From Candidatus Omnitrophota bacterium (GTDB taxonomy: Bacteria > Omnitrophota > Gorgyraeia > Duberdicusellales > 4484-171), in assembly GCA_021735045.1 (NCBI GenBank), contig JAIPHU010000004.1:39888-71887 (forward strand): a DNA stretch of 32,000 nt. The letters run 5' to 3'. Positions within the stretch are counted from its first letter, which is position 1, and the number at the start of each line of letters is the position of its first letter. Below the pieces are notes generated by a model. That model worked only from the letters and a program-made list of their open reading frames with translations, was not told the DNA's origin and did no database searches. The translations under genes were made by a program, and so were the position numbers. Shown here in pieces: positions 1 to 32,000 of this stretch.

Positions 1-399
1 CCGAAGATGCATCTAGCAATTGAGGCGATTGCCAGAGGCGGGATCAGAGCTAGGGATATTAGAAAGATCCCCAGAGATTATGATCTTTATAGGGTAAAGG
101 AAGATTATTCTTATAATCTAGATGGTGTTATTTCTTATCTAGTTGATAAGCTCAACGAAAGATATGATTATCCCGGTGTTCTCTGGTTAGGATTTATAAA
201 GTTACTTGCAAAGACCGGCCTTCCGTTTAAAGTTACAGCTAACAATTGGCAGAAGCGGCGAGATCATTTTTGTTCAGAGCTTTGCTCTGAAGCATTCTTC
301 TATGGCGGAGGGCTAGATATTGTGCCAGAACAACCAGCAGCGAACATAACTTCCCCGGCCGATATTGCGAATAGCTCAGTCATAGAAACTGTACAATAA
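1..399 (+). CDS. C-terminal part of a permuted papain-like (NlpC/P60 superfamily, YiiX-like) hydrolase; ORF is open to the window edge
   Basis: Frame has no stop from nt 1 to the listed Met at 7. His comes early (MHLAIEA) and Cys late (RRDHFCSELCSEAF), the order expected for permuted NlpC/P60 enzymes. A strong terminator follows. Confidence 0.4.
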   Translation, partial: PKMHLAIEAIARGGIRARDIRKIPRDYDLYRVKEDYSYNLDGVISYLVDKLNERYDYPGVLWLGFIKLLAKTGLPFKVTANNWQKRRDHFCSELCSEAFFYGGGLDIVPEQPAANITSPADIANSSVIETVQ

Positions 400-401
400 C
401 C

Positions 402-430
402 AATTCCCACCTCCGAGGTGGGAATTTTTT
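402..430 (+). terminator. Rho-independent terminator
   Basis: Perfect 10-bp stem aattcccacc (402-411) / ggtgggaatt (417-426), 5-nt loop, then a T-run. Confidence 0.8.
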
Positions 431-457
431 GCCCCAATCCAAAGCAGGTGGTATAAT
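429..457 (+). promoter_or_regulatory. sigma70-like promoter, TTGCCC-N17-TATAAT with TG extension
   Basis: ttgccc at 429-434 and tgGTATAAT at 449-457, upstream of the 609 ORF. Confidence 0.45.
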
Positions 458-608
458 TATAAAAACAACAACAGACACCTTTTTAATAAAGTAAATCCTG
501 ATAAAAGTCATCTGCGGAAAGAAACAGAAGAGGGGCCTTCTCGCTGAAAGTTAAGTAGTACGTGTCACGGATTTTTTTAAACAAGTTTATAAGAAGGAGG
601 AAGAGTTA

Positions 609-1535
609 ATGGATAGAGCTAAAAGTTACACTATTATATCTGCATTATTTCTTGGTATAGCAAATATTTTATACTGGTTTATTCTTCCGCTAATCTTTGC
701 GTTGAAATACCCTGGTGGTCTACGAGGACCGATTATGCGTTGTATGGTTTCGCCTTCGTTAGAAATAAAAGTAATTATTTATATCATATCAGGGTTGGTG
801 ATTTTAGGGATGATCTTGTTTATTACCGGTATTATAATTTCTTTTACGAAGAAAAACTGGAGTAAACTGTTAATAATTATTACTACGATTTTAGTATTTA
901 TGTCTATTCCTTTTATGTTTCATTTAGTAAAATTTTTTGTTGGTTCAGTAAAAAATTTTCGATATTCAATCAGTTCTTATATTGGTCCCGCATCGATTTC
1001 CAGAGATATGTCATCATGGAAGATGTTTAAAAGCCAGAGCGATAAGTATAAAATTCAATATCCACCAGAGATGGTAAAAACTCGATTTTATTACCGTAAT
1101 CCTGAAGAGACCAAAGGTTTAAAGAAGGGTCGCCCTTATGATTTCACATCATTCGTTTTAAAGGAGAATAATTATTCTGGAAAAAAGTATTACCCGTTTG
1201 AAGTTTATATAGGCGTACATCTAAATGAGGAAGGCTTATCGCCTTTAGCATTTGAAATAAACAAAGTTAAACAGAACCAAAGAGAAATAAGTAATTACCA
1301 GGTGCTGTCAAAATCAAAAATTAACATTGCTGGAGTAGAAGGTGTAGTAGATCATACATTAGTAAAAAAAGGAAATGATGCCAAACGATTTGTAAGGTAT
1401 TTTATTCCTTACAAGAATGAGATGATAATAATTGTTGGTTTAATTGGCAAGGAAAAAGAATATATCCCCGAATACCATAAGACCTTTATGGACATGCTTT
1501 CGACTTTTAAATTTATGCCAAAAAAAAGAAAATAG
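609..1535 (+). CDS. hypothetical membrane protein (about 4 N-terminal TM helices plus a soluble C-terminal domain)
   Basis: Long ORF with AAGGAGG 8 nt upstream of the ATG. Hydrophobic N-terminal third. No motif I recognise. Confidence 0.6.
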   Translation: MDRAKSYTIISALFLGIANILYWFILPLIFALKYPGGLRGPIMRCMVSPSLEIKVIIYIISGLVILGMILFITGIIISFTKKNWSKLLIIITTILVFMSIPFMFHLVKFFVGSVKNFRYSISSYIGPASISRDMSSWKMFKSQSDKYKIQYPPEMVKTRFYYRNPEETKGLKKGRPYDFTSFVLKENNYSGKKYYPFEVYIGVHLNEEGLSPLAFEINKVKQNQREISNYQVLSKSKINIAGVEGVVDHTLVKKGNDAKRFVRYFIPYKNEMIIIVGLIGKEKEYIPEYHKTFMDMLSTFKFMPKKRK

Positions 1536-1677
1536 GGGCAGCAATCCAATTAACTCCTTACACAATCCTGCCTTTTTGTTATAATACTGCTTAGATAAAA
1601 CAAGGACAAGATAAAACAGAAACAGACATCTTTTATATCGCAGAGCGCAAAGCGCTTAGCGCAGAGCAAATTAGAAA

Positions 1678-3597
1678 ATGATTAGGTTAAATAATATTTC
1701 TAAAAGTTACGGAGTAAGGACCCTGTTTGACGGGATCAACCTTACAATCAATCGGGGCCTCAAGTGTGGCCTAGTGGGGCCAAATGGTGCCGGAAAAAGT
1801 ACTCTCTTTTCGCTGATTCTTGGCTCACAAGAACCAACTTCCGGGCAGGTGCAGATAAAAAAGCAGGTCTCGATTGGATACTTGCCTCAGGAGATGTCTT
1901 TTGAGTCTAACGATTCGGTCTTATCCGAAGCTACCAAAGGGGATCACTCGATGCGGCGGATGGTTAAGGAGAAGAAAAAGCTGGAAGATGCCGGTAAGGC
2001 TGGCTCAAAAAAGTATGGCGACATATTACATAAGTTAGAGTTTAAGGGGTATTTTCAGTTAGAGCATAAAGCGGAGAAGATCCTCACCGGCTTAGGCTTT
2101 ACCGAAAAGATGCTGGCACAACCGGTAAACGAACTTTCCGGCGGCTGGGGAATGAGGATCTATTTAGCCCGGCTTTTAACTTCCCATTACGATATCTTGC
2201 TTCTTGATGAACCGATGAACCATCTTGATTTAGCGGCGGCGTTATGGTTTAAAGACTATCTGTTAAAATTTAACGGAACCTTTATTATGATCTCCCACGA
2301 TAAGGATTTCTTAGAACAAGTAACCGATCATATCTTAGTATTGGAAAATGAAACGATCACTAAAGTTAAAGGTAACTATCAGAATTATGAGAAGATACAA
2401 AGCCAAAAAGCAAGCCATCTGTTAAAGCAAGCAGCAGAACAAGCCAAGAAACGCAAACAACTGCAAGATTTTATCGCTCGTTTTCACGGCCAGCCGACTA
2501 AAGCTGCCCAGGTCCGGGCAAAGAGAAAGATGATTGAGAAGATGGAAAAGATTGACCTGCCTTTCCGACGCAGGGAAAGTGTGAGAAACTTCCAATTTCC
2601 CGGTACTAAAAATAGCGGCTATCAAGTTATTCGTTTAGAAGATGCCTCTAAATCCTATGGCGATCTAAAAGTATACCAAAATCTTGATTTTGAGATTGTC
2701 CGTCAGGAAAAAGCAGTCTTAGCCGGTATTAATGGGGCCGGCAAGTCTACTTTGTTAAAAATATTAGCCGGAGAAATTGATCTTGATTCTGGCCGGCGCC
2801 GGGTAGGCAGTAATGTCGGTATCGGCTATTTTTCCCAGAGGAGAATGGAGATGCTCAGCGCCTCAAATACAGTCTTTGATGAAGTCTATTCTGCTGCGGA
2901 GGGAAATTGTTCGGAACAAAGAATCAGGACAATCTTAAGTTTATTCTTGTTTACCGGCGATGATGTTAGCAAAAAGGTAGAAATTTTATCCGGCGGAGAA
3001 AAGAGCCGTCTTATTTTAGCCAAACTATTGATTAATCCACCTAATTTTCTGTTACTGGATGAGCCGACCATTCATTTAGATATTGATGCTACCGAGGCTT
3101 TGATCCGCGCCCTTAAGGTTTATCAGGGAACTTTAGTCTTTATTAGCCACGATATCCATTTTGTCCGTTCGGTAGCTAATGTCGTTTATGAGGTTCGCAA
3201 TGGTAAAATCAGAAAATTTCCCGGCAATTTTGATTACTATTGGCAAAGAGCCAAGGAGAAAGGTTTTGTGGAAGACGCAAATTACAAACAGCCGAAACCG
3301 GCTAAAAAAGTAAAGTCAGCTCGAGATATTGCGAAAGAAGAAAAAAAATTAGAAAGGCAAAAAATTAAACAGCAGCAAAAGCAGAATGCGGCTCTTTCAA
3401 AAAAGATAAAAGCTTTACGCAAAGAAAAAGAAAAAATAGAAATCGACCGGAATGTAAAAGCACGAATTTTATCTAACCCCCGTAGTTACCATAATAAGAA
3501 GATGGTTATTGATTATGGAGCTAAACTGAAAGTAATCGAGCAAAGGCTTAAAGCCATAGATGCTGAAATAGCGAAGCTGGAAGGTTCTTTTCTGTAG
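1678..3597 (+). CDS. ABC-F family ATPase (two ABC domains, no TM domain, Lys-rich coiled-coil tail; Uup/YheS-like)
   Basis: Walker A GPNGAGKST and GINGAGKST; signatures LSGGWGMR and LSGGEKSR; Walker B LLLDEP twice; C-terminal KEEKKLERQKIKQQQK coiled coil. Confidence 0.9.
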   Translation: MIRLNNISKSYGVRTLFDGINLTINRGLKCGLVGPNGAGKSTLFSLILGSQEPTSGQVQIKKQVSIGYLPQEMSFESNDSVLSEATKGDHSMRRMVKEKKKLEDAGKAGSKKYGDILHKLEFKGYFQLEHKAEKILTGLGFTEKMLAQPVNELSGGWGMRIYLARLLTSHYDILLLDEPMNHLDLAAALWFKDYLLKFNGTFIMISHDKDFLEQVTDHILVLENETITKVKGNYQNYEKIQSQKASHLLKQAAEQAKKRKQLQDFIARFHGQPTKAAQVRAKRKMIEKMEKIDLPFRRRESVRNFQFPGTKNSGYQVIRLEDASKSYGDLKVYQNLDFEIVRQEKAVLAGINGAGKSTLLKILAGEIDLDSGRRRVGSNVGIGYFSQRRMEMLSASNTVFDEVYSAAEGNCSEQRIRTILSLFLFTGDDVSKKVEILSGGEKSRLILAKLLINPPNFLLLDEPTIHLDIDATEALIRALKVYQGTLVFISHDIHFVRSVANVVYEVRNGKIRKFPGNFDYYWQRAKEKGFVEDANYKQPKPAKKVKSARDIAKEEKKLERQKIKQQQKQNAALSKKIKALRKEKEKIEIDRNVKARILSNPRSYHNKKMVIDYGAKLKVIEQRLKAIDAEIAKLEGSFL

Positions 3598-3673
3598 TGA
3601 GCTTGCCAAAATATCTTTTAATTAATAGTTGTTTTGGTATAATTAAGCAAAAGAATAGATTATAAAAAAACCT

Positions 3674-4531
3674 ATGAAAATAAGTCAAATACTAAACAGT
3701 ACCGAGCGTGGTGTGGCTTTTGAATTTTTCCCTCCCCGAAGCCAGAAATCAGCAGCAGCACTTAAAAACACCCTGAAAGCATTAAAAAAATATAACCCCT
3801 TATATGTTTCGATGACCTGCGGAGCCGGCGGGAGTAGTTATGAAACTACCCAGGATGCGGTAAATATTTTACTGGAGGAGAAAGATTTAACGGTAATGCC
3901 CCATCTTACTTGTCTGAGCACCGAACCTTCCGCAGTTCGCGAGATACTTCAAAATTATAAAGATTTAGGAATTGCCAATATTATGGCTTTGCGGGGTGAT
4001 ATCTTACCCGAATCTGAGGAAGCTAATCTAGCCGGTGAGTTTAAATTCGCTAAAGATCTAATCAAGCTAATTAAAGAGGATGGCCATTTTGATATCGGGG
4101 CTGCGGTTTATCCCGAGGGCCATATTGAAATGAGATCCTTAGATCAAGATCTAAAATATACCAAAGAAAAGATAGATTGCGGAGTCGATTTTGCCGTAAC
4201 CCAGATGTTTTTTGATAATCAATATTATTATCAGTTTTTAGAAAGAGCCCGCAGTAACGGAATCAATATCCCGATTTTACCGGGAATTTTACCGCTAACC
4301 AATATCGCAAAAGTCAAAGAATTTGCTTCAATTTGTCGAGCTACTATCCCTGCACAGATCGAAGAGAAATTAAGTCGTTTTTCAAAAAACCCTAAAGACA
4401 TGCAAAAGGCGGGAATCGAGTTAACGATTAAACAATGCAAAGATTTGATTGACCATGGCCACCAGCGTTTGCACTTTTTTACATTGAATAAAGCCAGCGT
4501 AATGCAAGAGATAATCGATGCCTTATTTTAA
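3674..4531 (+). CDS. metF: 5,10-methylenetetrahydrofolate reductase
   Basis: FEFFPP, MTCGAGGS, HLTC, ALRGD and FFTLN motifs; typical length of 285 aa. Confidence 0.9.
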   Translation: MKISQILNSTERGVAFEFFPPRSQKSAAALKNTLKALKKYNPLYVSMTCGAGGSSYETTQDAVNILLEEKDLTVMPHLTCLSTEPSAVREILQNYKDLGIANIMALRGDILPESEEANLAGEFKFAKDLIKLIKEDGHFDIGAAVYPEGHIEMRSLDQDLKYTKEKIDCGVDFAVTQMFFDNQYYYQFLERARSNGINIPILPGILPLTNIAKVKEFASICRATIPAQIEEKLSRFSKNPKDMQKAGIELTIKQCKDLIDHGHQRLHFFTLNKASVMQEIIDALF

Positions 4532-4538
4532 GAATATC

Positions 4539-4766
4539 ATGAAAAAAACCGCCTTATTTATTTTAATTGTTTTTTTGCTAGCAGGATGCGGAAGACGACG
4601 GGAATCGCTGCGCTACGATCGGAGAGAAACTGCCTTGATAGCAAAAGAGCAGAGGATAAATAGCCAGACAGAAATCCTGATCGACGGAGCAATTATCGGC
4701 GGCGGCCTGGTGCTCTTAATTAGCCTAATCGGCTTTGCCGTCTTCTACTCTCTAGGAAAAAAATGA
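4539..4766 (+). CDS. small lipoprotein with a C-terminal TM helix
   Basis: MKKTALFILIVFLLAGC is a classic lipobox signal. I prefer this internal Met over the 4518 start, which overlaps metF. Hydrophobic C-terminus. Confidence 0.5.
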   Translation: MKKTALFILIVFLLAGCGRRRESLRYDRRETALIAKEQRINSQTEILIDGAIIGGGLVLLISLIGFAVFYSLGKK

Positions 4767-5269
4767 AAAAGAAAGTAACAGTTAATGACAAGATGCAACG
4801 GGGTTATAGCTATTATTTGACTGAACCAATAGGAAAGAACTTTGATCCTGAATTTCAGCCAGAACTTACACCAAAAGAAATGTTAGAGTTGGGGGTTTTT
4901 GGGGGTAAATACATGACCGATTGCCAGAAAGAGTTTCCCAGCTCTTGGTATAAAAAAGCTAAACTCTGTGCCGAAGAACACGATCCACAGCTAAACTATT
5001 TTGGCGTAAATGCCAGCCAGCCGCTTGCTGTATGGCGCAAAAAAGGCTGGATTTATAAAGATGACCCGCGGGGGTGGTTTCAGTGGTATTGCCGTTATTA
5101 TATGGGAAGGCGGATTCAGGAAGAAGACAGGCGCCAGATAAAAAGACAGAAAGCAATTAAAAGACACATCGCCCAAATTAAAAAGAACTGTAAAAAAGGT
5201 GACCTTAACTGCCGGCCCAAACAGCGCCAAGCAGTCTTAAACTGGGCCTATGATAGCAGGAAACTATAA
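4763..5269 (+). CDS. conserved hypothetical cytoplasmic protein with a basic C-terminus
   Basis: ATGA overlap with the upstream ORF. Cleanly coding, with Trp/Tyr-rich DPRGWFQWYCRYYMGRR. I cannot name the family. Confidence 0.55.
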   Translation: MKKKVTVNDKMQRGYSYYLTEPIGKNFDPEFQPELTPKEMLELGVFGGKYMTDCQKEFPSSWYKKAKLCAEEHDPQLNYFGVNASQPLAVWRKKGWIYKDDPRGWFQWYCRYYMGRRIQEEDRRQIKRQKAIKRHIAQIKKNCKKGDLNCRPKQRQAVLNWAYDSRKL

Positions 5270-5338
5270 GTTATAACAAAAGAGGCTGATGATTTGCCTG
5301 TATCGAGATAATATCGGCACAGAATTAGGGGGAAAACG

Positions 5339-6082
5339 ATGAAAAATAAATGGAGATGGCAGTTGTTTTTAGGTTTAGGACTAATTTTTTTATCGGCTTT
5401 TGTTTATTTTATCCATTATCTTATTTTTAGGGATATGCATCACATTTTTATCTACCTGATCGGAGATATTGGGTTTGTTTTTCTAGAAGTTCTACTGGTG
5501 ACGTTAATCATCCACCAGCTGCTTGTTCAGCAGGAAAAACAAATGTTAATTAAAAAGCTGAATATGGTGATTGGTGTTTTTTTTAGTGAAGTAGGCACAA
5601 GTTTATTAAAACAAATTGCCGTTTTTGATAAAAAAGTTAAAGATATTTCTGGCCACTTAGGAGTTAACAGTGATTGGACTAACAAAGAGTTTAGTAGTCT
5701 TAAAAAATATTTATACCGCTATGATAGTGATATTGCTATAAGCAGAGCTGGTTTAGAACAATTACGAGATACTTTAGTTGCAAAACGCACTTTTTTAGTT
5801 AACTTGTTAGAAAATCCTAATTTATTAGAACATGATTCCTTTACAGACACTCTTTGGGCTGTTTTCCATTTAGCAGAAGAGCTATCTAAGAGAGAGGGCT
5901 TTGCTAACTTACCCCAGGCAGATTTAGAGCATTTAGCTAAAGATATCAAGAGATCTTATCAAAACTTAATCGGCGAATGGATTGATTACATCCAACACTT
6001 AAAACAAAGTTATCCTTATCTTTTCTCTTTAGCAATCCGCACCAATCCTTTTAACGAATCCGCCTCAGTGGTAATTAATTGA
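5339..6082 (+). CDS. hypothetical membrane-anchored protein (2 TM helices plus a helical cytoplasmic domain)
   Basis: GGGGGAAAACG precedes the ATG. Two N-terminal hydrophobic helices. No recognisable motif. Confidence 0.55.
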   Translation: MKNKWRWQLFLGLGLIFLSAFVYFIHYLIFRDMHHIFIYLIGDIGFVFLEVLLVTLIIHQLLVQQEKQMLIKKLNMVIGVFFSEVGTSLLKQIAVFDKKVKDISGHLGVNSDWTNKEFSSLKKYLYRYDSDIAISRAGLEQLRDTLVAKRTFLVNLLENPNLLEHDSFTDTLWAVFHLAEELSKREGFANLPQADLEHLAKDIKRSYQNLIGEWIDYIQHLKQSYPYLFSLAIRTNPFNESASVVIN

Positions 6083-6112
6083 AACAAAATTTGTTTCCCT
6101 AAGTTGCATAAC

Positions 6113-6141
6113 TTGACCCTTAAAACTGCCGGCGTTATAAT
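6113..6141 (+). promoter_or_regulatory. sigma70-like promoter, TTGACC-N17-TATAAT
   Basis: ttgacc at 6113-6118 and tataat at 6136-6141, upstream of the K+ channel gene. Confidence 0.55.
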
Positions 6142-6210
6142 AGTTGTAAATTATTTTTTTTAGCTCAAGAAGAAAGGGGAAAGTTTAGCAGGAAAAGTTG
6201 TTTTAATTAT

Positions 6211-6900
6211 ATGAAAAAATTAAAGTTCAACATCTTAAAGAAAATACTTGGGTTTAAAACAAGCGAACAAAGTTTTGCGTTTCTGATCCTTATTCTCATC
6301 ACATTCATATTAATTGAACCAATCGTTAAAGATTTAGGTTTTTTGGCAAATATCATCACCAGCATTGTTATTTCCTTTGTTCCTTTTGCAATTATCCGTG
6401 CTGCCGGAAAAAATAAAAAAGAACGCAGAAGGGCTTTTATGATCGGTATTATTTTTTTGATCCTTGTTTGGCTGAATGTTTTGGTAGAAGCCCACTTTAT
6501 GAGAATTCTTTTCTCGCTTTATTTAATAGTGTTTTATGTTTATCCTTTAAGAATAATAGTTAGACATCTTCTTACTTCAAGAAAAATAACTTTAAACACG
6601 ATTTATGCTGCGATTGCCGGTTATCTTCTGATTGGGTTGGCATGGGCTTCAATTTATACTGCGATAAATATTTTAAAACCGGGATCTTTTTTAAATATTG
6701 AAGGGGTAAATGACAGTATCTATTACAGCTTCTTAACTCTTACTACTTTAGGCTATGGAGATATAGTACCCCTTACAGCTTTGGCTAAAAGAGTAGCAGT
6801 TTTAGAAAGTATGGTCGGCGTTCTTTATAATGCGATAGTTATTGCTTTTATAGTGGGAATATATATAAGCGAAAGGCTTGCAAAAAAAGAAAGCGAATAA
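6211..6900 (+). CDS. potassium channel (about 6 TM helices, no attached cytoplasmic regulatory domain)
   Basis: Canonical selectivity filter TLTTLGYGD, flanked by hydrophobic helices. Confidence 0.85.
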   Translation: MKKLKFNILKKILGFKTSEQSFAFLILILITFILIEPIVKDLGFLANIITSIVISFVPFAIIRAAGKNKKERRRAFMIGIIFLILVWLNVLVEAHFMRILFSLYLIVFYVYPLRIIVRHLLTSRKITLNTIYAAIAGYLLIGLAWASIYTAINILKPGSFLNIEGVNDSIYYSFLTLTTLGYGDIVPLTALAKRVAVLESMVGVLYNAIVIAFIVGIYISERLAKKESE

Positions 6901-6925
6901 TTAAAAAAGGGGAGGGTAAACAGTT

Positions 6926-7180
6926 ATGGATTTTACCATTGATCCAATTAGTCTGGTTAACTTAATACTTTGCGTGATCATTGTAATTTTAGCTTCGCTT
7001 CGCTTTAGAAAAAACAAAAACACAACTGCCTTTTTTATCGGATTTGCCTTTGGCTTATTTGGTATCTCCCACCTTTTGATCTTTTTTGGGTTAAAGTCGT
7101 CCTTGGAAAGTTTTTTGATTACAATCAGGATAATTGCCTATCTTTCAGTTATTGCGGCGGTTTATAAAATTGCGAAGTAA
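6926..7180 (+). CDS. small membrane protein
   Basis: GGGGAGGG RBS upstream; 84 aa with 2-3 hydrophobic helices. Confidence 0.5.
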   Translation: MDFTIDPISLVNLILCVIIVILASLRFRKNKNTTAFFIGFAFGLFGISHLLIFFGLKSSLESFLITIRIIAYLSVIAAVYKIAK

Positions 7181-7499
7181 TACTTTATGAGCAAAAGAAG
7201 ACAGCAATCTAAAAAATCAGATAAACGATAGCCGTCCAGAAAAAAACTCAATAAATTTAGATAAAATCACTGTTAAAGCAGAAGCCGCGGGAGCAGATTA
7301 CGCCCAATTTGTTAAACACAACCTGGATGAAATGTCCTGGCTTTATCCGTTTGACTTAACTGGCAACTAACCAAGGAGTTGCAAATCTAATGCAAGCTCG
7401 TTACAATACACTAAGCCTTGTTGAACTAATTGATTTTGTAAAATTAATTAAAAAATAAAATAGAAGCTGAGCTTAATAAGGTAGAGAGTGAGGTAAAGT

Positions 7500-8015
7500 A
7501 TGAGTGATAAATTTTCTTTAGATAAATATAAAAACAAAAGAAATTTTAAAGAAAGCCCGGAGCCAAAAGCAGAAAAAGCAGCAAGAAAAAATAAGCAGCC
7601 GTTATTTGTAGTCCAAAAACATGCGGCTAGCCGGCTTCATTATGATTTTCGCTTAGAGATTAAAGGAGTGCTTAAATCTTGGGCGGTACCGAAAGGCCCC
7701 TCCCTTAATCCTGCCGACAAACGCCTGGCAGTTGAGACCGAGGATCATCCGCTTGCTTATGCAAACTTTGAAGGAACAATTCCTAAGGGCCATTACGGAG
7801 CTGGTACGGTAGTGATTTGGGATAAAGGCACTTATCAAAACATAAAAAAGGATAAAACGGGAAAGGAAATAAAAATTGAAAAAAGTTATCAAAAAGGGCA
7901 AATGGAATTTAAACTTCAAGGTAAAAAATTAAAAGGTAATTTTGCTTTAATTAGATTTAAGCCAAAAAAACAATGGCTTTTAATTAAAATGAAAAATAAA
8001 AATATATCTTCTTGA
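7500..8015 (+). CDS. stand-alone DNA ligase D 3'-phosphoesterase (PE) domain protein
   Basis: FVVQKHAASRLHYDFRLE, SWAVPKGPSLNP, ETEDHPLAYANFEGTIPKGHYGAGTVVIWDKGTY and WLLIK match the LigD PE-domain signature. Confidence 0.85.
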   Translation: MSDKFSLDKYKNKRNFKESPEPKAEKAARKNKQPLFVVQKHAASRLHYDFRLEIKGVLKSWAVPKGPSLNPADKRLAVETEDHPLAYANFEGTIPKGHYGAGTVVIWDKGTYQNIKKDKTGKEIKIEKSYQKGQMEFKLQGKKLKGNFALIRFKPKKQWLLIKMKNKNISS

Positions 8016-8040
8016 ACTACTTAGCCTATAATCTAGTAAA

Positions 8041-8074
8041 GTAGTCTTATAAAATTATAGGGCTACTTTTTTTT
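8041..8074 (+). terminator. Rho-independent terminator between convergent genes
   Basis: Hairpin gtagtcttata (8041-8051) / tatagggctac (8056-8066), with G-U pairs, followed by eight T. Confidence 0.7.
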
Positions 8075-8090
8075 ATTAACTTACTTTCGA

Positions 8091-8363
8091 TTAGTTTTTT
8101 GGGGAGAACTTTTTTTGGCGGTAGTAAAGGATTACTGCTATCACCAGGCTGAATAAAGCTAAATTTACAATATTAAAGGTTTTCCAAACCAAGTCGCTGG
8201 ATTTAAAAGCTTCCGGGGCCATCAAGATAAAGCAAATCCAAACTCCTAAAGCCCAATGTAGGCTGATATCAGCAGATGATCTACGTTTTATCATTCTGGC
8301 AATTAGAGGGATATTCCAAAAAGGTAAAGCTATGGCTGCAATTAAAGCTATTTTTTCTGTCAT
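8091..8363 (-). CDS. PQ-loop / SemiSWEET-like 3-TM membrane protein
   Basis: 90 aa with 3 TM helices. The layout (IAAIALPFWNIPLIARMIKRRSSADISL ... SSDLVW ... NLALFSLVIAVILYYR) parallels bacterial SemiSWEETs, but the motif reads PL rather than PQ. Confidence 0.5.
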   Translation of the reverse strand: MTEKIALIAAIALPFWNIPLIARMIKRRSSADISLHWALGVWICFILMAPEAFKSSDLVWKTFNIVNLALFSLVIAVILYYRQKKFSPKN

Positions 8364-8501
8364 TTTTTCTCCTTTAATTTAAGAAATAATATACCATAAA
8401 TTATTGTAAAGTTAAAACTTATTTTTAACTTTGACCTTACAAAACCCAAGAGCTATAATACTTTAAATTCATCTAAAACAAAAATAATTAAGGAGGCAAA
8501 A

Positions 8502-8666
8502 ATGGATAAATTTAAAACAACCTTACAAGTTTCAAGATCGAAAGAAAATCCTGATATCTTTATTTTTACAATCTCTACACCGACCTTACGGACTCAATTT
8601 AAACTTCCTAAAAAAACTGTAAATCAACTCCGGGTTGATCTAGAAAGGCTTATTGTGGGAAAATAA
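8502..8666 (+). CDS. 54-aa orphan ORF (below the ORF-track cutoff)
   Basis: AAGGAGG 6 nt before the ATG at 8502. Translation: MDKFKTTLQVSRSKENPDIFIFTISTPTLRTQFKLPKKTVNQLRVDLERLIVGK, stop at 8664-8666. A TGnTATAAT-like element (gcTATAAT) lies near 8454. Confidence 0.4.
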   Translation: MDKFKTTLQVSRSKENPDIFIFTISTPTLRTQFKLPKKTVNQLRVDLERLIVGK

Positions 8667-8764
8667 TAAATTTACTTTTTAAAATAGATAGTTTGAAAAT
8701 AAATCAAGCTGTGGTAGAATATTTTTTCGTATAAATAAAATTAATATTATTTAGGGAGGTGGTG

Positions 8765-9079
8765 ATGGCAAAGAAAAAAGATTTTTTCCAAGAAGTGAAG
8801 ACAAAACATTGGCCTAAGGCAAGAAAAGAGCTTGAAAAGGGTATTGATAATGCTAAAAAAATGCTTTCAGCCGGAGAAAAACAGATAAGACAATTTTCTG
8901 AAAAAAGCGCTGAACGAACTCGAAAGATCTCTCTTCAAGTAAGGAAAGAAAAACTAATCTATGAACTAGGTAAAACTATTGCCCGTACAGCTAAAAACAA
9001 ATGGGGCACAACTAAAAAAGTAGATAAGTTGCGCAAAGAAATTAAAGGTTTAGAAAAAGAAATAAAAAAGATTAAATAA
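8765..9079 (+). CDS. Lys-rich coiled-coil protein, function unknown
   Basis: GGGAGG at 8754-8759 favours the ATG at 8765 over the GTG at 8759. Highly charged helical sequence. Confidence 0.55.
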   Translation: MAKKKDFFQEVKTKHWPKARKELEKGIDNAKKMLSAGEKQIRQFSEKSAERTRKISLQVRKEKLIYELGKTIARTAKNKWGTTKKVDKLRKEIKGLEKEIKKIK

Positions 9080-9101
9080 CTAAATATAAAGGAGATTTTC
9101 T

Positions 9102-9419
9102 ATGGCAGTTGAAGTAACTAATGCAAATTTTGATAGTGAAGTTTTACAATCAGAAATTCCGGTCTTAATTGATTTTTGGGCTCCTTGGTGTGGGCCATGT
9201 AAGGCAGTAGAGCCGGTTTTAGAAGAAATTGAAAATGAAGTAGGCGAAAAAATAAAAATTTGTAGAATTAATTTAGATGAAGCACCGGAAATTGCAACAA
9301 AGTATTCAATAATGAGTATTCCTACCTTAATGGTCGTAAAGGATGGAAATATTATGGATACCAAAGTTGGTGCTTTACCTAAAGATAGTCTGATGAGCAT
9401 TATTCAGCCTTATCTTTAG
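9102..9419 (+). CDS. trxA: thioredoxin
   Basis: WAPWCGPCK active site, 105 aa, AAGGAG RBS. Confidence 0.95.
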   Translation: MAVEVTNANFDSEVLQSEIPVLIDFWAPWCGPCKAVEPVLEEIENEVGEKIKICRINLDEAPEIATKYSIMSIPTLMVVKDGNIMDTKVGALPKDSLMSIIQPYL

Positions 9420-9462
9420 ATAAGTTTTTGACAACAAAGACCTTGCTTTTCTAGAGATAAGT

Positions 9463-9471
9463 TGCTATAAT
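9463..9471 (+). promoter_or_regulatory. extended -10 promoter element (TGcTATAAT) upstream of the tRNA locus
   Basis: ttgcTATAAT, 23 nt upstream of the first tRNA-like segment. Confidence 0.5.
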
Positions 9472-9493
9472 TTTATGCTTTTTTGAATAGAAT

Positions 9494-9608
9494 GGGCCTG
9501 TAGCTCAGCCTGGTTAGAGCAGTCCCGACGTTCGCATTTCATGCTCAGTTGGGATTCCGACTTCTGGCCTACAGTTTAACGGCAGCCAGAACGTCGGAAC
9601 TGACTCAT
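9494..9608 (+). pseudogene. 5' fragment of tRNA(CAU) (positions 1-38) interrupted by a 77-nt structured insert
   Basis: 9494-9522 is identical to 9889-9917 (29/29) and 9600-9608 is identical to 9918-9926 (ctgactcat). Nt 9523-9599 intervene. No recognisable T-arm or acceptor 3' strand follows. Confidence 0.7.
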
Positions 9609-9628
9609 TTCGGTTTTAGGTAAGTTGA

Positions 9629-9898
9629 ATGGCTTATGTTTATATCTTGCAAGATAAGCAAAACGGAAAATTTTATATCGGCAGTACTAATAATGTTGAA
9701 TCTAGATTCAAGCAACACAAAAGTAAAAAACACCATTCAAGTAAATGCTTAACAGATCCTGAAATTGTGTTTAAGCAAAAGTTTGATAGTTTAAAAATCG
9801 CAAGAAAAATAGAGCTAAGGTTAAAGAAATATAAACATAAAGATTTCATTGAAAAAATAATTAGGGACGGTATTATAAAGAAAATGCAGGGCCTGTAG
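9629..9898 (+). CDS. small GIY-YIG nuclease (YhbQ/COG2827-like, 89 aa)
   Basis: YVYILQDKQNGKFYIGSTNNVESRFKQH gives GIY...YIG, Arg and His, with a downstream Glu (KIELRLKK). The stop TAG at 9896-9898 lies inside the tRNA. Confidence 0.85.
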   Translation: MAYVYILQDKQNGKFYIGSTNNVESRFKQHKSKKHHSSKCLTDPEIVFKQKFDSLKIARKIELRLKKYKHKDFIEKIIRDGIIKKMQGL

Positions 9899-9963
9899 CT
9901 CAGCCTGGTTAGAGCAGCTGACTCATAATCAGTTGGTCGGAGGTTCAAATCCTCCCGGGCCCA
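9889..9963 (+). tRNA. tRNA with CAU anticodon; elongator type, Met or more likely Ile2 (lysidine)
   Basis: Hand-folded cloverleaf of 75 nt: acceptor gggcctg/cgggccc, D-arm gctc-agcctggtta-gagc, anticodon arm gctga-ctCATaa-tcagt, variable loop tggtc, T-arm ggagg-ttcaaat-cctcc, discriminator A. The G1-C72 pair excludes an initiator. No encoded CCA. Confidence 0.9.
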
Positions 9964-9985
9964 CGTTAAAAAAAATAGGAAATTA

Positions 9986-10711
9986 ATGAATTTAAAAGAT
10001 GAGATAAAAAAGCTGATAAAGCTACAAGAGATAGATAAACAAGTTTACAAACTTAACCTTCAAAAAAGCAACAATATACCTGCAAAGATTGATGAGTTAA
10101 AAGAATCTATTGATCAAAAACAAAAAGAGTTTGCCGCATTTAAAGACAAGGTAAATCGACTTGAGCTAGAAAAAAAGAATAAGGAAGGGGAACTTACCCA
10201 AAAAGAAGAAAATTTAAAAAAAGCAAAGTCACAGCTTTATCAGTTAAAATCGAATAAAGAATATCAAGTAAAACTGAATGAAATTAGTTCTATAGAGGCA
10301 GATATCTCCTGTGCCGAAGAAGAAGTTATAAAGTTTTTAGATAATATTGAACAAGAAAAAGCAGAGGTAAAAAAAGAAAAAGAAAAAGTTGAATCTGAAA
10401 CTAACAAGATGAAGCAAGAAATCGCTGACTTAGAAAAAGAGACCAAAGAAATTGATCAAAAAATTAACGAGCTAGAAAATAAACGAAAAAGTTTTACTTC
10501 TGATGTCGATAAAAAGATTCTTAATCAATATCAAGACCTTTTAAAAAAGCGAAATGGCCTTGCCATTGTTCCGGTTGTAAATAATAACTGTGGGGCTTGC
10601 CATATTTCATTAACTCGACAAAAAGTCAATGAAATAAAGATGTATGATAAGCTGATTTTATGTGAAAGTTGTGTACGTATTCTTTATATCCCAGAGGACC
10701 TAGAGTTATGA
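9986..10711 (+). CDS. COG1579-type coiled-coil protein with a C-terminal C4 zinc ribbon
   Basis: Long Lys/Glu coiled coil, then CGACHISL...CESC. Confidence 0.8.
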   Translation: MNLKDEIKKLIKLQEIDKQVYKLNLQKSNNIPAKIDELKESIDQKQKEFAAFKDKVNRLELEKKNKEGELTQKEENLKKAKSQLYQLKSNKEYQVKLNEISSIEADISCAEEEVIKFLDNIEQEKAEVKKEKEKVESETNKMKQEIADLEKETKEIDQKINELENKRKSFTSDVDKKILNQYQDLLKKRNGLAIVPVVNNNCGACHISLTRQKVNEIKMYDKLILCESCVRILYIPEDLEL

Positions 10712-11103
10712 TTACTGTCTATATTGATGGGTCTTCAATAGGAAATCCCGGTAAAGCCGGGATCGGTTATTTAATCTATAAAGACAAAAAGCTGGTTCAA
10801 GAAGAAAGTGTCTACCTAGGAGTTCAATCTAACAACTTTGCCGAATATATGGGGTTAATCTTTTCTCTAGCTGATGTTGTTGCAAGAGGAGAGAGAAAGT
10901 GCCTAGTTTATACTGACAGCAAATTGGTTTGCGAGCAAATTAACGGCAACTTTAAAGTTAAACACCAAAATATATTACCACTTTATACTTTAGCGAAAAA
11001 AATGATCTCAAAGATAGATGAGTTTACCATAAAGCATATCTTGCGGGAAAAAAATAAAGAAGCAGACAAATTAGCAAAAAAAGCTACTGGGTTTTTAACC
11101 TAG
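10708..11103 (+). CDS. rnhA: ribonuclease HI family protein
   Basis: MITVYIDGSSIGNPGKAGIGY, NNFAEYMGL, YTDSKLV and REKNKEADKLA supply the D-E-D-D layout. The ATG at 10708 overlaps the upstream stop (ATGA), so I prefer it to the 10669 start in the track. Confidence 0.85.
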   Translation: MITVYIDGSSIGNPGKAGIGYLIYKDKKLVQEESVYLGVQSNNFAEYMGLIFSLADVVARGERKCLVYTDSKLVCEQINGNFKVKHQNILPLYTLAKKMISKIDEFTIKHILREKNKEADKLAKKATGFLT

Positions 11104-11153
11104 TAAGTGGTTAATCGGGAAGTGATAATTAACCAATTATCAGGAGGTAAAAT

Positions 11154-11909
11154 ATGAGTGGGCATTCGAAATGGGCAAGTATTAAACATAAAAAAGGTGC
11201 AGCTGACGCTAAAAGAGGTAAACTATTTACTAAACTAATTCGAGAAATAACTGTGGCTGCAAAAGATAGTGGTGGAGACCCGGATATAAATCCCGCCCTA
11301 CGTACAGCAATATCTCGGGCAAATGATGCGAATATGCCCAAGGACAATATCGAAAAAGCAATCAAAAAGGGAACCGGAGAATTACCGGGAGTAAGTTATG
11401 AAAGTTGTATGTTTGAGGGTTATGGGCCGGGAGGAGTTGCAATCCTAGTTGAAGCATTAACGGACAACAAAAACAGGTCTTCAGCCGAAATTAGAAACAT
11501 TTTCTCAAAAAAAGGTGGAAATATGGCTGGAGCTGGAAGTGTTTCTTGGATTTTTACTCCTAAAGGATACATTTTAATTGATCAATCTCAGATAGACGAA
11601 GAAGAACTATTTTCAATAACTGTTGATGCCGGTGCAGAAGATATCAAATCTAGCGATAAAAATTACGAGATATTCTGTGAACCAAAAGATTTAGAGGCAA
11701 TTAAAGAAGCTTTATCGGCAAAAAACATAAAATGGGAAGATGCTGAACTTACTAAAATTCCTAATTCAACTATTAAACTATCAGGGAGTCAAGCAAAACA
11801 AGTGCTATCTTTAGTTGAAACTTTAGAAGACCATGACGATGCACAAAAAGTTTATGCAAACTTTGATATTCCGGACGAAGTATTAGAAGAAATTGCTCAA
11901 GAAATTTAA
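11154..11909 (+). CDS. yebC: YebC/PmpR family protein
   Basis: MSGHSKWASIKHKKGAADAKRGKLFTKL is the hallmark N-terminus; 251 aa. Confidence 0.95.
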   Translation: MSGHSKWASIKHKKGAADAKRGKLFTKLIREITVAAKDSGGDPDINPALRTAISRANDANMPKDNIEKAIKKGTGELPGVSYESCMFEGYGPGGVAILVEALTDNKNRSSAEIRNIFSKKGGNMAGAGSVSWIFTPKGYILIDQSQIDEEELFSITVDAGAEDIKSSDKNYEIFCEPKDLEAIKEALSAKNIKWEDAELTKIPNSTIKLSGSQAKQVLSLVETLEDHDDAQKVYANFDIPDEVLEEIAQEI

Positions 11910-11912
11910 AAA

Positions 11913-12413
11913 ATGGATGTTTTGGCGATAGATTTAGGTCTGCGCACCTGTGGTTATGTTATCTGTGGTGTTTCTGGGCGTAAAATCAACTTGATAAAAG
12001 AAGGCCAGATAAAGCCTGATCCGAAAAAAAACCTACCTGAGAAGTTACACTTGATCTATGCCGAGCTGAAAAAGGAAATCATAGACTATAGCCTAAAAGC
12101 AATAATCGTCGAAAAATTATATTCTCATTATCGCCATCCAACAACATTAGGAGTTTTAGCCCAAGTAAAAGGAATAATTGCTCTATTAGCTTATCAATCA
12201 GAGCTTGATTATTTCCAATATCCACCGACTCGGGCCAGAAAAGCAATGTTAGGCAAAGGTAATGTAGATTCAAAACAAGTTAAAAAGATGGCAGAAAATA
12301 TGACCGGAAAAAAATTTAAGTCAGTACATACTGCTGATGCATTTTCTTTAGTGTTTGCTTTTTCACATACGAATAGCTTTAAAAATAAACTTTTTATACA
12401 AAAAAATCGATAA
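11913..12413 (+). CDS. ruvC: crossover junction endodeoxyribonuclease RuvC
   Basis: AIDLGLRTCGY, IVEKLY and HTADAF catalytic motifs; position directly upstream of ruvA. Confidence 0.85.
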   Translation: MDVLAIDLGLRTCGYVICGVSGRKINLIKEGQIKPDPKKNLPEKLHLIYAELKKEIIDYSLKAIIVEKLYSHYRHPTTLGVLAQVKGIIALLAYQSELDYFQYPPTRARKAMLGKGNVDSKQVKKMAENMTGKKFKSVHTADAFSLVFAFSHTNSFKNKLFIQKNR

Positions 12414-12415
12414 AA

Positions 12416-13045
12416 ATGATCTGTAAAATCAAGGGAGTCTTATCAGAAAAAAATAAACAATCAGTTGTGATTGAAAAAGAAGGTATTTTTTATCGGATTG
12501 ATACCCCTGAAACCGTTTCGCTTCGGCTTAAAGAAGTTGGCCAAACAGTGGAACTGGTTATCTACCATTATTTCAATTTAACAAAAAATAAAGGAATACC
12601 TGTTTTAATTGGCTTTATCGATGAACTAGAAAAAGAGTTTTTTGAAAAATTTATAAGTGTATCCGGGGTCGGCCCTAAAGCCGCTCTACGCGCTTTTGAT
12701 AAACCAATTCCATTTATCGCAAAAGCAATTGAAGAAGCTGATATGAACTTTTTAACTGATTTAGCCGGAGTAGGCAAGCAACGGGCTAGGCAGATAGTTG
12801 CTCACCTACAAGGTAAGGTTGGCAGGTTTGCTTTAATTAAAGAAGAGTTGGAAGAAAAAAAACAGGAAGATTTAGTCAAAAAAGAAATTTCTCAAGAAGC
12901 CAAGCAAATATTAAAACGCCTTCAGTACAGGCCTCAGGAAATAGATAATATGGTTAAAAAAGCACTAGCTGCTAATCCAGAGGTTCAAGCAGTAGAGAAT
13001 TTACTAAATGAAATCTATAAACAGAAGAAAAAAAACGCTGATTAA
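12416..13045 (+). CDS. ruvA: Holliday junction DNA helicase subunit RuvA
   Basis: OB-fold N-terminus; helix-hairpin-helix motifs VSGVGPKAALRA and LAGVGKQRARQI; C-terminal domain III. Confidence 0.9.
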   Translation: MICKIKGVLSEKNKQSVVIEKEGIFYRIDTPETVSLRLKEVGQTVELVIYHYFNLTKNKGIPVLIGFIDELEKEFFEKFISVSGVGPKAALRAFDKPIPFIAKAIEEADMNFLTDLAGVGKQRARQIVAHLQGKVGRFALIKEELEEKKQEDLVKKEISQEAKQILKRLQYRPQEIDNMVKKALAANPEVQAVENLLNEIYKQKKKNAD

Positions 13046-13047
13046 CC

Positions 13048-13671
13048 ATGGAAAAAGAAAATATAAAATCAATTTTGGAATCACTATTATTTGTAAATGA
13101 AAAACCAATTCAACTTTCAGATATATCCAGAATACTTGAGATAAAAAGTAAAGATATAAAGCAAGCTGTCGAAGAGCTAAAAACTGAATACAGCAACCGA
13201 AACTCTGGAATTTCAATTGTTCCGGTTGCCGGTGGTTATCAAATGTGTTCGGCTCCATTTAATGAACCATGGGTTAAGAAGATGTATAGCCATCAAAACA
13301 AGCAAAAGCTCTCCACTGCATCTTTAGAAACTTTGGCGATAATTGCTTACAAACAACCTATAACTCGAGTTGAAATTGAACAAATCCGTGGGGTTAACGT
13401 TGATGGAGTAGTTAGAAAATTAGGAGAGTTGGGGTTGATAAAAACGGCAGGAAAAAAAGAAGTTGTAGGCAGGCCGTTTTTATATATCACCACCCGTAAA
13501 TTTTTAGAATACTTTGGGATCAATACTCTAAAAGATCTACCGAATTTAGAAGAATTTGTTAATTTAGCCGAAAAAGAAAATATAGTTTCTCAAGAAGAAA
13601 GCCAAGATCAACAAAATAAAATCAAAGAAAATAAAGAACAGGAAAAAAATAAAGAAGAAAAGGAGGAATGA
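13048..13671 (+). CDS. scpB: SMC-Scp complex subunit ScpB
   Basis: [18 protein letters not shown] and [25 protein letters not shown] are typical of ScpB; acidic tail. Confidence 0.85.
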
Positions 13672-13676
13672 AAGCG

Positions 13677-14813
13677 ATGAAAAACTATTTTACTTCTGAG
13701 TCTGTAACTGAAGGTCATCCAGATAAAGTGTGTGATTTGATTTCAGACACTATTTTAGATGCTGTTTTATCTTGTGATGTAAACGGCCGCGTTGCTTGTG
13801 AAGCTTTAACTAGCCGTGGCTTGGTTATGGTAGCAGGAGAAATCTCTACAAACTGTTATATCGAAATACCCAGATTGGTGAGAAACTTATTAAAAGATAT
13901 AGGTTATGATGACCCTTCGATTGGATTCGACTATGAAAGTTGCGGGGTTATAACCGCTATCCAAGAACAATCTCCAGATATTGCTTTAGGGGTTGATACC
14001 GGCGGGGCTGGCGACCAGGGGTTAATGTTTGGTTTTGCCTGTGACGAGACCAAAGAGCTAATGCCGCTTCCGATAATGCTAGCCCATAAACTGGCTCGGC
14101 GTTTAACTCAAGTAAGAAAAGAACGGATGTTAACTTATCTTTGGCCAGATGGTAAGTCACAAGTTTCAGTTGAATACGAAGGCCAAAAACCTAAAAGAGT
14201 TGATGCTGTAATTATCGGCGCCCATCACGCAAAATCTGTTGATACAAAAAAGTTACAAAAAGATATCAAAAAGTTAGTTATTGATTATATCGTGCCCAAA
14301 GAGCTGATGGATGAAAATACAAAGATATTCATTAATGCAACGGGACGATTTGAAGTAGGAGGGCCTGTTTCAGACACTGGAGTGACAGGGCGAAAGATCA
14401 TTGTAGATACCTACGGTGGATACGGCCATCACGGTGGTGGAGCATTCTCTGGAAAAGACCCTTCAAAAGTAGACCGGTCGGCATCATATATGGGCCGATA
14501 CATCGCTAAAAATATAGTTGCCGCAGGAATTGCTAGCCAATGTGAAGTTCAACTTTCATATTGTATCGGTGTTGCAGAACCAGTATCGGTTAGTATTAAT
14601 ACTTTTGGCAGCTCAAAATTCGATGAAGAAAAGATCGCCAAAGCAGTTAGAGACATCTTCCCACTTACCCCCAAAGAAATAAGCCAAGAGTTAAATCTTT
14701 TGCGTCCAATTTATAGAAAAACAGCTGCCTATGGGCATTTTGGCCGTGAAGAAGAAGGTTTTCGTTGGGAAGACACAGACAAAGTTGATAAAATAAAAAG
14801 TATTTTAAAATAA
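13677..14813 (+). CDS. metK: S-adenosylmethionine synthetase
   Basis: [23 protein letters not shown] and [16 protein letters not shown]. The start at 13677 is 10 nt from AGGAGG and matches the usual MetK N-terminus. Confidence 0.95.
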
Positions 14814-14825
14814 AGGAGTTAAAAG

Positions 14826-16091
14826 ATGGTTAAATCTGATATTCGCAGTAAACATTTAAGAAAAGAAGGTAAAAAAAGAATTCAATGGGCTCTAAACCGA
14901 ATGCCGGTTTTAGAGATTATTAGAAACAGGTTCAAAAAACAAAAACCCCTTAAAAATTTAAATATTGGAGCTTGCCTGCACATCACCACTGAAACTGCTG
15001 CTTTAGCTATAACCTTAAAAGCAGCTGGAGCAAATGCTTCATTTTGTGCTTCAAATCCTTTATCTACCCAAGATGATGTTGCAGCATCTTTAGTCTATGA
15101 CTATGGAATTGAAGTTTTTGCCATCAATAACGAAAAACGGAATGTTTACTATAATCACATAAACTCTGTTTTAGCAAAAAAACCAAAAATTACTTTAGAT
15201 GATGGGGCTGATTTAATTTCAACTATTCACAAAAAAAACAAACAGTCTAACTACAAAGATCTCCCCTGGGCCAGCACAGAAGAAACAACCACCGGAGTTA
15301 TCCGTCTAAAGGCTTTAGAAAAAGAAGGAAATTTGCTTTATCCGATTGTTGCCGTAAATGATGCCTTTACTAAACACCTTTTTGACAACCGCTACGGAAC
15401 CGGACAATCTACCTTAGACGGAATACTGCGGGCAACCAATAAACTCATAGCCGGTGAAACTTTTGTGGTCGGTGGTTACGGCTGGTGCGGCAGGGGTGTA
15501 GCCCAAAAAGCAAGAGGTATGGGAGCTAAGGTAATAGTTTGTGAGGTTGACCCGCTAAAAGGACTTGAGGCCACTATGGACGGCTTTTTAGTTATGCCTA
15601 TGGAAAAAGCTGCAAAATTAGGCAATATTTTTGTTACTACAACCGGTGATATAGACGTAATTGCGAAAAAACATTTTAATAAACTAAAAGATAAAGCCAT
15701 ACTCTCTAATGCTGGCCACTTTGATGTCGAAATCGATACAAAATCTTTAAAGAAAATAGCAAAATCAAGCAAAAAAGTAAAGCCATTAGTTACAGAGTAT
15801 ACCTTAAAAAACAACAAAAGGATCTATCTTTTAGCTGAAGGACGATTAGTAAACTTAGCTTGCGCAGAAGGCCATCCGGCTGAAGTTATGGATTTAAGTT
15901 TTGCCAATCAAGCTTTATCATGCGAACATATTGCTAGAAATCATAATAAGCTAGAAAATAAAGTCTATAAAGTTCCTGACCGAATAGATGAAAAAGTTGC
16001 TAAGTTAAAGTTAAAGTCTATGGGGGTAAAGATTGATACACTTACTCCAAAACAAAAAAAATATTTAGCTAGCTGGCAACAAGGCACTTAA
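14826..16091 (+). CDS. ahcY: adenosylhomocysteinase
   Basis: TEETTTGV, FDNRYGTGQS, GYGWCGRG NAD-binding site and NLACAEGHP. Confidence 0.95.
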   Translation: MVKSDIRSKHLRKEGKKRIQWALNRMPVLEIIRNRFKKQKPLKNLNIGACLHITTETAALAITLKAAGANASFCASNPLSTQDDVAASLVYDYGIEVFAINNEKRNVYYNHINSVLAKKPKITLDDGADLISTIHKKNKQSNYKDLPWASTEETTTGVIRLKALEKEGNLLYPIVAVNDAFTKHLFDNRYGTGQSTLDGILRATNKLIAGETFVVGGYGWCGRGVAQKARGMGAKVIVCEVDPLKGLEATMDGFLVMPMEKAAKLGNIFVTTTGDIDVIAKKHFNKLKDKAILSNAGHFDVEIDTKSLKKIAKSSKKVKPLVTEYTLKNNKRIYLLAEGRLVNLACAEGHPAEVMDLSFANQALSCEHIARNHNKLENKVYKVPDRIDEKVAKLKLKSMGVKIDTLTPKQKKYLASWQQGT

Positions 16092-16093
16092 AA

Positions 16094-17059
16094 ATGAAGA
16101 AAAAGATTAAAAGAATTGGGATTCTTACCCGCGACTGTGCCGGGATTAATGCAGCTATCCGAGCAGTAGTAAGAACCGCTTACTCATCAGGAATTAAAAC
16201 TACTGGGATAATCAGAGGATATGAAGGCTTAATCGAAGATAATACTATTGAGCTAACCCCTCGTTCTGTCTCCGGGATCATAAACTACGGAGGAACAGTT
16301 TTAAAAACTGCACGCGCTAAACGATTTCGGTCGGTAGAAGGCCAAAAACAGGCAATTAAGACAATAAAATCAAACAATATTGATGCTTTAGTAGCTATCG
16401 GAGGAAATGGTTCGTTAACCGGAGCTTCAATTCTTTCCTCTAAATATTCGATACCGGTAGTCGGTGTTCCGGCAACTATCGACAATGATATCAATGGAGT
16501 TGCAATGTCAATTGGCTCAGATACCTCGGTGAATGTAGCCTTAGATGCCTTAGATAAAATACGTGACACCGCGACTTCTTTGGAAAGAATATTTTTAGTA
16601 GAAGTAATGGGCCGTGATTGTGGTTACATTGCACTTAGAGTAGGACTGGCTGGTGGCTGTGAAGATGTAATCTTGCCTGAGAAAAATTTTAAGATTAAAG
16701 AAATATCACAAGAGATAGTTGAAGGCAGTATTAGAGGAAAAATGAGCTGGATAATCGTAGTAGCTGAAGGAAAAGCTAAAGCTGCTGATCTTGGCAAAAA
16801 AATTACTAAGATTACTGGACTAGAAACCCGTGAGGTTGTCTTAGGCCATATCCAACGCGGCGGAAGGCCTACTGCTTACGATCGAATGTTAGCTGCCCGT
16901 TATGGCTACTATGCCCTAGAGCTAATAAAAAAAGGACAAACCGGCCGCTGTGTAACTTTGCGAAACGATAAACTATCTGCTATACCCTTATCAAAAGCAA
17001 TTAAGAAAAAAGATATGGAAGTAAAAGATTACTATAAATTGATAAAACTATTAACTTAA
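16094..17059 (+). CDS. pfkA: 6-phosphofructokinase (ATP-type layout)
   Basis: IGILTRDCAGINA, PATIDNDI, VEVMGRDCGYIAL and LGHIQRGG. Note GGNGS in place of the canonical GGDGS. Confidence 0.85.
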   Translation: MKKKIKRIGILTRDCAGINAAIRAVVRTAYSSGIKTTGIIRGYEGLIEDNTIELTPRSVSGIINYGGTVLKTARAKRFRSVEGQKQAIKTIKSNNIDALVAIGGNGSLTGASILSSKYSIPVVGVPATIDNDINGVAMSIGSDTSVNVALDALDKIRDTATSLERIFLVEVMGRDCGYIALRVGLAGGCEDVILPEKNFKIKEISQEIVEGSIRGKMSWIIVVAEGKAKAADLGKKITKITGLETREVVLGHIQRGGRPTAYDRMLAARYGYYALELIKKGQTGRCVTLRNDKLSAIPLSKAIKKKDMEVKDYYKLIKLLT

Positions 17060-17066
17060 AGATAAG

Positions 17067-18404
17067 ATGATTTATAAAAGCAAAAAACAGATCTTAGATA
17101 GCAAAAAAATAGAAGCCAAAGGTAAAACTTTTGAGGTAAAAGATATTGCTTATTTTAAAAACAATATCTTACCTAACTTAGTTGATACAATTATCTTAAG
17201 TGAATCAAAGAATCTTAAAAATTTTTGTTATCAACTCGCTTATAGCTGCGGGCTATCTTTGGGGATATATCCAGCTTCTATTCAAGCCTTATATCGGGCT
17301 TGCGGAAAAAAAGAAACAGGTGGCTTTTGTGTACCAGCTATAAATTTGCGAACTTTGACTTTTGAACTAGCTCAAACTATATTTGAAATTGCAAAAAAAA
17401 TAAATTCTAATCTCTTTATCTTTGAAATAGCCGAATCAGAGATTGGTTATACTTGGCAGTCACCGCAAGAATATTCTGCCTTGGTTACCCTGGCTGCGAT
17501 TAAACAAGATTATTCTGGGCCGCTTTTTTTCCAAGGCGACCACTTTCAAGTTGAAGTATCAAAATACAAAAAAGACCCTAAACAACATATAAAAAATCTA
17601 AAAAAGCTTATCAAGCAGTCTATTGACGCTGGTTTTTATAATATTGATATTGACTCATCAACTTTAGTTGATCTGTCAAAAAAAGAATTAGACGCCCAGC
17701 AAAAATTAAATTATAAACTTTGTGCATATTTTACAAAATATTTACGCAAAATTCAGCCTAAAGGAGTAGAAATCTCGATTGGCGGAGAGATCGGCGAGGT
17801 AGGAGGTGTTAACTCTGAGCCTAAAGACCTTAATGCATTTATGCAGGGCTATTTAAAAGAAATTGCTAAACTAGAAGGGATATCTAAGATCAGTGTACAA
17901 ACGGGGACAAAACACGGAGGAGTTGTTCTTCCGGACGGCTCTATTGCCAAGGCAAAGATAGATTTAAATACATTGGATAAACTTTCAAAACTTGCCAAAG
18001 ACAACTATCAACTAGCCGGTGCTGTCCAGCATGGAGCTTCAACTCTACCCAACGAAGCTTTTCATCACTTTCCTAAACGTGGCTGCATAGAGGTCCACCT
18101 TGCAACCCAGTTTCAAAACATCATCTATGATTATATGCCCCTGCCTTTAAAAGAAAAAATATATTCTTGGCTAGATAAAAACTGCTATCAAGAAAGAAAA
18201 AAAGAGTGGACCGATGATCAATTTATCTACAGGTTAAGAAAAAAAGCTTTAGGTCCATTTAAAAAAGAGATCTATCAGCTGCCTACAGAACTTAAAGACA
18301 AAATCAAGGCTATTTTAAGCCAAGAATTTTCTTTTTTATTCGATAAGTTAAATTTAAAAAATAAAAAAAATATTGTTGATAAATATATCAGGAGGTTAAC
18401 ATGA
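17067..18404 (+). CDS. class II (metal-dependent) ketose/fructose-bisphosphate aldolase family protein, long form
   Basis: [22 protein letters not shown] and QHGASTLP resemble class II aldolase metal and phosphate motifs. At 445 aa it is longer than typical FbaA. Confidence 0.65.
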
Positions 18405-20062
18405 ACTCGGATAAAGCAAAAAAAGGCCTAGAAAGAATGCCCAATCGCTCTCTTCTTTATGGAACTGGTATCCACTCTGATCATATGAGACGCCCCTTTA
18501 TCGGCATAGCTTCAAGTTTTACCGACATAATCCCCGGCCATATTAATATGAGAACTTTAGAAAGATATATCGAACGAGGCGTAGAAAATGGAAATGGTAC
18601 ACCATTTATCTTTGGAGTCCCTGGTATCTGTGATGGAATTGCCATGGGGCATCACGGCATGAAATATTCATTGCCTTCTCGCGAACTTATCGCTGATACA
18701 ATTGAAACGGTTGCTAGCGCTCATAGCTTAGATGGTTTAATACTTTTAACTAACTGCGACAAAATTACCCCCGGAATGATTATGGGTGCATTACGCATAA
18801 ATATTCCTACAATAGTAGTTACTGCCGGGCCGATGCTTGCCGGACATTCTGGTAAAAAAAGGTTATCTTTGGTCCGAGATACTTTTGAAGCAGTAGGTAA
18901 ATTCAAAGCAGGCCAGCTCAAAGAAGAAGAAAGAAAAAAACTAGAAATATCTGCTTGTCCTTCTTGTGGGTCTTGCCAAGGGCTTTACACTGCAAATACT
19001 ATGGCCTGTCTTACCGAAACCATGGGGCTTTCTTTGCCATATTGCGGAACGGCTCCAGCTGTTTTAAACGAAAAGATAAGAATAGCCTATGAAAGTGGCC
19101 AGAGGATAATGAAACTAGTTAAACAAAAAATAACTGCAAAAAAAATTGTTACTAAACGTTCCTTAGAAAATGCAATTCGCCTGGATATGGCTTTAGGTGG
19201 TTCAACCAACACTGTCTTACACCTTATGGCTATTGCAGCTGAAGCCGGAGTTAACTTAACTTTAACTGATTTTGATAAAATTAGTCAAAAAACACCGCAT
19301 ATCTCTAATCTTCGTCCTGGTGGAGAAAGTTTTATCGAAGACTTACATTTTGCCGGAGGAATTCCCGCTGTTTTAAAAAGGTTAGCCACAAAGATAAACA
19401 GCACTAGAACTGTATCGGGAAAAACTACTTTAAAGATAGCAGAAGAAGCTACTATCTTTGACCACGATATAATCCGGCCGTTAAATAAACCCTATCATAA
19501 AAAAGGTGGAATAGCTATCTTAAAGGGAAATTTGGCACCTCAAGGAGCTGTAGTAAAACAATCAGCTGTCGATGCAGATATGCTCACCTTTACCGGATGC
19601 GCAAAGATATTTAACTCCGAAGAAGAGGCAATGAAAGCAATTACTGGCAAAAAAATAAAAAAAGGCGATGTAGTTGTTATTAGGTATGAAGGCCCAAGCG
19701 GAGGCCCAGGAATGCGAGAAATGCTTTCGCCTACCTCAAGTATTGTGGGCATGGGGCTTCATAAACATGTTGCTTTAATTACTGACGGCCGTTTTTCCGG
19801 TGGCACCCGCGGCCCTTGTATTGGACATATATCACCAGAGGCAGCATCAGGAGGTTTAATTGGTTATTTAATCAATGGCGATAAAATTACAATTGATATT
19901 CCTAAACGTAAAATAAATGTTGATTTAACAACTAAACAAATCAAAGAACGAAAAAAGAAAATAAAATTATTAGCTTCAAAAGTTAAAACAGGCTATCTCT
20001 ATCGCTATTCTAGATCAACAAGTTCAGCTTCGACTGGAGCAGTTTATAAGGATAATCAATAA
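18401..20062 (+). CDS. ilvD: dihydroxy-acid dehydratase (IlvD/Edd family)
   Basis: [26 protein letters not shown] and TDGRFSGGT motifs; 553 aa. Confidence 0.9.
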
Positions 20063-20087
20063 AGATACGATTTATTCTAAAAGTTAG

Positions 20088-20116
20088 TTGACAAGCTGAT
20101 TAGGCTCTGCTATTAT
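20088..20116 (+). promoter_or_regulatory. sigma70-like promoter, TTGACA-N17-TATTAT
   Basis: ttgaca at 20088-20093 and tattat at 20111-20116, upstream of mreB. Confidence 0.55.
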
Positions 20117-20145
20117 TTGCTATATAGTTTAAACCAATAAATAAA

Positions 20146-21204
20146 ATGCAATTTATTTCAAATAGTTTAAAAAAATTAAGTTACTTATTTGATTCTTTTT
20201 CTTCCGATATTGGGATTGATCTAGGTACTGCTACCACCTTAGTCTATCTACGCGGCGAAGGAATTGTTCTTTGTGAGCCATCGGTAGTAGCTATCTATAA
20301 AAATACTGGCACTCCTATGGCTGTTGGCGAAGAAGCTAAACAAATGCTTGGCAGGACTCCCGGCAGTATTATTGCAATCCGACCTTTAAAAGACGGAGTT
20401 ATTGCTGATTTTGATATTACCGAAGAGATGCTTCGCTATTTTATAAAAAAAGCTCACCCAAGAAAAATATCTATTGGCCCAAGAATTGTAGTTGCTGTTC
20501 CTTCTGGAATTACCGAAGTAGAAAAAAGGGCTGTTAAAGATTCTGCAAACCGCGCCGGAGCCAGAGAAGTAATACCGGTTGAAGAACCAATTGTTGCTGC
20601 AATTGGGGTAGGCTTGCCTATCGCAGAACCTCAAGGAAATATGATAATTGATATTGGCGGAGGAACAACTGAAATTGCAGTTATCTCTTTGGGAGGAATT
20701 GTTCATTCTCGTTCAATACGAACCGGCGGAGATGAAATGGATTCATCGATCATTGATTATATGAAGAAAAATTATAATCTAATGGTTGGTGAAAGAACTG
20801 CTGAAGAAATAAAGATTAAACTCGGTTCTGCTTGGCCACTTAAAAATGAAACAGAGCTTGAAGTAAGAGGAAGAGATTTAATTACCGGCCTTCCTAAATT
20901 CATAAAGACTAGCTCTCAAGAAATTAGAGAGGCCTTACAAAATCCATTAAAAGAAATAATTGAGACCACAAAAGTTACCTTAGAAAGAACCCCGCCAGAG
21001 CTAGCAGCAGATTTAATTGAACGGGGCATAGTTTTATGTGGCGGAGGTGCACTGCTGAGAGGAATTGACAAGTTAATTTCTGAAGAAACTGGACTTGCTT
21101 GTTTTGTAGCTGATGACCCTTTAACTGCAGTAGCACTGGGAACAGGAAAAATATTAGAGTCACCAAAATTCTTAAAGAAGCTTTCCCTTGTATCTACCTT
21201 CTAA
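20146..21204 (+). CDS. mreB: rod shape-determining protein MreB
   Basis: [25 protein letters not shown] and CGGGALLRG actin-fold motifs. Confidence 0.95.
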
Positions 21205-21913
21205 AAAAATTAAATATGGTGTTTTCGTTGTTGTAGTAGCCATCCTGGCCTTCAACGTATTTCGGAAACCTTCCCAGATCCTTATGCTTTCTTTATCCGA
21301 AAGTTTTTCTTCTCTTTCGAAATCATCTTACCAAAACAAGCTAGATCAACTACGTAAGAAAAACTTAAAATATCAACTTAAGCTGAAACAATTTAAGAAC
21401 TTATCTGAAGAAAACAAGCTGTTACGGGAAGCACTTAATTTTAAAAATAAAGATGACCTTGGCTTAATTGGTGCAGAAATTATAGCTTTTGCGCCTTCAA
21501 GTTGGCATAAGTATATTTTTTTAAATCTAGGTAAAAATAAAAAGGTAAAAAAAAATATGCTTGTAGTAGATAAAGATGGCAATTTAATTGGAAAAATAGA
21601 AGAAGTTTATCCACAACGCTGTAAAGTTATTTTGATTAAAAATCCAGACTTTCAAACTCCAGTTTCAATTAACAATCGAGTCCTTGGCTTACTCCAGGGA
21701 ACTCTTTCGGGAGTAGAGGTTCTTTATATAGAAAAATCAAACCAAATAAATATTTCTGAACCAATTTATGCTGCTTTTTCTCCTTTTAATTCTGTAGTAA
21801 AAGTAGGGGAAATTTCTAAAATTAAAACAAATAAAAGTGATCTTTTTTACGAGGTTCAAGTTGATACTTCTGCAAAAGACAAGTTACCTCAAGTTGTTTT
21901 TATCTTAAAATGA
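21188..21913 (+). CDS. mreC: rod shape-determining protein MreC
   Basis: N-terminal TM helix, coiled coil, then a beta-rich domain; position between mreB and mreD. The TTG start is uncertain. Confidence 0.7.
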
Positions 21914-22410
21914 GTAAAAAAAATTTAAAAATTATAGGTATTATCTTATTAGCTCTTTTAATAGATATTCTTAGGCCCTTTGATTATTTTTTTTTAGTCA
22001 ACCTTACCTTTTTGACTATAATTATTTTATCTTTTCACAATAATTTGTTTTTTAGCCTCTTTACTTCTCTATTTGCCGGTTTTGCCCAAGATACTTTAGT
22101 TTTTTCATCAAATTTATTTTACACTATAGAATACCCTCTGATAGTTATAGCTGTATTTTTGCTAAATAATTTCCTAAAGTTTATAAAAACAAGACATCAC
22201 CCCTTAATTCCAAAAGCAATAATCGCAGCTTTTTTAATATTAGTGCATTCTTTCTTAAATATTTTAAGAATAGGTTCTGGTAATTTTTCTTTTTTAACTT
22301 ATTTTTTTATCCAATCCTATCTTGTTTTTTTTCTTATCGATAATATTTTGGAAAAAGCGCTAAAACCTAAACGCTATCAACTTTTTAACAAAAAAGATTA
22401 TGTTATTTAA
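21910..22410 (+). CDS. mreD: rod shape-determining protein MreD
   Basis: 166-aa polytopic membrane protein in the canonical mreBCD position; ATGA overlap with mreC. Confidence 0.65.
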   Translation: MSKKNLKIIGIILLALLIDILRPFDYFFLVNLTFLTIIILSFHNNLFFSLFTSLFAGFAQDTLVFSSNLFYTIEYPLIVIAVFLLNNFLKFIKTRHHPLIPKAIIAAFLILVHSFLNILRIGSGNFSFLTYFFIQSYLVFFLIDNILEKALKPKRYQLFNKKDYVI

Positions 22411-24133
22411 TCCAAAAAGCTTTTTTTCTAAAAACCAGTCTTCTGTTAAACTACTTAAGAGAGTTGTCCTAATTAGTTTTTCTCTTCTTTTATTGGTGCT
22501 TTTTAACTACCAAATAACTAAAGGCAGTTACTATCTAAGGCGGGCTCAAAATAACTATGTTCGAGTAATACCTCTATATTCATTACGTGGCTCTATATTT
22601 GATCGAAATGGTGTAGTTTTAGCCAAAGATATGGCATCTTTTAATCTTGCCGTGTTTCCTTATCAGATAAAAAATAAAAAAGATAGTTTATTTAAAAAAA
22701 TATCTCAGGATCTTGGTTTAGATCAAAAAATAATTTATAAAAACTATAAAAAAAATTTAAGGGGTTTTTTTAGCCCTACCAATATAGTTACCAATATTAG
22801 CAAAAAAAAAGCACTTCACTTAAAAGAAGCTTATCCTAAAAGTTTATCGATTAATCCTACTCCGCAGAGAAAATATCTTAGGCCTCTAGAAACAGCTCAT
22901 ATCTTAGGTTATGTCAAAAAAGCATCTTCCTTAAAAAAACAGTTAAAAAAATATGGATATAAACCGTTAGAGCGAATTGGAATTTATGGCATCGAACAAT
23001 ATTATGACTCTTACCTAAAAGGAAAAAATGGTGGTGACTTAATCGAAGTTGATGCAGCCGGAAATGTAGTAGGTTTCCTGGGACGAAAAAGAGCTTATAG
23101 AGGTAAGGATATATACTTGACAATTGATAGTAGGGCTCAAGAAATAGCTAAAAAATCACTCAACAAAAGGAAAGGAACGATTATTTTTCTTGATTCAAAC
23201 TCTGGAGAAATAATTACTTTATATTCTTCACCTTCCTTTGACCCAAACCTTTTTATTAAAGGTAAAGACCTGGGCTCAATATATAAAAATAAAGCAAGCC
23301 CCTTGATAAACCGTGCCACCCAAAGTACTTTCCCAGTTGGATCTTTAATTAAACCTCTGCTTGCTATTGCCGGCCTTCAAGAAAACAAAATAAAACCAAC
23401 AACAACCTTTAACTGTAAAGGCCATCTTGTTTTAGGAAGTAATCGTTTCAAGTGTTGGGGTACCCATGGAGTTCAAGATCTATATCAAGCTCTAGCTCAT
23501 TCTTGTAATATTTATTTTTATAAGTTAGGATTAATAATTGGTCCCAAAAAGATCAGTAGTTGGGCTAAAAAATTTGGCCTAGATTCAAAAACTTTTATCG
23601 ATCTCCCTTATGAAAAAAAAGGTTTTGTGCCATCACCTCAATGGAAAAAGGACAAATTTAACCAAAGCTGGTATGCAGGCGACACCCTTAATTTATCAAT
23701 TGGCCAAGGTTATCTACACACAACACCACTTGCAATAACTTTAGCCATAAACTCAATAGCTAACCAAGGCTATCTTGTTGAACCGATATTGCTTAAAGAA
23801 GTAGAGGATGCAGAGGCTTCACTTGCCTTTAGGAGAACCTTAAATATAGCTGGAGAAAATCTTAAAATTGTCAAAAAAGGTTTAAGAAAAACAGTTAATC
23901 AATCTTCTGGTACAGCTAGAATACTTAAGAACCTCTCTTTAGAAATTTCTGGAAAAACCGGGACTGCTCAAACCAGCGGCAGGTCACATGGATGGTTTGT
24001 TGGTTTTTTCCCCTACAAACAGCCAAAATATACAATCTCGGTATTTTTAGAAAATGGTGGATCTAGCCATCAAGCTCTACGGATCGCCTATAGTTTTCTT
24101 GATAAATTAAAAAGAAATAATATTATAAAATAG
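22400..24133 (+). CDS. mrdA: penicillin-binding protein 2 (elongasome transpeptidase)
   Basis: N-terminal TM helix, SLIK (SxxK), SCN (SxN) and KTGT (KTG) motifs; lies upstream of rodA. Confidence 0.9.
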   Translation: MLFNPKSFFSKNQSSVKLLKRVVLISFSLLLLVLFNYQITKGSYYLRRAQNNYVRVIPLYSLRGSIFDRNGVVLAKDMASFNLAVFPYQIKNKKDSLFKKISQDLGLDQKIIYKNYKKNLRGFFSPTNIVTNISKKKALHLKEAYPKSLSINPTPQRKYLRPLETAHILGYVKKASSLKKQLKKYGYKPLERIGIYGIEQYYDSYLKGKNGGDLIEVDAAGNVVGFLGRKRAYRGKDIYLTIDSRAQEIAKKSLNKRKGTIIFLDSNSGEIITLYSSPSFDPNLFIKGKDLGSIYKNKASPLINRATQSTFPVGSLIKPLLAIAGLQENKIKPTTTFNCKGHLVLGSNRFKCWGTHGVQDLYQALAHSCNIYFYKLGLIIGPKKISSWAKKFGLDSKTFIDLPYEKKGFVPSPQWKKDKFNQSWYAGDTLNLSIGQGYLHTTPLAITLAINSIANQGYLVEPILLKEVEDAEASLAFRRTLNIAGENLKIVKKGLRKTVNQSSGTARILKNLSLEISGKTGTAQTSGRSHGWFVGFFPYKQPKYTISVFLENGGSSHQALRIAYSFLDKLKRNNIIK

Positions 24134-24139
24134 AACAAA

Positions 24140-25237
24140 ATGAATTTTTTAAAAAGAATTAGCAAGGAATTTACCGGTTTAAAGACAATAGTTTTATCTC
24201 TAGTTCTACTTAATTTAATAAGTATAGCTTCTCTTTACAGTAGCCTACATCAACAAGGTCAATTTGTCGGAGGCGACTTTTTTAGTAAACAATTAACCTG
24301 GATTGCTTTTTCCTGGATTGTTTTTATAATTTTTAACTTTATAAACTACCGCCTTTATTATAATTTATCTTTTATAATTTATACCTTAAGTATAATTTTA
24401 ATTGGAGCGGTTTATTTTACCGGACATGAAGCTATGGGAGCTCAACGCTGGCTTTCAATCGGTGGTTTTAGTTTCCAGCCTTCGGAGTTATCTAAACTAG
24501 CGATTATAATAGTTATGGCCCGTTTTTTTTCCCATCCGCCGGCCAATAATTTTTTAAAAGATTTTTTCCTACCTTTTTCTTTTGTAGGTTTATCTGCTTT
24601 TATAATTTTTAGCCAGCCTGACTTAGGTACAGCCATAATGGTGATTTTGATAGCCTTTGCTATAGGACTTTTTTCAAAAGTTAATAAAAAATATTTTGTC
24701 TGGGTTTTAATCGCTGTCTTAATCGCGGCTCCTTTTAGTTGGACTTTTCTTAAAAGTTATCAAAAAAAACGATTAACTGCTTTTGTTAACCCAAACATTG
24801 ACCCCCTTGGATCTGGTTATACAATAATTCAATCAAAGATTGCAATTGGTTCAGGCCAAGTTTTTGGTAAAGGATTTCTAGCCGGTACGCAAAACCAATT
24901 TAACTTTTTACCAGAAAGGCATACTGATTTTATCTTTACGGTTATTGCCGAAGAATGGGGGTTTTTAGGTTCTCTTTTTCTTCTTTTTATCTATTGGTTA
25001 ATAATCAAAAAAATATTTGACCGATTAAAAAAAATTCGAGATCCTTTTGCCTACTATTTAACTGTAGGTATTGGTATCTATTTTTTTCTTCACGTATTTA
25101 TAAATATCGGAATGACCCTGGGAATCTTTCCGGTTGTTGGTCTACCTCTACTTTTTGTTAGCTACGGAGGCTCTCATCTTATATCCAGTTTTATCCTTTT
25201 AGGAATATTCTTTAATATCTCACGAAATTATAAATAA
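24140..25237 (+). CDS. rodA: SEDS-family peptidoglycan glycosyltransferase RodA
   Basis: QPSELSKL, QPDLGTA and PERHTDFIF motifs in a polytopic protein; genomic context. Confidence 0.9.
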   Translation: MNFLKRISKEFTGLKTIVLSLVLLNLISIASLYSSLHQQGQFVGGDFFSKQLTWIAFSWIVFIIFNFINYRLYYNLSFIIYTLSIILIGAVYFTGHEAMGAQRWLSIGGFSFQPSELSKLAIIIVMARFFSHPPANNFLKDFFLPFSFVGLSAFIIFSQPDLGTAIMVILIAFAIGLFSKVNKKYFVWVLIAVLIAAPFSWTFLKSYQKKRLTAFVNPNIDPLGSGYTIIQSKIAIGSGQVFGKGFLAGTQNQFNFLPERHTDFIFTVIAEEWGFLGSLFLLFIYWLIIKKIFDRLKKIRDPFAYYLTVGIGIYFFLHVFINIGMTLGIFPVVGLPLLFVSYGGSHLISSFILLGIFFNISRNYK

Positions 25238-25250
25238 GAACAACTAAATA

Positions 25251-26885
25251 ATGTTTAATTTTTCAAAGTTTCAAAAACCACAACGCTATATCGGCAATGA
25301 GTTAAATGTAATCAAAAAAGATCATTACAAAAAAACCTCCTTCTGTCTTTGTTACCCCAACCTTTATGAGATTGGAATGGATAATTTAGGCCTACGAATC
25401 ATCTATGGCCTCCTCAATTCTTACCCTGATATTGTTTGTGAACGTTGTTTTTTACCCGGCTCAGATCTTCAGGAATTTTTAGAAAAAAAACATCAGCCAT
25501 TGTTTTCACTGGAGACTAAAACGCCTTTGCTTGATTTTGATTTAATTGGATTTAACTTTGGCTATGAACTGAATTATTTAAATTTTCTCCAAATGCTTGA
25601 AAGTGGAGGGGTCTGTTTAAAAAGCAAAAATCGTAAAAAGATAATCGTCTTGGGCGGCGGAGTTGCTAACCCAGAGCCCTTGGCAGATTTTGTCGATGTT
25701 TTTTGCCTGGGAGATTTTGAGGCAGTATCGAATAAGCTGGTTGAAGTGTTACGAAAACACAAAGATAAGGCCAGCCGCCTAAAAGAACTTTCACAAAGGG
25801 AAAGTTTTTATGTCCCCCAATTTTATGACTTATCTTTTTCTAAGAACTATTATCAATTAGAAAAAAAGTACCGCAAAGCAAATCCTATAATCAAACAAAG
25901 TAAAGTCAAAAATTTAGATAAAAGTTTTTTTCCACTTAATTGGATAACTCCTCATACTAAACTCACTCAAGATAGAGTACCAATTGAGATAGCAAGAGGC
26001 TGTCCTAATAACTGCAATTTTTGCCAAGCTAGAAATATCTATTATCCTTATCGGGAAAAAAAAGTTAAAACTATTTTAAATACAATTAAAACTGTATATA
26101 AAAATAGCGGTTACGAAAGGTTCTCGTTACTCTCACTTTCTACCTCTAACTACTCACAGATAAAAAAGCTAATAAATGCTATTTTTCCTTTTATAAAGGA
26201 AAATAAAATTTCTATAAACTTACCTTCCTTAAGGATTGGAGATGAAATTGAACCTCTTTATAAAAAACTACTGACAATCCAAAAGACATCACTAACTGTA
26301 GCTATAGAAGCCGGTAGGCCCTATCTTAGAAAAAAAATAAATAAAAATATTGCGGTTGATAAGTTATTTGATTCTGCTGCTAGCTTGCATAGTCTAGGCC
26401 TAAGGATGATTAAGGTTTACTTTATGTATGGCTTCCCCAAAGAAGAGAAAAAAGATCTTTTAGCTATAGGTAATCTCATAAAAAACCTGCTGAAAAAAAC
26501 TCCTTTTAAAATTAACATCAGTATTAATTTGTTTATTCCCAAACCATTTTCGCCGTGGGAAAATAAGCCGCTTTTAGGCCCCGCTAAAGCGAAAAACAAC
26601 AAAAAGATTATTTTAACTAATATACCCAGGAGTAAACGGCTTAAAATTTCTTTTTCCAATATTGATACAAGTTTAATCGAGGCTATAATTTCACGGGGCG
26701 ACCGCAACCTTGGCCCCGTATTTGTGCAATTGCACAAACGAAGAAAAGAACTTATTGAAAAAAATTTATTATTTAGTTGGCCGGCCTGGAAAGATATTTT
26801 AGAAAAAAAAGGTATTAATTGGCAAAGATATATTAAATCTGAAACAAAAAACTTTCCTTGGTCTTTTATTAAGGATAAAGGATAA
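25251..26885 (+). CDS. radical SAM protein with an N-terminal B12-binding-like domain (TIGR03960-like)
   Basis: CPNNCNFC (CxxxCxxC) cluster motif. Size and its position before a DUF2344-like ORF and after rodA match a synteny seen in other bacteria. Confidence 0.8.
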   Translation: MFNFSKFQKPQRYIGNELNVIKKDHYKKTSFCLCYPNLYEIGMDNLGLRIIYGLLNSYPDIVCERCFLPGSDLQEFLEKKHQPLFSLETKTPLLDFDLIGFNFGYELNYLNFLQMLESGGVCLKSKNRKKIIVLGGGVANPEPLADFVDVFCLGDFEAVSNKLVEVLRKHKDKASRLKELSQRESFYVPQFYDLSFSKNYYQLEKKYRKANPIIKQSKVKNLDKSFFPLNWITPHTKLTQDRVPIEIARGCPNNCNFCQARNIYYPYREKKVKTILNTIKTVYKNSGYERFSLLSLSTSNYSQIKKLINAIFPFIKENKISINLPSLRIGDEIEPLYKKLLTIQKTSLTVAIEAGRPYLRKKINKNIAVDKLFDSAASLHSLGLRMIKVYFMYGFPKEEKKDLLAIGNLIKNLLKKTPFKINISINLFIPKPFSPWENKPLLGPAKAKNNKKIILTNIPRSKRLKISFSNIDTSLIEAIISRGDRNLGPVFVQLHKRRKELIEKNLLFSWPAWKDILEKKGINWQRYIKSETKNFPWSFIKDKG

Positions 26886-26916
26886 AGGTTAAAGGTTAAA
26901 GGATTAAAGATGAGGT

Positions 26917-27222
26917 ATGCAGGATATTAAATTTCCAGTTAGTTTAAAAATAGAAAAAAAGGGAAAGATGGTCTATTTTTCTCAACTTGACTTATCCCTT
27001 ACCCTCAAAAGAGCCCTGCGGCGGACCGACTTGCCTAACTACTTTACAAAAGGATTTAGGCCGCATATCAAAGTTAGTTTTAAAGGAGCTCTAAAACTTG
27101 GCGAACAAGGAAACCTTCCGCTAACTTTTTATTTCAAAAAAAGAGTAGATCCTGAAAAAGTTATTATAAAATTAAATTTCGAACTTCCTGAAGGGCTCAA
27201 AATAAAAAAGCCTAACGAATAA
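26917..27222 (+). CDS. short DUF2344 (TIGR03936-like) radical-SAM-associated protein, probably truncated
   Basis: YFSQLDLSLTLKRALRRTDLPNYFTKGFRPHIKVSF matches the family's N-terminal signature. At 101 aa it is about half the usual length. Confidence 0.55.
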   Translation: MQDIKFPVSLKIEKKGKMVYFSQLDLSLTLKRALRRTDLPNYFTKGFRPHIKVSFKGALKLGEQGNLPLTFYFKKRVDPEKVIIKLNFELPEGLKIKKPNE

Positions 27223-27568
27223 TTAACTGTGAAGATATCTTTTTTGCTTGGAAAAATTGCTTGGTAAACTTTCTGGCTTTTTTGTGGTCATATGGTTGAC
27301 AAGAAAAGATATTAATATAGGCTGTCAGCCATTTATCGGAGAAATGTCCCGTTATTGAACTGGTTTCAATAAGCTGTACTAAAGAATACCCTTTGGTAAA
27401 ATCTTTATTCTTACCAAAATATTTTAATATTGTTTTGCCGAACTTTTTCATATTGATTAACTCACAAAGTTGATCAACGTAGCATTGCAACTTCTTTTTT
27501 GAAGACAAAATATCTAAGTTACAACCATTTAAGTTAATAATTAATTCATAGCCGTATGTTTTTTTCAT
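27212..27568 (-). CDS. divergent S-adenosylmethionine decarboxylase-fold paralogue (SpeH-like), substrate unknown
   Basis: Collinear with SpeH: G.ELI..L.GC ... GYSLVQLIETSSITGHF ... IFSC. The ESH/HTWPE motifs are replaced by ETSS/GHFSD. ATGA overlap with speE. Confidence 0.6.
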   Translation of the reverse strand: MKKTYGYELIINLNGCNLDILSSKKKLQCYVDQLCELINMKKFGKTILKYFGKNKDFTKGYSLVQLIETSSITGHFSDKWLTAYINIFSCQPYDHKKARKFTKQFFQAKKISSQLIIR

Positions 27569-28401
27569 TTTACTAACCTCAATAAATTGTTTGGTAACTG
27601 CAAAGCAGCAAATTGGATTCCCGGATTATAATATTTTGTTTTCAACTTTAACTTTAAATATTTTTGTTTTATTTGTTTTTTTGATTTTTTAAGAAAATTT
27701 ATTTTTTTAGAACCAATCACAAAGCTAAAATAGCCACCGGTGTAAGTTGGAATAGAAGCAAGCTGGATAAAACTTAAAGGAAAAACATCTTTTATCTTAC
27801 GATAGTTAGATTTTAAAACATTAGCTTGTAAAAAAGTTGAACCAGTTTGGCGAATCATAATGCCGCTAGATTTAAGTCTTTTGTAGACATCTTGATAAAA
27901 CTTTTTCGAAAAAAGCATTTTAGCCGGGCCAACCGGATCCGGCGAGTCTACTATAATCAGATCAAACTTTTTAGGAGTTTCCTGTATATATTTTGCGCCA
28001 TCATCAATTATCAAACCCAGCCGTTTATCAGAAAAAGAGCCTTTGCTTATCTTTGGTAGATATTTCTTTGAAAGGTCGATAATCGTTTTATCAATTTCAA
28101 CCATTATTAGTTCTTTTACTGGATGTTTTAGTATTTCTCTTATAACTCCGCCGTCACCGCCACCAATGACTAAAATGCTTTCTGGATTAGGATGTGTAAG
28201 CAATAGAGGATGGACTAGCATTTCATGATAAATATACTCGTCAGCTTCTGTAGTCTGAATGACATTATCTAGGAAAAGGACTTTTCCAAAATCTTTAGTT
28301 TTAGATATCAGGCAATTTTGGTGAGCTGTCTTTTTTTTATACAGAATTTTTCCCTTAAGTCCAAACTTTACATCCGAATGCAACGTTTCGTAACACCACA
28401 T
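27565..28401 (-). CDS. speE: spermidine synthase / polyamine aminopropyltransferase
   Basis: YHEMLVH, VIGGGDGGVIRE, VEID and DSPDPVGPA motifs. Confidence 0.9.
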   Translation of the reverse strand: MWCYETLHSDVKFGLKGKILYKKKTAHQNCLISKTKDFGKVLFLDNVIQTTEADEYIYHEMLVHPLLLTHPNPESILVIGGGDGGVIREILKHPVKELIMVEIDKTIIDLSKKYLPKISKGSFSDKRLGLIIDDGAKYIQETPKKFDLIIVDSPDPVGPAKMLFSKKFYQDVYKRLKSSGIMIRQTGSTFLQANVLKSNYRKIKDVFPLSFIQLASIPTYTGGYFSFVIGSKKINFLKKSKKQIKQKYLKLKLKTKYYNPGIQFAALQLPNNLLRLVK

Positions 28402-28781
28402 TAAAATATACCTCTTTTAATCTCATTAATTTGAATATTTGAAGTTTTATAGCATCTTTTTAAAACACCAATTGCTTTATAAGGATCAACTTGGCCGCAA
28501 ACAAAGATATCTAAAGCAGCATAATCATATTCGGGCCAAGTATGGACGCTAACATGAGATTCCGAAATAATTGCTACACCTGAGACTCCTCCAGAAGGAG
28601 AAAACTTATGAAGGCTAATATTTAGGAGAGTAGCACCAATTGCTTTTACAGAATCTTTTAGACTTTTACGAATTTTTGGTAAAGAGGAGAGGTTTTTAGC
28701 ATCCCAGAGCTCGATAATCAAATGAGTACCGGCATAGCTGATATGACCATTTGTACAACAAAACTTTTGCTTTTCTTTCAT
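28401..28781 (-). CDS. speH: S-adenosylmethionine decarboxylase proenzyme (class 1, SpeH/SpeD type)
   Basis: GGVSGVAIISESHVSVHTWPEYDYAALDIFVCG, including the self-processing ES site. TAATG overlap with speE. Confidence 0.9.
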   Translation of the reverse strand: MKEKQKFCCTNGHISYAGTHLIIELWDAKNLSSLPKIRKSLKDSVKAIGATLLNISLHKFSPSGGVSGVAIISESHVSVHTWPEYDYAALDIFVCGQVDPYKAIGVLKRCYKTSNIQINEIKRGIF

Positions 28782-28887
28782 TTTTTGTTAACGTTTCTGT
28801 TTCAGAATCCATAATATGAGTATATATCATAAACCTTTTTTTTTCTTTTGCAACATTTTTTTTATGAGAATAAAAGAAATAGTTTAT

Positions 28888-28915
28888 TTGACCTGAGGCT
28901 AATTTTTGATAGAAT
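28888..28915 (+). promoter_or_regulatory. sigma70-like promoter, TTGACC-N16-TAGAAT with TG extension
   Basis: ttgacc at 28888-28893 and tgaTAGAAT ending at 28915, upstream of the MATE gene. Confidence 0.5.
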
Positions 28916-28934
28916 TCGATATATTATATTTAAG

Positions 28935-30332
28935 ATGAAAAAAGAAAGAACCAGAAAAACAAACCCTCAATTGACCGAAGGAAGCATTAAAACCTCCCTT
29001 GGGAAGCTTAGCTTACCTCTTATCACCGGAGCTTTTCTTCATAATCTCTTTAATCTAGTGGACCTTTTTTTTATTGGACGATTAGGCCCTGTTGCTTTAG
29101 CTGCTCTTTCTGTAGCTGGGGTAATACTTTCGATGTTAATTATGGTTGCTTTAGGTATTTCAACTGGAACTACAGCCTTAATTGCTCATTATACTGGAAA
29201 AAGAGACTATCAAAAAGCAGATAATGTATTAATTCAAGCTATTGTCTTAAGCGTTATTTGTTCAATATTGATGTTAACCATAGGTTTATTTTGGATGGAA
29301 CCTATTTTAAAAATCGTAGGGGCAACCGCGGAAATAACCCCCTATGCCGGAGAATATTTAAAAATAGCCTTCTCTTTTTCTTTTTTTATATTTTTATTTT
29401 TTGCTTTTAACCAGTCATTGCGCGGTTCAGGTGATACCTTAACACCGCTTAAAGCTCTTATTTTTGCCAATGTATTAAACATTATTCTAGACCCGCTTCT
29501 AATCTTTGGAGTTGGTTTTTTTCCAAGGCTAGAAGTTGCTGGTTCAGCTTTAGCAACAGTAATTAGTAGAGCTTTCGGTCTATTATTTTTACTAAGACAT
29601 TTTATTTCTGGCTACTCAAGCCTACATCTAAATCGAAAAAGTTTTTACCTCAATTTTTCAGTTTTAACCAGAATGGTAAAAATTGGTTTTTTTTCTTCTC
29701 TAGAAGTTTTGATGCGTCAAATTTCTTTACTTTTTTTGATAAAAATAATTAGCTTGTTTGGCACTTTAGCTCTAGCAGCTTATGGAATAGTGGTTCGATT
29801 GCGTCTTTTTATTATTATGTTTGGAATATCAACCGGTATTGCCGCTAGCATATTAATTGGCCAAAACATGGGAAGTAATCAACCCAAGAGGGCCCATCAG
29901 GCCGGCTGGCAGGCCGTCAAGTATTATCAAATGTTAGTTGTACCGATTGCTGTTTTGTTTTTTATCTTTTCTTCACAGATAATCGCAATTTTTACTAACG
30001 ACTCAGAAATTATAAGTTCAGCTAGTATCTTTCTTAAATTTATCTCGGTAAGCTTACCTTTTTTAACCCCGGCTTTAGTCTTGGGAAAAGGAGTTACCGG
30101 AGCAGGAGACACCATTGGACCAGCAACTATGACTGGCATATTTCAGCTTCTCTGGAGAATTCCAGTTGCTTATATTTTGGCTAATGTTTTTGCACTCAAA
30201 GTAATAGGAGTATATTTAGCTATAAGCACCTCTGATCTTTTACACGGGATCACGATGGGGATTTATTTTCAAAAAGGCAATTGGCAAAAAAGATATCATC
30301 GCCATAAAAAAATACTAGATAAGGAGAATTAA
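28935..30332 (+). CDS. MATE family efflux transporter
   Basis: About 12 TM helices. The N-terminus LPLITGAFLHNLFNLVDLFFIGRLG and the twofold repeat are typical of MATE. The ATG at 28935 is preferred to the TTG at 28848. Confidence 0.85.
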   Translation: MKKERTRKTNPQLTEGSIKTSLGKLSLPLITGAFLHNLFNLVDLFFIGRLGPVALAALSVAGVILSMLIMVALGISTGTTALIAHYTGKRDYQKADNVLIQAIVLSVICSILMLTIGLFWMEPILKIVGATAEITPYAGEYLKIAFSFSFFIFLFFAFNQSLRGSGDTLTPLKALIFANVLNIILDPLLIFGVGFFPRLEVAGSALATVISRAFGLLFLLRHFISGYSSLHLNRKSFYLNFSVLTRMVKIGFFSSLEVLMRQISLLFLIKIISLFGTLALAAYGIVVRLRLFIIMFGISTGIAASILIGQNMGSNQPKRAHQAGWQAVKYYQMLVVPIAVLFFIFSSQIIAIFTNDSEIISSASIFLKFISVSLPFLTPALVLGKGVTGAGDTIGPATMTGIFQLLWRIPVAYILANVFALKVIGVYLAISTSDLLHGITMGIYFQKGNWQKRYHRHKKILDKEN

Positions 30333-30405
30333 TCAGTTAAATAGTATGGAAGATTGTAATTATAAGTGTAAAAAATTTTTTAAAAAAATATTTCTTACTT
30401 TGGTT

Positions 30406-31695
30406 TCAACCGAAAAATTCATAAAGTTCATCTACAGGGCTTTTCGGTGCATTTTGCAAACCTTTTATCACATGAGTATAAACCATAGTAGTTTCTAAGT
30501 TTTTATGCCCCAGTAATTCCTGAATCTGCCGGATATTTACCCCTTTCATTAAAAGATGTGTGGCAAAACTATGGCGAAGGGTATGGACTGAAACTTTTTT
30601 ATGGATTTGAGCCATTTTAGCTGCATTTTTTACAGCTTTTTGGATTGAACTAGGGTCAATGTGATGCCTTCCTATTTTCCCATCTCTGGGATTAATTGAT
30701 AATTTGCTCGAAGGAAAAATATACTGCCACTTCCATTCTTTCGCTGCATTAGGATATTTATGCCTAAGCCGATTGGGCAAAGAAACTTTTCCATAGCCTA
30801 ACTTTAAATCCTCTTTGTGGATTTTTCTTGCTTTTTGAAGCTGTTTTTGCAACTCTGATTTAAGGCATTCGGCAATCACTGTTGTACGGTCTCTATCACC
30901 TTTACTGTTGCGGATAAATAAAATATTATTTTCTAAATCAATATCTTGCACCCGCAAGCGAACAAGCTCCATAAGCCGCAGGCCGGATCCATAAATAATT
31001 TGCAATAAAAGAAGGTGCTTTTTATTAACATAATTAAACATCTCTTTAACTTCACCAAAAGTCAATACTGACGGTAAACGGATTTTTTGTTTTGCCCGAA
31101 CAGTATTACCTAAACTTTTAAGTTCAATTTTTAATACCTCTCTAAACAGAAACAAAAGAGCGCAAAAAGCCTGGTTTTGAGTGGAGGAGGATACTTTTCT
31201 CTCTATTGCTAAATAAGTTAAGTACATTTTTACATTTTCTGAATTAAGCTTTTCTTCTAAGCACTTATTCGGATTATTTTTATTAATATAAGAAAAAAAT
31301 CTTTTTATCCAATCAACGTATGTTTGTTCAGTACGGTATGAATAATGTTTGAGCTGAATCGATTTGCGGACTTTATCTATAATATTTAACATCTTGTTAT
31401 TAGGCTTTTGATAATCTATTTTTATTAATTTTGATTGACTTTGGCCGAGTCGGGAATATTCAATAAAGAAATCTATTGCCAATTCTGCCTGCTGCATTTT
31501 CCAATCATCAGTGCTGAGGCCACAAAGGTAATCAAGGAATTTATTGATCGTTGCTTCATTGGCAACATTGCCATATTTATTAGAAAAAATTATAAATTTA
31601 TGCACCCAATAAGCATAAAAAGGAATTTTCTTTTTGTTAATAGATTTATTTTTTACAAGAAATTGCTGAAAATCTGGTAATATATTTTCAAACAT
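30406..31695 (-). CDS. intI: integron-type tyrosine recombinase (IntI-like) with an N-terminal extension of about 100 aa
   Basis: HYSYRTEQTYVDWIKRF, SSSTQNQAFCALLFLF, GSGLRLMELVRLRVQDID, the IntI-specific insertion LRHKYPNAAKEWKWQYIFPS...GRHHI, HTLRHSFATHLL, IQELLGHKNLETTMVYTHV and the tail KSPVDEL. AAGGAGG RBS. Confidence 0.88.
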   Translation of the reverse strand: MFENILPDFQQFLVKNKSINKKKIPFYAYWVHKFIIFSNKYGNVANEATINKFLDYLCGLSTDDWKMQQAELAIDFFIEYSRLGQSQSKLIKIDYQKPNNKMLNIIDKVRKSIQLKHYSYRTEQTYVDWIKRFFSYINKNNPNKCLEEKLNSENVKMYLTYLAIERKVSSSTQNQAFCALLFLFREVLKIELKSLGNTVRAKQKIRLPSVLTFGEVKEMFNYVNKKHLLLLQIIYGSGLRLMELVRLRVQDIDLENNILFIRNSKGDRDRTTVIAECLKSELQKQLQKARKIHKEDLKLGYGKVSLPNRLRHKYPNAAKEWKWQYIFPSSKLSINPRDGKIGRHHIDPSSIQKAVKNAAKMAQIHKKVSVHTLRHSFATHLLMKGVNIRQIQELLGHKNLETTMVYTHVIKGLQNAPKSPVDELYEFFG

Positions 31696-31710
31696 AAAAA
31701 ACCTCCTTAT

Positions 31711-31733
31711 TAGGCGGATTCCGCCTATTTTTT
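31711..31733. terminator. perfect hairpin plus T-run in the intI leader region (terminator-like on the plus strand)
   Basis: taggcgg-att-ccgccta (31711-31727), then tttttt. On the minus strand it sits immediately 5' of the intI Shine-Dalgarno. Confidence 0.55.
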
Positions 31734-31891
31734 ACCCCTTTACTTATAGACGAAATAAATTGGCATTTTCTTTCAAAAATTTACAAAAAATTAAAAAAAT
31801 ATGCTATAATTTATTTAATAAAGGCAGAGAATCCCAGAAAATACGGATTCCACATAAGAATTGTTAGCTATATAAAAATTAAAAATAATTA

Positions 31892-31921
31892 TTGACAATG
31901 AATATACATTAGATATACAAT
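31892..31921 (+). promoter_or_regulatory. near-consensus sigma70 promoter, TTGACA-N18-TACAAT, facing away from intI
   Basis: ttgaca at 31892-31897 and tacaat at 31916-31921. The ATG at 31927 falls at the expected transcription start. Confidence 0.55.
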
Positions 31922-31926
31922 AAATT

Positions 31927-32000
31927 ATGCTTATTTGGGATGAGAAAAAAAATATTAAATTACAAATCGAACGAAATATTTCATTTGAAGAAATAGCAGA
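31927..32000 (+). CDS. 5' end of a BrnT/DUF497-like toxin ORF (runs off the window)
   Basis: MLIWDEKKNIKLQIERNISFEEIA fits the DUF497 N-terminal pattern WDxxKxxxNxxx(H/R)gxSFEE. Only 24 codons are visible. Confidence 0.35.
   Translation, partial: MLIWDEKKNIKLQIERNISFEEIA

Follow-up and report, generated by a model that had tools for sequence, protein, structure and literature searches.

Why should a tRNA gene be preceded, on the same strand, by an interrupted copy of its own 5′ part and by a small nuclease gene that runs into it? The arrangement lies within a 32,000-nucleotide stretch of DNA (hereafter the window), and an earlier note made from the sequence had described tRNA nucleotides 1 to 38 as copied upstream of an intact tRNA and split by a 77-nucleotide insert. 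Our examination of the region confirms that description and yields the following features, in window coordinates.

9443–9471, plus strand: promoter-like element of the original tRNA gene (sequence reading; putative promoter function)
9494–9522, plus strand: piece A, an exact copy of tRNA nucleotides 1–29 (repeat of 9889–9917)
9523–9599, no strand assigned: H, a double hairpin (fold z-score; covariance model R1)
9600–9608, plus strand: piece B, an exact copy of tRNA nucleotides 30–38 (repeat of 9918–9926)
9609–9628, plus strand: nuclease-gene leader; its AGGT weakly resembles a Shine-Dalgarno site (sequence reading)
9629–9898, plus strand: stand-alone GIY-YIG nuclease ORF of 89 amino acids (ORF list; PF01541)
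9849–9876, plus strand: promoter-like TTGAAA-16-TATTAT (scan, 10/12 matches)
9889–9963, plus strand: intact tRNA(CAU) (ARAGORN; Rfam RF00005, 72.3 bits)
9523–9917, plus strand: formal inserted unit of 395 nucleotides, comprising H, B, leader, ORF and replacement A (empty-site comparison)

The anatomy of the locus can be observed directly. Comparison within the window reveals an exact 29-nucleotide repeat (9494–9522 equals 9889–9917) and an exact nine-nucleotide repeat (9600–9608 equals 9918–9926). The two pieces abut within the tRNA at 9917/9918, so bases 1–38 have been copied with none lost or duplicated at the 77-nucleotide insert. By our own arithmetic, an exact 29-mer repeat is expected by chance in 32 kb with a frequency of ∼2×10−9, and an in-register 9-mer within 200 nucleotides with a frequency of ∼8×10−4. 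Piece A spans the 5′ strand of the acceptor stem, the D arm and the first base of the anticodon stem, and is the displaced 5′ remnant of the tRNA gene; piece B covers the rest of the 5′ strand of the anticodon stem and the loop through CAT.

ARAGORN and Rfam agree on a single tRNA at 9889–9963/4, with anticodon CAT and an RF00005 score of 72.3 bits (threshold 29), as the earlier note had proposed. The ARAGORN cloverleaf occupies 9889–9963, which identifies the sequence as a tRNA; its CCA end is unencoded. Its resemblance to Escherichia coli ileX suggests that it is tRNA-Ile2-like rather than an initiator. The upstream copy at 9494–9608 matches no Rfam family, tRNA included, even at E≤10, and is not a second tRNA gene. 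A scan of 9400–10000 on both strands at E≤10 returned the tRNA and chance-level matches and nothing else, such that no conventional RNA family fits 9494–9628.

The element now standing 5′ of the tRNA fragment consists of TTGCTT (9443–9448), a 17-nucleotide spacer ending in TG, and TATAAT (9466–9471), which together give the extended −10 sequence TGcTATAAT. A simple promoter scan missed it because the −35 hexamer matches at only 3/6 positions. The block TTGCTTTTCTAGAGATAAGTTGCTATAAT is kept in the window locus and in the related loci L001, L018 and L004, and the neighboring leader diverges. The TGcTATAAT reported previously is indeed present (9463–9471) and conserved in four relatives, but the claim that the only obvious promoter precedes the fragment is not supported. 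TTGAAA-16-TATTAT (9849–9876) sits in the conserved C-terminal codons of the ORF (FIEK..DGII), with the tRNA 12 nucleotides downstream. A comparable promoter-like site occurs at the 3′ end of the ORF in 35 of 72 family loci versus 10% of ORF-body control windows, a comparison confounded by protein conservation. A long precursor is therefore not the only possible route to the mature tRNA.

We located empty sites by a protein-anchored search that used the neighboring CT398-like gene. In about 60 related Omnitrophota loci, tRNA(CAU), tRNA(Val) and CT398 simply follow one another, with neither the ORF nor H, and two ordinary tandem copies of the tRNA gene, which would have pointed to simple decay of the first, were not seen among the relatives. 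A metagenome scan for empty sites with the exact 3′ half of the tRNA gave 0 matches. Because the uninterrupted arrangement is found in ∼60 related loci, the window cassette is an insertion. Its formal unit (9523–9917) lies between tRNA nucleotides 29 and 30, and its removal restores the promoter and an unbroken tRNA, which is the state of those ∼60 loci. A site that is filled in some genomes and empty but undamaged in orthologous position in others is the behavior expected of a mobile ORF of the homing-endonuclease type. Repeated insertion is likewise observed: the same orthologous tRNA has been entered at least twice, with independent insertions at nucleotide 13 (L119) and nucleotide 10 (L041), by different ORF lineages.

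The ORF itself is a genuine GIY-YIG gene, as first thought (PF01541, E = 3.7×10−13, 50 bits against a cut-off of 22.6), but it does not end before the tRNA. Its TAG stop codon at 9896–9898 coincides with tRNA nucleotides 8–10, and its last codons lie within the tRNA. An alignment of 29 homologs shows no variation at Y5, Y16, G18, R26 and E62 and almost none at H30; by analogy with the superfamily, Y5, Y16, R26, H30 and E62 presumably have catalytic roles. The best profile match to solved structures is the UPF0213 protein BH0048 (1zg2, E = 3.7×10−10), along with 1ywl (E = 1.2×10−6), and the catalytic domain of I-TevI and Slx1 rank behind the UPF0213 structures. A single-domain protein of ∼90–100 amino acids with UPF0213 as its best match belongs with the UPF0213/YhbQ-like proteins, which have the Slx1-type nuclease domain. 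No NCBIfam model reaches its cut-off for the protein, and the ORF family is therefore a distinct subfamily; it comprises 1,558 clusters at E≤1×10−10 among 1.84 billion representatives. An exact-protein look-up of the window ORF returned no record. IMG/VR gave matches to the N-terminal GIY motif only and no full-length relative, and a phage origin of the ORF was dropped for that reason. PADLOC produced only weak, generic GIY-YIG matches, and membership in a defense system was rejected.

The same design recurs far beyond the window. Most of 85 non-redundant loci from Omnitrophota and Patescibacteria (CPR) share a layout in which a tRNA 5′ piece split by H is followed by a GIY-YIG ORF of ∼88 amino acids and an intact tRNA. 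Of 99 such ORFs, 85 terminate within 60 nucleotides of the start of a tRNA on the same strand, most commonly with the stop codon at tRNA nucleotides 8–10, and the adjoining tRNAs represent 21 different anticodons. Most loci carry a split 5′ copy, interrupted at tRNA position 10–20 or 29, and 31 of these copies are 100% identical to their own tRNA. The window layout is retained in relatives whose nucleases share 97, 88, 80, 62 and 53% protein identity with that of the window, and each split copy is that of the lineage's own tRNA. Together, the empty sites and the 21 anticodons support the earlier proposals that a nuclease cassette entered a tRNA gene, where a duplicated 5′ part preserved function, and that the mobile unit targets tRNA genes and brings the 5′ half of a tRNA with it.

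Nearest neighbors among the ORFs are associated with the same anticodon in 37 of 72 cases, compared with 4.6 expected, and about half differ. Thus, ORF lineages tend to keep to one tRNA and sometimes switch. Several metagenome-assembled genomes hold at least two loci each, at different tRNAs. In the clade of the window, the window copy and its relatives L001, L018, L004 and L020 carry the cassette at one locus; L008 has the same downstream genes and different upstream genes. No similarity extends 5′ of the repeat in this clade (5–8 of 24 positions identical). Sequence comparison suggests that the window copy is a reduced derivative passed on by vertical inheritance, with no sign of recent movement in its clade.

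Other loci are more elaborate. The mirror order (intact tRNA, ORF, H-bearing copy) is found in some, with the module downstream in L029, L032 and L042, and three-copy arrangements exist in L060, L045, L087 and L018, the last of which (88% identical to the window copy) still has another H-bearing copy downstream of the tRNA. L060 and L045 contain H-bearing copies that are unlike the intact tRNA, and the B and H portions of the copies that flank the ORF–tRNA unit agree with one another; the upstream copy of L087 agrees with the intact tRNA instead, and in the window the remnant and functional copies are identical. We rejected a single, simple insertion unit for every locus because of these mirror-image and three-copy arrangements. 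The upstream repeat also runs 8–37 nucleotides into the ORF tail in L055, L087, L094, L071 and L119, which might conceivably reflect successive insertions, with the older ORF decaying afterwards. The fragment has decayed in L009, L017 and L023.

The breadth of this family also bears on the analogy with group I introns drawn in the earlier note. A group I intron is known in the tRNA-Ile of Azoarcus directly after CAU, which is the site of some bacterial tRNA introns and the point at which similarity ends in the window, and H does interrupt the tRNA sequence precisely. The insert might accordingly be the remnant of such an intron, or another self-splicing or excised sequence in the anticodon or D loop, with the H-bearing copies still functional. 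However, neither Intron_gpI nor any ribozyme family is detected at E≤10, the ORF fills its 280 nucleotides and leaves no space for an intron core, and the downstream partner is a complete tRNA rather than a 3′ exon. Similarity to the tRNA usually ends in the D arm family-wide, and the anticodon-loop break is confined to the clade of the window. After removal of H, only seven H-bearing copies can be recognized as tRNAs, and an intact tRNA of the same anticodon stands beside 7/7; H as the intron of a sole functional tRNA gene was rejected on this basis. We regard any form of the intron explanation as extremely improbable, and the analogy finds no support.

H is a double hairpin with dyad symmetry, of the form nnCCGAC-G..GTCGGnn followed by nnCCGAC..C-GTCGGnn. 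In the window it measures 77 nucleotides, with hairpin 1 at 9523–9554 (TCCCGAC..GTTGGGA) and hairpin 2 at 9555–9599 (TTCCGAC..GTCGGAA), and its fold has a z-score of −4.5. A covariance model, R1, built exclusively from 34 Patescibacteria copies matches exactly 9523–9599 on both strands (29.1 bits, E = 1×10−4, and 25.7 bits, E = 5×10−4) and nothing else in the 32-kb window, in which H is thus single-copy. Pairing holds in 99.4% of the cells of the family alignment, and there is covariation at the closing pairs, each of which shows 13–14 double changes; the observed covariation score was reached by 0 of 500 shuffles. About 115 H modules are present in 84 loci, and H insertion on its own is observed: a clean 40-nucleotide double hairpin in L082 is missing from the orthologous L097. 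Copies occur downstream of tRNAs, within other H copies and in frame within protein genes, where they lack tRNA flanks, as in rplL of L009. No target-site duplication accompanies the H ends; tRNA nucleotides 29 and 30 abut H directly, and the same is true at other positions in relatives. In its multiple copies and discrete insertion, H resembles a miniature palindromic mobile element of the MITE or REP-like kind.

Such independence of H makes it conceivable that two unrelated events are superimposed, in which a partial tandem tRNA duplication arose around a free-standing nuclease gene and H later struck the dead copy by chance. Dead copies are safe landing sites, such that survivorship alone would enrich H there, and in L115 the 5′ half of this same tRNA is duplicated although both the ORF and H are missing. 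Against this stands the tight linkage of the parts. H lies within 120 nucleotides upstream of the ORF in ∼80% of the 84 loci, at a defined position in the fragment, and H subtype, split position and ORF lineage are associated with one another. Co-occurrence of H and the ORF is exclusive among the Omnitrophota loci examined: in 292 kb from 80 loci, H (E<1×10−3) is confined to three ORF-carrying loci from two contigs. Moreover, tRNA-associated ORFs without H are a minority. Among the non-coding parts of the element, H is the best conserved, and it marks the tRNA junction; it is the key part rather than an incidental second event, and we consider a coincidence of separate events quite improbable.

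These observations favor the view, which we hold to be on balance probable, that the window locus belongs to a large and apparently undescribed family of mobile nuclease/hairpin cassettes that invade tRNA genes and bring a replacement for the tRNA part they displace. Full-text searches of open-access papers found no description of a GIY-YIG gene combined with a double hairpin and a split tRNA copy in bacteria, in agreement with the earlier note, whose author knew of no such element.

Each cassette consists of three parts, namely H with its CCGAC/GTCGG stems, a UPF0213/Slx1-like GIY-YIG nuclease of ∼88 amino acids, and the replacement for the displaced tRNA part. Upon insertion, native A would be left behind the native promoter and joined to H as a dead remnant, and cassette-borne A would be fused to the native 3′ part, leaving an essential tRNA intact directly after the nuclease gene. 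As to how the cassette moves, we infer that the substrate of the nuclease is probably either H, as a hairpin or cruciform, or the junction within the tRNA gene, and that the enzyme makes breaks that might allow the unit to be copied into tRNA genes by recombination. Spread would be homing-like among alleles, with occasional jumps to other tRNAs. Since the regenerated tRNA would remain a target, we propose that the serial and nested copies in relatives arose in this way. The nuclease mRNA might be made from the captured tRNA promoter or jointly with the tRNA. RNase P cleavage at the tRNA 5′ end would strip the ORF of its stop codon.

The mobile-cassette interpretation has its own difficulties. 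If the enzyme simply cut the empty site, self-cleavage would be predicted, because the restored tRNA is the target sequence. The 89-amino-acid nuclease is devoid of a DNA-binding domain. Further points against it are the apparently vertical inheritance in the clade of the window, the single copy of H in the window, the mirror-image arrangements, the repeats that run into the ORF tail and the lack of a full-length relative in IMG/VR. In addition, pieces A and B show zero substitutions in the clade of the window, in contrast to the diverging H loops and leader. Neutral remnants should decay, and unchanged A and B therefore call for continuing gene conversion, re-creation or selection.

Selection might act if the A–H–B RNA were a regulatory or domesticated leader, a mimic of the tRNA 5′ half held by two hairpins, that controls translation or stability of the nuclease mRNA or else tRNA processing, for instance as a competitor for RNase P or for the 3′ half of the tRNA. 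A and B are conserved like the tRNA itself (piece A is invariant across four relatives, except for C17T in both L001 copies), and the leader at 9609–9628 diverges freely. Piece B reads GTGACTCAT in L008 and L020, which is the sequence of each one's own tRNA, such that these nine nucleotides co-vary with the tRNA (C28 in the clade of the window, G28 in L008 and L020) over a length too short for ordinary recombination. The hairpins are preserved through compensatory changes, which are seen within the clade of the window as well, a conserved promoter lies directly 5′ of the fragment, hairpin 1 of the window carries a G-U pair on the sense strand, and the position of the ORF stop inside the tRNA would couple tRNA processing to translation.

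Against a regulatory leader, the H motif reads alike on both strands (97 plus-strand versus 94 minus-strand matches). Unconstrained closing pairs show no sense-strand wobble bias (5 GU versus 7 AC); counts for core pairs were excluded, because they are biased by the search pattern. The occurrence of H downstream of tRNAs, in other H copies and in protein genes is better accounted for by selfish spread at the DNA level, the decay of the fragment in several loci argues against a maintained function, and the cassette is unnecessary for this tRNA, given that most relatives lack it. A regulatory leader thus seems unlikely to us, if worth keeping in mind.

It is also imaginable that A–H–B is a programmable targeting device, in which a scaffold with site-matching flanks acts as RNA or single-stranded DNA, base-pairs with an uninterrupted tRNA gene on its complementary strand and so positions the 89-amino-acid nuclease. 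In 31 loci, which involve many different tRNAs, the sequences on either side of H are identical to the neighboring tRNA up to the junction. The module accompanies the ORF, upstream in most loci and downstream in L029, L032 and L042, and a guide could serve a nuclease that has no DNA-binding domain of its own; homing selection would also account for the way in which A and B follow the sequence of the tRNA. Plain insertion into a tRNA gene gives the same pattern without a guide, however, and the nuclease would find a perfect self-target in the intact resident tRNA. Decayed or mismatched fragments sometimes stand beside an intact ORF, H occurs in protein genes without tRNA flanks, and we know of no GIY-YIG enzyme that is guided by a nucleic acid. 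We therefore consider guide-directed targeting quite improbable.

If the mobile-cassette interpretation is correct, a widespread selfish element exists in small-genome Patescibacteria and in Omnitrophota, with a protein family of at least 1,500 clusters at 50% identity. It would colonize essential, mostly single-copy tRNA genes without killing its host because it supplies the replacement part. It would also explain the genes for “GIY-YIG nuclease family protein” that adjoin tRNAs, predicted proteins with tails of translated tRNA such as GPIAQR, and the tRNA pseudo-fragments in genomes of these two groups. The cassette couples one of the smallest known nuclease domains to a defined DNA or RNA structure, and site choice by structure or pairing could be of practical interest. 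Were the guide-directed alternative true instead, the locus would represent a new type of mobile element directed by a guide, and essential tRNA genes might be subject to a natural “cleave-and-rescue” drive.

Several known systems resemble the mobile cassette in part. Integrase-type islands and prophages encode a tyrosine or serine recombinase, are kilobases long and carry the 3′ part of a tRNA. Like the cassette, they insert into tRNA genes, carry a part that restores the tRNA and leave a partial direct repeat. The unit described here has no recombinase gene, measures 395 nucleotides and carries a 5′ part; an integrase-mediated island was ruled out, since the GIY-YIG gene is the only ORF in the unit and the repeat corresponds to the 5′ part of the tRNA.

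SegB of phage T4 is a free-standing GIY-YIG homing endonuclease in a tRNA gene cluster (PMC2330249). The phage Seg enzymes share with the cassette a GIY-YIG catalytic domain, the lifestyle of a selfish gene among tRNA genes, and, as we propose here, spread by cleavage and repair. Unlike the nuclease of the cassette, Seg and Tev enzymes comprise 200–250 amino acids and include a DNA-binding domain, and they involve no tRNA duplication.

REP/BIME sequences with a RAYT transposase (“REPtrons”) and the hairpin ends of IS200/IS605-type elements likewise consist of palindromic repeats that flank a small, dedicated nuclease gene. The resemblance extends to the pairing of a palindromic repeat family with a small nuclease gene, the lack of target duplication and the conservation of structure over sequence. 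The enzyme is of the GIY-YIG type here and an HUH/Y1 transposase there, and only the cassette resides in tRNA genes with partial tRNA duplications.

H taken separately recalls the palindromic elements of Rickettsia, reportedly described by Ogata and colleagues in 2000, to which we know of no linked nuclease. [quoted passage not shown] 2000, as cited in PMC3787672). H is similar to both in that it is short, mobile, hairpin-forming and precisely inserted, and is tolerated at non-essential places, among them in-frame positions in protein genes (rplL in L009). It differs from both in its own CCGAC/GTCGG motif, its dyad symmetry and its tight link to one nuclease family and to tRNA copies.

A further parallel is provided by the mobile ORFs (mORFs) of fungal mitochondria, which replace a gene terminus in atp6 of Allomyces macrogynus and in atp6, atp9, cox2 and nad3 of Glomus; they bring the replacement terminus with them and leave the native one as a remnant, and the mORF in Glomus atp9 encodes a GIY-YIG enzyme (PMC3630166). 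In both systems a free-standing endonuclease gene occupies an essential gene, the hybrid gene stays functional, the duplicated native end lies beside the ORF, and the ORF can be in phase with the host gene. The defining arrangement of an mORF, an ORF between duplicated gene ends of which one is fused to the remainder of the gene, is found in the window and in most loci of the family. The hosts differ, being bacterial tRNA genes here and mitochondrial protein genes there. Here it is usually the 5′ end that is replaced, and the two copies are usually identical, whereas those of mORFs have diverged. The cassette further differs from mORFs in the conserved double hairpin on the remnant and in a nuclease that is a bare catalytic domain of ∼88 amino acids. 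If the mobile-cassette interpretation holds, gene-terminus replacement, known in fungal mitochondria, extends to the RNA genes of bacteria.

The earlier note described two exact repeats of the intact tRNA upstream of it, one of 29 nt (9494-9522 = 9889-9917, piece A) and one of 9 nt (9600-9608 = 9918-9926, piece B), and both are indeed exact. Because A and B adjoin in the tRNA, the upstream region is a copy of tRNA nucleotides 1-38 broken by exactly 77 nt (9523-9599), an insertion that left zero bases of the copy lost and zero duplicated. This insert, termed H, folds as two hairpins on CCGAC/GTCGG (z = -4.5). The locus has a single tRNA, at 9889-9963, with anticodon CAT and a score of 72.3 bits (ARAGORN and Rfam). 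The ORF ahead of it does encode a GIY-YIG domain (PF01541, E = 3.7e-13), but it does not end before the tRNA, as had been supposed; it runs from 9629 to 9898, such that its TAG stop codon coincides with tRNA nucleotides 8-10. At a permissive threshold (E≤10), Rfam assigned no family within 9400-10000 to the tRNA fragment, the insert or the ORF region and detected no group I intron there, and the analogy previously drawn with such introns is not supported. Farther upstream, an inverted repeat, CTTATCTTTAGATAAG / CTTTTCTAGAGATAAG (9409-9461; 16 nt, 88%), covers the trxA stop codon and the -35 of a promoter-like element; it may be a terminator or an operator.

Empty versions of this site are found among 80 related loci from metagenomes, anchored on the CT398-like neighbor (window 9986-10711). 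About 60 loci with sufficient upstream sequence carry tRNA(CAU), tRNA(Val,CAC) and the CT398-like gene without a GIY-YIG gene, which is present in three anchored loci on two contigs (L119; L167/L169, equivalent to L020). Matches to R1, a covariance model of H (E<1e-3), are confined to these same three loci within 292 kb of anchored sequence. Excising window 9523-9917 (395 nt) would give a promoter followed by an unbroken tRNA, which is the empty state of the relatives. These orthologous sites uphold the earlier proposal that a nuclease cassette inserted into the tRNA gene. In L119, a different ORF lineage occupies the same orthologous tRNA with H after nucleotide 13, and in L041 H follows nucleotide 10; from these differing insertions it follows that the tRNA(CAU) gene has been invaded more than once. 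A tRNA-Val(CAC) separates tRNA(CAU) from the CT398-like gene in most related Omnitrophota (L098-L177 were compared); the window (9964-9985) and L001 lack it, the window having lost this tRNA.

Other disturbances occur at this tRNA gene. Assorted small insertions in L101, L149, L131 and L166 lie downstream of tRNA(CAU) and upstream of tRNA-Val; they repeat the T arm and 3' end of tRNA(CAU), with no GIY-YIG gene; that of L101 contains ..GAGTCCTGGCGGGCCCA three times, and the units of the other three include GTCGGttgagaaCCGACgaccaaaaagggg. The tRNA(CAU) gene looks like a hot spot at which elements of several kinds insert. In L115, a diverged copy of tRNA(CAU) nucleotides 1-39, located ~190-290 nt ahead of the CT398-like gene, stops just past the anticodon and is followed by 55 nt and the intact tRNA, with no ORF and no recognizable H. 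This may represent the decay of a cassette or a separate event with the window's break point.

Homologs of the ORF were placed on contigs at 97, 80 and 62% identity, and a genome scan added others at 88 and 53%, all from Omnitrophota. The order common to all five is a 5' copy of the tRNA, a structured insert at the same point, a further 9-12 tRNA bases that continue the copy, the ORF and an intact tRNA(CAU). The tRNA sequence varies by lineage (for example, GGGCCCATAGCTCAGTGGTCAGAGCAG and GTGACTCAT in L008), and in every close relative the split copy agrees with its own lineage's tRNA. Across an alignment of the close clade (the window, L001, L018 and L004), the promoter block is kept, and A and B are unchanged except for C17T, found in both copies of L001. 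Pairing in H is maintained by compensatory changes (GCAT/ATGC to GTAC/GTAC; TCCGAC/GTCGGA to CCCGAT/ATCGGG), and the leader upstream of the ORF ATG diverges freely. Unlike the window, L001 and L018, L004 has an insertion of ~97 nt (2753-2849) separating the conserved -10 box from the tRNA fragment; the insertion includes CTGACTCA, similar to piece B. In L001, the 97% relative, an otherwise intact tRNA departs from the others at 3287-3288, with GAGCGTCTGAC in place of GAGCAGCTGAC; this change would create a U-U opposite position 43 of the anticodon stem, and AG is retained in the upstream fragment.

The cassette design is general and not bound to tRNA(CAU). Distant homologs follow the same scheme at tRNA-Val(CAC) in Giovannonibacteria, tRNA-Arg(GCG) in Saccharibacteria CPR2 and tRNA-Val(TAC) in another member of the Omnitrophota. 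A genome-collection scan with a 29-protein alignment yielded 80 further loci, chiefly from Patescibacteria, and the protein family comprises 1,558 clusters (E≤1e-10) among 1.84 billion representatives. For 85 of 99 ORFs, a same-strand tRNA starts no more than 60 nt from the ORF end, most frequently with the ORF stop at tRNA nucleotides 8-10. The adjoining tRNAs represent 21 anticodons, spanning Met/Ile2, Val, Arg, Thr, Ala, Phe, Ile, Asn, His, Lys and Pro. At most loci, the tRNA from nucleotide 1 to 10-29 is repeated 60-135 nt ahead of the ATG, and a repeat of the 5-12 nt that follow stands directly before the ATG; the entire split copy is 100% identical to the tRNA in 31 loci. The split falls mostly at nucleotide 10-11 or 15, in the D arm, and at nucleotide 29 in the window's clade. 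Several predicted proteins have C-terminal tails, GPIAQR and AHSSVVRAGDS among them, that come from translation of tRNA sequence. Many database members of the family (P0044, P0054, P0063 and others) are 110-160 aa long with the domain C-terminal, and their N-terminal extensions are probably gene-caller read-through of the tRNA fragment and H.

Throughout the family, the insert conforms to [nn CCGAC G..loop..GTCGG n'n'][nn CCGAC ..loop..C GTCGG n'n'], with a minimum of 39-44 nt and nested CCGAC units in longer versions. It is dyad symmetric, the pattern finding identical modules with 97 matches on the ORF strand and 94 on the opposite strand. In an alignment of 34 short copies, chosen with closing pairs left free and with the window's clade excluded, 99.4% of cells are paired; two closing pairs per hairpin covary, with 13-14 double changes each, and the observed covariation score was reached in 0 of 500 shuffles. 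R1, built from this alignment, matches the window at exactly 9523-9599, with 29.1 bits (E = 1e-4) on one strand and 25.7 bits (E = 5e-4) on the other, and finds no further H in the 32 kb. It identifies ~115 modules in 84 GIY-YIG loci, with one at most 120 nt upstream of the ORF in ~80% of loci and, in many, an additional module directly after the tRNA. Wobble pairs at the unconstrained closing positions show no sense-strand preference (5 GU versus 7 AC), so that selection on RNA is not separable from selection on DNA.

The module also occurs at other positions. An extra, clean 40-nt double hairpin within hairpin 2 distinguishes L082 from its ortholog L097 (87% identical across the ORF and tRNA). 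Two modules in L009 (Giovannonibacteria CP066687.1), scoring 51 and 59 bits with R1, lie in frame within protein genes, like Rickettsia palindromic elements:

L009 968-1012, 45 nt, in frame: H in the hinge of rplL (ribosomal protein L7/L12), encoding APTLAVGAPTPEDVG
L009 1446-1484, 39 nt, in frame: H in a 222-aa ORF, encoding PRRKVGVPTKASG

Several MAGs each have two loci, at different tRNAs. For 37 of 72 ORFs, the nearest neighbor lies at a tRNA of the same anticodon, against 4.6 expected and at most 14 in any of 1,000 shuffles; ORF lineages keep to a tRNA and occasionally switch, the other half or so of nearest neighbors differing. H-ORF-tRNA is the commonest arrangement, found in 56 of the 85 loci. 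In at least 12 loci, the intact tRNA is directly followed by a further copy, H-split, with its first bases missing and its 3' end complete; one of them is the 88% relative, L018, in which this third, H-split tRNA(CAU) copy (1850-1983) stands in place of tRNA-Val. Four to five loci are mirrored (intact tRNA, ORF, then an H-bearing copy with a complete 3' end), split fragments flank the ORF on both sides in L081 and L085, and at tRNA-Val of L119 a fragment and an intact tRNA occur without an ORF. The upstream repeat reaches 8-37 nt into the 3' end of the ORF in L055, L087, L094, L071 and L119. We infer that these variants reflect repeated insertion into a regenerated tRNA, with older copies decaying and repeats recombining. 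Downstream of tRNA-Arg(GCG) in L013 (2405-2535), an unrelated insert of ~110 nt that lacks CCGAC lies between duplicates of this tRNA's T arm and 3' end. Removing H yields a tRNA recognizable by ARAGORN in just 7 copies, and because all 7 adjoin an intact tRNA with the same anticodon, H-bearing copies look dead; splicing of such copies was rejected on these grounds.

The 89-aa ORF product is a bare catalytic domain. Its profile lies nearest to UPF0213 structures (1zg2, E = 3.7e-10), with the I-TevI catalytic domain and Slx1 next. No NCBIfam model matched it at cut-off, PADLOC gave generic matches only, and IMG/VR contained no full-length relative. Substitutions in the window's clade fall chiefly at third codon positions (8, 11 and 21 between the window and L004), which suggests mild purifying selection. 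As for expression, the earlier note saw a single obvious promoter, ahead of the fragment; two promoter-like sites exist, a conserved extended -10 ahead of the fragment (9463-9471) and TTGAAA-16-TATTAT (9849-9876) in the last codons of the ORF, 12 nt before the tRNA. Of 72 family loci, 35 have a site comparable to the latter, versus 10% of control windows; the site overlaps the conserved FIEK..DGYI codons, and this C-terminal peptide motif may double as a putative tRNA promoter. Whichever site is used, the ORF mRNA and the tRNA overlap, and from the known action of RNase P, cutting at the tRNA 5' end is predicted to strip the ORF of its stop codon.

The explanation with the best support is that of a mobile cassette, composed of nuclease and hairpin, whose entry point in a tRNA gene is a defined internal position and which brings along the displaced part of the tRNA. 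Adjacent sequence drifts, yet A and B remain identical to the tRNA. For the 29-nt piece A, the C17T change common to both L001 copies suggests that gene conversion can explain this identity. Gene conversion does not easily account for the 9-nt piece B, which leaves room for two rival readings, in which the A-H-B module would act as a regulatory RNA or as a targeting, guide-like device. There is a small chance that the hairpin module directs the nuclease, in which case the mobile cassette would be something categorically new.

Full-text searches of open-access papers found no description of the arrangement. The hairpin part is reminiscent of Rickettsia palindromic elements and of REP/RAYT systems. 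It is also like the double-hairpin elements of Allomyces, as these are cited in PMC3787672. The closest described strategy is that of mobile endonuclease ORFs in fungal mitochondria, which carry a replacement gene terminus while the native terminus remains as a remnant (PMC3630166). We rate the cassette as joining two known kinds of element, endonuclease-driven mobile ORFs and palindromic mini-elements.

Follow-up and report, generated by a model that had tools for sequence, protein, structure and literature searches.

The three overlapping minus-strand genes described here, found in a 32,000-nucleotide stretch of a Candidatus Omnitrophota contig (hereafter the window), very probably make up a speD-speE-speDC operon for the synthesis of spermidine from L-ornithine and S-adenosylmethionine (AdoMet), in which the third gene, judging from its sequence, encodes the pyruvoyl-dependent L-ornithine decarboxylase (ODC) SpeDC. 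Its product would thus be a homologue of class 1b AdoMet decarboxylase (AdoMetDC) that has been neofunctionalised into a pyruvoyl-dependent ODC. The initial annotation had proposed that an AdoMetDC paralogue turned pyruvoyl decarboxylase completes a three-gene polyamine module here, and this proposal gains support from the signature residues, the genome content and the synteny of the gene. It is not a new idea, since SpeDCs have been described as AdoMetDC-derived pyruvoyl L-ornithine decarboxylases (Li, Liang, Phillips, Michael, J Biol Chem 2023, PMC10407285), and the enzyme class, such gene clusters and Omnitrophota members had all been covered by that biochemical characterisation.

The operon consists of speD, also called speH (28401..28781, minus strand; all coordinates are those of the window), which codes for a 126-aa class 1b S-adenosylmethionine decarboxylase proenzyme; speE (27565..28401, minus strand), which codes for a 278-aa polyamine aminopropyltransferase (spermidine synthase); and speDC (27212..27568, minus strand), which codes for a 118-aa (13.8 kDa) predicted AdoMetDC-fold pyruvoyl-dependent L-ornithine decarboxylase proenzyme. 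At the speD/speE junction the stop and start codons overlap by 1 nt (TAATG, 28403-28399), and a Shine-Dalgarno-like AGAGG (28415-28411) lies 9 nt upstream of the speE start codon. The speE/speDC junction is a 4-nt ATGA overlap (27568-27565), and a putative GAGG ribosome-binding site for speDC (27577..27580, minus strand), 8 nt ahead of the start codon, falls within the 3'-terminal part of speE. Such an overlap points to translational coupling, and the sequence bears out the initial description of three coupled genes, including the open reading frames, their coordinates and both junctions. Around the operon, promoter and terminator scans gave counts no higher than those in shuffled sequence, and an Rfam search over the window matched a single tRNA, away from the operon, and nothing else.

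Profile scores for the first two genes agree with their initial assignment as a canonical AdoMetDC and a spermidine synthase. The speD product matches PF02675 at 115.8 bits and the adenosylmethionine decarboxylase equivalog TIGR03330 at 128.2 bits (cut-off 75.65), and it has its processing site between E74 and S75 within ISESHVSVHTWPE, where the conserved Pro is kept. Both the TIGR03330 score and the motif with the invariant Pro mark it as a bona fide AdoMetDC, and in the phylogenetic tree it groups in the ESH-type clade. The speE product scores above the cut-offs of TIGR00417 (312.3 bits, cut-off 249.55) and NF002010 (324.8 bits, cut-off 260), also matches PF01564 and PF17284, and has a GGGDGG motif (for the GGGD(G/C)G versus GGGEGA motif rule for aminopropyltransferases, see PMC11107197); speE is the sole aminopropyltransferase gene at this locus.

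The homology of the speDC product to AdoMetDC is visible with profiles only, as single-sequence comparisons (pairwise BLASTP with SpeD, E 11, and phmmer against the PDB) returned no match. It matches PF02675 at 61.1 bits (E 1.5e-16, cut-off 25) and scores just 24.5 bits with TIGR03330, short of the 75.65 bits that define the AdoMetDC equivalog. The best PDB matches of its AlphaFold2 model (pLDDT 96.3) in a Foldseek search are the Thermotoga maritima AdoMetDC structures 1vr7 and 1tlu (TM 0.85, rmsd 1.6 A). In the PDB profile alignment, S70, H75 and C90 align to S63, H68 and C83 of the T. maritima enzyme, and the same three residues, together with G6, G60 and S89, are invariant across the 45 representatives of alignment A2, which are 34-58% identical to the speDC product. 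The S70 column contains Ala in 1TMI, the S63A mutant of T. maritima AdoMetDC; its counterpart in the D. phosphitoxidans fusion protein is S229, within the 'IETS' motif, and the S229A replacement there kills ODC activity (PMC10407285, Table 4, Fig. S5). The codons of T69 and S70 (27359..27364, minus strand) specify the predicted autocatalytic cleavage site, at which S70 would be converted to the pyruvoyl group; the predicted chains are a beta chain of residues 1-69 (8.0 kDa) and an alpha chain of residues 70-118 (5.8 kDa). H75, which corresponds to H68 of T. maritima and would serve in both catalysis and processing, is encoded at 27344..27346, and the catalytic Cys C90, the counterpart of C83, at 27299..27301 (both minus strand); the two residues are invariant in alignment A1 as well as in A2.

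With S70, H75 and C90 all kept, the speDC product looks fully competent to self-process. The E68-T69-S70-S71 residues are as initially annotated; of the His and the TWPE motif, both of which had been taken for lost, TWPE is indeed replaced (by FSDK), whereas H75 is kept in the sequence GHF. The His that has been replaced, by S71, is the one directly after the Ser (ES-H). The motif as a whole reads ETSSITGHFSD and lacks the invariant Pro of true AdoMetDCs.

Four residues of the central region, Gln, Thr, Phe and Tyr, are diagnostic of the SpeDC group of ODCs (PMC10407285, Fig. 8). The speDC product has all of them, as Q65, T69, F76 and Y84; the text of that paper and its Fig. S5, rather than its WebLogo, served to place these positions. 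Of the 150 best family representatives at 50% clustering, 144 preserve the spacing of Ser, His and Cys, and among these 144 the diagnostic residues are found in 140 (Q), 135 (T), 118 (F) and 107 (Y) sequences; position 71 is variable (S 56, L 34, N 19 and C 16 of 144). The same four residues are present in the ODC domains of Ca. Omnitrophica OLB16 and D. phosphitoxidans, which have been assayed and are ornithine-specific (PMC10407285), and absent from the AdoMetDC domains of these proteins. The core of the speDC product, ..SLVQLIETSSITGHF..AYINIFSC.., is near-identical to that of the assayed OLB16 ODC domain, which is printed as ..SLVQLIETSLVSGHF..AYIDIFSC.. (PMC10407285, Fig. S5). In the tree, the speDC product belongs to the ETS-type clade, in which the C-terminal halves of naturally fused SpeD-SpeDC proteins are also placed; the branch between this clade and ESH-type SpeD has an SH-aLRT of 100. 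This clade assignment combines the printed motifs with a tree of uncharacterised relatives that does not contain the assayed enzymes.

The assayed SpeDCs, with kcat/Km values of around 1e2-1e3 M-1 s-1, include two from Omnitrophota, that of Ca. Velamenicoccus archaeovorus LiM and the C-terminal ODC domain of the OLB16 SpeD-SpeDC fusion (PMC10407285). The accessions given there for assayed proteins include WP_128700171, KXK35843, PIU25646, BAJ63311, MBN1518199, OGG79367 and WP_011448617. The speDC product resembles the known enzymes in its fold, size class (~120 aa), Ser/His/Cys set, Q/T/F/Y residues and phylum, the core motif QLIETS..GHF..AY..IFSC being nearly identical, and its genome resembles theirs in encoding a second SpeD homologue and neither SpeA/SpeC nor SpeB/AguA. 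Both the OLB16 and the D. phosphitoxidans ODC domains have Leu at position 71, and the speDC product has Ser. Unlike the assayed fusion domains, the speDC product is free-standing, as in Atribacteria, Anaerolinea and Sumerlaeota, and its activity is a predicted one. The speD1-speE-speD2 clusters of Ca. Atribacteria, Anaerolinea thermophila UNI-1 and Ca. Sumerlaeota (PMC10407285, Fig. 2B) likewise bring the three gene families together, with one SpeD AdoMetDC, one ODC and no other polyamine genes; beside them, the present operon shows its 1- and 4-nt overlaps and a 0.98-Mb Omnitrophota host. With the class 1b AdoMetDC of T. maritima (TM0655; PDB 1TLU, 1VR7, 1TMI) the speDC product shares the fold and the positions of Ser, His and Cys, but the two are only ~21% identical, ES/SH..HTWPE (the slash marks the cleavage site) is changed to ET/SS..GHFSD with the loss of the Pro, and the predicted substrate is ornithine.

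The host genome (0.98 Mb, 91.4% complete) has exactly two PF02675 genes. PF02784 is represented by LysA alone (484 bits), and PF01276, PF01862, PF00491 and PF04371 have no match in the assembly. Thus, any other ODC or arginine decarboxylase (ADC) is missing from the genome, and so are agmatinase and agmatine deiminase, although at 91.4% completeness these absences are not absolute. The initially reported lack of a ureohydrolase therefore holds for the whole assembly, and the conventional PLP-dependent ADC or ODC that had been considered as a counterargument does not appear in it, PF02784 being LysA only and PF01276 unmatched. Were the third gene not an ODC, the operon would be left without a diamine acceptor, since the assembly contains no further ODC or ADC gene. 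ArgJ, ArgB, ArgF and ArgH are present and provide for a supply of ornithine (and arginine). MetK is encoded 13 kb from the operon, inside the same window. The choice between arginine and ornithine, and with it the final product, had initially been left open; the Q65/T69/F76/Y84 residues, the core near-identical to those of assayed ODC domains, the lack of an agmatine-to-putrescine enzyme and the ornithine supply all point to ornithine. With putrescine as the predicted direct product, to be followed by spermidine, no ureohydrolase would be needed.

By analogy with the rest of the family, the SpeDC proenzyme would undergo serinolysis between T69 and S70, assisted by H75, leaving S70 as the N-terminal pyruvoyl group of the 5.8-kDa alpha chain. 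The alpha-amine of L-ornithine would condense with the pyruvoyl carbonyl to a Schiff base, and after the loss of CO2, C90 would protonate the intermediate to release putrescine. SpeD would supply decarboxylated AdoMet, and SpeE would move its aminopropyl group onto putrescine, giving spermidine. The arginine pathway of the cell itself (ArgJ/ArgB/ArgF/ArgH) would provide the ornithine, and MetK the AdoMet.

The gene neighbourhoods of speDC were compared in 80 Omnitrophota loci, the best 80 of 310 matches of a contig scan. The speDC orthologue adjoins speD-speE in 34 of these best 80 loci (30 with the full speD-speE-speDC arrangement and 4 more that end at a contig edge) and CASDC/CASDH in another 26 (nspC 423-426 bits), that is, in about a third of the best 80, with no SpeD in the neighbourhood. 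CASDC and CASDH form a putrescine-to-spermidine route (PMC10407285), which needs no decarboxylated AdoMet. Both neighbouring modules consume putrescine, so the speDC product fits a putrescine supplier and not a regulator of SpeD. When mapped on the tree, the 61 labelled loci show at least six partner switches, and repeated change of the downstream partner of the Omnitrophota SpeDC orthologue, between speD-speE and CASDC-CASDH, is better supported than a change of substrate. In comparisons with three relatives, speDC has a pN of 0.08-0.10 and a pS of 0.63-0.74, similar to speD and speE, the ratios being rough because dS is saturated. The gene is under strong purifying selection; a pseudogene or relaxed selection, which the initial annotation had named as evidence against its proposal, is ruled out by the low pN relative to pS.

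Should the third gene instead encode a pyruvoyl L-arginine decarboxylase similar to SpeDA, SpeE would form N1-aminopropylagmatine, as an end product or an intermediate. SpeDAs, such as SSO0536 of Sulfolobus and the enzymes of Marinimicrobia, Vampirovibrio and DPANN, are AdoMetDC-derived pyruvoyl ADCs (PMC10407285) and, like the speDC product, represent AdoMetDC paralogues shifted 'backwards' along the polyamine pathway. AdoMetDC homologues have become ADCs at least three times (PMC10407285), agmatine is also accepted by most bacterial spermidine synthases (PMC11107197), and the genome makes arginine (ArgH, ArgF). Furthermore, one ADC, from pelagiphage HTVC201P, falls within or next to the published SpeDC clade (PMC10407285), so membership in this clade is no guarantee of ornithine specificity; a tblastn search against phages returned four weak matches (22-28% identity), among them a bona fide AdoMetDC of Sinorhizobium phage phiN3. 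However, SpeDAs are close to AdoMetDC in sequence, lack the Q/T/F/Y residues and co-occur with SpeB or AguA/AguB, and the speDC genome shows the opposite: the complete ODC signature is present, and neither PF00491 nor PF04371 is matched in the 91.4%-complete genome to finish the pathway. The assayed SpeDCs, bacterial and archaeal, are all inactive on arginine (PMC10407285), and the linkage of orthologues to CASDC/CASDH also speaks for putrescine. Arginine decarboxylation by the speDC product is therefore very unlikely. It also seems very unlikely that the free-standing Omnitrophota 'ETSS' subclade as a whole differs in substrate from the assayed SpeDCs, using, for example, arginine, either alone or alongside ornithine; with arginine as a substrate and no ureohydrolase, the operon would end in N1-aminopropylagmatine instead of spermidine.

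The specificity of the speDC product is a predicted one, the substrate-binding residues are poorly defined in this family, and the PDB has no sequence or fold match to any SpeDC-type protein, which leaves some room for a pyruvoyl decarboxylase acting on lysine, 2,4-diaminobutyrate, an AdoMet analogue or the like, or for a second AdoMetDC isozyme. We regard such an activity as highly improbable given the TIGR03330 score far below the cut-off, the missing Pro, the failure of all assayed homologues to use lysine (PMC10407285) and the diamine acceptor that the operon would then lack. A catalytically dead, non-processing regulator of SpeD, which the initial annotation had also envisaged, would have parallels in the trypanosome prozyme, dead AdoMetDC paralogues of trypanosomatids reportedly being activators of the live enzyme (PMC5201418), and in Lentisphaerota fusions with degraded SpeDC domains (PMC10407285), such as the C-terminal domain of the Victivallis SpeD fusion; one member of the family surveyed here, P0230, has itself lost the catalytic His. 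Degraded domains, however, lose the very residues (Ser, His or Cys) that are present in the speDC product and invariant in its diverse relatives, and the CASDC/CASDH-linked orthologues have no nearby SpeD to regulate, which makes a dead partner extremely improbable.

Pyruvoyl ODCs have been suggested to relieve PLP dependence in Omnitrophota (PMC10407285), an argument that is not clearly illustrated by this genome, as it encodes PdxJ (PdxS is absent) and the PLP-dependent LysA. The SpeDC class is already known and ordinary in Omnitrophota, and the significance of the speD-speE-speDC operon lies mainly in its correct annotation: public records of speDC relatives are labelled 'S-adenosylmethionine decarboxylase', which is probably wrong, SpeDC pyruvoyl ornithine decarboxylase being the proper label. 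For the organism, it means that an Omnitrophota genome of less than a megabase retains a complete three-gene route that is cheap in cofactors and predicted to lead from ornithine to spermidine, which suggests that spermidine is important even in a reduced genome.

The three contiguous minus-strand ORFs of the initial annotation were recovered as speD/speH (gene 1; 28781–28401, 126 aa), speE (gene 2; 28401–27565, 278 aa) and gene 3, referred to here as ORF3 (27568–27212, 118 aa), and both junctions proved exact in the sequence. TAATG (28403–28399) has one base common to the gene 1 stop and gene 2 start codons, whereas ATGA (27568–27565) is a four-base overlap of genes 2 and 3. These overlaps, with AGAGG 9 nt upstream of the gene 2 start codon and GAGG 8 nt upstream of that of ORF3, are consistent with translational coupling of the three genes. 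Upstream, the operon is bordered by a gene for a MATE transporter (28848–30332, plus strand) in divergent orientation; a tyrosine recombinase gene (PF00589 and PF13495; 30406–31695, minus strand) lies two genes upstream, but nothing in the spe operon marks it as a cassette. Downstream is a convergent DUF2344 ORF (26917–27222, plus strand), whose last 11 nt overlap the 3′ end of ORF3. It is preceded by a radical-SAM gene (25251–26885) and is only about half length (101 aa, matching profile positions 4–93 of 176).

The first two genes conform to their earlier assignments. Gene 1, which carries the motif ISESHVSVHTWPE and scores 128.2 bits with TIGR03330 (cut-off 75.65) and 115.8 bits with PF02675, is a genuine AdoMet decarboxylase of class 1b. 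Gene 2 exceeds the cut-offs of NF002010 (324.8 bits) and TIGR00417 (312.3 bits) and has the motif GGGDGG rather than the thermospermine-type GGGEGA (PMC11107197), which identifies it, at the sequence level, as a spermidine-synthase-type aminopropyltransferase.

ORF3 was too distant for BLASTP to match it to gene 1 or for phmmer to match it to PDB chains. It gives 61.1 bits with PF02675 (E = 1.5e-16) and fails the AdoMetDC equivalog model TIGR03330 (24.5 bits, cut-off 75.65). A profile built from its relatives matches Thermotoga maritima AdoMetDC (E = 1.5e-14), and its AlphaFold2 model (pLDDT 96.3) superposes on 1vr7/1tlu with a TM-score of 0.85 and an rmsd of 1.6 Å. Profile and model together support its prediction as a divergent paralogue with the AdoMetDC fold. 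When ORF3 is aligned with gene 1 and the T. maritima enzyme, its ETS-S-ITG-H-F stands opposite SES-H-LTI-H-T; S70 occupies the position of the pyruvoyl serine S63, mutated to Ala in 1TMI (S63A), H75 that of H68 and C90 that of C83. The active-site block is replaced only in part: TWPE is changed, and so is the His that immediately follows the serine (ES-H), whereas S70, H75 and C90 are kept. The catalytic His had been thought lost, but H75 is invariant, as are G6, G60, S70, S89 and C90, in 45 representatives that are 34–58% identical to ORF3; Q65, I67, E68, T69 and F88 are nearly so.

Such proteins have been characterized by Li, Liang, Phillips and Michael (JBC 2023; PMC10407285), who sought two SpeD homologues and one SpeE in the absence of SpeA and SpeC and demonstrated biochemically that the odd SpeD copy is a pyruvoyl L-ornithine (SpeDC) or L-arginine (SpeDA) decarboxylase. 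They found the second speD homologue clustered with speD and speE in Ca. Atribacteria, Anaerolinea thermophila and Ca. Sumerlaeota, and two Omnitrophota proteins, from Ca. Velamenicoccus archaeovorus and the SpeD-SpeDC fusion of Ca. Omnitrophica OLB16, were ornithine-specific in assay. SpeDC, with an estimated 1,000 or more homologues, forms one clade in which four diagnostic residues (Gln, Thr, Phe, Tyr), replaced by others in AdoMetDC domains (Fig. S5), flank the conserved Ser, His and Cys; in D. phosphitoxidans, the pyruvoyl serine is S229 of 'IETS', and S229A abolished ODC activity (PMC10407285). ORF3 reads ..SLVQLIETSSITGHFSD..AYINIFSC.., with Q65, T69, S70, H75, F76, Y84 and C90, against ..SLVQLIETSLVSGHFAN..AYIDIFSC.. 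in the assayed OLB16 ODC domain (Fig. S5, PMC10407285). Enzyme type, substrate and Omnitrophota members are therefore already on record from 2023 (PMC10407285), and the practical value of the present assignment is to relabel an 'S-adenosylmethionine decarboxylase' annotation as SpeDC.

The genome (979,624 bp, 27 contigs, estimated 91.4% complete) encodes exactly two PF02675 proteins, both in the spe operon, and its sole alanine-racemase-fold (PF02784-type) decarboxylase is LysA (TIGR01048, 484 bits). At this completeness, no AAT-fold ODC/ADC/LDC (PF01276), PdaD-type pyruvoyl ADC (PF01862), arginase/agmatinase (PF00491) or agmatine deiminase (PF04371) was found, which extends the reported lack of a ureohydrolase to the genome. 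Ornithine is made by the cell, since ArgJ, ArgB, ArgF and ArgH are present; MetK is encoded within the window, and two PNP_UDP_1 proteins could handle methylthioadenosine. With this gene content, an ornithine decarboxylase closes the pathway without a ureohydrolase, whereas an arginine decarboxylase would strand agmatine. By analogy with the family, the ORF3 proenzyme would cleave itself between T69 and S70 into an 8.0-kDa beta chain and a 5.8-kDa alpha chain bearing the pyruvoyl group; the pyruvoyl group would form a Schiff base with L-ornithine and decarboxylation would yield putrescine, which SpeE would convert to spermidine with decarboxylated AdoMet from SpeD. Motif, genome content and synteny (see below) all strongly favour the original idea of a decarboxylase making the amine acceptor.

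Two side observations concern this genome. The argH ORF beside lysA (L003:2370–3470, contig C16; 366 aa) aligns with just positions 91 onward of the 455-position ArgH model, so that either its N-terminus is missing or its start is mis-called. PdxJ is present (C6:56370–57065, L093; 303.7 bits) and PdxS absent; judged by these two genes, the statement in the literature that Omnitrophota in general lack PLP synthesis or have it only in part may not be fully valid here.

ORF3 shares words with 1,469 relatives of similar length, and those nearest to it (65–85% identity), where named, belong to Candidatus Omnitrophota or Omnitrophica. It matches 1,108 50%-identity clusters (E ≤ 1e-3); the S-x4-H-x14-C spacing is kept in 144 of the 150 best representatives, among which Q65 occurs in 140, T69 in 135, F76 in 118 and Y84 in 107. 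Relatives with a naturally fused SpeDC domain (P0123, P0126, P0142, P0149, P0150, P0157, P0244 and P0278, about 412–461 aa; P0138, P0141, P0206, P0209 and P0269, 240–300 aa) join an N-terminal bona fide SpeD (ESH) to a C-terminal SpeDC (ETS) in some cases, and SpeDC to SpeE, at either protein end, in others. In the fusion P0230, the SpeDC half has lost the catalytic His, resembling the degraded Victivallis domain of the literature. A 68-row ML tree cleanly separated (SH-aLRT 100) ESH-type sequences (gene 1, its orthologues and fusion N-halves) from ETS-type ones (ORF3, its orthologues, fusion C-halves and uncharacterized representatives).

Decay of ORF3 into a pseudogene is ruled out by its pN (0.08–0.10) and pS (0.63–0.74) against three relatives, close to the speD and speE values; the ratios of about 0.03–0.07 are rough, as synonymous sites are saturated, yet far below 1, so that relaxed selection is not indicated. 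Gene neighbourhood bears on the alternative of a non-processing regulatory subunit. Scanning 185,579 species genomes for QLIETSS[IV][TV] gave 310 confirmed relatives, of which the best 80 were examined; nearly all are labelled Omnitrophota, the other labels being 'uncultured Planctomycetia', 'PVC group', 'bacterium' and 'Methanosarcinales'. The last is a contig (L047, JAIWAR010000032.1, 'Methanosarcinales archaeon') whose CASDC-CASDH-SpeDC block (carboxy(nor)spermidine decarboxylase and dehydrogenase, then SpeDC) resembles that of Omnitrophota, with 68% identity to ORF3; it is possibly mis-binned DNA from an Omnitrophota epibiont of methanogens. The speD-speE-speDC order is kept in 30 of the 80 loci (34 with four cut by a contig end), the speDC orthologue adjoins CASDC/CASDH in 26 (nspC 423–426 bits, above cut-off) and it stands alone in 20, several at contig ends; L035:1295–4348 and L059:3986–6882 exemplify the two linkages. 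Both speD-speE and CASDH/CASDC convert putrescine to spermidine, the latter without decarboxylated AdoMet. Together, these points favour a putrescine supplier and disfavour a SpeD-regulating subunit. The two linkages, which alternate inside a single phylum, are intermixed on the weakly resolved SpeDC tree (at least six switches among 61 labelled rows); this suggests that the downstream spermidine module has been swapped repeatedly while the putrescine-making gene stayed in place.
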